A stretch of DNA of 63,156 nucleotides, filler included, from Sphacelaria rigidula (Eukaryota), in the NCBI GenBank assembly GCA_964200075.2. It is 5 parts of 5 records of this genome, joined end to end, with 100 filler letters (N's around TTAATTAATTAA, not from the genome) between each part and the next. Parts side by side here need not be neighbours in the genome. Positions count along the whole stretch, not along the records: positions 1 to 12,553 come from CAXNAA020003640.1; 4 more parts are not named here. One strand, written 5' to 3'. Made by a program: the position numbers and the translations under genes. The notes under the pieces are model-generated. The model was not told the origin of the DNA, did no database searches, and worked only from the letters and a program-made list of their open reading frames with translations. Positions 1-63,156 of this stretch are shown piece by piece. Each line of letters begins with the position of its first letter. Within the stretch, counting starts at the first letter, position 1.

Positions 1-231
1 TGACCTCGCATCCCTACAAAGCCGGGACGGAGCACGCCGGGTTTTCGCCGGACCAGGCTCGGGAAAAGGGGGGGGTCGGGTTAAATAGTACTAGCCGTAT
101 GAACCACACACCCCAAAGAAGCGCAAAGTACTGGTGCGCTCACGGAGAAAGTGACACAACACATCTCAAGAAAAAAATCTCATTTTCCGGTGGGTGTGCT
201 GAACAGGGCACACCTACCGTGCGCGTCTTAC

Positions 232-444
232 CCTGGAAAGAAACTTCTCGGAAAGCACCCTTCGGCAAGCGAACGGGAGCCTTGTTCACCCCACCCTCCG
301 CGCCGCCCCCTCCCCGACCGCCGTGAAGCCTCGGTGCCGAAAGAAGCTCCTCCTCCCTCTGCTTCCGCTCCAGGCGTTTCGCGTGGGCCTCACAATGCAC
401 GCCGGACTTGAGACAGCATTCGAAGCAGCTGCTCGAGGAGCATC
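232..444 (-). CDS. Exon 3 of the EsV-1-7 repeat protein; completes an LRP1/SHI-type zinc finger; gene continues beyond the left contig end
   Basis: Acceptor TTCAG|GA is phase-compatible with exon 2. Translation reads G-CSSSSCFECCLKSGVHCEAHAKRLERKQREEELL...FREVSFQ. Donor CAGG|GTAAG. Confidence 0.75.
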
Positions 445-654
445 CTGAACATTTTAGGCGTTGCCGTCGAGGTCAGGGCTGGGATCGAGGCTACTACTAC
501 GACTGGAGCGAAGTAGCCGGCTAGACAGGGTAGGGCGGATCTACGCGAGATCGAGGGGCTATTAATAGTGTTTTGGGGGGGTACAGAACAGGGTAACGGT
601 TAGCGTTTTCCAGGCTTCAGGGTCATAGGTTGGAGTTCGGCGATACTAAGATGA

Positions 655-933
655 GAGCAATGCTACGTACGGTAGGGGTTGTACTTGTTTAGCGAAAATG
701 TTTCTCGGAGCTGCTCGGGGTGTTGGACGGGTCATTTTGAGAATCGGCATTACATTTTTTTTTCTTCAAAACTGAAAAATATGCCGATTCACGAAAAGCC
801 CCCTGGGTGCGAGCACCATGTTTCTGGGAGTCCCCGGAGATTTTGGGTTGCACAGTAAGCTCCGTATACATTGGGGCTCTTACAAAAAAGAGACCCAAGA
901 ACAAAAAGTGGAGCCCTTACCGTAGCATTGCTC
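655..933. mobile_element. Sola2-like MITE (GAGCAATGCTACGGTAGGGG TIR family), intronic
   Basis: GAGCAATGCTAC(GTAC)GGTAGGGG ... CCCTTACCGTAGCATTGCTC; 279 bp, same TIR and size as 53044-53321. No clear TSD. Confidence 0.7.
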
Positions 934-2677
934 GATAAGGGGGTATTTTTGCGGCGCCAGGTTTCGGCGATGTAACAGGAGGTATGGCAGGTGTGGGAAA
1001 TGATTATTTTGCCGGTGCGATGTGATCGACGGATCCCTGAAATCCTAATGCAGAAAAAAAAAAAACGGTTTTCGTATCTTCCTGTAAAGATCACGTACGA
1101 TTGTGGGAATTGTAGCCTCTGCCAGACGATCGGGACAAGAGGACTTTCAACGAGGGACTCCTCCAGTATCACTGGCGTCGGGCGCTGACAAGTCCTTCCT
1201 TCTAACTTGTTATTATCTCGGAGCGATCCTCAACAGATCACGCGACAGACAGCAAGGGGCCACACAGAAAAGGGGCCATCAATCCAGAATCCCCTGTTCC
1301 CTGCCACTGCTCCAATAATCATATATGCGATTATACTGAAACCCTACGGCTTGGTATTATTTGGCTACCGAACGAAACAGGTTTATGATAGTACATCGAA
1401 AGTGCCTACTTTTTTGACTGAAGAGAAGAGATCGCACAAACCTTGCAGATTCACGAAAATGATCCTTCATATGACCGTCACTTTCGTGAATGCACGAGAC
1501 TTCAAGAACGATATTTTTTTCTTCAGCAAGAAGCAAGAAGTCAAACCGCGCGCACCGAAAATCGCTCAATTGTGCAATCCTCTCATAATCAGGGCTGTGA
1601 ACTGGCAGCTCTGGCCAGTGAACTTTAAACTGCCCCCGTCAGCGGCAGGTACTTCGATCTTTTTAGCCGCGAGCTCCAATGGTCCCCCGCCCGGCTGGTG
1701 AAGGGCCCTCGCGGGAGCGCCACCGGGGGCAAGAAAAATTGTGGTATTTGGCTTGTGTTCGCTTCAAAAAATGTGGATAGTTGTGAAAAAGATGACCCCT
1801 CACATTGACGAGCTAACAGGTTCAGATTACGTTAAACTCCCGTTCAAAGTGGTGAGCGAATCGAAAGTCTTTCATCTGTTTAGCATGCAGTAGCAAGAGA
1901 CTCCCCGTGAGGAGCGGAGGATGGGACAAGGCTGGCAGCGTGTGGGAATGAGAGCGCAAAATCACTCACGTCCGGGCCGACAAACACGCACGCGTGTAGT
2001 TGAACAGCAAGTCAGTGTTTGTTTTGTATTTTGTGGTTGCGGGTTACCGTTTGTTATTGATTTTGTTTCCGAATGTCGTGGAATGAAAACGACAAACCTT
2101 GGCACATATCCGCTAGATCACTTCGAGGTGCAGTGAGGATGTGCTACATAATGTTCCGAATACTCTCCGCCATGCAATAAGCAATTGGCATTCGGGGTTT
2201 GGCGTTTGGGAGTTCCGCATCAAGCGTCCCGCCGTAGTCACAACTCCTCTTTTTTTCTTCATCTTCCTAATTCGACGGACCAGCCGTCGACCTACACGCT
2301 GCGGCCGAAAAAACGGGAAAATACAGAACCGCGAGGTACCGAAGATTCAGGCGGGACAAAACAAAAAGCAGAAAACACAGCAGTCAGCTAGCGACTGGCC
2401 CAGGGCAAACTCGTTCTTCATGTGCTATGGTACTACGACAGAACGCCAGATGTGCTGTACAAGTCGACCGAAACACGGAAGACGAAGTATGAAGCTGTGC
2501 ACCGCTGCTTCACGCACCATTGATAAAAAAATTCCATCGATGCCTTCGAAGCGCCCTACATTTCAATTGATACCCGATATATCTCTGCACCTGTAAAATG
2601 CAGGCCTCAATGGTGGTCAAATGGTACATAATGGTGTAAGCATGTTTGTTATAAAAACCACCATACGAAAATTGGTA

Positions 2678-3197
2678 CTTCCTCTGTCCCGTAAGTAAAG
2701 GTATCTAAATTTGTACGGGCCCTTAACGATGTCCGATCGTTTTTTTTTTTCTTAAATGAGCTCTACGGTGTTTTTTGGGTAAAGAAAATGTGTTTAAAAT
2801 TTTTAACTTGAGCTTGAACCACGCCGCCGAACGGCTGCAAAATAAATAGCCGGCCCAAAAATGGCCGTTTTTTGCCCCTTCCCGAGGGGAAAAAAGTGAC
2901 ATTTTTTTTTTTTAAATCGCATGGGACTTCCTGGCAGCAAGCCCCAGTGAAGGCGGGGGCAATTAAAAAAAAAATCGACACTTTTTTTCCCCTCGGATAG
3001 GGGCAGAAAACGGCCATTTGGGGGCCGACTACTTTTTGTGCAGCCGTTCGGCGGCATGGTTGAAGCTCAAGTTGAAATTTTAAACACATTTTCCTTACCC
3101 AAAAAACACCGTAGAGCTCATTTAAGAAAAAAAAACGATCGGACATCGTTAAGGGCCCGTACAAATTTAGGTACCTTTACTTATGGGACAGAGGAAA
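2678..3197. mobile_element. Tc1/mariner (Stowaway-like) MITE with ~240-bp terminal inverted repeats
   Basis: TA|CTTCCTCTGTCCC ... GGGACAGAGGAAA|TA. The two halves are clearly reverse complements with a short central spacer. Confidence 0.85.
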
Positions 3198-3528
3198 TAT
3201 AAAAGTAGCCGGTAACGGCAAACCTCAAGCAAACTGGATAAACTGGCGCCCTCGTCGCCAGGTCCAGTTTAACTCCAGTTCCACTCTAATCGACAGTATA
3301 AACTGGTTCAGTTCCAGCCCTACTTGATAGATAGCACAGCAAGTCATTCCGAGGTCGTACTATCCTATCCATCTCGCCGTCTTGTCATGCGAAAACCACT
3401 GCAGAAGGGTCAAAATAGGCACCTTCGGGGAGAAGAAAAAAATAAACGTTGTAATTCCCGTCAGAAGTGGTCGAAAACATGTGAAGAAAACAAAACGACG
3501 GCAAAATAAAACTCTCAACTGCTCTCAC

Positions 3529-6500
3529 CCAGCTTGGCCGCACGGTGGCAAACGATACACCGAGTACCTATCCGCACGCCAGACTTGCTGGAGTGAGACG
3601 CGTGGCTGCCACTTCTACCTCCACCGCCACCACCTCGGCCGCCGCGACGACAACCCGGTGCATCCCCGCGCTCGACGGTCGCCTTCCTGGAAGAACTGCC
3701 GGTCGTCACCAAACTTCGCGCCTTTTTCGCCGAAGGCTGAGCACGCGATGAAGACACCTCAGCGCTGCGCTTTGTGGTTTTAGCGTCCTTCGCATCCGCT
3801 ACTCCAGCTGCCTTGGCCGAGGATACCCTCGCCTTCCCGCGTTTCTTTTGTACGACGACGGAACCGGCACTGATACCAGCGGCGCAGTTACGACTCCCCC
3901 TGCCGCCGCTGCTACTCCGAGCTTTGCCTCTAGCACTCCCTGCGCCCGTTGACTTTGCCGGAGCTGGCTTCGAGAGATGTCTACTTGTGACCATAGCCTT
4001 GCCCTTGCCTTTACTTGTATCTCTAACTTTACCTTTACCTTTGCTCTTTACGGCACCGAGTTCAACCGCGGCCGAAGTGCGAGCACGCAACACTCCAGAG
4101 CTCCTCGACAACAACCCCGACGACACGACGCCCTTCCCGGCACTGCCGCTACTGCTACCCGCGATGCCACGTTTCTTCTTTCGGGTCAGGGTCAAGTTAG
4201 CAGATCTAGATCTGCGTTCGGCGTCAACACCAGACGGCCGTTTTCGTTTTCCTGGTATCGCGGACACAAGAGACGTCGAATTGATCCTTTTGTCGGTGCT
4301 CCCGCTCTGCCGAAGCAAACGTTTCTTTCCCCGCAGGGTTTTCAGGTTTACCATCCCCGGGAGGCCATGGTCCTTGCAGTAATCGCAGCTGCCGCCGATG
4401 AACCCAAACGAAGCGTGCTTGTAGCAGGATGGATCCGCGCATAATTGCTTCTTGGATTGGTTTTCTGTATCGGACTTCTCTGCTCCGGTTGTTCGCTTGT
4501 CTGCCGATAGGATTCTGCCGCGGCCGCCGGTACCGAGCTTTTTGAGCACACGCTGGGGCTTGGCACGTACAGGCGCAGACCTTTTCGCTCCTCCTCGGCC
4601 AACGATAGCGCGACCAGCAGTGGAGGCTCCGCACTTTTTGGAGATTGCCGTTCGGCCGCCGCTGTTGCTCCTACATGATCTTGCCTTGGTCACAGCAACG
4701 CACTTATTGCCAACGGCGGTGGTCCGCTGGCCCTTTTTGGCCGGCACGGTTCCTATCTTTGCTTTCTTACGCACCTTCGCGGCCTGCTTGCGCCTGCCGG
4801 CGGGGGTGGAAGAGACTGCTACAGCAGCGGCGACGGTGGCGGTGGCGGTGGCGGTGAAGGCGGCAGCGGCGCCGAGACGCAGACGCTTCTTGATCTTGTT
4901 TTTATCCAGGTTGACCATATCGGCAGCCTTGTGAGTACCGCAGTACGTACGCTGACCGTCCCGGTGTCCGAATCTTGCTGCCACTAAGCAACCTGGTGCG
5001 TAGCACGCGATTTTGTGGGATGTCTTTCTCACAGCAGCGATGCCACTACCGACACGGGCCGCACTCTTTGCCGCGGCCTTTCGTGACGCCGGTTTGCCCT
5101 CCGCATTTGCATACCGCGCATTGTTCCGCGACGCCTTCCACGCACCGCCGCCGCGCAAGGTTTCCGCCTTCTTAGCGTTCATCGCAAAGCGGGCCAGGTT
5201 TACCATGCCTGGTAGCTGATGCAGGCCGCAGTATTCCCTAGTACCCGTTTCCAGGTAGCCGAAGTTGCCGTGCAGGGGACAGGTGTCACTAGCCCCCAAG
5301 CAAAGCTTGGTGCGGTGGCGAGGGCGGTCTCTCCTGGCCCGCCGAGGACGCCTGGTCGGAGAGATGACGCACGCGTTCGCCGACTGCGATGATGGCGTTG
5401 GACTGACGCCGAGCCCCCGCATACCACCGCCGCCCCGCACTCGCCCGCCGCGGTTGCCACCTTCCAGCAGCAGGCCACCCCCGTTCTTGAACGGTTTAAC
5501 GGTTGAAAGTCGTTTCTTTCCTGTAGCTTTCAAGCCTTCGCCGCCGCCGGGGTGGCCAGTGCGCTTGCAGCCACCACCACCAGTTGAGTAGGGACGCGGG
5601 GCTGTCGCGGATAAAGCAGCCTTGCAGTGGTTGCGATTGATCATGCCGTCCTGTTTGTGTTTGCTACAAAATAACCGCCGTTGTCCCGGAAGACCGAAGG
5701 AGGCCGTGATCGTGCACGCCTGGAACGGGTAGGTGCATTTCGTGCCAAGTTTCTTCTTTTTTTCCTTCATCTCGGCCGGCCGATTCTCTCGCTCGCCCGC
5801 GTTAATCTGCCCTTCCGCGTTCCCCTTTCCCGTTCTACTCTTGCTGGTAGCTTTCCGCCCCCCTTCCTTCGTATTTGAGGGTACATTTCCTTCCCCTCTC
5901 GAATTCGTACTCCTCACGCGTGTCTCCGCGCCTCCCGAAACAATCGCCGCCATCGCTGAAGCAGCGACCGTCGACGACGCAGACAGCACAGAAGACGAGC
6001 CTTTACCCCGACTACCGGTCCCGCTACTACCCGTCCCGACATGGACGCCTTTACTCTGCTCGGATATTTCGTCTGCAAGACCGGGGTCCAAAATGACGGG
6101 TGCTCTCACCACGCGTCCTGAGGATCGTCGCACGGCCGACGGCTCTGTATTCAATGATTCAGAACCTGTTCCATCTCCAGAAGTTGAATCCGACGTTCGC
6201 ACCGACGCGGTGCTTCGAGGGTTGGGCGTTGGTGAGGAATAACTGGTGGGCAGCCGCCCCGAGCCGCGGCCTTCCCAACGTCGAAGAGCTTGCTTCTGCC
6301 CACTGGAAATACGCGACAGTTTCAACCCCCTCATCGGGGTAGAAGCAGGCGTGCTATCGCTTCTGATCAAGTCATCGGAGGCACTTGCGCTTTTGTCAAA
6401 AAATGAGCCTCCGCCCCCACCAACGCTCCTCCTACTGCGCTTCTCGATTTCGACGATTTTCCGCTGCCTGACGTCCTCGTCTATAAGACCAGGGTCCAAG

Positions 6501-7985
6501 ATGACTCGTGCCCTCACAACACGCCCCGAGGTTCGTCGCGCCACCACCGTTTCTTTTCTCGGGCTCGTTTCATCTCCAGAAGACGAGCCCGTAATTCCCG
6601 TCGACGCGGTGGTGCGGGGGTCGGACGTTGGCCACGAAGAATCGGTGGGCGGCTGTTGCGCACCAGGGCCTACCGAATTGTGAATGGCTGGCTCCTGCGC
6701 ATTTATATAAAGCGGTTCCGGCTCCCTCGCCGGGGTCGAAGCGAGTATCCTGACGCTGTCTACACTATCGGATACAACTACACTCTTGGTGTGACGGTGC
6801 CCATCACGGCCGCTGTCCATGTCACCCTCGCTGGCACCGCCGCTATCACTATCATTATCGCCGCCGACCCCACTGTTGCCGGCATTGGGTACGTCGTCGG
6901 ATCCGCTTGGGTTTCCGCTGGCCTTGTTGTGCTCCTCTCGGCCGCTTTTCCTAACGTCACCGTGGTCGTCACCATTATCGCCACTGCTGTCCCCGTCATC
7001 GCCGGCACCGGCCGCACCGCCGCAGACGCCTGTGCTATCGGTACTGAATCTGATGTTAGATCCATTCACGCTGTGGTTGGCGTTGATGTGCGTCCTATGG
7101 CTGCGGCCGCCAATATCGCTGACACCGCTACCGCCGCTGCCGCTGCCGCTGCCACCAGTCGCTGTGCCGTCGAGCCCACTTGTGCTGGAGTTGGTGCTGG
7201 TGTGCCCTTTATGGCTGCGGCCACAAGTATCGCGGCTGCCGTTGCCGCTAGTAGCTCCGCTCTTCAGCCCACTTGTCTTGTCGTTGACATCGGTATACCC
7301 CTCATGGTGGCGGTCACCATTAGCACTGGCAATGCCGTCGCCGCCACCGCCGCTGGCGCTAGTCGCTACACTGGTGGATCCATTGGCGCTGTGGTTACCA
7401 TTGCTGAACCGCTCATGACCGCAGCTACTGCTACCCTCGCTACCACCATCACTGTCGTTACCCCCACTACCGCTAGCTACGACGCCGTTGGATATAATTG
7501 CGCTGTTGATGGTATTGATGTGCTTCTCGCGGTCGTTGTCGCTACCCCTACCACTAGATTCATTGCCGCCGTCACTGCTGCTACTGATGCCACCGTTGGA
7601 TCCACTTGCGCCGTTGTTTTTGATGCCGTGCTCGTCTTGACCGCCGGTTTCGCTATGACCACGTTCGTCACTATCGACACGACCAGCTGTTGTCTGTTCG
7701 ATGGTTCCGCTACCTCTCAACCGATGGTCATTAGCGACACTCTCCGCGGCCGCGACACTAGCGCCCACCATCCCCCGCGCTGTGTGAGGAATTGTTGCCG
7801 TGGTCGTCGCTCCGCCACCGCCACTAACGCTGTTATTTCGTCCGCGTTTTCTGCCGGCGGTCAATGGACGGTTGCCCGCTAATTGTCCTGTCGGATAGGA
7901 AGAGGGCTTTCGGGCGCCGTGTCTCGGGGGCGCCCGCGTGAGGTCGATCATACCTGCTTTCCTATGAAGGGTGCAGTAGTCGCCT
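3529..7985 (-). CDS. Exon 2 (4457 nt) of the EsV-1-7 repeat protein: Gly/Ser-rich and Lys/Arg-rich low-complexity regions with four complete EsV-1-7 repeats
   Basis: Lies within the 1497-aa ORF. Acceptor CAAAAG|A completes the split repeat (..GDYCTLHRKAGMIDL). Repeats of the form C-x3-6-C-x5-FG-x7-8-C-x2-H-x3-(G/D)M(V/I)N are at about 5635-5740, 5195-5305, 4910-5010 and 4345-4442. Donor CTGG|GTGAG (phase 1) is followed by T-rich intron. Confidence 0.88.
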
Positions 7986-9107
7986 CTTTTGTCAGATAGA
8001 CACAGCACCGGTGGAAACGCGGAAAGAGGGACAGCAGCGTTGATTGTGTTGCGTTAACCGTGGCTTGCGTTTTCTTGAAAGGTCTTTTTTGTGCGCATAG
8101 ATCGCTCGATATTAGCATATACTCCAAGACAGGGTGTACACGACGGCCGCTGGGTTGGTGCATACATCAGCAACAAACGTATCTCGAGTACGGTGCACCA
8201 CTTAAGAGTTGATGTGTGGCATCAAATGAAGTACATGGAGAACTGCATAATGGGTACGACAAAATTGGTGGAAAGCTGATCCACCCCAAGCTAAAACCAC
8301 CGGCTTTGCCGCAATCCACTAATCGATTAACAGAACAGCTGAAGCACTGTAAACAGCTTACAGTGGTCACATCAACATTTGCCCATTCGTAACCCTCGCC
8401 ATTGAAACCGCCTTGCAATGACCTCAATCACTACCCCTGCCGAAACGCCACAGCTTCACGTTACATTCCTACGTACTGCCCCATACCCACCGACCCTAAT
8501 CGCAGAATGGTCTGAGCACATTTCATCAGCTTCCAGATCCAAGTTGTTGAACCGAGATTTCCTCATGATCTGAGAATCAAAATGCCGCCACTTCAGGTTC
8601 CCCGGAGCCGGTATACAGTCGTTAGAGAGAGGCGTTTGGTGCCTCAGCGGTGATATGTTTTCTTGATCGTTTTAGTTATTCCGTGCGTCAGTTGTGGTTT
8701 GAGTGAAATACTTTGAGCAATAAGGGGGCTGTTCCCACAAGTCCTGGCATTTAATGGAGGTCGAGCAACAGGGAGGAAACGTGGGACGTTCCATGTTTCT
8801 ATCCATTAAAGGCCAGCACTGGGTAATATTTTGTGTACAATATCGTTCCTATCGCTTCTGAGTGGTACCCATGATGCAGCCGAAATGAGGGTAAGGGATC
8901 ATGGCTAGGAATAAGGTCGTTCCAGCTGACCCGATCTCGGGAAGGACACAATCACGCCAGGATCAGGAACAGGTAAGACGGTAGCGAAACGAACCAGGGT
9001 TCGAAACACAGTCCCTCTCCCCCACCTTCCTCCAATGTGGGCGGCAGACGAAGGTGGCATGAAATCGTTTGGTACAGAGTAGCGGAAAAACGAACGTTAC
9101 AGTACCG

Positions 9108-9449
9108 GTCGCCCCGGTGGCTCAGTTGGTAACCCAGAACATTCTGACGGCTGGGTCGTGGGTTCGAATCTCGGCGCGATCACACGATCTGGGACTTTTC
9201 CTCACGCAACACCCAACAGTGAAGATCGACTGTGTCGTGGATACACGACAGTCTGCCTCACAGTCGACGAGGGAGAGGGATCGCGAAACCCCTCTCGCGA
9301 TGAAAACGAAGAGTAACGCGACAGAAAGTGAAGTGCCGAAGGAGAAAAGGAAGATAAGCCCATGTGTCGACCTTCCTCCTTTGTGACCTCGGCTGCTGCG
9401 TGCAAAAATACCGACAGGTGTAGCTGAGTACCACAAGTAAAAAAAAAAA
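9108..9449 (+). mobile_element. tRNA-derived SINE in intron 1 of the EsV-1-7 gene
   Basis: Pol III A box TGGCTCAGTTGG (9118-9129), B box GGTTCGAATC (9161-9170), ~270-bp non-tRNA body, A-run at 9439-9449, possible AGTAC TSD. Confidence 0.7.
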
Positions 9450-11023
9450 GTACAGCACGATAGCCGTGAGACAGACTTGAGGAGTCCTAGCCTATCTCAT
9501 CGACGCAGACAAGTTGGGTCTTGACTTGCACTTCTTATCAAAAGCCAAAATAAGGTCCAGATTGCTATCTACTTGATAGCCCCGCCATTTTTTTTCGCTG
9601 ATTGAAAGCCGTGTCGAGTAAGTCCCGTGACGTACGGCGGTATCTCCGTACTCAAGTCTAGACGAAACACTGAAAGATGTGTACAGCGGATGACGATTTT
9701 TTTGGTGCAGGTACTTCTTGGGGCACGGGGAAACGATCGATACCCCTACCTTCACCTAATTCAATATCTATTCGAAGATATGGCCTGCAAAAGATTCCAA
9801 AATAAACTCAGAATATTACGAGGGGAGGAGGCACTAAATGCACTACATCTCGATCTCGCGTCTCAGTTTCGAGAGGTATACTTTGAGTTTGGTGGGGAGT
9901 ATCGAAAAAGAAAAAAAAAAAAAAAATCGACAACTTGGAATATATTTTTCTTTCATGAGTCAAGGACGTTTTTTTGCAAACTAGGTATTGTTTATTGCCG
10001 TTAACTCATAGCACACAAAATTTGCATTCAGCACCTCAGTATCGAGAGTTTTGCTCCGAAGTGTGATGTGGAGAAATCACAAGGGCATAACACAACAAAA
10101 GTTGCCATCATTTTTCCGCAAAAACGTTCTTAACTCAAGAGGTAAAAAAATCTCCATGTCTTCGTGTTTTCTTGTGTTCTGCCGTTACGATTCCATATCA
10201 AACCATATCAAACCTCAAAGCACGGCTCTCTCAACTTGGCTGTTAACTTGCCTACAATCATACAGCTCTGTTTCTAGGCTGACTCAGTCTGCAAAATAAA
10301 TTAGGATTAAGCAGCTCGTCTTTGAGAGTTGTACTTTGAAATTTGGTATGGAATATCGCGAGGTCATGATGAAGAATAAACCTAATGTGAGACATCAATC
10401 ATTTTTTCTTGTCCTCAAGAAATTTTGTGAAAAATAGATCCTATTTCTTGTCACTAACTCATCGTATATATATATATATATATATATCAAAATCTGGCCG
10501 AACTTTTTTATTGTGCCCTCTCCATAACAAATTTCAGAGCACAACTCTTAAAATCGACATGCTCGATCGCCTGCAATAGTCAACATCATTTTTAAGGCTT
10601 GGCCAGGCCAAGGTACTTGGATATCTCAACTGCGTGTCCTGGAGGGTCTCACTTGTCTTTGCATAGTAGCGTATCCTGTCAGGCTGCGGTACCTTCATCT
10701 TTGTGAGCTTTGCGGATACGAGGATTTGCGAGTTTTCGGGTATGTTTATGTGTGTGTGATGGCGTGGTTTCCACCGAATGTACGCCACAGGATACTGGAA
10801 AATAACTCCACACACGTGGGGCGCGCACCATATTCGTTGTATACCACCCCTTTTACTGTAAAGAGAGTAGTGAAACGAAGCAGGTTTCAAGTCACAGTCT
10901 CATGCGGGAAGGGTTGGTGACTTCACGCCCCGTGAACACCAAATGATAAGAGAGCCCTACGTATATTTTTCAAATTCACGAAGCCCCCTGGATCAGACGG
11001 ACTGCTCCTAGAAATCGGCGCAC

Positions 11024-11802
11024 CTGCCGTCCTGGGGAAAGCCGTACACTGGACTCAAAGCACATCTCTCCGCACCCCGACACCTCGGCTCCCGCATATC
11101 CACCATACCCTTTGCCGCATGGGCGGAGCACGCCACCGCAGCACCATCCTCCACCCTCCTCCCAAATGTCGCCCGCTCAGAGCAGCTCTCACGGGTGCAG
11201 TAAGGCACTCCATCTCTACCAACTTTGATGTTGTGGCAGTTACCGTTCAAGCTTGCGGCATCGCTGCTGATACTGTTGCGCGATCGATCGGAAGCTGGTG
11301 CTGTAGTGATTGCTCGAGAGGCAGCTGCGGTGGCAGCGGCGGGAAAGGGGATTGGGGGACAGGAGAGGGCGGGAGCGATGGTACAGCTGTCATAGTTACT
11401 GGCATCGTTGTCCTGTGGCAAAGGTACCTCACGACCGCCGGTTGTGTTGCCACCGCGATCTGCGGCCACCTCCTCGACATCAAGGCTACTCTCGGGTCCG
11501 TGCACATGCCTGTTACCGTTCGCCTCCATGGCGTATGCATCATCAGCTACCACAGGCGCTTCAGGGGGCAATAATTGCGCGGATGCCGAAGCCCCGCTAC
11601 CCCCGCGTCGGCTGTCACCGCCCACCCCGTGTCCGCCTTCGCCGACTTCGGTGCTGCTACTATGATTTGATGGGTTGGACATCGTTGTTGTGGTCGCTGG
11701 AGCGACGCCTCCTCCGACGGCGGGAGTGGTGGTGGCGACGATAAGAGCATCGCTGATGATGCTCGGATGTGCCGCCACCGTTCCATCTGCACTAAGGTTC
11801 AT
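11024..11802 (-). CDS. Exon 1 (putative) of a large EsV-1-7 repeat protein; first ATG at 11802, true start uncertain
   Basis: ORF 11008..11904 contains the EsV-1-7-type repeat CTRESCSERATFGRRVEDGAAVACSAHAAKGMVDM and the first half of a second (CRGAERCALSPVYGFPQDGR). It ends at donor GGCAG|GTGCG (phase 2). Confidence 0.8.
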
Positions 11803-12067
11803 ACGGTTCTCGTGCTGTTTGCGCAACCCACCTTCGCAGCAAACTGTAGCGAAGCTCTCTGCTTGTACATGAATACTCGTGCTGTTTCCGTGTGGATTTA
11901 TCAAGGGATAACGAAACCCTCGCGATGTTCATGATCCAAACATTGTGCACAGCTACATCATCGTTTTCCAAATCAAGAAACAGTCACGTTGAGGTACATC
12001 AAACACCTGTACACTTGTAAACTTCTGAGACAACTTCAGGTACAAGGCTGGTGGACACGCAATTTAT

Positions 12068-12205
12068 CACCCCCTGGACAAAAGATTACATTGCCAAAAA
12101 GTGTACTGCGTATAGGATGAGCTATTGCGTATTTTGCAACAGACAATACATTCTATACTATGCGCAGTACATTTTTTGACAACGTGATCTGTCGTCCATG
12201 GTGTG
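12068..12205. mobile_element. Small MITE with CAC...GTG termini and ~45-bp imperfect TIR
   Basis: CACCCCCTGGACAAAAGATTACATTGCCAAAAAGTGTACTGCGTATAG pairs with CTATGCGCAGTACATTTTTTGACAACGTGATCTGTCGTCCATGGTGTG. Related termini at 17261-17420. Confidence 0.55.
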
Positions 12206-12498
12206 CAATTTACCCAAAACGCGGGTATCTGATTGGTCGGTCAATTGCAGACCGAGGGGTTGTACCTGAGACTACTCGCTGGAGATAAAAGGTGGATAGA
12301 ACGGCAGAAATAATGTTGAAAATGTTTTGCACTACACAGATTACATTTTTTGTAAAAAAATGTATTGCTTACGGTATTGGCTTTGAAGTAGTCGATTCGT
12401 GAGTTCAGAGTCGATATGAGAGTAGTATGACGAGTCGGGATTCTAATTATATCGGGGCAGGGGTTGATAAAGTCGTACGGCTCGGGCGAGAAGCCAAA

Positions 12499-12553
12499 GA
12501 GCAATGCTACGGTAGGGGTGCACTTTTTTCGCGAAATTTTCTCTGGTTCAGGG
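12499..12553. mobile_element. Sola2-like MITE end, truncated by the contig end
   Basis: GAGCAATGCTACGGTAGGGGTGCACTTTTTTCGCGAAAT; near-identical to the reverse complement of 60327-60374. Confidence 0.7.
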
Positions 12554-12653
12554 NNNNNNNNNNNNNNNNNNNNNNNNNNNNNNNNNNNNNNNNNNNNTTA
12601 ATTAATTAANNNNNNNNNNNNNNNNNNNNNNNNNNNNNNNNNNNNNNNNNNNN
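12554..12653. other. Artificial contig linker (N44-TTAATTAATTAA-N44)
   Basis: Identical 100-nt structure with six-frame stops, present four times in the window. Confidence 0.97.
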
Positions 12654-14517
12654 GTCATAAGGTTTCGAGGTTACCAACTGAGCCACCGAGGCGACCGGCT
12701 CTACTGAATGACTGAAACGTACATGCAGTACTCGTAAGTTGACTGTGTGGTGTTACCAGCCGATACGAAAATGTTTTGATATTATAGACGTGCACGATGT
12801 GTGAGTTGCAGAGAATCACGTACTTGGCCCGCGTTTGGGCAGACAGCCGTAATCGTACAACGCCTATATCCACGTATCACAATTGATACTGCACTACGAC
12901 ACAAGAGAGGGAGAGGTTGCGAAGGGGAATGTTATGGCCGTGGCGTTGCGAAAAAGAATATCCAACATCGAGGTAGCGGCAGTCATGAAATGTAATTAAC
13001 GTGATATTAACAGGGATGCGTACGGAGGAAATCGCGTTTTTTTTTTCTTTTTGCTCTGAGATCAACAGTAAAACGAGTTTGACGCAAAGAAGGGCAAATA
13101 AAACAGCTGATGCTGACGAGGAGTCGAACCAGCGTGTTCGCGTTGCAAAATACATCGTCTTCCTCTCTCAGGAAGCCACTTGAAAAAAAAATCCGCGGTT
13201 TGAAATCCGTGAAGATTTCTCCACGGATTACGGTGTAAATCCGTAGCAGGAGCCGTACTATGAATCCGTCCGAAGCGGAATGTGCGCGGATCGAGTCCCC
13301 GTGTCTGTTACTTTTTCGTATTCTCTCTTTCATTCATATTACTTTTTCGTTCTGACGCTACAGTCTTCAATCCGTGGAACCACGGTTTTATCCGTACATA
13401 TCCCTGGATATTAGTATATTGTTATGCCCGCAACGGCAGATCCATGCAAACTCCTGGTTGCCAGGCGTGCGTGCCCACTTCACGTTCACCTCTTGCAAGA
13501 CTTCTGGAATCTACGGCACAGTTCCAGCGCGGGTACCCTCAGCGCTTTGACCTTCACTCCCTGCTTCTGCGGACATGTTCTTCTCTACTTGCTTCGACTT
13601 CCTTCTACAGTACCACCTACCGTTTCGGTACACCCGGCGCAGGCCGACGTTACCGGCAAACGTGTGCGCTGCAGTACAGCAACTACTATCGCCATCATCC
13701 AGCGATCAAGGGGGTACCCCTCCTCATAAACTCGGGTATCCCCCCTCCTCCAACCCCAGAATGAGGTTTGTGCGGCGAAAGAAGGGGTGGCTCATGGATT
13801 TCCCGATATGGGGCACCTCGGTGAGAGTAGATTCAAGAAGGTATTGGTTGGACCGGCGGGTCTGCACAAATATACTGTCCCCGGAACTGGTTCCACTATA
13901 TAGGCAGGTTCTATTAGTCTGCCTGTGTAGGCAGAAATAGGCCCGCTGTACGACGAGCGCTACTACTCGCACTGTTTGTGTTGTACGACGCGAAAACGCA
14001 CCCACGCGATCCTTGCGTGAAACTTGCAACTTGCACCCTGTCCTATACCAAAAACAAGTGAAACATTGAAAAAATCTTAACGAAAGGGCGGTCACGCAAC
14101 TTTAGGAGAAATCTCAGTATGGTATTCAAGTGGAAGCATATCCTCAACAATAATGCAGGTTGATTGAGGTGAAAGAAGATGATGATGCAGCAATCGTCCC
14201 CCCCCCCCCTTCCCCCTCCCCCTATTGTAGATAGACCATTGCGTGGTCTCCAGCTCGTATGTCTTATGCTGCTGTCTGTAAGGGGACGTTGCCCCCTTCC
14301 CGACTACAAGGCAGAAGGAGATACTGCTCTCTTTATGACTACGACTCGTACTGTACATACAGTTGTACAGTATCTCCGAAGATTTTTTTTTGAGTTGTGA
14401 ACTGTTGTGTCGAGAACGTAGAAACTGCGGAACGATGCTCAGGGGTTTGCAGGTGCCCGGAACCGGTTCTGAAGGCTGAGGACACCACCTGCCACCTGCC
14501 TTTTTTTCAAATACAAC

Positions 14518-17500
14518 ATGCATGATAATCTCTCCGCACTCCCGCTACATGAAACAAGCCCCACCCCCCAACAGAACATAGCCTCACCAGCAAGCCGAAG
14601 CCCCAAAGCCCCAATTACCATGGAACTCAGCATGGGTACCAACGTCACAACATCGCTGACGCCTTTCACCATGCGCCGGTGCACTAGCGACCCTTCAGGT
14701 CAACACCGCCGCAGGCGCCGTCGCAGCAATAACGACGGATCCAACGACCTCCAAAGTGTACCATCCCCATGGCCTCGCCCGTTCCAGTCAACGCCCATAA
14801 CCGCGCATGGCATCGCTGACACGGCTAGAGAGAACCACCAGGAGGCGACAGAAGGCGCTGCTATTACAGCTGCTGCACCGCTGGAGGCGCCGCTGCTTGT
14901 GCGACAGCTCACGGCGCCCGAGTGCGGTGGTACCGCCAAAGGTGGCACGGAACGTTTGAGGGTCAACCTGCGTTCGATCGGGGCCTTCCTTGAGAGGACG
15001 GCCGGCCGCGGGAGCGGTGCAGCGGCCGCGGCGGCAGCGGGCGATGGTACTGCTAATATTGAGGTGGTGAGTGTGGCCAGGCCTACGACTTATTCCAGCT
15101 ATTTACATGGTGAAATCTCGTTGGAGGAGGAGGTGAGGACAAGGAATTGCAGGGTGCACAAGGGTCAGGACTGGATCATATTATTATGTGGAATTATTCC
15201 AATACCAGCCCTTCACGAGGCACGCACTGAAGGCAAGCTCACGATTCGCGCGACTGTGTTCCGTGTATCAACGCTGTGTGCTGTGTTGGTTGTGGAGCAC
15301 TCTCCGACCCTGCGCAAGTAATAAATATCGGATAACATCTACTCGTTGTGGTGGCAAGGATTACACCTTGAGCCGCCGATTCGTAACATCGGTTCGAAAA
15401 ACATTCGGAGCATCCCATCCGGGCAGCTCTCCACGCCGATTTGATGTGTTGAGCTGTGTCTACAACACATATCGTGGGGGAGTCAGACGCCCTCAGATAG
15501 ATTCTGGCAAATCATGAAGAATGTTATTGTTTGGTTTTTGGTGAATAGCAGCACTCATGTTACCGGTCAGGGATCACGGCATGTGACGTTTGGGGGTGTT
15601 GGTCGCACACAGAGAGGGGTTGCTCAACTGCAGCGTCAGCTGCAGCGCCGAGGTTACGATTCATAACCTTTGACCGTCGGGGTGGATCTTCCGTGTCATG
15701 AATTCATTTTTCAAGTGAAACTGATGACACCCAACAGCGGGCCCACCCTGTCGGTCTAAGGGTTGAGCGCCAGCCGTTCATAGCGTTCCGAAATGAGTCC
15801 TGGCGCCCAAAGGGTGCGCGTATCAGAGAAGGAGGGGCGATTTACGGTAGTAGGTGTGGGGGAAGAGTGAATTCGGAATCCCTGAAAGGTGAAAATTGTA
15901 TCGCGGACCAAACATTCATCTCTTTGACGTAATTTAAATGTCCATCAGTAGTCTCCTGTGAAGGATACCTAAGGATCGTGAAACAGCGGCCATGAGGTAG
16001 ACGACCCCTGTACTCAGAAAATATCATACAGCGCCGCGGTTTTCAGCACACCCGCTGCGAGCAAAATTCAGCCTGTAAACAAAAATCAACAAAAATCATG
16101 GAGAGTATTCCACACGTCGGACAAGCACGAGTGTGACTCGTGGCACTCGTACTCGTTGGGCTGCTCGTTGTGGAAAAAAATTAATAGAGTGAGTACTCGA
16201 GTCACTGCTCGTTGTGTAAAAAATCAATAGGGCGAGCACTCGAGTCACTGCTCGTTGTGCAACAAACTGATAGGGCGAGCACTCGAGTCATTGCTCGTTG
16301 TGTAAAAACGTTAACAGGGTGAGCACTCGAGTCATTGCTCGTTAAAAAAGTTAATAGGGCGAGCACTCGAGTCATTGCTCTTTGTGTAAAAAAGTTGATA
16401 GGGTGAGCACTCGACTCATTGCTCGTTGTGGAAAAAAATAATGAGGCAAGCACTCGAGTCATTGCTCGTTGTAAGAAAAGCAATGGCTCGAGCGCACGAG
16501 TCATGCTCGTTGTGTTTTCAAAAAATATCCGCGAGTGCATTCGTTTCGACGAGTAATCACTCGTCGGACATGTGGAGTATTCATTCGACCTCCGAGGTTA
16601 TCGCAACTGACGCGTAGAACGTCCGGGAAATCGAGCTTTGTAGCTTGAATTGTTCAAGTACTTGTCCCCGCCCTCACGTCGCTGATCAACCTCTTCCCCC
16701 CCACCTCGCGGCCCAATTCAACCACAGGAAAACTTTGTTGCCAGACAGAAAGGACCACTGCAAACGAAAAAGGGCGCATGTATCGTCTGCCTTACGGACG
16801 ATATGGACGTGCTAGATGCGACTTGGCTGCACGAGCGAGGAGGAGGCGAGTCTGAGACGGGGAATAAAAGTACTGGGAAAAGTGCTGAGGGTGGCGGAGT
16901 AGCAGGCGGCAGGTGTCCTGTGTCTGCGTGTTTAGAATGCCTCAAGAGGTACTTCGAGGTAAGCTGGTTTTTGAACGATTTGGTTGGGAATAGCCACGGG
17001 GGGGCGTGTGATTTATGCCTCGAGGGGAAAAAATCCGGCTAGCACAATAGTTTTCCTCCTCTGTCTCCGTCTGTCTCTTCTCTCTTTGTCTCTCTGAGGC
17101 GCGTAGACCTCCTCTTGTTTCGCTATTGTCCAGTTTTTTAAATTCTATTTGGGGCGTCGATGTTTTTTTGTGGCTACTTGTACGTGTTTCTCATGCCTAC
17201 CCACTTCCAAGCACGTACCCCACAGTTGCATGCTACCCGATGTATATCTTTCATATCTTTCACACCCTGGACAAAAACAACGCATGGTCCATAGTTGCAA
17301 TAAACAAAATGTACTGCGTCAATCATGGGCTTATTGCAGCTATTGTAGACTAACACAGTATAGTTCTTGTATATTGCAACTAAAGTATTCACCATATATA
17401 TATATATTGTTCAGGGTGTGGTGTCTATATCCTCGTCATGAATGGCCTATTCATTCAAGCTGCTTTCCCGCCGTCGCGTACTGTACGCTTGTCGTGTGTG

Positions 17501-20500
17501 TACGAAAACCCATCATGGGCTAACCTTCTTCTCTCACCAGGGCATCGTAGAGTCCGGATTTAATGGGGCCTGTCCCCGAATGCGATGCATGAGCTGCCCT
17601 CGAGTGGTGTGCGAGCAGGCTTGGGGGGCGTTGGTAGACGCCTCCGTGCTGGAGACCTTCCACGACAGAGCTGCGACACTTCTATCTCTTCAGGTGTGTG
17701 ATTGATTACATGTGGAAAATAGAGGAGATATATTTTCTCTTTCCATCAGTACATATAAACGATTCAGTTCCTGTCGGAAACTACAGAACCGGCATTGCGA
17801 GGGAAGGGGTCTTATTTACGAGGCAGTTTTTCAGATTTATTCGACCTTCTTCGAATATTTGGACTTTTCATCTGACGTACCCGAAGCAAATGCTGAGAAA
17901 AAATGTTGAAAAAAAGTTCCAACGCTAGACTTCCGGAGAAATCTGTAGCCAGTCTTAAGCTGATCTATTTGTCTGACCTATCAATAGTTTAAAAGTCCGC
18001 TCTAACATTTCTGGGAGAACGAGCATTTTCCAGAGATATTCTGAGATTTTTGGGGAGAAAACAGACCCATTGAAACGTGCCCTATCCTGCAAGTATTGTC
18101 TATTCGGTATACTAAAAAATCGGCTCCCGTCGTTGAAGGTGATGGTACTGTAGTGCTGAGCTGGTTTTGTGCTGTTCATGTCGTCTTGCGGTGTACGGAC
18201 ATCATCACTTGGTGCACTTGATTGCGCTGTCATGTATCCCATGAATCATGTGGGCATTACTTTAATCCACATAGCGTTGTGTTTTGTGTATTGAAGGTGT
18301 TCACTATTATTGAGGTAAGCAGTTCACATATCGTTATGCGATAGTGGCTTTTCTTTATCATACTTGTAAATCGAGCTCCCCCTCCTCCCCCCTGCACTCC
18401 CGCCGCGCGTCGACGTTCTTCGAATCTTTCACTGACTCACCTTCTCATGCGTTCCACGATGGAAACCAGTAAAGTGCACCATGACCGTCGGAATTCGAAT
18501 CCGTCACTTCTATTCCTCCGCCAAAACTAGCCGCTGATGTACCCCTTCTTTGACGACCGTCTGGGCGTTACGGCACCCTGTATAGACGATGCTCTCTCTC
18601 TTGCGGTGTTCGTTCTCTCGGTGTACACATGCCTTCTTTTTTTGGCCTACAGTATTGGGCAGTCTAAATATTTAGGGGTGTTTTGGGGTTTTCCTCGCGT
18701 ACTACTCTTCGACAGAAGTCGAAATTGCTAGCGTCGGTAGATTTTGGTACAACACAACAGATCATTCTCGGAACACAGTGCCCACGTCGGTGTATGTTGG
18801 TGTTATCGGGCGAAAAGAGTGGGCACCCCATTCATCAGGAGGGTGTTATTGACCGTGAAACACAGTTTTTCGGCCCTAGTGCAATGAGTAGGCAGAATTT
18901 CAAAAATGAAACTGTACTTTTTTTTTCAAATATGACATTTTTTACAAATATGATCAGGACAGGCTCGATCGACCGATAGTGCAGAAGAGTAAGAAAATGG
19001 GCTGAAACGTGGCAGGACCCCCGATGACCGGTCAGCCCGTACGTTAGTCGATATTGAGTACAGGCGGTGTTTTCTTCTTGGAATGTGGAGCGGATACAAA
19101 TATCTATAGACCCTCGGTGTGATGAGCGGTTGCAAGCGAAAAGAGCCCAAGAATGTCGCCAATTACGAAAAAATCACAAAATGCCACAAAATGAATAGTT
19201 AGATCGCCCACTACTGTATTTCTGTTTGTGTGTCCAATCTGCTTGTTCGTCATCGAATGAATAGCGCGTGAAAAGATGCTCACTTCCTCTCTGCCGTTTT
19301 ATGTTTTGATGTCACGGTTTTGTTTCGCTCAGACATCCCTTGTTCAATGTATTCCTCGGTTTTGCCTTTTTCTGCTCTTCCTACCTCAGTTTACGTTGCT
19401 TCAGCGACTTTTTTTTCCCCGTTTCTGTTTTGTAGTCTGGAGTACGTATAGCTACTCCAGTCTCACCTCGATCGGATCATGACAGTGGCGGGTCAGGTGA
19501 TCACGTGAGGCAACCACCCAATCAAACAATCAACCAACCACTCGTGCATGTCGTCCCCTTTCCCTTCAGCTCCTTGTGTGTGTTTTTTTTCTTCTGTCAC
19601 TGTTTTGGTGGATTTCGCTCTAGTGAGCAACCAATCAATCGATTACTACGCACGTACACAACACTAAATTCTCTCCTTCTTGCGTGTGTGATTGTGCCTT
19701 TTCATGCTTTCGTCTCGTTTTTTTTCGTGTGTTTCTCTCGTGTAACGTCGCCTTGCCCCCTGGTACATACGTACGGACGGACGTGGATAAACCGCACAGT
19801 GCGGCTCTTGCGATTTCCGGGATAGCATCATGGTCATCCCTCCGCCAGACCATTCCTACACGTGAGTACCATACTGTATAAAATACCCGTCATCCGGTTC
19901 AATAATTAGACACCGAGTAATGCCCCTGCGGCTGGGGATATTAACAGACAATTTCGGAAGACCGTCAGCGCAACGTTTTTGAGTGAAAACATCTAACTTA
20001 CTGGGTAGTTGAACTGAACTCTTCTGAGACCGATCCCCGCTCGCTTCCTCCCTCTTATACCTATCCCCCCGTCTCCGCCGCCGGCTCCGTCTCGAAAGGG
20101 ATGCGTGGTCAGTGGTCAAACGTCTAAGGCAAGCAACAAATGAGTACGTCCCCCCCTTTCCCCCTCAGCCTGGTCCGGCGAGAACCCGGCGAGAACCCGG
20201 CGTGGCTGTCTCTGGAAGTGGCGACATCAGAAAATGAAGCAACTCATTGTAGGCTGCCATCCAAATGCAAGATAATCACTAGGCTCCGGGTCGAACAATC
20301 TTAGCAGGGCGCAGCTCATCCTTAATGCGACTCGCCGAACTCACCACGACGCTTCGCGCTTGGTGATTGAGTGCGAACCTGGTCCGGCGTGCTCCGTCCC
20401 GGCTTTGTAGGGATGCGAGGTCAATGGTCTTATGAGTATGGCATGCATGATCATGAGCACCCGCCCCCCCACCCCCGGTCCTCCCACATCATCCTGGCCG

Positions 20501-21822
20501 ATGCAGTACCGCCACGGAAGCCGTCATCAAGAACGTTGTGCACCAATCTGGCGATGGGAAGAGCCCTTCCGCGGAGCCGTCGGAAGAACCTTCTACGGAA
20601 TCGCCAGAAGCACTTCCAGCAGAAGCTCCCCAAGGTCTTGAGCGACTGTCTGAAGCAGAAAACGGAGAGGAGAAAGAAGATGTCTCTGCTCCGTTCCCCA
20701 ACGTCGGGTCAGCGGAATATAGTAGCATGGCAGAAAGGAAAACGATGGGAGAAGAGTTTCGCGCGGCTCTGAGGCGTTACTCCACGGGAGATGACACCGA
20801 CGTGGCCAAGTTTTACGATGAGGTAGAGAGATGCTTATCTCCCGGCGATGCGGAGAACGCTCAGGCGCGCATGGAGGGTGTTCTGCTGTGTGTCGAGGGT
20901 GAGTTCCAGGGAGAGGTGAGACGGGAAGTGGGAGAGTAGGGAGGGGAAGAATGGGAGGGGGGGGGGGGGGGGAGGGGGGGATAAGGGGGGCTCGAGGGCG
21001 TAGAAATCCGCAGGTGAGGGCGGCGGGGTAAGGGGCTTTTTGGTNNNNNNNNNNGGGGGGGGGAGGGGGGGAGGGGGGGGGGGGGGGGGGGGTGGGGGGG
21101 TGGGGGGGGGGGTGGGGGTGGCGGGGGGGATAGGGGGGGCTCGAGGACGTAGAAATCATCAGGTCAGACAGTCGGGGTAAGTGCCTTTTTGATTCGTTGA
21201 TCAAGAACATGATGGGGACGTAGGCATCATTCGCCCCAAATATTGAATCTTGGTAACGAGTTTTGAGAGAGAAAGAAAAATAAAACCACTGTGCTCAGCG
21301 TCAGGAGGGATTGATGATAACCTGACAAAAAAACGCGGTCTACTTCAGGTGGGAAATGTGTTCCGTTAGGACTGTAGAGACGACCATGATGAGCATGAGG
21401 CCGAAGATGATCGGAAGGAATTCCGGCTGCGAGAAGTTGTGATGTGTATGCCGAGGGTCTGAAATCTCGACCATTCGCGTATGAAAAAAGCTTGACGAGA
21501 CAATCGTGACCATCTACCACGTGAAACATAATTAAGCAGTACATAAAAGTCTATGGTAGTTTTATCGCGGAAGTATATTAGCCCCCATCGTGCTGGTGAG
21601 GGTTTTGAAGCTCCCCCAGTCTGGTACCGTCAACGTCGTAACCACCAGTGTCATCACGATGTTGTTTCCCTCCACCGCCTCATCCCCAACCGTTGTAACC
21701 AAAATATCCACAAAAACCAAAATGGGAGCAGACTACGAGAGGAGGGCGAGCCTTCACATTCGGTTCTTGAAGTTCCACCCCATGATCCTATCGCGCTGCT
21801 GCGGGGACCTGCACTGTTTCAG
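14518..21822 (+). CDS. Partial multi-exon gene for a RING/IBR (RBR-like) zinc-finger protein, probable E3 ubiquitin ligase; exons 14518-15132, 16728-16958, 17541-17693, 19800-19861, 20507-20898, 21732-21822; 3' end not found in the contig
   Basis: All six exons have AG/GT boundaries and join in phase (0,0,0,2,1; the last ends in phase 2). The spliced product has CIVC...CPVSACLECLKRYFE|GIVESGFNGACPRMRCMSCP (RING1-like), then LLSLQ|CGSC, and later DYERRASLHIRFLKFHPMILSRCCGDLHCFR| (IBR-like). Start codon uncertain. Confidence 0.78.
15667..15762. mobile_element. Tiny piggyBac-like MITE
   Basis: ATAA|CCTTTGACCGTCGGGGTGG ... CCACCCTGTCGGTCTAAGGG|TTGA; degenerate TTAA flanks. Confidence 0.45.
16108..16577. 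mobile_element. Tc1/mariner-like MITE filled with a ~43-bp tandem array (about 9 units)
   Basis: TA|TTCCACACGTCGGAC ... GTCGGACATGTGGAG|TA. Internal unit TAGGGYGAGCACTCGAGTCAYTGCTCGTTGTG plus an A-rich linker. Confidence 0.75.
17261..17420. mobile_element. Small MITE with CACACCCTGGACAA...TTGTTCAGGGTGTG termini
   Basis: 14-bp TIR with one mismatch; termini related to 12068-12205. Confidence 0.55.
18650..19216 (+). mobile_element. Tc1/pogo-like non-autonomous element
   Basis: TA|CAGTATTGGGCAGTCT ... AGATCGCCCACTACTG|TA. A diverged copy lies in reverse orientation at ~30146-30667. Confidence 0.7.
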
Positions 21823-22779
21823 GTATGATGAGAGTCCTTAATCAAACAGCATTGATTGATTGATTAAATTGATTGATTGATTCATTCGTGCATGTCTATG
21901 TATGTATGTATGTATGTATACACATGCTGTCCAGTGCCGGTTGGCATCTGTATATTGAGTTTCCGGGACGAGGCACTTGCCATGAGATATACGCGAGGGG
22001 TGGTTGATCGAGGATCGTCAAACAGCTCAACTAATGCTGCCACAAAATCATGTTCTGTCCTTCTTCGTGCTTTCTTGTTTTCCCGATTTTTCCGAGCACC
22101 CTCCCGTGAGTGTTTCCGTTTAACTACCTTGCGTACGTCTATCTTGCGATCAATGGAGTCGATTAGTTCACCCAACCATCGATCTTTTGTTGCCTCATCG
22201 TCCCCATCCCCGAAGACACAATGATATTGGATAATAAACCCGGTCCATTTTACAGGTCTCATACCCCCCCCCTCATATTCTTCACCACGCGACGGAAACA
22301 ACTTCCATGTTTCACCGCTCACCGCGGTTCTGATACGTTTGCGGCCGTGCACTCTTCTCCCTCTATCGTTAAGCAATCGACTCCTATCCCGCATGTACCC
22401 GACACAGATGCAGGAAGTTCGGCGGCCATGAGGGGCAGAGCTGCGAGCAGTTCCAGGCCGGACGGGAGTTCCAGGACGTTCTGGCATGTCCCGGCTGCGG
22501 CGTGCACTTGGTCAAGGGGGACGGTGCGTACAATGTCACAAAAAAACACTGTTGCTTTCGTTGCCATTTGTGCTCTGTGCCCGCTTCGAAGAAAATGCAG
22601 TTTATTTTCGCCCGGTCGAATACAGTAAGTAAGTGAAGTTTTGCTTGCGGTCAGGTTTCATGCGAACGCGGTCATTTTCATGCGAGAATCGCATCGCGCA
22701 CGAGTGTAATCTATCCTAATTGAGGTTTTGTTTGTATGAATATATTCAGCTTTACCGGTTGTGTGGTCCATCAGCTTGT

Positions 22780-24760
22780 CGATGAAAGAAAGTCCATCGG
22801 CTGCGGCAATTCAGATCCGATACTCGAAACAGAAGTGGTTTGCGAGTGTAATTCAAGCGCTCCTGGGGTACCTCGTCGCCTTGAAGTTAGCTGTCAGACG
22901 CGGTTAATCGACAATTGACACGCATTTCATCCGTAACATAAACACGGGATTTTCCGAATTGCGGGTAGATTAGTCTTTTTGACGATGTATCATGAACTTC
23001 GGCCTAGTCGCCTTGGAGAAGGCAGCCTCAGTACACGTTTTGCCCTGATATATCTGACGAACAGAGGCTCAAGCCGTGTGTGCCAGATTGCAATGCCCAG
23101 CTGGATAGAGCAAATCAATATAGATCCAATCACAGTCGTAGCAATTGAATCCAGATATTCACATAAATCAATTCGATTATCTCCTAGTAGTCTACAATAC
23201 GAACCGGAGCCAGTAGTTTCCCCACGACCAAAAAGCTCACTGGTAAGGACTCACTTGGAACTCAGAGCAACGGCGGTGAAGCTCGTGATGTCCTGGGCCC
23301 AAATAGAGTGATCTCGGATGGGTGCTCGGGGGGGCCGTGTGACTACCTTACGCAGGAATTATATCCGTAACTAATCATGATCTAATCACCAAAAATCGGA
23401 TATCTTCCATCCAACGAACGTTCCGGGAATACTATCCGTTGTGCACATTACCATTCGATGTGCAGACATCAACCATACTGCATCTCTCATCGACTCTATA
23501 GAACATAAAAAATTGGATCTTTCAACAAGCGGACGTCTCTCGACGGCTATAACCAAGAGTCATATCCAAACGTTCATTTACTGCGAGATCTCTATGTCCA
23601 GAACGCTGCTGTACCTTATCGACGCTAGTCCCTTCAAATACCATAACAGATGAACCTTCAAGAACCTTCGTGGACATCGAAAATATTTTTGAAAATAAAT
23701 CAAATGCACGTGCACTATCCGGCCGCGATGTGTGACCTTGCTCATCCTTGAAATAGAAAACATCCGTAATTTCGGAATTTGGACAAATATGGACATTTTT
23801 TTTTGTATGGGAATGGGCGGAGGTCAAAATTGTTCGGTGGAAACACGGGATGTTACGAATTGCGGATGTGTTCTTTTGATGATGGGCGAGGCCACGCATG
23901 ACCGCTGCAGAGTGCATTTGCGTTTTTGCTTCCCCCCCCCGAAAACATTTCGATTCTTATAAAAGCTTTCCAAGGCTCATCCTTAACAAAAAATCCATAC
24001 GCAATTTGTGAAATCCCGTGTTGGTGTAGGGAAGGCACACGCTTCGATTGAGTTAAACTGACACGTTGAATGCACGGAAAGGATAACCGTTTCCTCCGCT
24101 AAATTGAGGAGATACGTTTGACAAGAGACACGGAAAGCGTGTCTCTCCCAAAGCGAATTCACTGAAAAGGTAAAAAAAAAAACAGCCTGCCAAGTACACA
24201 CGCGAGTACTATTATTGTATGACTCTCGTCTTGCGTATATAAAAACACAAACAAGAGGTATCAATTTAATTCAACACCGCCGACCGATTGATCGAACGAG
24301 CTCCTCGTATACCTTCAAATACCAACAAAGATGTCGAGGACGCTTTGATAAGAGAGTAGTATATCTATTTCGTAACGTGAATCGACGTCATAATCAGAAC
24401 ACCGTAGTCGTATTGAAATGTTTAAATGGAGAGTTTCGGAAAATGCTTTTTTGTCATTTCAGAGTGCAAATATCTCAGGACCAGAGTGCAGAAGCAAAAA
24501 AAATGAAATTTCATCGAAAAAAGTTGAGGGAATACCATGTTTGACGAAGACGGAAATCATTTTTTATTGCCCTCTGATTCTGAGATCTTCGCACTGTGAA
24601 TTTACAGAAAAGCGTTTCCCGAAACTCTCTAATGTCCAAAGATCAGATCTCACTCAACTGGTGTCTCCATGGGTGTACTCCCATCGTCCACAGCCGTTTA
24701 CCTCAGCTGGACAATGTCCACTCAGTTTCTATTGGCTACCATGATGTCAAACTTCCTGGC
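22780..24760 (+). pseudogene. Decayed MULE (Mutator-like) transposase with SWIM-like finger
   Basis: Motifs occur in the expected order across frameshifts: VCEC..RRLEVSCQTRL (FAR1/WRKY-like DNA-binding domain); LDKYGHFF/CMG..; SFDDGRGHA*PLQSAFAFLL...ENISILIKAFQ; MHGKDNRFLR*IEE; ACQVH (CxxH); DLT/NWC...FTSAGQC (SWIM-like). Many stops. Confidence 0.5.
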
Positions 24761-25205
24761 TATAATAGCTCTTGATCGGGTTTACATACTTTACGTATTC
24801 AGTGGAGGACTCAGCGCTGTTGCTTGGTGCAAATCGTGTCAACTTTTTTTGATCTGAATGATTTGATTGATTCACTGATTGTCGGTTTAACCGACCCCCC
24901 AGGGGTCCAGCCGTGGTCTCGTGATAGACGTACCCAAAAAAACGATACTGAAACACGCTCTAAGGAAAAAAGAAGAGGAAAGAAAAAGGAACAGAAAAAA
25001 AAAGAAAAAAAAGCAGAAAGAGGGGTCGAACAGAACGACATAGCAGACTAAATATGGATCTTATTTATCACCGGACAATGTTTTTCGAGTTTTTTTCCTT
25101 CTGCCGAAAAAGATGAACTTTGTTTCCGACTTCTTCCCCCCCCCACCTCTGACCTTGTTTCCACCCTCCACGCCACGCGGTCCCTTTTCATCTTCCCGAT
25201 TAAGT

Positions 25206-25305
25206 NNNNNNNNNNNNNNNNNNNNNNNNNNNNNNNNNNNNNNNNNNNNTTAATTAATTAANNNNNNNNNNNNNNNNNNNNNNNNNNNNNNNNNNNNNNN
25301 NNNNN
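25206..25305. other. Artificial contig linker
   Basis: N44-TTAATTAATTAA-N44. Confidence 0.97.
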
Positions 25306-25455
25306 CCGAGGTTTCGAGATTGGCCGCTGAACAAAAATTCGTGCGCAAAAATCTGTGCTTGCCGACCCCCCCCAGTTTGCCTAATAATCTGTGGGAATCG
25401 TCGTAGATTCTTTTGCACACTGATTATTGTTCAGCGGCCGCTCTCGAAACCTTGG
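25306..25455. repeat. Inverted repeat (~50-bp arms), probably part of a MITE cut by the contig start
   Basis: CCGAGGTTTCGAGATTGGCCGCTGAACAA pairs with TTGTTCAGCGGCCGCTCTCGAAACCTTGG. Confidence 0.65.
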
Positions 25456-26583
25456 AGCCAAGAGAATCTGAAAAGTGGGCTAGGCTCCTCTCTGTGGAGT
25501 GACGTGAAGTGTTCGAGACGTGTGTTGGCGGTTTTCCCTGTTTAGGGGTCCAAAGGTGGGTCAAACGTCCCAAAAGTGAACAATCCGTGGGACAAAAATC
25601 TCTGCGCCATTACATCCGGCCTGAGTGCCGTTTGCACCTTTTCACTCTGAAAATCGTTGCGCCTCTTCATAGTTCATAGCGGAACGAAGAAGAACGCCCA
25701 CCTCCACCACCATGATCACAGCCAGTTCAAAATCAGTATATCCTAACAATCAAAGTGGGACATGCACCACAACTGTTATGCTCATCACAATGCGTCATTC
25801 ACGAAGTGGAAACGCTTTGCATCGCAATCAGAAGACCTCCCTGACGCTTCCACGGTATCAGCATTCGCTTGGTTGCGCTGAGTAAAAATTCAAATGCTCG
25901 GCGGATACACGCCGTTGCCTTGGGTGCAGTTCCTCATTTTTGCCAGCTTCAGCTATAAGAAGACGGTAGGAACGATCCGTAGTCTACAACGCACAAGCAG
26001 TGCTACACCTGGCGACATCGCCATTTCGGTGGAGGTCATCACTTTTTGCACCACCGTTATGGGTGGCATGTTGGGAAATCATCACGATGCGGCCTTGTCT
26101 GTTGTTTGAGGGTGCTGCGTACTGTTGTTCAGTAGTACTGTACAACTGACTGTACGGTATCGCTGTTGTTCACCGTACCGTGATGTACTGTTGTAGGGTT
26201 CTGCATTGAGCTCTCTGCTACTGCACTGGCAGTACTCTACCCTGCACAGCACTACAGCACTACCGTGCTCCGTGGTGCTCCGTGGTGGATTGAAGTACTG
26301 TAGGTGCAATGAAGCGTAGTGTACGGTACGTACGGTGCCGCACGATATTGTACAGTCAATGCTGTGTTGACCTGTGCATTCTCGCACTGCACGCTGGTCG
26401 ATCGCACATTTGGCGGCACAGCCTGCGGCCAATCACTGCGAAAAAAAGAAGTCCACATCAAGCTACGTCACAGCGGAACTTTTTAGCGTCCACTCTGAAG
26501 TTTCAACGCTTCTACTCTGCACTGACTCTATGATGAGAAATATATCTTCCGAAACTCTCTACAATATTATCACTTTTTTTCCC

Positions 26584-27154
26584 CAAGGTTCTGTTCTGTA
26601 GGGTACGGGTATGTAGGGTATGAGATTCCTTACAGAACTGACAGAAATATCGAGTACCGATATGAAAGTCCTACTGATGTTACAGAGCTTGTCGAGTAGG
26701 GCTTGTACGAGGTTTGCAGAACTCACAAAATCTTCCGGTAGGTAATGGGAGGCGTACAGAAAATCGTACCGGCAAGCAGGCATTTCTTCAAGGGTACACC
26801 CGCGCCCCGCGGGAGGGTAAACGTTATGTACAGAACTCGCAGAACTGTCCGGGAAGGGTACAGGAAGCCTACAAAACTTACAGAAACTATCGGGTAGGGT
26901 GTGGAGATTTCACAGCAACAGCGTACCCACAACCGAGTATCTTATCAAGAGCACACCCGTGCCCCTGGTGACGGTACGGGGGACTTGCAGAACCCAGAAC
27001 TATCGGGTAAGGGTATGAAACTCTCACGAAGGTTACAGAACTGTCGGGTACCGGTGTGAAAGTCTCACAAGAGTCAAAGAGCTGTCGGGTACGAAAAATA
27101 CCCGGGAAAATACCCCGGGTACACAGAAACCCTACCGTACAGACCACAACCTTG
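26584..27154 (+). mobile_element. hAT-like non-autonomous element with degenerate internal ~37-bp repeats (ACAGAACT...CGGGTA...TGAAA)
   Basis: TIR CAAGGTTCTGTTCTGTAGGGTACGGGT / ACCCTACCGTACAGACCACAACCTTG. Same family as 56615-58930. No TSD seen. Confidence 0.65.
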
Positions 27155-30145
27155 ACTTGCTTTTTTCAATCGCCCAAAGGTTTTAAGAAAATCCTGATTA
27201 TCTGACAGCGTTGGGCGATTGAAAAAGGTTATTGAAGAAGTCCTTGTATTTTTCAGCCGTATTTCTTCATTTTCATTAGGAAAAAATACGATGGTAGAAT
27301 ACGAACCGTATGGAACGGTCGTAAGTTGCGAACGTTGACATGTCTCTTCGCAATTGAGTTCAATTCCCACCCGTTTTTTTGCGTTCGGTACATGAGTATT
27401 TACCGGATGGCCTGGCGGTTTCGACGAAGTCCACGTACGCAGGGCACTTTGGCAATTAGCGCGGCGAAAAATCGCAACGCACAATTAGACATGCTAATCG
27501 GGGCAAAAAAAGTGAGAGGGCTGTTCGAGGAAATCACAGTGACCACAGACAAAATTTCCCTTTTCCTTTCCATGTCCTGGGATGCTCCGCCCAAATACAC
27601 TCGCTTTTACAATCCAATCTCTTGACGGGTTGATGGCGCTCGCAGGCAACACCCTCCCTGTTCACACCCTACACCATGTTGCTGACCCTCCACACGCAGC
27701 CCATGGCGTGTGCCTTGTCCTCCAGCTTTGAAGGCGCACACCCCAACCCTGAAAAAAACTTATAGTTTGAATATAATTTCCAGCTTACTGATCTGACCGC
27801 GGGACGTGTCCTGAAATGAAGGCTGCAGTGCAATGCATTGGGGTTGTGCGCACCCAACGCAACAAATCGGCACTCGAATCGCACACGTAACCGTGGAGAA
27901 CCGCCTGGATGAAACTTATCCATCGATGGAGTATGTCCTGAGTAACGCACCGTCCCAATAAATTCAAGTGAAAAATGATCACAGCCAGAAGGGGCTCGTA
28001 GGGGAACGTTGGGGGGGCAGATCTGAATCGATCGTGGAGTAACTTTACTTTGGTCCGTACGCATGTGCAAATGTGATATACCCTCAGACATTTTCTGTTG
28101 AGGAAAGCCCCGCCGCTTGTGTACACAGCCGCGCAAGGAACCCAAGGTAAAAAGCATCGCGTGTACTGGAGCAGACAACACTATGGTGACCGAATTGTGC
28201 TCTCCTCTTCGTCTGTGGTGTTAATTGTATTGGTACCGCCATGTTCGCCGTACCGCGTCTACAGCCTCCGTCCGCTGCGACTTGAGCTTGTACATTGGGA
28301 ATACACGGACCAATGTCTCTCACCCTCCACTCAACCCAGGGTCGGGCATATGTCGTATCGGCATACTTTTCACTCGAAAAATGAGTGCGAAACCCAGATG
28401 ACCCAAACAGGTGGTCGGAGAGTTCAACTTTAGAGCCAGTTATTTGTGGGAAGAGGCAACCGGCTCCAGAAAGTTTGACTTGAAAAATGGACACAATACA
28501 TCATCCTGGCGATCAAGCGTCACTTTTATAGCGGGCGGGAAGAGTGACGATCTCCAAAGGAGTAATCCGATACTCGACGATACCCACAGAAGAAGGGAAG
28601 AATGCGGCGGGGGGCACAGAGAGATAGCATTGCCCTGTACTGCGCTGCACTGTACTGTGCGGTGCATTTCGGCTCTGTCTGTTTACACAGACAGCAGCCA
28701 CCTCATGATGGGTCAGTTGTGTTTTTCATGGGCGAACCATTTACTTCAAAAATGAATGCCCACCGCAGCATAAGGACTTTTTTTACAACTGGAGGCAGGA
28801 AGGGATGCCGGTGTGGGACAGTTTCATGTAGTCTGATCCTTGGTGATACCCATAGACGAACGGTACGAACGCAACGGGTGGAAGAGAGAAGACAACACTG
28901 TACCGTAATGTAAAGCATTGCACTGCTGTACTTTACTGTGCGTTTTCGATCGGCTGTCTCGACCTGAACAGACGCCCCCCCCCCCAGGGCGGGGCATGTC
29001 ATATGTGTTGCATTGTCACAGTTTTGATGTGAAAATGAATGATGAACAGACCGTACCGGCGATGTAATGCCGCAGGGACGTGTGCGTGTCATGGGTGCAG
29101 ATGGCCTTCTGCGCTTCTTTTCTCAACCGACCGGGCGGCCCATTCGCTTCTTCGCCGATCGACTGGGCGGATCATTCCCATCTCATTGGCTTGTGCGATT
29201 TTCCGTCAGGAAGATCCATGACAACCAAAAAGTTTTTTCAACAGAAGAAAACGGAGCTGTTTACGCACTACTGTCGCGATACTAAACATGGCTGGGTAAA
29301 GACACGCCGCCAGCGCCTGAATACAACTCTCGACCGGCTGGGGCAGAGGAGCAATCCACAGCACAGCGCGGGTATACTTCACCGCCCGGGTACTGACTGC
29401 ACCCGGCAGCATGGCCACCGCTGCTACTGGCAGGCGTCAGAGCTCGCAGTCACGGAGAGACGCAACCAGCCATACTAAGATGGGCATATCCCGATACACA
29501 AGCATCCCATTGACCCCCTGCGGCGGCAATGTACCACTCGCTGTCTGTTTGCCTGCTTGCTGCTTCGTTTATTTCCTGCTGCTCTATCCGTGCCGGAGCG
29601 ACTGTATATTCATGTACGACAGTACGTACGCTCCAGGTGTGCCTTGAGTATGCGGGCCACTCACAAGCGTTTTTTACGACATTATTCACTACAAAGGTCG
29701 CATTTCATCGGCGCTACTTGATCTCATAATGCGACAGGGTGAAAGTCTCACGTGTCCGTTGCCACGGATGGACCGCGGGTATTCCAGCATTACCGAGGCG
29801 TGGTTCGCGTGGTGAAGCCGATGCTGCATGGCCGGCCCGAAGCACACAGTACCGGTTTTGTCGTGAGTTTGAGTGGCGAGATACAGTCTATATATCAAGT
29901 GCTTGCGATCTACGCAGTGGCATACGCGGTCTTTGCCATCCGGATGCCTCAGCCACGTAATTTTCCAGTAGCGCCAGCTCTCTGTACAGATGTAAGCACC
30001 TCTCTTCCAAGAGCGTAGTACTCTGAACTCAGCACAATTTATACCGTTGAACAAAATCATTCGAGGTGGAATACGTTTCTATTTGCGCGAGAGCGAGTGC
30101 TCCTAACCCTGAACCGCCACGTATAGCGGAGCAACCGACATATAA

Positions 30146-30667
30146 GTAGTCAGCGTCTGAACTAATCATTTGAGATTTTTTCGTATTTGGCGATGTTCTT
30201 GGGCTCTGTTCGCTAGCCACCGCTTTTGACATTGTGGATCTGAAAATATTTGTATCCGCTCCACATTCCAAGAAAAAAAATCATCACTACACGATACTGA
30301 GTGACTTGCGGGCTGACCGGTCATCGTGGTCCTGCCAATTTTTAGCCCAGGTTTAGACTCTCCGGTATTTTCGATCGATCGAGCCTATTCCGATCGTAAC
30401 TGTGAAGAAACTGAAATGATCGTTTTGTTTTTTTCAAAATTCTACCCACTCACTGCACTACTAGAGTCGGAAAACTGTATTTCACGGTCAATAACACTCT
30501 CCTGATGAACGGGGTATGTACTCGTATTACTAAGTAGTACTAACTTGGGCACTGTCTTCTGCGGACTCTGTTTATTATACCATCTACCGACTTTAGCACT
30601 TTCGAGTTCTATCGAAGTGTAGTACGCGAGAAGTTCCTAAATCAACCCGAAATAGTTCTGATACTGA
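30146..30667 (-). mobile_element. Second copy of the Tc1/pogo-like element at 18650-19216
   Basis: Its reverse complement shares blocks such as CTTGGAATGTGGAGCGGATACAAATAT, GATGACCGGTCAGCCCG and GTGTTATTGACCGTGAAA with the first copy. Confidence 0.7.
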
Positions 30668-33600
30668 CTACCATATAATGCACGTCTTGCCTTGGCTTGC
30701 TCGTACACACCAAGCCACAGGGGTAACGATAAAGTCAGGTGATGAGGGAACGTACCATTGCAATGAAGATGCCGCTGGTTGATTATTAAAGGTTGAGGAA
30801 ACAACCCCAAGTAGTGATGCCGCTGTGAATCGATCATCGCTGGTATCACAGCGAACGGTGCTGACATTTTCGTCCCATGCAGGTTGAGGTCGCGAAATGG
30901 GTAGCATCGTCGCCGTTGTTGCACAACACTTGTTCATGATCAAGTACAGAAGCCGTACGAATGATTCGAGTGATCTTGCCTCGAAATTGTCTGAAATACT
31001 CATCTCAGGCGAGAACTGAGCGGTTTCTGGCCAGGCAACGCAGCGACCAATTGCGAAGAGCAAGCTACGCCAACGACGCTGCAGGAGACTCGGCGCGCTC
31101 CACAGCAGGTGACCTTCCCCAACACAAAAAAAGAGTCCTCGCAGGATAAACAACCGAGCTGCGTTTCGCGAGGAGCTAGCACTAAGTTTGTGGCCAAGTT
31201 CGTCGTATCTTCCGCCCTTGAAGCATAGCACGTGCTGGATACTGTGGAAACATATTTGGTGTTTTCGATTGTTCAGGCGCTGTTCATGCGTAGGGGGGCC
31301 TGGTCACACTGTATTGTGTTTGCTTCGTTCTTGATTAACACCTCCAAACTAGATTACTTCGCGTCGCGCCAACACATGAACCGTTCGACAGTCCATATCT
31401 TGGCTCTTTGGCAGTGGTGTTTCACATGTGCGACGGTTAGTTGGTGGGTTGTACCTCCTCTGAATGACTTGCTCCATTCTCCGACAGGATAGCTGCCCCC
31501 CTGTGTTACGGCGTATCTTGTTCGTTTGTTCCAATACGATGTCTCGCGGAGACAGGCGCCCCTTCTGATCCCGATGCGTCAGCACGAGCGCAGAGAGCGG
31601 CAGCAGCGGCAGCGTACGCCGCAGCAGCCGTTCGAAAACCACACTTCTCCCATGCAAATCACGCGAGCAGGGCAAACATTGAGAGGGAGGCCATGCGGAA
31701 ACGACTCCACCAGCACGTTCAACGAGAGCTGGCAAGGCATAGCGCTGTTGCATCGGCTGCTGCGCTGGACATCAATGGAGATGCGATATAGATAACGTGG
31801 TCGTGAGCACAGGAATGAAAGAAAGCACGTGTATCTTCGAAGAGCTCATTCATCAACAAATGGAGTTCGGGAGATGAAACGCTCGAGCTCGACGTACTCG
31901 TGGACCTTTACCGGGGGGCATAGCAGCAGTACCCGGCAGTAGTACGCGGAAGTCAGTTGACAAGACAGCGGCAAGTGGGTGCACGTACTAAAAACGCAAT
32001 GGGAGGCGTCGCAGCCAATGCGTTGAATTTCAACGAATAAACGTGAATTCAGTGAATGTTTCAATGTTTTCGAATTGAGGGATTGAAGATGAGAAATATC
32101 TGCAAACGCCTTTATTTGATGTTCGTGGTGACTGGTGAAAGAACACCCGCGAATTATTCCGACAAATGTGAACAGCCTGGTCAGTGACGAACGACACATC
32201 GCATCGTCGGTCCTCGATAGCTGAAATACTTTGCGATGATTGTCCAGCATATATGTGTAACAGCCCATATTTCAGACGGGTAACGGTGATGAAAAAAAAA
32301 GCATCTTCCAAACAAGCCTCCTGTGCGGCAAGCACAGCCACCGACGTGTCAATCGTGAGGTGCCGAGACTTCCGGAATGTAAGAAAAATTCGAACCCAAG
32401 ATGCGTGTGTTCCTCTTGTAGGCAATCAGAGTGAATCATGCAACTCTCCGCCGAAAAGTTGAAAGCCACAGTTGGCAGCTGTTCCCTCGAAGAAAAGAAA
32501 CCAGGGAATGACCAACAGCACCGAGTGTTTCCCCCCCACAAGCGCTGCCTCTCAACGCCAAGTCCAACATGCAGAATTCGCTTGACGTGCGCTTCCTATA
32601 AATATTTCGGCCTACCCAAGGGTTCTGAAGGACGCGACAGTAGTAATTACAACAGTGTTGAGGTATCAGCGGAATCTCAACGGTCCATCCAGCATTCAGG
32701 CACGGAGAGGAAGCTGATGCGAGAAGACAAAAGCCTTCGCGCACGTTGGCGAGGGCTCCACAAATGTTTTTTGGACGGCATCGTCGGAACGAAGTAGCGC
32801 AACAGCCTACCCGGTGGTACAGGACAAGCAGCGCATTTCTACAACCTACATCACACCTCTCATGCTCTGTGCCCTTGACAAAAAACCATTTGAGAACTAG
32901 ACCACCTGGGGAGTGCTGGTTTCTGTTTTTGTGAATCGGCAAAACCATGCCGATTCACAAAGATTCACAAAACAAAAGTCAGCGCTTGAGTTCCCAAGGG
33001 GTTGAATTTCATGGCGATACTCGTGCCATGATTCCACCGCACAACATCAAATGGCAACGGAAATGATCACAACCTGCATAGCGTACGCGTACTGGCATGT
33101 CATTGAAACGCCCACAACACACAGCCTACCCGTCCAACTCATGCAAGGTTTTTCCAGGAACTTCTCCCTTGGCCGGGTTACTGTTATTGAAGCCGCAAGT
33201 GGTGGCTGATTCGCTGACCGAGGGACGATCCGGTCAGCCCGAGAGCCCTAAAAGAAGACAGCGCCTTAGCGTTTCCTGCCGGCAACCACGCTCTCTGTCC
33301 TAGCATTGTAGAAATTAGGGGAGAAACTGCGGTAGCGCAGGGGAGTAGGCAAGGGGTGGGGGAGGCGGGGAAGGCGTTGGCGTATGGTCGAAGTGTGTCC
33401 GAGAAGACCGACCTCACACCTGCGATTATCGAGGTTGAATGGTGTCACAGTTAGGACAAATCATCACGACTCAAAATCACCGAATTCACGATTTCTTCGG
33501 CCTGATTGCCCAAAAGAAAGAAAAAAGTTGATCACNNNNNNNNNNAGTCTAGGGATCGATTCGTCACGAGTCGACTCATGATACTGAAACCAAGTAATTT

Positions 33601-34289
33601 CCAGACGAATCATTATTTGTCCGATCCGTGAATGCTATACATAGTTTGACCCAGACTAGAAGGATGAAAGTGTATCTGGCGTATAGTTGTCAAATTTGAA
33701 CAAAACCTCCTCCGTTCAAAGCGACCCAAACTTCAAGAATCGAGAGACATGTATACCCGGCACACATTTCGAGGAGAAAATATTTATTATAACACCAATT
33801 TTGAAGAAGATTCGGGCTCACCGGCCTTCGGGGGTCCCGCGAGTTTTCAGCCCCCGGTCTTCCCTCTTCACTGTTTTCGCTCCACCGAATCGATTCGGAT
33901 CGTTGTAATGAACCATTCTACGTTCACTTCTTCTATTTTCTCGATATTCATTGTGCTCAAGCCGAAAAAACGCATTTTTCGGTCACATGCAGTCAAAAAC
34001 ACCCCCTCAGTATACGGGGTCTCACTCCACATCGTTTCGACGACACAAAATTGGCGAATATGTCCCGAGCACGACCTGCTTCATTTTCCAACGCCCATCG
34101 ACTCTCATACTCTCGAGTGAAGGTAAAAAAAACGTTTGTGAAAATATTCAGACTGAGTAAAAACCGTAGTTGAAGTTTGAGTGAAGACAGCAACGGCTGT
34201 GCAGCAGTCACGTGGCTTCTTCAACTTTGTATAGATAGACAGCACTGTATATCTACCATAATTCTGTAGGTAACACCTTTCTTAACGCT

Positions 34290-36130
34290 GTCGTGACTAA
34301 TCGATCGTGTGAACGACTCGTGCAAGGGTGCCCGAAAACAGTGCCATTCCTTTTCGTTGATATGGACGATATATTTTCGGAGGTTAGTCGTCGAGACCGG
34401 GCGCACCTCGTGTTTGATGAAGCCCAAACTTGGGTGGTGTGTTCGCTGGTACCAAAGCAACGTGTCATAGTCACGGGTTCAGTAGCGCGACCAGCTGAGG
34501 GCGCGTCGTACATTGAAACGGTGAATACCACCGACGCGGCGATTTTCCTTTTAGTCAACACTGCATGTCCGATGAAAGTATATGGGGTACGGTATCAAGC
34601 ACAGAATCCTCGCAGCCTCCTCATGGTTCTTCGTCCGGTTAGGGATGAAGGCTAAATGAAACACAGCTGAAACGGTTAGTTTAGGCTCCGTTGTATCTCT
34701 CAGGCTTCGGGGCTGACCGTTCCCGTTCCAAGCTCGCTTGACCGGAATAGATTAAGCTCCTGCCGCGCGCACAATGCGACTTGGCAAGGACCCTTGCCGG
34801 CAACCTGGCAAGGGGGCAACGTCCCCCTGCAGACATTACAACGACTTCCGTTCAAGAAAGGCTGATAGCCTGGTAGCCCCGGGGGCGGATAGTCAGGTAT
34901 TCTTCTCAAAACGCCAACATAGAGTACGGTGGCTACAGGTCTGTACGTTAATATTTCGGTGATCGAACCACTGCTACTTCGCCGAGGTCTTGCGGAGTAT
35001 TTGACGATGTCAGCACGCTACATTATATGTGCAAAAGTACAAGTCTGCGTGTATACCAGAGAGTCAGTTGTTTCCCATGTACAGGCAGTAGTCATTCCCT
35101 TGTGTGGCTTCGCCGATTGTATGTTCAAACGAGGGAGGGGGCCTTGCAGTTCTGCGTGCGCCACCTAGGGCGAACGCACACGTGGCGGGGGTCCCAGGCT
35201 CATCTGCGTGCAATTCACCGGGGAGTCGTGACGCTAAAAAGGTGACGTGACAAATGTCGCCGACCCAGCCCAAGGCGTCAGTGCTGTGGATGGTGCGCAG
35301 TCTTCACACACAAATGGCAAATAGTACTGCATAATAGTGTGCACAGACAGGGCGGGGGTCGCATGTACGAAAACACGGTACCAACTTCGTCCTGTACTAT
35401 TGTTCAGAGACACGGTTTCACTTGCAGCCGCTTGCGACATGCACTGTGACGTTCCTCCTGGTGGTGTGCTCTCGCCACCTCACTTGCACGCTTGTTGAAC
35501 CAGCTGTCCGTGCTGCTTGTGATCCACAGCAGCGCAGGTCAATTGACACTGCGGAACATGACTGTTGTGACTGTAACGTAAATTTTCAACAAGTAATTCC
35601 TCGGGAAACACATTATCGAAAAAAAAACGCTGAAAAACGAAGTACAACACCGTTTTCGTGGGATTGAGAGTAGAGCGCTGGTTGAGATTGACTTTGATCA
35701 CTCGCTTTAACTTAGCCAATTCTTCATGGTGCGTGTGCTTTTCTTTGCCTGTGACACTGGCGTATGCTTACAGCTACACGTCGATATCCTAATCAGGGGT
35801 ATCAAGGGCCTCAGTGGTAAGCTACTACAGAAATAATATTGGGCCTCGTGGAGGGGCATTTCGGAACTGAAATGATGCTTTCACTAATTGACCGCTTTTC
35901 ACTCCCAATCGTATCCTGCGTTCAATCTCACGAAAGCGCTGTTGTACATGAACAGGCACGAACAGCATATTTACGGTAGAGGTGTTGCAAATTTTGGACG
36001 CGGATGAAAAACTCAAGGGTGTACAGATGCCCGAATGCCCCGACGCCGTCTTCTGCGAATGCCCTATGCACATGTACTTCCCTCACCTTGCGAAGTTTGC
36101 TGCCTGTTAGCTACGCCGGCTATCGGTGCC
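34290..36130 (+). pseudogene. Decayed MuDR/MULE transposase
   Basis: Ordered motifs across frameshifts: DDIFSEV..TACPMKVYG (DNA-binding-domain-like); GILL..VATGLYVN..IEPLLL...AE; VVSHVQAV; LQFCVRHLG (CxxH); STSNSS..H..LK; FCECPMHMY..PC (SWIM-like). Confidence 0.55.
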
Positions 36131-36744
36131 CACGCAGGTGCTGCATCAAGCACAAATTTACGCAACGTGGGAAGGGCAAAGTGTGCGTTCAGATACAAGC
36201 AACAACGACACGCAAGCAGGGAATCGGATCAGGAGAACGCAGCACTCCCGCGTGCGTCAGGAACCCATACGATCCTCAGGGAGCGATCCCTCCGGATTGT
36301 AAGCAAACACGAACGAAAGGGTGGAGCCGGGTGGGGGAAACGTTTCACTCCCAGTTATCACTGCTGCGTTGTGTTGACGGAAACCTTCTCAGACTTTTTG
36401 CACATCGACATTACACACGAGGACAATGAACGAACAGGGGTGAATGCCCCCAAAACGTTCGCCACAAAGGAGCACACCACACGAGAGGGCTTGAGACGTC
36501 AGTTCCAAAGACTGCATGTCGGGTATTTAGCCTCACGTACCCCCTGAACCCTGGGTTCTCGAGCGTTTTCCTCCCAACAAGCTCGCAGCGTGCCGACAGC
36601 ACTGACGATCAAGAAGGCAGGCTTCTGAGTTATGTGGGGGCATACTAGGTTTTGCCGCATGGCGCAGGGAGTGTACATCCTCACTTTACTAAAAGTATTT
36701 GTGCGGAATACCCCTTTTGCTTTGTCTCCCCCCCCCCCTTCAGG

Positions 36745-37065
36745 TGCGGGTGGTTGAGAGAGGGGATAGGGATGAAAGCATGTTTGCATGGCCCAATGGA
36801 CGCTGCGAAAAATATGACGATTTCGGGTGGGGGACCTAGACCTGCCAGAAGGAAGAAAGAGATATACCAGTAGTCGAGAGGAGGAGGGAGTAGATACAGA
36901 ACTACTCCTGTGGCAAAGCAATAGAGAGCAGAAGTCATATAGTGGCAGAATGTGAACTATACAAGGAGGAACGAGACGTGCAACAGGGGGAAATGCGGGA
37001 CGTGAACGAAGGTGGCATGAAATCGTTTGATGCACTAGACCGTAGGGAGAAAACGATGGCTATAC
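36745..37065 (+). mobile_element. 3' fragment of a LINE ORF2 (C-terminal zinc-knuckle region)
   Basis: Frameshifted translation LREGIGMKACLHGPMDAAK / RFRVGDLDLPERRKRYTSSREE / HIVAECELYKEERDV / EMRDVNEGGMKSFDALDRREKTMAI. A short homologous piece lies at ~9045-9100. Confidence 0.6.
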
Positions 37066-37084
37066 AGGCTGGGCCGCCTCAGAC

Positions 37085-37780
37085 GTGGACAGGGATGTGA
37101 ATACGCGGTTTAACAGCTGAGTTTCAGGTTGTTTTCTATGAAATTTTGACGATGTACAGGATGTATGTGCCAAGACGCCACTTTCCCCCCCCCCATATAT
37201 GTATAATATATATATATATATATATTTGAAGTTGTTCACGGTTTTGGTCCGAAAGAAATGTTCTGAAATGTTTGGTCGCCGATAACTCAGGGGAAAAAAA
37301 AACAAAATGTAGTGACAAGGTGGCGTCTTCGCACATACATCATGTACATCGTGTCAAAATTTCATTGAAAACGGCCCGAAACTCAGCTGTTAAATCGCGT
37401 GTTCGTGTCCAAGACTGGTTCCTATGTGGAGATGAACCAGCCACGAAAAAATGGAACGCGGTTATGCTGTTATGAATTTCAAGTATTTTTTTCACGAATT
37501 TTCGACACGATGCGCATGAGGTATGTTTTGAACGCCCTTTTCCCCCCCCTTATCATATATATATATATATATTTAATCAGTTATCGATGCTTTTGCACCA
37601 GAAAAAAACTGTTCCAAAATTTAGATCACCAATAACATACGAGGAAAAAAAAAGAAAGAGGGGGCAAACTGTAGGGGCTTCACACATACCCCATGTATCC
37701 CGTGTCAAAATTTCATGGAAAACGACTTCAAATTGAGCAGTGAAATCGCGTTTTTCTACCGAGAACCGGTTCACTTGCTT
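37085..37780. repeat. Foldback-like repeat with inverted and direct ~90-bp modules separated by (TA)n tracts
   Basis: 37095-37182 is the reverse complement of 37320-37410; a further module lies at 37680-37755. Confidence 0.55.
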
Positions 37781-37857
37781 CTAGAGTACAATAACCTAAG
37801 CCAAAACTTTGACGTTTTCTACAAGCGCGACGCCTTGGCGCGCTGGAGGTCTCGTCT

Positions 37858-37957
37858 NNNNNNNNNNNNNNNNNNNNNNNNNNNNNNNNNNNNNNNNNNN
37901 NTTAATTAATTAANNNNNNNNNNNNNNNNNNNNNNNNNNNNNNNNNNNNNNNNNNNN
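37858..37957. other. Artificial contig linker
   Basis: N44-TTAATTAATTAA-N44. Confidence 0.97.
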
Positions 37958-38101
37958 AGACAACCAACTAGACTACTGACCAGTCACCGCTAACTGGTCA
38001 GTAGTCTAGTTGGTTGTCTCTTGAACCTCTGAAGCGTTTGAAGAAGAAAAGCGGAGAGAAAACAGTCAGCGCTGACTGTCAGTAGTCTAGTTGGTTGTCT
38101 C

Positions 38102-41100
38102 TTAAACCGTCATAAGTTGTAAGTACCGGATGGCTGCGCGACATAGCGGTTCTGCGGTTTGTTCGCGAGCCCAATCGCGGTGGAAGTAGCTGGCGAGAAA
38201 CTCGCGTGGTTGACCTTTCGCTGGCGAGCCGACCAAACATGGTGGAGCAGGCGGCGGGGGAATAGGCGACAGGGCGGAAATGACGACGTCAATATCTGTC
38301 CCGGAGACCGGAGCAAAGTCGTCAGCGCCGTGCTCGGGAGCGGTAAATATCGGCGGCGCCGTGGTGGGCGGCGGGGTTGTATCAGTGCGCGGCGAAGATT
38401 GTCCACGGCTCGTGGCGCACGGGGCAGAAGTTGTCGCGGAGCTTTGCGTGTTGGTCCGCGGAACTTGTGCTGGGTGGCTCAGAGAGGTTTTAGATGTTGT
38501 CGGTGGCGGCGGGGAACTCAGTGTGTTGCGGGCGGCAGACCGGGAGCGCGTGTTGTCGGAGATAAGGTGGGTGACTGGAGGTGTCTCCGCGAAGAGTTTT
38601 GCGCAAGTACCGCAAGTGCGAAAATCGACAAAATCGGAGGTAGTGGGCTTTAACCCACCCAAGACGACGTCATATGGTAGAGGGCGAGATCCTCCCATAT
38701 GCATACCGGTTTCCGGGCACTGGAGGTCGAGGGCGTAAACGGGCGTTGAAAAACGTCGGATCGCGTAAATTCCAGGTTCATGCAGAGGTAGGCGGGAAAG
38801 AAGGTCAGCGTTCCCGTTGGTTTGGCCTGGACGGTGCTCAATGGTATACTGGTATGCTGTTAGAAACTCCAACCATCGTTGTGCACGAGGGTTGTGCTCG
38901 CCAACCTTGGCGAGTTCTTCAAGTGCTCCGTGATCCGTATAGATCTCGAAGGGCACGTGAAACAGGTATTGTCGAAGGCGCTTAATGGCCCAAGTGATTA
39001 CGCCGTCTTCCAGTTCTAGCGGGCTTCAATTGACCTCGTTGCGCAGGGTAGCGCGGCTGATATGAAGGATGGATCGGACGAAGCCATCAACCTGAGGTTG
39101 ATTCAAAACTCCTCGAAATCCGTTTATGCTGGCGTCAGTATGGAGTTGGAAAAGGCGAGAGCCATTTTGTGCTGCCTCCCAATCAGGAAAGCAAGCTACG
39201 GGCTTTACGGTAAGCGTCTTGAGTAATTGGCGGGTGATATTCTCCATTTCGGTTGTGGAAGAAAGCACGGCTCTTTTCTTGAGTAGTTCAGTAAGGGGGC
39301 AAATCCGTTTAGATAAATTCGGCAAAAATTTGCGGTAGTAGGACAGTCCGCCCAACAATGAGCGAAGCTGAGAAATGTTTGTTTGCATCGGCAAATCAGT
39401 CATCACCTTGACTTTGTTTGTATCCGGATGCAGGCCTGCTGGCGAAATGGAATGCCCCAAGAAATTCAAGTCAGTCGCACCAAGGCGAGCTTTTGATGGA
39501 GACAGTTTCAAATCGTGCGTGCGTAGGTGAGAGAGAAATTCTCGTAGAGTGCATATATGTGCAATAGGTGAGACATCGGAAGCGATAGCGTCATCCAAGT
39601 ACATGATGACGTGCTCGAGGCCCTCGGTGACGCGTTGCATTAAGCGTTGAAAGCACCCTGGGGCAGTTGCGGCGCCTTGTGGCATTCGAAGCCACTTATA
39701 GAGTCCGGGCGACGTGCAAAAAGCCGTCAGTGGGACTGTGTCAGGATGTATAGCGTTCTGAAAACATCCAGAAGCGAGGTCGAAGGTCCTGAATATTTTG
39801 CCTTCGCCTAAGGAGTCAAAGGCTTCATCAATGCGGGGAAGTAGGAGTTTGCCGACTACAGTGACGCGGTTCAACCGTTGATAATTCACTGTTATGCGTA
39901 AGTTTCCATCCTTTTGGGGGACGACTACAAGGGGCGAGGCCTAAGGAGAGGAGGAATGTTGTATTAATCCCGCTCCCAGATAAGCATCCAAGATGGCGTT
40001 AACTTTCTTGGTAAGGATCGGGTTTGTTTGTTATGGCCGAGAAGAAATCGGCGAGACACCAGGTTAGACGGTAACCTCAAAGGGCAGTGTTTTGGAATGC
40101 CCAAGATCCGTCTTGGATCGGGAAAATCGGTCCTGGTACTGTAGCAGGACATCACTGAGTTCTTGGGTGACTGCCGGTTCCCAGCCGGGCCCATGAAGGT
40201 CAAAGTTGATGTCGCGCATGTGTGGCGGCAGTTGGTTCCACATGTGCAAGAAGCTATTCCGGGAATACGGTGATAAGCGTTGAAGCACTTCAGCGGGAGG
40301 ATCGGAATACGACTGGGCAGGATCCACGGTGTGGATCTGGGGTGGAGTCGTAGAGGCGAGGTTGAAATAGGGTTCATCGACACAATCGACTGACTCCGCC
40401 AGAGCCGTCGACACAATCGACTGACTCCGCCAGAGCCGCGCCAAACGCACGTGTCGAGTAGGATGTGCATAGGGGAGAAGCGGCGATTCCTAAACATCGC
40501 CGGGTTCCAAGTTGGCATGACCCGTAAGAGGGAGGAGTTGTTGTCCCGCCGACACAGAAATTTCTGTGTCGGCTGGTGCGCCAATACGAGGTAACATTTT
40601 GGCAAGATAATGGCCCGTAAGTGGTGGCATGCCATTTCGGCAAACTAGTGCAACTTCAAGAAGTTGGGGGTCGTCGGAGAGTGTTATACCCCCGCTACCG
40701 TTATATCGTAGGTGGAAAGCAGCTCCGGTTGCTTGAGAAATCTTCTGATCAGCCAGGGCGCCGTGGAGAGTCCCGAAGTGCTCGGGGCTAAATTTTCCAC
40801 GCGGCGTGGAATGTGGCGTTAATGGTGGAAGCGTGCGGTGGGTGCGTTTATTAAACCGCATATAGCTATCTCTGCCCAGTAATATGGCGTGATGCATTGT
40901 GTTGTCGGGACAATGTATGCCCAGACTGCCAGGCTGGCAGATCGAGTGGTGTTGTGAAAGAATTGTACACTGAGACGTACGGATTTACGTGTCGTCAGTG
41001 GCGCGGCAGAATCACCGAAACCGCCCCACACGCGAGGTTTGGTGGTGGTTTCGCAAGCTGCAGTAGCAGCGCCAATCTGTTTCATGTGTTTCCATGTTGA

Positions 41101-44100
41101 TTCTCTAATAAATGTTTGCGGGCTGCCGCTATCCAACAAGGATACGCATTCCGTAGGCGTGATAGCGTTTGGACCGGAATGGATCACAACGCGAGTAGTG
41201 AAAGTGACCGGATCTACAGACACTTTACCGCCGACAAGATCCGGACCGTGTTCCGGCAGGGTAAACTGGTCAGGATCAGCGGGGCTGACAGTTAAAACGC
41301 ACGGCGGGTGATCCGCCGGTGGGTCAGATGTCTCACCAGAGAAGGGGGTGGGCGGTATATTATTTTCAGGTGTGGCACGGTCAGAGGGACCAGTGGCGAT
41401 TTCGTACATGATCGCCTTTGGTTGACAGGGATCATCGTCGAAGGGGGATCCAGAATGTGCGGGGCTGGAGTCGTCGGTTGAAGAAGTAGTGCCGTCAGAA
41501 TTATATTATTTTCCTTCTTCCGGGAGACTTGATAGAGCCGTCGAACTCAAAGTCGTCGCATTTTGAAGAGATTGAGGTCGAGGATTTCCGCTTGAAAGAG
41601 GTGTACGTCATGATGCGCGCGCGTCCTTGGGGGCATGCTTACGGGGCTTTCTCTTTCGCCGTGACAAAGGGCGGGGAACTTCCAAAATTTTGGGATGAAA
41701 CCACAACTGCGTCCAGTTGCGTGGATGGGGTCAGCATCGTGGTATGACGGAGCGAAACTTATGGGCTGCTTTCCGTAGGCAACCTTGGCTGTTGGGGCAT
41801 AGCCGAAGATATGTTGGAGCGGTTGTTAGTAAAACCGGCCGAGGGTAGGTCCGTGCGTGCTGAAAATCGCGGGGGAGGAGCTCGATCCAACTGATTGGGA
41901 ATTAACTTATCCGATTTGATCAAGTTCAAATCAGCAACGCTGGGGTCAGCTGAAAAGGGCTTGCTACTACCTGTGCGTGTGGTCGCTGAGGGAAACCTTT
42001 GCCTCAGGGACTGGCGGTTGGTCTTCCCACACCTCAGACTCATTCTCGGCACTGAAGGACCAAGTTAAAAGCCGAGTGTAGGTCTGAGTCGCGGGGTGAC
42101 ACAATTGTTACGCGGTGTGTGGAGGGATGAAGACGGGGGTCGATATGAACGGTCGTCAGTTGCACTCCTGCATAGTGCCGGGAGAGTCGGGCGGGCAATC
42201 TTGGTCGCGGGCTCTGTGGGTTGTGTTGAAAATTGTGTGGAGGTTAGAGACGGGGGTCGATTTGAACGGCCATCAGTTACGCTCCTGAATAGTGCCGGGG
42301 GAGTCGAGTGAGCAATTTTAGGCACGGACTCCGCGGGCTGTGTTGAGAAAGTCTTCGCTCGTGCTATCGACGGCGTGGAAGACCAAAGAACGCCGGCGTC
42401 GGCACGTCATGGATCTAAGCGATCTGTAGTGAAGGTACCAGGGTTTCTGGTGTTGGGATTAGAACTTTGTGTCGGTCCCGTCCGCTGGTCTGTGTCTATC
42501 AGCGGAACGTTTGTTGTCGCGAGAATTTTGATCGGTCTGGCGAGGGCTTGCGTGATCGCTGTTTTATCGGCGACCGCGATTAGAGCTTTTGTTGCCACGT
42601 TGGTTCGAATTGTTACGGTAATTTCGATTAGGTGGACGGTAGTCGCGCATGCGTTTTTGCCATCGGCGCCACGCGGGGGATCATTGTCCTGTAATTCAGG
42701 GTTCATGAGATCAAAGGCATTGACGCATGGACTGTCGCAGTTGCGCATACTGTGGCCTTGATGACTACAGTTGATGCAACTGTTGGCATGACTGCTGAAG
42801 GCATTGCGTCTAGCGGAAGACGAAAGAAGTGGGTTCCACAAATAGGGGTCATCGGTTATGAATGCCGTTGTTGAGGTCAAATAAGCATCATGCCAAGTTT
42901 CCTCGGAAAACAGCCAACCATCAAAACTCGCGCTAAATGCATCTATGGTACTCTGAACATGCATAACTGAACCGGCGACTGAGTCGGGGGTCAATGAAGC
43001 GCGAGACGAGCTCGAATTCCTGCCGCGAGCCCCTTGGGCATGAGCGGAAGACACAACCGTAGGTTGTGAACGCACAGACGTAGAAGGTTTGCCACGTATG
43101 GCAGGCGTTAGATTACCCTCTTGGTGTACAAAAGCAGACCACAAAGTATCAACGGAGGCGTAAGGCACCTCGCGATGCGCCAAGACACCCGAAAATAACG
43201 ACGGCATCAGAGCCGGATACTGTTGAGCTACGCTATTGCGAACGTACGTTTGACACATTGCATCGCTCGGTCCGTTCTGGCGTCCGACACCCGTCGTACC
43301 CGAAACCAAAAGCTTAAATTCGCGGAGATAATCCGCGAAGGGGACATCAGATGCGACGACAAAAAGAACTCAGCCTCTGGATGGCACTGGCCTGGTCACT
43401 TTTATCGAAGTAACCGATCAAACGCCTCTCCAAATCAGAGAGTAATACAGGGCCTTTCTACCCCTTGGCACGGTCTGGGTCCATCTCGGCGAGGAAGCCG
43501 TCGAGAATCTGCGTTAAAGAAGCAGCGAAGTCGGGAGAGCGACGGCTGATCGATCGATGCATTGCTTTGTGCAAGGGAGTCTACCAGCCCTCTACCCAGT
43601 CGGAATATTCGAAACGTTGTGTGCCAATCACACCCGCCAAGTGAAGGATGTTACAAACAGTACGGCGGATGGACGTGATAAGGGCAGAAATAAACTGGCC
43701 CAAATCTTCGTTATCCGCAGCAGGCATGGTTTTGATGCGCCAGAGTTTTTTTCACATCCATTTGAGTATACTGTCTCTGTATTGCAGCTACTCGGGCAGA
43801 TTCAGCTCTATCGGAAGCTGCTTTTTTGCTAGCTTCAGAACGTCATTTGTCAGCCGCAGCGGTTGCTAAGGCGCTGGCTGCAGTAGAAGACAAAGGACGT
43901 TCGGGTGTGTCCGTATCGGATAAACCTAAAATGCGGGCCGAAACATCAGTCAATTTAGGGATCACTTGCCTGGAGGTCGTGGAACCTGAGGGGGGAAGGT
44001 CTGTATGAGACCGGTTCCAGCTCGTTGCGGATGAACCGGAAGAGTTACCTCCGGAGTCCTTGCGGTGCGGTTTGCGAGGCGGGCGGTTCGGTTCGGAACC

Positions 44101-46893
44101 ACCCGAAGAGGATCCTCCACCGACATTGCGGCGGCATGAATTTCAGCCATCGTTGTCGTCGTCATCGTGCCTGTGATTCTTCTTCTGGCCCCGGCAATTG
44201 GATGTTGCGGGAGTCCACCCATCTTCATCTTCGTCTTCGTCGATGGCGGCGCCGGGATGAGTGGTGTAGGCGGCGCGAAGCGCCGCAAAAAGTTGGATGA
44301 CCGCGGCAACGTAAGTTTGGTGTTCCTGATGACTGCCAATGGTTGTTTGAAGAACCAGTTGGCCCAAGGTGAGCACCGGGACGCCCTCTTCGGGGATGAA
44401 GCCATTCTGGTCGACGTAAACCCCCACAGCATACAACATTCGGTCTGAGATTAGGGCCCATGCGTCGCGGGAGCAATGAAGGTGATTTCGGCGTTGGAAG
44501 GGACCGGTATAGGTGGTCACGGGACGAGAAAGCCACTCTCGTTCGTAGGACGCCAGTTGCAAGTCTTGTACAGAAACGGCATTCGCCGCCGAGCTCGCTC
44601 CATGAGGTGGCGGTGTTGGAGCTGTCGTGGGGGCAGCAGCGGCCGCAGCAGACGACGTCGTGTCGGACTCGCGTGGTATGACGTAAGCAGACGTGTTGGG
44701 CGTTTGCTGGCGAGGCTGGCGGACGCTGAGCAAGTGACTGGCGGAAGGCGGAGAGGCTTACTAGTTTGACAAGCGTGCCACCGACGAGTCCGCTTCTTGA
44801 GCCGTCCGCCGGACATGGTCTTCGAGCTCGCGCACCCGTCTCTGGGCCGCCATGGCTGCAGTACGGCCTTCCTGCAGCGCTCGTTGCGCCGCCGTGCTCG
44901 TGCATTGAGCATGGGAGGCCTGCCGCTAAAATTCCTTGAGCTTCTCTGCGTGGTTCTCCAGAAGGAGGCGGGCAGCGGCGGCGTCAGCGTCGCGTTGCTG
45001 ATCAAGGATGTGTTGTGTTAGTGCAGGTGCCTGTGACGCGTAGTCATCAATCAGTTGGAGCTGTTCCGCCCGGGGGCGGTTTGTGAACATCCTCAAAAGT
45101 AGGCCAGTCGGGCAGCGCTCGTCTTCGAGCGGAGGGAGAACCTCCACAGATGGGGGCGAGCGCACGGGGGCAGTGGTTGAACCACTGTCCCTGTCCGTGT
45201 CAACGTCAGACGGAGCGGCGGCGGTTAAAGGAGCAGCGGCCACGGTAGCGGTAGCAGCAGCTGCAGGGGTTGCGGCAGTGGTTGCGGCAGTGGTTGCTGC
45301 GCAAACGCCAGAGGGCTCCGTGGTGCGTTTGGCGAGAGCGGCAGGGGATCTTGTTGTGTCCATGGTTGATAGTTGTTGCTCGAGTTCTATCAAGCGTTGT
45401 TGAAGAGAACGAATAATCGCAGCATCGGAGCGGGACGGTGGATCGCGGTCAGTGTGGGGTCGTCGGTTTTGCAATGAGGTGCGGCCGGACCCTTCAATGG
45501 AGGAGTCCAGAGCCGGTGACATGTCTGAAAATATGCTTTGGATATCATCAGCATGTACAGCGTTATCATTGCGTACATGACGGCGGTGTGACAGATGCGG
45601 AGCAGGAGAGGTGCGCGAGGGCGCATAATCGGTGTTTTTCGAGCGCGAGTGAACGCGCGAAGAACTTGATCTGTGCCACAAGGCATCCTCGTGAGTGCGT
45701 TCACGGTTAGCATTCACCGGGCGCTTCTGAGCGCGCGATGAGTTGGAACTGTGACGTGAACTACCGTCATAACTGTAACCATGAGCGACGTTCTTCGGGC
45801 GTGTAGAAACGCGCGATGAATTCAAAGTTTGCTGGGAGTTGCCCTTAGAACTGACATAACGGGAGACGTGGTCGTGACCAAGTCTCAGTGTGCGGCGCCG
45901 GTCAGAAGCGCGAGTAAGGCTCTGGTGTAACGTTGAGGAAGAGCTGCGAACGGAGAGCGCGATGTCGCCGAACGGGGCGCCAAACGTACGGGTTTGGGCG
46001 TGGCAGGTGCAAAATCATCATTGAATTGTGCGTGAGCAGACGCCGATTGATCTTGGAGCGTGGCGTGGTAAAAAGCCGTGAATGCCTCGATGAGAGCTGG
46101 CGCTGGCGAGGGCGACGACGCCGATGAGGTGCGATGCCGAGTTTGCATGGCAGCATGCATGGCCGCAACTGCGGGTCCGACATTGGACTGTGCAGTAGGG
46201 CGTACGGGACTATCGAGAGTCGTGCGAAGGGGGTCCGTAACGGAAGTAGCCCGCGTGACAAAGTCTCTTGCTCCAGAAGCGATACGCTTCGTCGGGACAG
46301 AATCGTCTCGAGAGTTTTCAGCCGTCAAGCGAGGGGGTGCCACGGTTGAAGCAACCGTTACAGGGCCAAGCTGGACACGTGGGTCCAGGGGCAACGACTC
46401 AGCTGGGGGCACAATCCTGCCTTCGGATTCCACATTGGGATTCGGAAGAACAGGGCGCAGCGAGGGGGGTGCAACGGAATCCATCGTTATGGGCTCACTG
46501 ATATGTCCGTCAGGAACCAATGACTCAGCCGGTTGCACTACCTTGTTTTTCTGAGTCCGAGTCGGAACGTGAGAGAACAGGTCTCGGCGTCATAGTCTTG
46601 TCTTCAAGCCTTGAAGAACGGGCATCGCTCGAAGGTTGGTCTTCAGATCCCGAAGATCAAACAGCGCTCGCATACGTGCGGCGATGAGTTGAAGGTGACG
46701 TGACACTCATATTAAAAGATTTCGAACCGCCAGTAGTTTGACTCCGGGTCCGGCGAAGCGTTTGCTTTCCCAATCGGGGGGAAGAGTCAGCGCTATTTCT
46801 GTGCGACATGGTAATTGTACGCAACTTGTGTGCTTAAAAAGGCAGGGGTAGTGTGTCTGGTCTGCGGCTCTAATCAACAGAGCGTGACACCAA
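38102..46893 (-). mobile_element. Decayed Ty3/Gypsy LTR retrotransposon, internal region (gag, protease, RT, RNase H; integrase and 3' LTR not in the contig)
   Basis: CCHC knuckle CINCSHQGHSMRNC (~42745-42790), protease LLDSGSPQTFI (~41110-41140), RT NYQRLN..MPQGA..YLDD (39026-39889), RNase H TDAS..TDHGAL..NGNADLLSR. Stops and frameshifts present. PBS-like TGGTGTCACG at 46892-46883. Confidence 0.93.
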
Positions 46894-48910
46894 TGATGCT
46901 ACATGCAAAGGCCGAAGCTTGTATCCAGAAATACGGGATAATGGAGCCTGATAGCGCCTGAGGGGACCTTGGGACCTGGTTTACTTGAGTATTTTTATTC
47001 AAGCGAATTGCTGTATGTACGAACTATGTCCGGGGTCTGGTTAATACAACTTATTGAAGTTGTTGCGGTAATAGCTATCAACGGAGCTCGGCATTACGCA
47101 CAGAACAGACGTATGTCGTCGAAGAAAAGCGCAGACCCGATTGTCTGTAGTAGCGTTGGTACGTGAAAGTTGTACAACTTACACATGTTCCGGGTGTGGC
47201 GTCACGGGCAGACTAAAACTGTATTATCCCGGCACAAGCTGAGGGACGACTGGCGGTGTATTATGAAAAATGTTTTTTCAAGTGAGCACCAAAATTGTGC
47301 AGCGTGAGGCAGCACAAAAGCTTTCACAAAGCTCGGGATGTAGACCGCGAAATCGGACTGCGTAGTGCAGGGCGAAGGCTTGTTACATAACGGGGTTGAG
47401 GCAACGTACGTATGTGAAACAAAGGTGACGTTGTGCACAACAGGGGCAACACTGACAGCGGGTGCCGAAAAAATGTAGTGCACAGGCAAGGGGCACTGGT
47501 TTCGAGTGCTGTCTGCTCCAAGTGAGCACGTAACGTAGGTTTGGATTGTTTCAAACGAGTATTTTCGCAACGAAACCGTCTCGGAACAATAATTTTTGTT
47601 CGTTCGAGAGGAGGTCAAATGAGAAAAACCTCACAGTTCGTTGTGTTGTGTATTGTTACTTACCACGTTGATGTACCGCGTTGCCCTACGGCTGTGCGAA
47701 GTACAGAAGAGGACAATAACAACAAAGTAGCTACAAGCAACGAAGTTAAAGTACCGGAACGGGTCCAAATCTCGTGTGCAGAAGTCCGTGGTCACTTTGT
47801 GGGAGCACGGGTTGTACTTGTTCAGTAATTTCGTGAAGGAAAGATACAGCGGTTGCGTACAATCGATACTAAGAATATAAGATCAACAGAGTGCTGACTT
47901 GGCTAGGAGCTCAGGTCAGGGACAGCGTCTGACTATGAGCAACAGCGCGCCTTGTGCACTGGTGTTCTGTACAAACCTGTAGTAATAGACTTCTCCTGGC
48001 AGAAGGAAAGGGGGCAACAAGACCAAATACGCGAGCCAAGGATGGCTTGGCGCGTGATCGTGCCGAACTGAATCACCAAGGGATTTACGTCGTGCAGTCA
48101 AAACTTACACTGTGCAGCGTGCAGGTGTATATGTCACAAAATGACAGCACGGCGGGACTGGCAAGCGGTGCGCGTTGACCCAACGTAGCACAAGATATGC
48201 AGTCAAGCGCTGCAGTAAGTCGAGAAGCAGGGCACGAATACTCCTTACCAGAGGACACACAGGGTAGAAGCTTTGCAGCAGCTACTGACTATCGAGAAGC
48301 GATATGTTCGACTATTTACCGTACCGAAGAAAACACGAGGAAGCAAAAGTAATCACAAAGCTGGGATCACGCAGCTCGACGGACGGGGATACAAATCGGT
48401 ATCAAGAAGGAAACGCAATGGCAAAAGAAGAAGCTCCTTAGTCAAACGCAAATGTATTGAAGAGCTGTTGTTCTATAATTGCAAGGACACAGCCTGCAAC
48501 CCAAGGCACAAGCTTACGAGGCGAGTGGACAACAGTCAGGCTGTCCAGCTTGCAAGTGCTGCACACAGGCTCAGCTACCATATGTCAGACCAGTTTTCAC
48601 GCGGTGGTTCTTAACTTCTCCTTGATTGTCGTGTTTCTAACTCCAGTGTCCAATCAATCAATCCAACACAAATATGTCTCACCGATGCTTCGACTTCTTT
48701 CTGCTGGGAAACAGTAGTGGAGCAGTAGGTAGTGAGGCAGGTAGGCGAGCCCGATCTGCTGGAAGCAGATCTGGCTGTCACCATCTCTTGCCATATACAA
48801 GCTCATATTCGTACTCGACCAACTCTGAACAGACCTGCAGTCTTGAATACCGGAATACGCGAAATACCGAAAGCCAGACTCGATAACAGGTCTGAAGCGG
48901 CATGGCAACA
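46894..48910 (-). repeat. Putative 5' LTR (~2.0 kb) of the Gypsy element
   Basis: On the minus strand it starts TGTTGCCATG and ends CATGTAGCATCA (imperfect terminal inverted repeat), 1 nt before the TGG PBS. No second LTR is available for confirmation. Confidence 0.55.
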
Positions 48911-49519
48911 GGCTTATATGAATCTTCATGACATCTGACAGGAGATTCTATAAAATGAGGTTGATCGATGGGATGAGATCTGAGGAGGCTAGCCAGTATG
49001 CGACAAAAACCCGAGGGAAAGTACCGTCCGCAAGTGCCTTCGATCGATACGGGGGGGGGGTACTCATTTGTTGCTTGCCCTAGTCGTTCGACCATTGACC
49101 ACGCATCTCTTTCGAGACGGAGACATTGACCACGTCCCTCTGTTCCTTATTGACTGTAATATATTTTAAACGAATGATCTCCTGCTACTCGCGTGTCTGT
49201 GAAGCTCTCTCAACCGCTAGCATAATTGACAGCTCCGTACACGACGGATTCTCGACAGAGGGGATATTGTATTATTTTCTTGTTTTTATCACTCTTGTAC
49301 TCTTGGGACATTCATCATCCATCAAAACTGCCATACTCATACAACGTGCCATTCACGAAGTAGAAAAGCTTGGCATCGCATTCAGAAGACCTCCCTGACG
49401 CCGCCATCGTATCACCAATCCGCTTGGTTGTGTTGCGCGAAAATTCAAATGCTCGACAGGTACACGTTGCGTTGGGTGCAGTTCCTCATTCTTGCCATGA
49501 TCTTGCTTTTGCGGCTAGG

Positions 49520-49691
49520 TAGTGGTGGTTTGTCAGTGTATGTGTGCGTGTGAGCTGTGTTGTGGGTGTGCGCGCTGTGGCATGCCGCCTGCTCTGTTTT
49601 GGGTGGGTAGGTTCAAAAGTGGTGTGCCAGCTCTGTTGTGCGCGGGCGTGAAGCGTGTGCGATAAGTTCAGTGGCGGTCTCCGTACTACAG

Positions 49692-49724
<33 letters not shown>

Positions 49725-49802
49725 TGCAGCTAGCTAGTGATGGTTCGTCAGTGTATGTGTGCGTGTGAGCTGTGTTGTGGGTGTGCGCGCTGTGGCATGC
49801 CC
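49520..49802 (+). repeat. ~65-bp direct duplication flanking a (CTG)n microsatellite
   Basis: GTCAGTGTATGTGTGCGTGTGAGCTGTGTTGTGGGTGTGCGCGCTGTGGCATGCC occurs twice; the CTG run is at ~49694-49721. Confidence 0.8.
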
Positions 49803-50508
49803 TACCTCGAGGGCGTGTTCTTCCGTATAGTAGTAGTACAGCAGCAGCAGCTGAACACTATTAATTTTGCAACAAGAGAACGTGTTCAGGTTCTAAAAAA
49901 CACTGCAGAACTGCTGTGTTGTCTTGTGTTCAATGTAGTCCTCTGTACTACATATACCACTGCAAAATTGTGTTGTGTTCAGTGTAGTACCCTGTACTCC
50001 ATATAATGGGGTCACGTTTTGAGCAGTTCTTGAAAAGTTATGCTTGTTTTTTCTTTAATATTCTCGAAAAGTTCTGCTTGTTTTTCTGTCACAGAAATCC
50101 AATGCCGAATCTGGAATAGCCTGACATGACAACCAATTTGAAAATTGGAATGATGAATAAGCTAGGATTGTATGGTATGCCCACGTTAGGAGCTTGGTTA
50201 GCTGGAATAATGGTATCCCCTGGCACTCATACTCAGGGACCCCAGCCAATGCTCTAGCTTACTCTATCTATATCACACGTACCCCAATTCAAAGAAGTTG
50301 TCGAACTGATCCCTTCGGTGGTAGTGTGACGGCGGATATTAGTTGCTTATATAGAAGTCGTTCTCGATGTGCGTGATGTGGGCAATAGGTCGTATTCCAG
50401 CCGTACGTTAGTCACGTTATATTCCAGTCTGGTCTTACAGTATCGCCCTAGGCTGGTCACTCGTTTTACTACCTAGCTAAGACTGATTCCTAACGGAGCT
50501 ATCAGCCA

Positions 50509-50608
50509 NNNNNNNNNNNNNNNNNNNNNNNNNNNNNNNNNNNNNNNNNNNNTTAATTAATTAANNNNNNNNNNNNNNNNNNNNNNNNNNNNNNNNNNNN
50601 NNNNNNNN
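50509..50608. other. Artificial contig linker
   Basis: N44-TTAATTAATTAA-N44. Confidence 0.97.
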
Positions 50609-52214
50609 GCCTACTGATTATCGTGCATTTGGATGACAGCCAACAATGAGTTGGTTTATTCTGTGGTATCGCCATTTCCAGAGACAGCCACGGCTTTTAC
50701 ACTGCCTCCGGCTTGGGTTCAGAGGTTGGTTGTAACCGTCATTGCTGCGTTAGTCGGTTTTCGTATGTTTGCTCAGCCCTTCCACGGGCTGATATTTCGA
50801 CCCCCCCGAAACCAGCCTTGCCCATCAACCAAAGGCAGTACACCTCTAACGTTTGTGCAACGTCATGCCGACTATGAGTCGTTGACTTGACTACACTGAA
50901 GGAAGCTCGGAACTCGCAGAGCGAGCAGATCTGTGCTCTGGCGACGATATGGCTAATACCAAAAGTCCAGGGGGCCTCTGTACCGACACAATCTTTGGTA
51001 TGTCATATAGAAATGTCCCCTTTTCCTTCTCACGAAGACGAACACTAAAAAAATATCCTATTTTCAACATGTTGATACACTTCACTCACTCTTTTACATG
51101 GATAACAATGTTGCGTACCTCACATATAAAGACCAGCTCACGGAGAGCATCACGCAGCAGACGGCGCGAGGTTTATTGTTGCGGTAGTCGTGGTCTACTT
51201 TGTCGGGAAGTGGGTGTCCTTGAGCTGGGGGCGAGCTTAAGGTCACTATTTTCAAGCGATTGGAACGCCCGACAGTCTTTCATTGGGTCTTTTCATGCCT
51301 CCCTCTGTCCTCTCGTGGTCATGTACGTTACCTTGGATCATAGGAACTATCACGGACAGTTTGTGATATGCATGAAACTCTTAGGATTTGTACTCGTATG
51401 TGCGAGGGGGTCTGCGAAAATATCCGTATTCAGGCTGAATCTCGTCTTTATGCACAGAGCCAAGACAACTCACGCTGATTCGGTCATCATTTCGACCCGG
51501 ATTTCCGCTCATGCGCCAGCGTAGGCCACCCCACCTAGTACCTCATGCCGCACTGTACGGGATGGGTGATGCTGGTGTGCGGTAGATGTCTTGTAGAACT
51601 CCCAAAGCTCCAGGAAGTGCAGAGTTCACGAAAGCAGGTGTGTGGTCTTTTTTCGTTTTTTAAATGTTTGTGGACAGTGACTCGTTCAAGTCCGGATAAC
51701 GAAGTGCTCTACGCCCCCCCCCCCCCGGCTATGGCATGCATAATCATGAGTACACCCCCCACACTTGGGGGATTTTCGTTGAAGTCGAGCTCTGTGTAGT
51801 CACACTGTGTGCAGTATCATCGTAGTATCATTATCATTGCTTCCGCACACTAGCCCGACATCTCGAACCCTTGCTCACAGACGTAGGCTCGTCTTTCCAA
51901 TACCGACCCGTTATTCCTTACAAGAGCAAGATCTCTCATTTTTTTCTTCTGAGAGTCCAAAAACAAACAAACAAAATAACATCGAGTAAAAAACAAGAGA
52001 AACGCGTTAAGAAAACAGAAGAGAAAACGCCTCCCCCCGAGTCGATCGGGGTGAGGTCAAGAAACAAGCCCGTCGGATGTGCTATTAAAGTATACAGAAG
52101 AGCCAGGGAAATCAAGACAAGAGGGGATTCGAATGGTTACCGAGCGAGGGTCGAATCAACAACCCCGGGTACCCTCAAGGACAAATATCAACGCTGTACG
52201 GAAATAAGGTAAAT

Positions 52215-54295
52215 AGACTAATGCGTGTACTACGCGACGGTCTGCTCGTCACGAATCGCTGGTCTCCGATAGGCACTGAGGGAACTCGAGGGACACAGCA
52301 ACCAAGTCCTTTGCATGGCATACTTTCGCCCAGGCTGTCATGTACATGTTAGTCCCCTCCCCTACGATTCGGTATAAATCATACACATCTTGGGCGGCCT
52401 GCGTCCACGATGTCGTGTTCATTCCGAAGTCGGAGCAGTATTCCGTGACGCTGTGTGGTAGGTATCTTTTTGGTCAGCCTGCCTTTGTCTTCCCTCCGAC
52501 CATCGCTCCACGCATGACGAGGTGATCGCCGTGTATGCGCATGAGGTGGCGGGCGTGTGGGAAGATTCGCCTTATGAAGGTAGCTGCGATGCAATCGAAG
52601 CCGCGTCGTTTTAGGACCTCGTGGTGTGGCGGTGTGTGCCTGTGTAGAGCGCCGCAGCTTGAGTATGCTAGTCGAGGTACAGCAGCAGGAATCCACGGTG
52701 GACACCCCGTAACGCGCCGAGTATGTCGTGCGCTATCATCCAGATCACACAGCCGTATGACACTACCTCGATCTCTTCTGTCTTCGGGAGACGAACCTCG
52801 GTGACCACGGCGATAGGCGGGTTCTTGTATACTGCTCTGCTATACTTGTAGAAGCACGCTCAGGCCTGGCCAATGCGGCTGTGGATCTTAGGAATAACAT
52901 CGCCAATGGTGCTGATTTGCGACCGAGATAGACGAAAGGTTCACGTTGCTTGTACCTTCGGCTCGCCGCCTCCAACTCGACCACATCCGCCTTCATGTTT
53001 GGGGAGCGCATGTGCACGGTGGCCGTCTTCTTTCCCGCCACGAGAGTGATGCTACGGTAGGGGTTGCACCTTTTAAGCTCAAAGGGTTCTCGGGGCTGCT
53101 CGGGGTGCTGGACGGGCCATTTGGTGAATCGGTATCATTTATACTTGAAAAATACTGAAAATGATATCGATCCACGAAAAGGCCCCTGCGTGCAAACACC
53201 ATCTTTCTGGAAGTCCGGTCCCCAGAGGGTTAGGGTATCACAGTAAGCCCCATATACTTGTACTCCTACAGGAAGGAGAGCCCCAGAAGCAATATGTGCA
53301 ACCCCTACCGTAGCGTTGCTCACGACCAGAGGGACTGCCGTCATCATTTTTCCTAGGCTTGGCTGAGATCGCGAGACAATGCCAACGTCGTCGGCGTATA
53401 GCATGGCCCAAAGCACTTTGCTACGATCGTCACTGATCTTCCCGCCCCTTTCAGCGATGCGAGTGAAGTCCTTGGCCATCGCGTTTGTGATCGAGAAGCG
53501 GTTGAATGTCACCGTCAGCACCACCGCGAAGATGCTGAACAAATCAGGGGTTAGCACACAGCCGTGGCGGGGTGTATTGGTTGAGGTCATACCACTGAGA
53601 CGGCTCGCCGTTATCAAGGCCTACGCATGCACGTATGCCTTCGTGGAACTGGCGCATAGTGGATATCATCTTGGCGGGGATGTCGTGTCGTCCTGGCGCC
53701 TTCCAGAGCAGAGGGCGGTCGACTGAGTCGTATGCCTCGTGAGGGTCGATTAAACACGTGAGCAGTGGGAGATTCTTCTCTTTGCTCAATTCTTGGAACT
53801 TGCGCACAACGTACATCATTTCGACTGTCGACGGGCCGGGTCGGAAGCCGCATTAAACTTCTGGAAGGATTGCCTTCCACTCGCAGTAGGCGCTGGGGCT
53901 AGTGATCACTATCTTGAGAGACACTTTGCCCGCGTCGGACCCCGGTGAAATACCGCCGTAGTTGCCGCATTCGTGCGGGTCCTGTTTCCTGAAAAGCACC
54001 TTGATGATGATGTCTTTCCATTGCTAGGGTGCTCCTCTCTCCGACACCACACTGTGGGCACTATGTTGTGGAGGCCCCTTCAGGATGGCAGAGTCCTCGG
54101 TGCGGCCGAGCTTCAGTAGTTCGGCACAAATGTTGTCAGCCCCAACAACCTTCCCGTTCATCAGCTTGCCCACTGCTTCCCTCACTTCTTCCATCGAGGG
54201 CTCGGCAGCGAGTGGTGCGTGTTCCGACAGTTGTTCGATGAGATCGATGACAGAGTGATCACTCGTAGACGAGGTTGCGTTCAGAAGCGTTTCAA
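52215..54295 (-). mobile_element. Decayed, 5'-truncated RTE-clade LINE (reverse transcriptase)
   Basis: Motifs [77 protein letters not shown] and FVYLG; frameshifts and stops. Confidence 0.9.
53044..53321. mobile_element. Sola2-like MITE inserted in the LINE RT, with perfect 4-bp TSD ACGA
   Basis: ACGA|GAGTGATGCTACGGTAGGGGTTGCA ... TGCAACCCCTACCGTAGCGTTGCTC|ACGA. Confidence 0.88.
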
Positions 54296-55917
54296 GCCAC
54301 TTCTTCCAACCGTGGTAGGATAGCCTGCTTGTCATACGACGGCAAATACCACTGTACGAAGCCCACTCCATGTTCCGTGGCATGAGTGGCGGTGCCATGG
54401 CGATGATTCAGGCCTGAAAGACTTTTGAGAGCCCATACGACGGCGCACCCGAAGAACGAAGCAGCAAAACCATGAAGTCTTCCGTAAATCATTGCTTCAT
54501 TCGCGGACCGTGGGAAGTCTACTGCTGTGTACGTCAATGGGCCCTGGGTCATGAGAAAAATCAGATCCTGATCTAGAGCGGGCTCTGTACGCATCTTTCA
54601 CAACTTGTCACAGTATTGTGCTATACTGTGCACCATCTACGGTCTGCATATCCGTATATAAGGTCAACGTCGAATGATCATGATCTTTATGCTTTATTCA
54701 TAGACGGTGGTGACGGAAACCGGCCAATATGTCGGTCTGAATCACCGCTATGATCAATTTCGTATCGGTCCGATGTATAGCGTATTGGTCTCATATATCA
54801 GTGTTTATCGGTGCCGATTCACAGACCGACAAACCGACCATAACCCATCTAGCCTGAGTGAGGGAGGTCGCAATCAAAGCCTGAGAGTTATCAGTCAGAA
54901 GCTTCTCTTGTTGCAGGGTGGTCCCAAGTGCTCCGTATGAATCCCTTTTGGAACTTGCGAAAAACAGGACAAACTCCCCAATGCGAGCTTTCGTCACGGG
55001 GAAAACATTACTTCGAGTTCGGTGCACGAATCTGTCACATTAGAATACTTGGAATTGGAGTGGTGCACAGTTTTGGCGGGCTGCACCATCAACACTTGCA
55101 GAAGAACAACCATGTCTTGACCAAGAGAACGTGAATTGTAAATCGTCATTTTTCCATCAACGGTTCCACAAGGGTCAAGGACCCACCCATTACCGACCTG
55201 TCACCGACCTACCTGGCTTGAACTTGCCACCACAGCGCGTCATGACGTTGCCCAGAGGCGTGCTACTTGCTACCGTGTTTTCTGTAGTTTTCGAATGCCT
55301 TATTTCGAACCTTTCAAGGCAAAGTACAAGAAAGGGCTTGAACACCGACAACCGCTACGTTCACGGCACGGGAGACACTGCTGCACCCCGGGCGCCTGCC
55401 CACTTCCGCGCCGTTTCTTGAATTCCCCATGTGCCATCCCCCCCTCACCGGAACTGTATGTTCACGCGGCAGAACATCGTACACGTGAATGAGCTGCGAG
55501 CAAGGGAAAAATAAATTTTCGGTCTTTCCCTGGCGGGACGGGAGGGAAGGAGACGGCACAGCTAGTGAAGTGCTGACTTATGATCATCCCTATGTGCGCA
55601 CTACCACAAGGATCGGTGTGACATGATGCCGCTGCTATTCTCGCTTGATGGCGACGAAGGGCCGGAGCATCACGCATTCGGCCTACCAACATGTGGTAGT
55701 ATTGAGAGGCGTGGTGTATGATGGCACACGACATAACAGGAAGTGGGCACACGCTCTTTTCTCGGCAGGTGGTGTATCATTTTGAGTGCGTGCATGTCGA
55801 AAGCGAAACATTTTGAAGGGCACGACTCGCTGCGCCGCGGTCGGATATTTTTATTGGGTACTATTCTAAGGATTTTTGCTGTTGTACAGTTAGTTCATGA
55901 GGCAGGTGGGCAAGGAG

Positions 55918-55992
55918 TGGATTGTTCTGAATAGCTTGGTAGTGGCTTGTTCTAAATAGCTTGGTCGTGGATTGTTCTGAATAACTTGGTAG
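55918..55992 (+). repeat. 25-bp tandem repeat, three copies
   Basis: GTGGATTGTTCTGAATAGCTTGGTA units. Confidence 0.85.
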
Positions 55993-56614
55993 ATCAAATG
56001 CAATCTGCGAGCTTGTCCAAGTGTCATACATGAGATGATACTTGCTGCAGCAGCGAGCGATATGCGCATGGCAAGGAGACTCGCATAAGCAAGTGTGAAA
56101 ATATCAGGGGTGATGCTGGAACAGATGACCTCCGACGGACGAATGATCTAGTAGGCGAACAGGCGGAATCGAAGAGAACTGGTTGCTCTCGTCCGCACCC
56201 ATTAGTAGGTCCATGACTTCCCATGTGCTTTAAGCTGCAAGCGTCGCAAGCGCCAAAAACAACCAGATTCCGCACAGCGTGTAGGAGCTGACAAGGTAAT
56301 GTAGAGTCGACTTCTGCAACGACATCAGTACTTGGCGTTGATATGTTAATTATGCGTGAGATGCTGTGCACGAAGAAGTCGAGCAAAGAAGTGCATGCTA
56401 AGTCGCGCGGGTATACAGTACAGTACAAACAGTACTGGGATTCGAGGACCCAACAAGGTCCCAAAAACGTGAAAACAGTTATAGCCGTATCTCATCAAAG
56501 TTCGTCGGTAGCACCGCTTGGTTGTACTTGAAGGGTCGATCTTAAGGTTAAAAGCGCAGAACAAAGTTGAACGCTCAGGTGAAGGTTTAGGCCAAAAGTT
56601 AAACTATCAACTTC

Positions 56615-58930
56615 CAAGGTTGTGCTCTGCAGGTTTTTCAAGTATTACTCGTACCCAACAGCTCTGTGACTTCTGAAGGGCTTTCGTTGCCCTGCCCGAT
56701 AATTCTGTGAGTATTGTGAGTTCCCCATACCCTCAAGTGGGGCACGGGTGTAACGCGTGTTAGGACCGCGTGCGTTTCGAATCGCATCGGAATTCGAACA
56801 CCCCAGGATCGACGTGTAGGGAGGACCACACGGACCTCACGAATGCAGGAACCGTACCCTGAACAAACCTGGGCCCCACATATATCAAGCGAGGGGTCGC
56901 AAAGCCAGGCGAGGTGACTGGGGCGATACAACGACGACGCAGTGTGTCTCGAAAGGGAGGAGAGGGAGGATTTCAAATCTGTAATATCCAAACACCCGCA
57001 TCTCGCATGGATATTGTGGTGGGAAAGAGTTGTCACCAGTGAATTATGGGGAGGTGTCGGCGCCTACCACGTCGTCATCACCGCATTGGCGATCTGATGC
57101 TCGGTACTTGAAGTTACAAGATGACGAGACGATCTATCTGCTCGGTACTGACTGGTAACAGATGCCGAAACGACCCTCCTGCTCCGTTCTTACAGGTACC
57201 AGAAACCGAGACGCCCCATCTTCTCGGTGATTGCAGGTACTGAGATATGGTTTGCATACGGTCCACGTGTTCATTCATGTCAGTTACAAGGTGAACACGC
57301 GAGTAACATGTTCACGACAGCCCTCCTCCTCCCCCCGACCGGTGGCTGGTTTGGCGAGGCAAAATTTCCACGCAAATCGAAATGAAAGAAGCCGAGGAAG
57401 CCGAGAAGTTGGAAAGTTACATGCTTGGGTTCGTTTCCCCAGATGCTGCCCATATGAGGCGCTTCATGTAGCCTGAAATCAAACGTCAGGCGCTGTGTGC
57501 CCATAGAATCGTGACAGTAAACACTTTCTACGATAGCTCCCCCCCAAAAAACCCAGCAAAAAGTGTCATGAAAACAATGGCCATACAGCGCCTGTTCGGG
57601 TTCAGGCTGCATGAAGCGCCTCATATTGGCGACATTGGCTAGAACGAACCCAAGCGGGGGAGTTCCCAGCTTCCCGTTGTGCTCGGCTTTTCCCATTACG
57701 ATTTACGTGACGATTTTGCCTCCCAAAACCATGCACTTTTTTGGGGGGGATATCGTAGAAAGTGTCAGTTTTGGGCTGTTTTTGGGGGGGGTATCGTAGA
57801 AAGACCCAAGTTAAGACCACACGCCTTGCTTGTTTTCTCCACGGAGCTGACATCGCATTCACGTAATCTTGGCTTGTGTGCTTACCTTGAAGGCGCTCTC
57901 AATGGCAAAGTGGATCGCATCCAAACCACACCTCAGTGCCTGTAAGCACCGAGCGGACAAGTCGTCTCGGTATCTGGTACATGTAAGTACGAAGCAGAAG
58001 GGTCGTTTCGGCATCTGTCACCTGTTGGTACCGAGCAGGTGGGTCGTCTCGGCATATTTTACCTTCAAGTACCGAGCATCACTTCGTCGATGCGGTCACG
58101 ACAACGTGCTAGGCGCCGACACCTCCCCAAAATACACTGGTGACTCTTTCCCACCACAATTCACCACGAGAGTGACTCCCACTCGAGGTTGCCGAAATTC
58201 AACAGTATCGAACTCCTCACTCTCGTACATTTCGAGGCACACTGCGTCGTCGTCGTCGCTTCAGTCAACTTGCCTGGCTTCACTACCCCTCAGGCTCGGG
58301 TGATACTTGCGGGGCCCAGGGTTGCTCGGGGCGCGGTTGATGCATTCATGAGGTCCGTGCGGTCCTCCGGACACGTCGGGTATTTTTCACGATAGCCCCT
58401 CCCCCCAAAACCGTGCCTGGTGTGGGAGGCAAAATCGTCACGTAAATCGAAATGAAAAATGCCGAGCACAACGAGCAGCTGGGAATTCCCAAGCTTGCGT
58501 TCGTTCTCGCCATTGTCGCCCACATGAGGCGCTTCATGCAGCCTGAACCCAACCATCAGGCGCGGTATGTCCTATTGTTTCGTGACATTTCTTGATTGCT
58601 TTTTGGGGGGGGGGGGGGCTATCGTAGAAAGTGTTGTCGGTTCTAGGATGCTCAGACTCCGAAACGGGCCACAACGCACGCGGTCCTTAAGGTTAAACAC
58701 GGGCATGTCCTCATTGACATACCCGGTTATGGGTACGGTTGTATGAGCCTATACCCTGCCCGACAGCTTTTGTAACTTCGCCTTTCATACCGGTACCCGA
58801 CAATTCTGTAAAATTCTGTAAGCTTTCATACCCCTACCTGGAGTTAGGTTACACCTTCATGAAAATACCCGGTAGAGGTACGAGCACAGCTGTGTACCCC
58901 GGAAATTATAGGTATAGGTTCACAATCTTG
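56615..58930 (-). mobile_element. hAT-like non-autonomous element (family of 26584-27154), split by a nested insertion
   Basis: CAAGGTTGTG ... CACAATCTTG termini. The internal repeats at 56640-56750 and 58720-58830 are reverse complements of those in 26584-27154. Confidence 0.55.
56754..58692. mobile_element. piggyBac-like foldback non-autonomous element with long internal inverted modules
   Basis: GTAA|..TAGGACCGCGTGCGTT ... AACGCACGCGGTCCTTAAGG|TTAA. 56822-57120 is inverted relative to 58060-58370; the 57350-57570 module is inverted at 57570-57780 and direct at 58420-58635. Confidence 0.65.
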
Positions 58931-58985
58931 ACACAACCTGATGATCTAAACTTGCACCCCAAACTCACATAAATCAATCCCCCCT

Positions 58986-59675
58986 TGTTCACTCAGCATC
59001 ACGTACTCGCAAAAAAACAAATTCATGGCTGCCATCCACGGACGGGTTACGGAGTACAGTTGAATGGAAGCACGAACCACGAGCAGCAATCCAGGCCGTC
59101 AGGAAGGATCATCCCCAGATTCGAGTGGTGACTCGAGTGGAAGCGGTTCATCTACGCCACCGGGGGGATCAAGTAGCAGGGTGCAGGTCATAGAAGTTGA
59201 TAGAGAGAAACCGCTCTGATGCGGGGGTAATCGTCCACACAACTCAAGTATGCGGGAACAAAAGTCAGTAGCCTGGTTCACGGCAAAGAAAGATAGTATA
59301 TAGCGCTTTGTGTTATTCCTGGTCAAATACTCTCTCAGTTTCTCTCAATCAATATCACTCTGTCACACGATAACCCACACGCAATCTCTCTCACTCAACA
59401 CCTCACACATGCACCCACCACACACACTTATGCAAACCCTCAGAGCAAGTCACGTTGACAGCGGCACCAAACCAGACTGACAGACGGTGGGCGGTGGGCA
59501 GCTTGGTTGTCTGTGCGGCAAGTGTATTGAACTCTCGCATAACCTACGTCGTTAGACACTATTTCTTTGATTGGTCATGACAATACTCCGCATTCCCAAC
59601 ATGGTTGATGCTATTTGTATTGCACGGTATCTTGTATCATCCTCGTTCATGACTGAGGGTGAGGATATTCGATCA
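58986..59675 (-). repeat. Putative 3' LTR (~690 bp) preceded by a polypurine tract
   Basis: Minus strand reads AAGCAGGGGGGC|TGATCGAAT ... GAGTGAACA (TG...CA with short inverted repeat). Confidence 0.5.
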
Positions 59676-60124
59676 GCCCCCCTGCTTACGACTCAGTTGT
59701 GACCCAAAGACCTATACTGTCGAGAACTGGAAAAGAAAAATACCGATCTGGCACAAAAGATAATATCTCGAGCCCATGCTCAAACTCCACAAATATATCA
59801 TATAAACCCCCCAGCCTGCCCAGAAATTTGAACCTCCTGTATTTTACACTCCCCTACTTCTGTATCACACTCCCCTTCGCAAAATCTATTCCATGTAAAT
59901 CTCAAGTCGAAAAGGGTTCACATCATCAAATCCCTCGACCCCCCGACTTTCGTGGCCATGGCGCTTCTTTGAAAACATTTGCATCCACTCCAAAAACTAA
60001 ACGCAGACGAAGAAATAAACCAAGCTACGTTAGCATTCCGGTGATACTAAAAACTGAGGTCAATACGATCAAACTCGAACTGAACTATGGTCGAATATGC
60101 GATACACTTCAAAAGGATCTGGCT

Positions 60125-60374
60125 GAGTGATGCTATGGTAGGGGTACAGAAATAATTTCTGAGGTTAGAATTGTGAGGAGCCCCTTATCTCATCCCAAAC
60201 ACGACTTATAAAAATATGCAAGAGTACGCCAGGATTACTATTCCAATGTACTGGGGATATACCGAATAAATCTGCAAACGGGGATGCCCTGGCTCATATT
60301 CTTGTGCGTCTAGAATCGTTAGGAGCCCCTGGACCAGACAACATTTCGCGAAAAAAGTGCACCCCTACCGTAGC
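60125..60374. mobile_element. Sola2-like MITE, right terminus truncated
   Basis: GAGTGATGCTATGGTAGGGG ... GTGCACCCCTACCGTAGC. Confidence 0.72.
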
Positions 60375-61414
60375 CAGTTTTCTACGCAAAATGAACCTCG
60401 ACAAATCGTAAAATTTTCCAGAAGCACGCCAATAATTAACCACTGCAAGTCTGATGTCTTATAAAACAAATCACCACCGTCAGCCAGTAGTCGCATAAAT
60501 GCATCCTCATTCATAGCCCATAGGTCCAAAACCTAATTCAGAACAAACGTCATGCAATGTATAAACCTGTTGATAAGCTGGGGCTGTCAACATCTATCTC
60601 CGGCCTCTGCATTACTCCTCTGGTCGACAGCCTCGAATCCATCTCCGTGCTCCATTCAGATTAATTTGCTTCTCCGTATTTCCATGCTATTCTAGTGCCC
60701 TCTCTGCTTCCTTGGCTGTCTGCACTCGACCACATGGGGATCCCTACGCGCCCCCTGCTCAATTTGACCGGCACCGCGCCATGCGTGAGAAGATGTTCGC
60801 CGACAGAGTCGGGGGAAGCGGCAGCGGCAGCGGTGGTTGTTATGCTGTTGGCGGTGTTGTTGGCAGGGTCGGCGACAATGGTATCGGTTGCGGAATCGCC
60901 TGGGGTGGTATTGAAGACGGTGTCGACGGCGACGGCGATATTGTCGACACAGTAGGTGGTGACAGCGGTGACTGTGGTGTTGTCGGCGATGATGAAGGGA
61001 CTGGGAAGGAAGAAGGTTGTCGCGTGTGATGCTACCACGGGACTGGGAAGGTAGAAGGTGGTCTTGGGTAGTGCGACCGCGGGACTGTTGGAGCGGGAAT
61101 AAACAGTGTAGTGGCGGTGGTGGGTAGTGACCACGGTGATGCAGCAACGGGGAGAGGTGACGGTAGTGTCGGTGTGTCGGCGGCGTTAGCGGCGCGATGA
61201 GTGTTGCTTCCTCCCCCCGCCGTCGAGCGACGCCGTTGTGGGAAATGGCTGACGAGGGACCATCCACGCGACGCTGTTGGCGATGTCCATTTTCGTTGTG
61301 GTTGGCTGTTCGTGGAGGGTCGTTGGTTGGATGCCAGCACCATGTCCTTTCTCTCCCCCTCACTCGAATCCACAACACGTAAAAGCCGGATACAAGAATA
61401 TTAGCGGAAGTTAT

Positions 61415-61900
61415 GGTCGACACTCACACACTGTGGAGTAGAGGCGAAATTCGGGGGGATCTTATTAACACTCGCTCGCTGTGGAATGGGAGCAGTATCA
61501 GAGGGAATCGTACTGTCACTAACTTGCTGTCGAGCAGAAGCAAAATTGGGGGGAATCTTACCGACACAAACTCGCTGCGGAACAGAAGCAGAATCTGGGG
61601 GAATCTCACTGAGACTCACTTGTTGTGGGGCAGAAGTGGAATCTGGGGGAATTTTATCGGCACGCACTCGCTGTGGAGCAGAAGCAGAATGTGGGGGAAT
61701 CTGACTGACACTCACTCGCTGTAGAGCAGAAGTAGAATCTGGGGGAATCTTACTGACACACTTCCCTATGGAATGGAAGCAGAGTCTGAGGGAATCTTAC
61801 TGACACCCACTCGCTGTGGAGCACAGGTAGAGTCTGAGAGAATCTTACTGACATTTGCTCGCTGTGGGATGGATGCAGAATCAGTATCACTCTTAGTGTC
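61415..61900 (-). repeat. 48-bp minisatellite (about 10 units) encoding 16-aa repeats IPPDSASAPQRVSVSK
   Basis: Period measured between GAATCTGGGG at 61591 and 61639; ORF 61401..61715 shows the peptide repeats. Confidence 0.88.
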
Positions 61901-61959
61901 GACAACAGGAGTGACCAATGGAATCTGCCCGCAGGTCGATGGCAGGCGTGTGGCAAATT

Positions 61960-62450
61960 GTGATGAGAAATGCACATTGTGGTCGACACGTAGCTTGCCG
62001 TCGAGCAGGTGTACACCTTTTTCATTGCAGACTATTCGGTGGCTCTTTTGCCCCCGGTGAACAGAAAACAGGCTAAGCTGTATCCGTTACAATACATACA
62101 CGTCCGTGAGCAGTACACTTGTTTCTTCAGTAACTGGGGAGTTGTCGTCACATGATTCATGAAGTCTCAACTTGAGACTCCCGACTGCTTTGACGGGTAG
62201 CACTTTACCATTCCCTAAAACAACATTTTCTTTCCCCACTGCGGGAGGACGAGTATCGAAAACGTCGGTCATGTTTCCTGTGGTGTGGTGCGATGTACCC
62301 GTGTCTGCAATCCAAAGTTATGAATCAAGAACAGGCGGAGATTTCGTCTGATGCAAAATCACATCCTTAACATCGAAATTACCCAAACTAAAAGCTGACT
62401 CTCCTGTGGAGGCAGAAAGCGCCATGTACATGTTAGGGCTCAACATGAGC
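61960..62450 (-). mobile_element. Ty1/Copia protease-region remnant
   Basis: LWIADTGTSHHTTG...VVLGNGKVLPVKAVGSLKL...LTDVYVL*RIQLSLFSV is a typical Copia protease signature; stops present. Confidence 0.8.
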
Positions 62451-63156
62451 ACGCGGGGTCTAATTGCTTTTCCCTACACCTCTTCCCCTTGATTGTTCGA
62501 CGGTATCTTCGCATGTTTAGCCGGACCCGAGGCGACCACCTTCCCTCAGGTCTTGAGAGTCGTTTTAATTGGGTGGATGTAGTTGAGAAAAATCAATAAT
62601 AGTTGTCATACCTGTTGCGAACTTCGGTCGGGAGTAAGTACGGTAGAGCAACGAAAGCTAGCTATGATCGGGTCTGCCTGCCGTACTTCCGACAGCGTTG
62701 CGTGGAAGCCACAAGATCTTTGCTGCCGGTGGTTGATGGCGTGGGTCTCAAATGCAACGACAAGTGCTTGATCGTGGAGTACTCTCGTCCCAGCTTGTAA
62801 TGCATGATCTCACGTCGGAATAATTCTGGTAACCTACTCGTACTGTACCGAGGTGTTCACGCGACCAGCGTGTGCTCCAGATTGCAGCATGGACGGACTC
62901 CTATGCACCACACTAGCAACAGTTAGGTCACCACGATAGGTATATTTTTTCACTCCGCATGTCAAATAGGTCTCTACAAATGTTTGATCTCCCATACGTC
63001 CCCCTCAACTGGCGTGTGGCACGCTGTTCTCGTCGGGCACCCAGAGGATCAGATGTGAGTAAAATCAACGATGAATAACACTCCCGAAGTTCAAATTGAA
63101 TTTATTTGTTATGGCCGCACCACCATCCTTGCTGGCATGTGTGTGACAGAGAACAG

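What the first reader, a model, noticed from the sequence alone, without database searches (positions are those of the whole stretch)
232..11802. EsV-1-7 repeat protein fused to a plant SHI/STY/LRP1-type zinc finger that appears only after splicing
Seen in the sequence: joining donor 3529 (G|GTGAG) to acceptor 444 (CAG|GA) gives CIVCHRAAKLG-CSSSSCFECCLKSGVHCEAH, i.e. C-x2-C-x7-C-x4-C-x2-CC-x6-C-x2-H. Established knowledge: this is the spacing of the LRP1/SHI/STY zinc finger of land-plant developmental regulators, and a similar finger ends DUS1L proteins. EsV-1-7 repeats are shared with phaeoviruses, are expanded in brown algae, and occur in the Ectocarpus developmental regulator IMMEDIATE UPRIGHT. 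Inference: a basic, probably nuclear protein of more than 1800 aa combines virus-shared repeats with a SHI-like finger. I do not know this architecture to be described, and ORF-based annotation would miss it.
Basis: partly seen in the sequence, partly recalled or inferred. Interest (0 to 1): 0.75.

Follow-up and report, generated by a model that had tools for sequence, protein, structure and literature searches.

The report
Seaweed repeat protein with plant-like finger
A spliced seaweed gene, shared with kelp and Ectocarpus, joins virus-shared cysteine repeats to a zinc finger spaced like that of land-plant growth regulators; the finger belongs to an unnamed, older protein module rather than to the plant family itself.

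Summary
Observation confirmed. The three minus-strand exons join into 1816 stop-free codons, and contigs from probable RNA runs show both joins. The protein has six EsV-1-7 repeats (one also split by an intron) and a finger with the exact SHI/STY Cys/His spacing. Orthologues in Ectocarpus and Laminaria keep repeats plus finger.

It is not a SHI/STY member. There is no IGGH motif in this protein or the orthologues checked, and DUF702/TIGR01623 scores stay far below cut-off. The finger starts an unnamed ~105-residue module (finger, helix, GETATxWCxxDF motif) whose next exon probably lies on another contig. The module also occurs in a brown-algal paralogue without EsV-1-7 repeats, and in one unassigned metagenome protein (about 30% identity) behind an MBD-like domain.

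Best reading: a nuclear, probably chromatin-associated protein in which an old module gained EsV-1-7 repeats. Function is inferred, not shown. I found no description in ten literature searches; a 2026 preprint reports no second Pfam domain in any Ectocarpus EsV-1-7 gene. The scan earlier noted the same finger type in another protist (e1-7200404).

The parts
11024..11802 (-). Exon 1 coding part from the first in-frame ATG; low-complexity N-terminus, EsV-1-7 repeat 1 and first half of repeat 2
   Evidence: RNA-like contigs cover 11024-11931
11119..11199 (-). EsV-1-7 repeat 1 (first Cys to His)
   Evidence: Pfam PF19114, 28.6 bits
7986..11023 (-). Intron 1 (3038 nt, GT..AG); splits EsV-1-7 repeat 2 (11082 to 7964)
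   Evidence: skipped in contigs of X1, X2, X8
3529..7985 (-). Exon 2 (4457 nt): Gly/Ser/Ala-rich region, four more EsV-1-7 repeats (5737-5657, 5302-5219, 5005-4931, 4441-4367), basic NLS-like clusters, first half of the finger
3529..3559 (-). 5' half of the SHI-spaced finger (C-x2-C-x6 and first base of the Gly codon)
   Evidence: conserved in P0004, P0006, P0017-P0019
445..3528 (-). Intron 2 (3084 nt, GT..AG, phase 1) inside the finger; holds a MITE-like inverted-repeat element at 2676-3199
   Evidence: same phase-1 intron just before the third-ligand Cys codon in paralogue G000:C133
232..444 (-). Exon 3 (213 nt): 3' half of the finger (444-383), charged helix, Gly loop, conserved RLPKGAF.E stretch
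1..231 (-). Start of intron 3 (GTAAG donor); runs off the contig. Probable exon 4 lies outside the window at G000:C20276:3754-3663 (minus, 92 nt, GC donor)
   Evidence: link to this gene inferred from phase, length and 19-20 of 30 residues identical to orthologue exons against 12-14 of 30 to paralogue exons

Best explanation
This is an expressed, multi-exon brown algal gene, one of two old paralogues that carry an unnamed C-terminal module. The module is a finger with seven Cys and one His, a charged helix, and a GETATxWCxxDF motif. This paralogue gained N-terminal EsV-1-7 repeats from the very large repeat family of brown algae. Shown: splicing, architecture, conservation, the paralogue without repeats, and a distant relative with an MBD-like domain in front of the same module. 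Inferred: the eight ligands bind two zinc ions; the basic clusters carry the protein into the nucleus; the variable N-terminal part (EsV-1-7 repeats here, an MBD-like domain in the distant relative) targets it to DNA or chromatin; the conserved module is the constant effector or partner-binding part. It most likely works as a chromatin-associated or transcriptional co-regulator. It resembles SHI/STY proteins in layout (finger, second conserved C-terminal block, low-complexity linkers) without being one.
For: Splicing. Repeats plus finger in Laminaria digitata CAM9229021.1 and Ectocarpus CBN76143.1 and CAM9337358.1. Of 25 stored proteins, 8 hold a whole finger: all 5 with x7 spacing have EsV-like motifs upstream and none of the 3 with x8 does (only P0011 of those 3 is a full-length model). 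All eight ligands and G.TAT.WC..DF are invariant in the 5-row alignment that includes the metagenome protein L046. L046 was found by tblastn at E 2e-8 over query residues 38-96, mostly downstream of the finger, as 1 of 289 stretches. Its N-terminus matches Pfam MBD at E 0.0017, and 6 of its 10 PDB hits are MBD proteins. pI 10.3 with 8 basic clusters; residues 1201-1650 hold 103 Lys/Arg against 17 Asp/Glu. Plant LRP1 is nuclear and activates transcription (PMC4473986, passages).
Against: No experiment on location, zinc or DNA binding. The MBD match is below Pfam's cut-off (18.4 against 21 bits) and rests on one contig of unknown taxon, whose finger has a poly-Ser insertion before the last two ligands. 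AlphaFold models were poor (mean pLDDT 51.5 and 60.9). Basic low-complexity proteins may equally be nucleolar, RNA-binding or microtubule-associated. The function of EsV-1-7 repeats is unknown (PMC7457493, passages). Repeat number and total length vary widely (1-2 repeats in 630-782 aa in Ectocarpus against 6 in more than 1816 aa here), so the repeats are loosely constrained. The tree does not resolve the repeat-bearing clade or the root, so the order 'module first, repeats later' rests on distribution alone.
Confidence: 0.55

Rival explanations
1. The protein is a true, divergent SHI/STY/SRS transcription factor (shared ancestry of the whole protein, or transfer from a streptophyte), and its GETAT block is a drifted IGGH domain.
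For: Exact published spacing CX2CX7CX4CX2C2X6C (PMC9386158, passages). DUF702 is the only non-EsV Pfam match of P0006 and P0019 (E 0.025 and 0.04) and TIGR01623 their only NCBIfam match. The nearest Atlas cluster has 19% DUF702 (scores 0.78 and 0.81, lead only).
Against: DUF702 matches cover only model positions 2-39 of 151 and stay under the cut-off of 20.6 bits; TIGR01623 gives about 12 bits against 42. No IGGH in the window protein or in the 8 stored proteins with a whole finger. No NCBIfam match to the GETAT block in 11 proteins scanned. The family is placed at the origin of streptophytes (PMC7027972; PMC5737466 supplement rows). The paralogue changes the spacing to x8, and in this genome to x8/x3.
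Confidence: 0.07
2. The finger serves RNA or protein binding outside transcription. It is an old eukaryotic finger type (recalled also at the end of animal DUS1L tRNA-modifying enzymes), and the protein is an RNA-associated or nucleolar scaffold.
For: The finger type is not confined to plants: L046; an earlier scan note of it in a Diphylleia-related protist (unchecked); an Atlas cluster, commonest taxon Arthropoda, with 19% DUF702. RING-like fingers of SHI are described as binding RNA, protein or lipid (PMC9386158). High Gly/Arg content.
Against: The only recognisable fusion partner seen outside brown algae is MBD-like. No RNA-binding or enzyme domain was matched in any member scanned. DUS1L could not be fetched; the three Dus-family contigs of this genome carry no such finger.
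Confidence: 0.25
3. The match to the SHI spacing is convergent: an independent stramenopile Cys-rich domain, and the EsV-1-7 repeats are dispensable hitch-hikers from an abundant mobile repeat family.
For: Sub-threshold family scores, with no match at all for P0004, P0011, P0020 and L046. The own genome gave 4575 first-look candidates for EsV-1-7 repeats, so chance capture is easy. The paralogue lacks them.
Against: All eight ligand positions fit, and the distant L046 keeps x2-x7-x4-x2. The repeats are kept in front of the finger in Ectocarpus, Laminaria and this genome, which argues for selection.
Confidence: 0.13

Closest known systems
Plant SHI/STY/SRS (LRP1) transcription factors, Pfam DUF702 PF05142, TIGR01623
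   Same: Identical Cys spacing in the finger; finger plus a second conserved block in low-complexity sequence; basic NLS-like clusters; weak DUF702 and TIGR01623 matches in 2 Ectocarpus orthologues.
   Different: No IGGH; scores far below cut-offs; finger near the C-terminus of a protein of more than 1800 aa; preceded by EsV-1-7 repeats; followed by a GETATxWCxxDF block with no match to the SHI models.
EsV-1-7 domain proteins of brown algae, including IMMEDIATE UPRIGHT (Pfam PF19114)
   Same: Six PF19114-type repeats; member of a very large family in this genome.
   Different: Repeats are dispersed, not in a tandem array, and are followed by a second conserved module. A 2026 preprint found no other Pfam domain in any Ectocarpus EsV-1-7 gene (10.64898/2026.04.27.720984, passage). 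Orthology to IMM was not tested; the best Ectocarpus match is CBN76143.1.
Ectocarpus CBN76143.1 (D8LL83) and Laminaria digitata CAM9229021.1, unknown proteins
   Same: Probable orthologues: 62-64% identity over 105 module columns, x7 finger, Gly loop, upstream EsV-1-7 repeats.
   Different: 1-2 repeats and 630-782 aa in Ectocarpus models, against 6 repeats and more than 1816 aa here; none is annotated with the finger.
Ectocarpus CBN79855.1 (D8LNI0) and paralogue G000:C133
   Same: Same module (45-50% identity), same intron inside the finger and same 92-nt next exon in C133.
   Different: No EsV-1-7 repeat in the full-length Ectocarpus model; finger spacing x8; different C-terminal tail.
DUS1L C-terminal finger (recalled, from no call)
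   Same: Recalled to have a similar C2-C-C-CC-C-H pattern.
   Different: Not tested; no Dus domain in this protein.

Membership tests
SHI/STY/SRS | RING-like finger CX2CX7CX4CX2C2X6C | tested here: met
   Exact spacing in the spliced window protein and in 5 orthologue records; pattern from PMC9386158.
SHI/STY/SRS | DUF702 (PF05142) above its curated cut-off, the TAPscan rule for SRS | tested here: not met
   Best 15.6 bits against 20.6 (P0006); matches only model positions 2-39 of 151. The spliced window protein itself could not be scanned; its exon 3 alone gave no match.
SHI/STY/SRS | TIGR01623 above cut-off | tested here: not met
   11.8 and 12 bits against 42 for P0006 and P0019; no match for the other 9 of 11 proteins scanned.
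SHI/STY/SRS | C-terminal IGGH domain | tested here: not met
   No IGGH in the 1816 aa or in the 8 stored proteins with a whole finger, which include full-length Ectocarpus models. The last exon(s) of the window gene were not found.
SHI/STY/SRS | Nuclear location, promoter binding and transcriptional activation | not testable with these tools
   Only basic clusters and pI 10.3.
SHI/STY/SRS | Same three-dimensional finger fold | tested here: inconclusive
   Models of pLDDT 51.5 and 60.9; no usable structural comparison.
EsV-1-7 domain proteins | At least one PF19114 motif above cut-off | tested here: met
   130.6 and 28.6 bits against 25.
EsV-1-7 domain proteins | IMM orthology by IMM's unique N-terminal domain | not tested
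   IMM sequence was not fetched; criterion from 10.1101/2024.02.19.579948.
DUS1L | Dus (PF01207) catalytic domain | tested here: not met
   No PF01207 match in the window exons or orthologues.
DUS1L | Homology of the C-terminal finger | not testable with these tools
   No DUS1L sequence was returned by any search; resemblance is recalled.
MBD proteins (for relative L046 only) | PF01429 above cut-off | tested here: inconclusive
   18.4 bits against 21, E 0.0017; MBD2, MBD3 and plant MBD6 chains among the PDB hits at E 0.02-0.9.

The most novel reading that the evidence does not exclude
The finger-plus-GETAT module is an undescribed, ancient eukaryotic chromatin factor whose finger shares ancestry with the plant SHI/STY finger. 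In brown algae its DNA-reading N-terminal domain (MBD-like in a distant relative) was replaced by virus-shared EsV-1-7 repeats. That would make the repeats DNA or chromatin readers, give the first molecular handle on the IMM family, and show plants and brown algae independently recruiting one finger into developmental regulators.
Probability: 0.18. Interest if true: 0.78.

Novelty: new variant of a known kind. Interest (0 to 1): 0.52.

Why it matters
EsV-1-7 proteins are among the most expanded brown algal families and include the developmental regulator IMM, yet the repeats have no known molecular function, and a 2026 preprint found no other Pfam domain beside them in Ectocarpus. Here is a low-copy member, conserved from Ectocarpus to kelp, with a second conserved module. 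It has a natural control (a paralogue with the module but no repeats) and a distant relative with an MBD-like domain in the repeats' place. That makes 'what do EsV-1-7 repeats bind?' testable in the model alga. It also adds to the evidence that the SHI/STY finger type, treated as streptophyte-specific, exists in other eukaryotes.

Tried and rejected
Exon 3 alone against longer proteins: 0 of 341 candidates. No run on record as RNA was listed; the RNA label is a guess.

Viral origin of the finger module: no relative in viral contigs (0 of 62 and 0 of 116 stretches) or in prokaryote genomes (0 of 28). These scans are insensitive to distant relatives.

Structure: PDB sequence searches gave nothing or only linker matches. 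Foldseek gave no match at E 0.001 for either model. The wide VIA search had best Z 2.6. The models are too poor for this to say anything about the fold.

DUF702 over the own genome: 4 of 4 candidates below cut-off and not fingers. Dus loci of the own genome: three contigs, no finger motif; a DUS1 orthologue was not identified, so this is inconclusive.

Last exon(s) of the gene: not found with P0017, with its C-terminal stretch, or on C20276. L046 against the own genome gave only low-complexity matches. P0009 (bacterial EGF-repeat protein) was dropped as a Cys-pattern false hit. The first tree had the paralogue out of frame and was replaced.

The antisense ORF 6407-7879 has no Pfam match and is taken as a shadow of low-complexity exon 2.

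Macaisne et al. 2017 was not held. Supplementary tables S15 and S17 of the brown algal genomes preprint were not seen and may list this gene. The scan's own notes held nothing for this sequence or genome.
Full report
1. The observation. Window positions 1-12553 are one whole contig, G000:C3640. On the minus strand, exons 11802-11024, 7985-3529 and 444-232 join into 1816 codons with no stop. An in-frame TGA at 11931-11929 makes 11802 the first usable ATG. The finger has the spacing C-x2-C-x7-C-x4-C-x2-CC-x6-C-x2-H, with its first half at 3559-3529 and its second at 444-383. The SHI pattern arose in 0 of 20,000 shuffles of the joined protein. The 444 acceptor is not pyrimidine-rich and was not among the 5 strong acceptors in the intron, so sequence alone was not proof.

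2. Splicing evidence. I laid 4 of the 8 listed runs on 1-12553. X1 and X8 each give one 5492-nt contig made of 11931-11024, 7985-3528 and 443-318, which is both predicted joins. The two are probably one data set, having identical length and depth. X2 gives the first join, and a 2670-nt contig that starts at exon 3 and continues about 2450 nt beyond it. X5 runs unbroken over 3239-9127, as DNA would. The RNA label is the tool's guess, but clean loss of two GT-AG introns is what transcripts show. A low-depth X2 contig at 416-731 (depth 3.8) spans the intron 2/exon 3 border and may be unspliced RNA or DNA.

3. The repeats. Pfam EsV_1_7_cys matches 5 stretches in exon 2 and 1 in exon 1. After splicing there are six complete repeats, one of which is also split by an intron. 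The genome gave 4575 first-look candidates for this repeat, of which 150 were scored and all passed the cut-off. Being an EsV-1-7 protein is therefore ordinary here.

4. Relatives. A profile of exon 3 and its paralogue found 10 proteins among 1.84 billion. One is the window's own exon and one a bacterial EGF false hit. The named ones are Laminaria digitata CAM9229021.1, Ectocarpus siliculosus CBN76143.1 and an Ectocarpus paralogue cluster with CBN79855.1. Further searches gave 3 of 8000 and 10 of 2893 candidates; the named ones are Ectocarpus, Laminaria and Scytosiphon. Two groups emerge. Group A (this gene, Laminaria, Ectocarpus; 62-68% identity between genera over 105 columns) has the x7 finger and upstream repeats. 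Group B (G000:C133, CBN79855.1, Scytosiphon CAN0122826.1) has x8 spacing and, in the one full-length model, no repeats; it is 45-50% identical to group A. Group B has bootstrap 73; group A and the root are unresolved. The C133 paralogue has the same phase-1 intron inside the finger.

5. The real unit is larger than the finger. All members continue with a charged helix, an RL.KG.F.E stretch and G[ED]TATx[WF]CxxDF. In this genome the matching next exon is G000:C20276:3754-3663. It is 92 nt, has the right phase, and shares 19-20 of 30 residues with group A exons against 12-14 of 30 with group B. The link to the window gene is inferred, not read through. This exon ends in a GC donor. An unnamed relative reads the same four residues past the exon end (P0024) and the Laminaria model stops exactly there, which suggests a conserved GC-AG intron. 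One metagenome contig, L046 (1 of 289 stretches, E 2e-8), has an open frame without introns that carries the same module at 27-31% identity. All eight ligands and the x2-x7-x4-x2 spacing are kept, with a poly-Ser insertion before the last two ligands. It has no repeats; its N-terminus resembles a methyl-CpG-binding domain (Pfam E 0.0017, below cut-off; 6 of 10 PDB hits are MBD proteins). Its taxon is unknown; being distant and intron-free, it is probably not a brown alga (inference).

6. Is it SHI/STY? The family is defined by the finger and an IGGH domain (PMC9386158 and PMC5440560, passages), is classified by DUF702 (PMC5737466, supplement rows), and is placed at the origin of streptophytes (PMC7027972, passages). 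The spacing is met. DUF702 reaches at best 15.6 bits against 20.6, over the finger only; 4 of the 8 proteins scanned that hold a whole finger match it at all. TIGR01623 reaches 12 bits against 42. IGGH is absent. So it is not a member. Shared ancestry of the finger is plausible but unproven: the Atlas's nearest cluster has 19% DUF702 at scores of 0.78-0.81, a lead only, and an earlier, unchecked note of this scan reports the finger in a Diphylleia-related protist. The DUS1L likeness is recalled only.

7. How it probably works. Shown: transcript, architecture, conservation. Inferred: two zinc ions in the finger; nuclear import through basic clusters (pI 10.3); targeting by a variable N-terminal reader; a constant effector role for the module. 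I put chromatin or transcriptional co-regulation at about 0.55, an RNA or nucleolar scaffold at 0.25, convergence with dispensable repeats at 0.13 and true SRS membership at 0.07. Structure prediction did not help (pLDDT 51.5 and 60.9).

8. Novelty. IMM is a protein of unknown function with EsV-1-7 repeats, and the family is expanded in brown algae (PMC7457493, PMC12993054 and 10.1101/2024.02.19.579948, passages). A 2026 preprint states that no Ectocarpus EsV-1-7 gene has another Pfam domain (10.64898/2026.04.27.720984, passage), which fits a sub-threshold finger being overlooked. Ten library searches (mostly listings seen) showed no description of this architecture or module. Macaisne et al. 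2017 and the supplementary tables of the genome preprint were not seen and could mention it. Verdict: a real, conserved, apparently undescribed architecture; a new variant of the EsV-1-7 proteins with an unnamed module; moderate interest, mainly as a handle on EsV-1-7 function and on the history of the SHI-type finger.

Noticed in passing
L046:317-1153 (+): Intron-free metagenome frame with an MBD-like N-terminus, the same finger interrupted by a long poly-Ser run before the last two ligands, and the GETAT block; taxon unknown.
   Followed up: partly
G000:C20276:3754-3663 (-), locus L010: Probable exon 4 ends in a GC donor; an unnamed relative (P0024) reads the same residues past the border and the Laminaria model ends there, hinting at a conserved GC-AG intron.
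   Followed up: partly
G000:C133:2654-5787 (+), locus L006: Paralogue with exons 2654-2701, 3652-3831, 4863-4954 and a probable last exon from 5521 whose basic Trp-containing tail matches Ectocarpus CBN79855.1; finger spacing x8 and x3.
   Followed up: yes
window 6538 and 6130 (-): Two diverged internal copies in exon 2 that end in RR[TS]SGRVVRA.VILDPGL.DE. By recall this resembles Arg-rich motifs that bind the nucleosome surface; untested.
   Followed up: no
window 2676-3199: Element with long inverted arms (73 nt at 96%, 61 nt at 98%, 124 nt at 81%) inside intron 2, MITE-like.
   Followed up: partly
window 6407-7879 (+): 491-codon antisense frame over exon 2, no Pfam match; probably a shadow of low-complexity coding sequence.
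   Followed up: partly
window 38105-39940 (-): Reverse transcriptase and RNase H frames of a retroelement on another contig of the window; further long frames at 42410-43369 and 44228-46014.
   Followed up: partly
window 12554-50608: The window is a chain of short contigs separated by N runs; only 1-12553 belongs to this gene's contig.
   Followed up: yes
G000, whole genome: 4575 first-look candidates for EsV-1-7 repeats, many as several hits in one long open frame.
   Followed up: no
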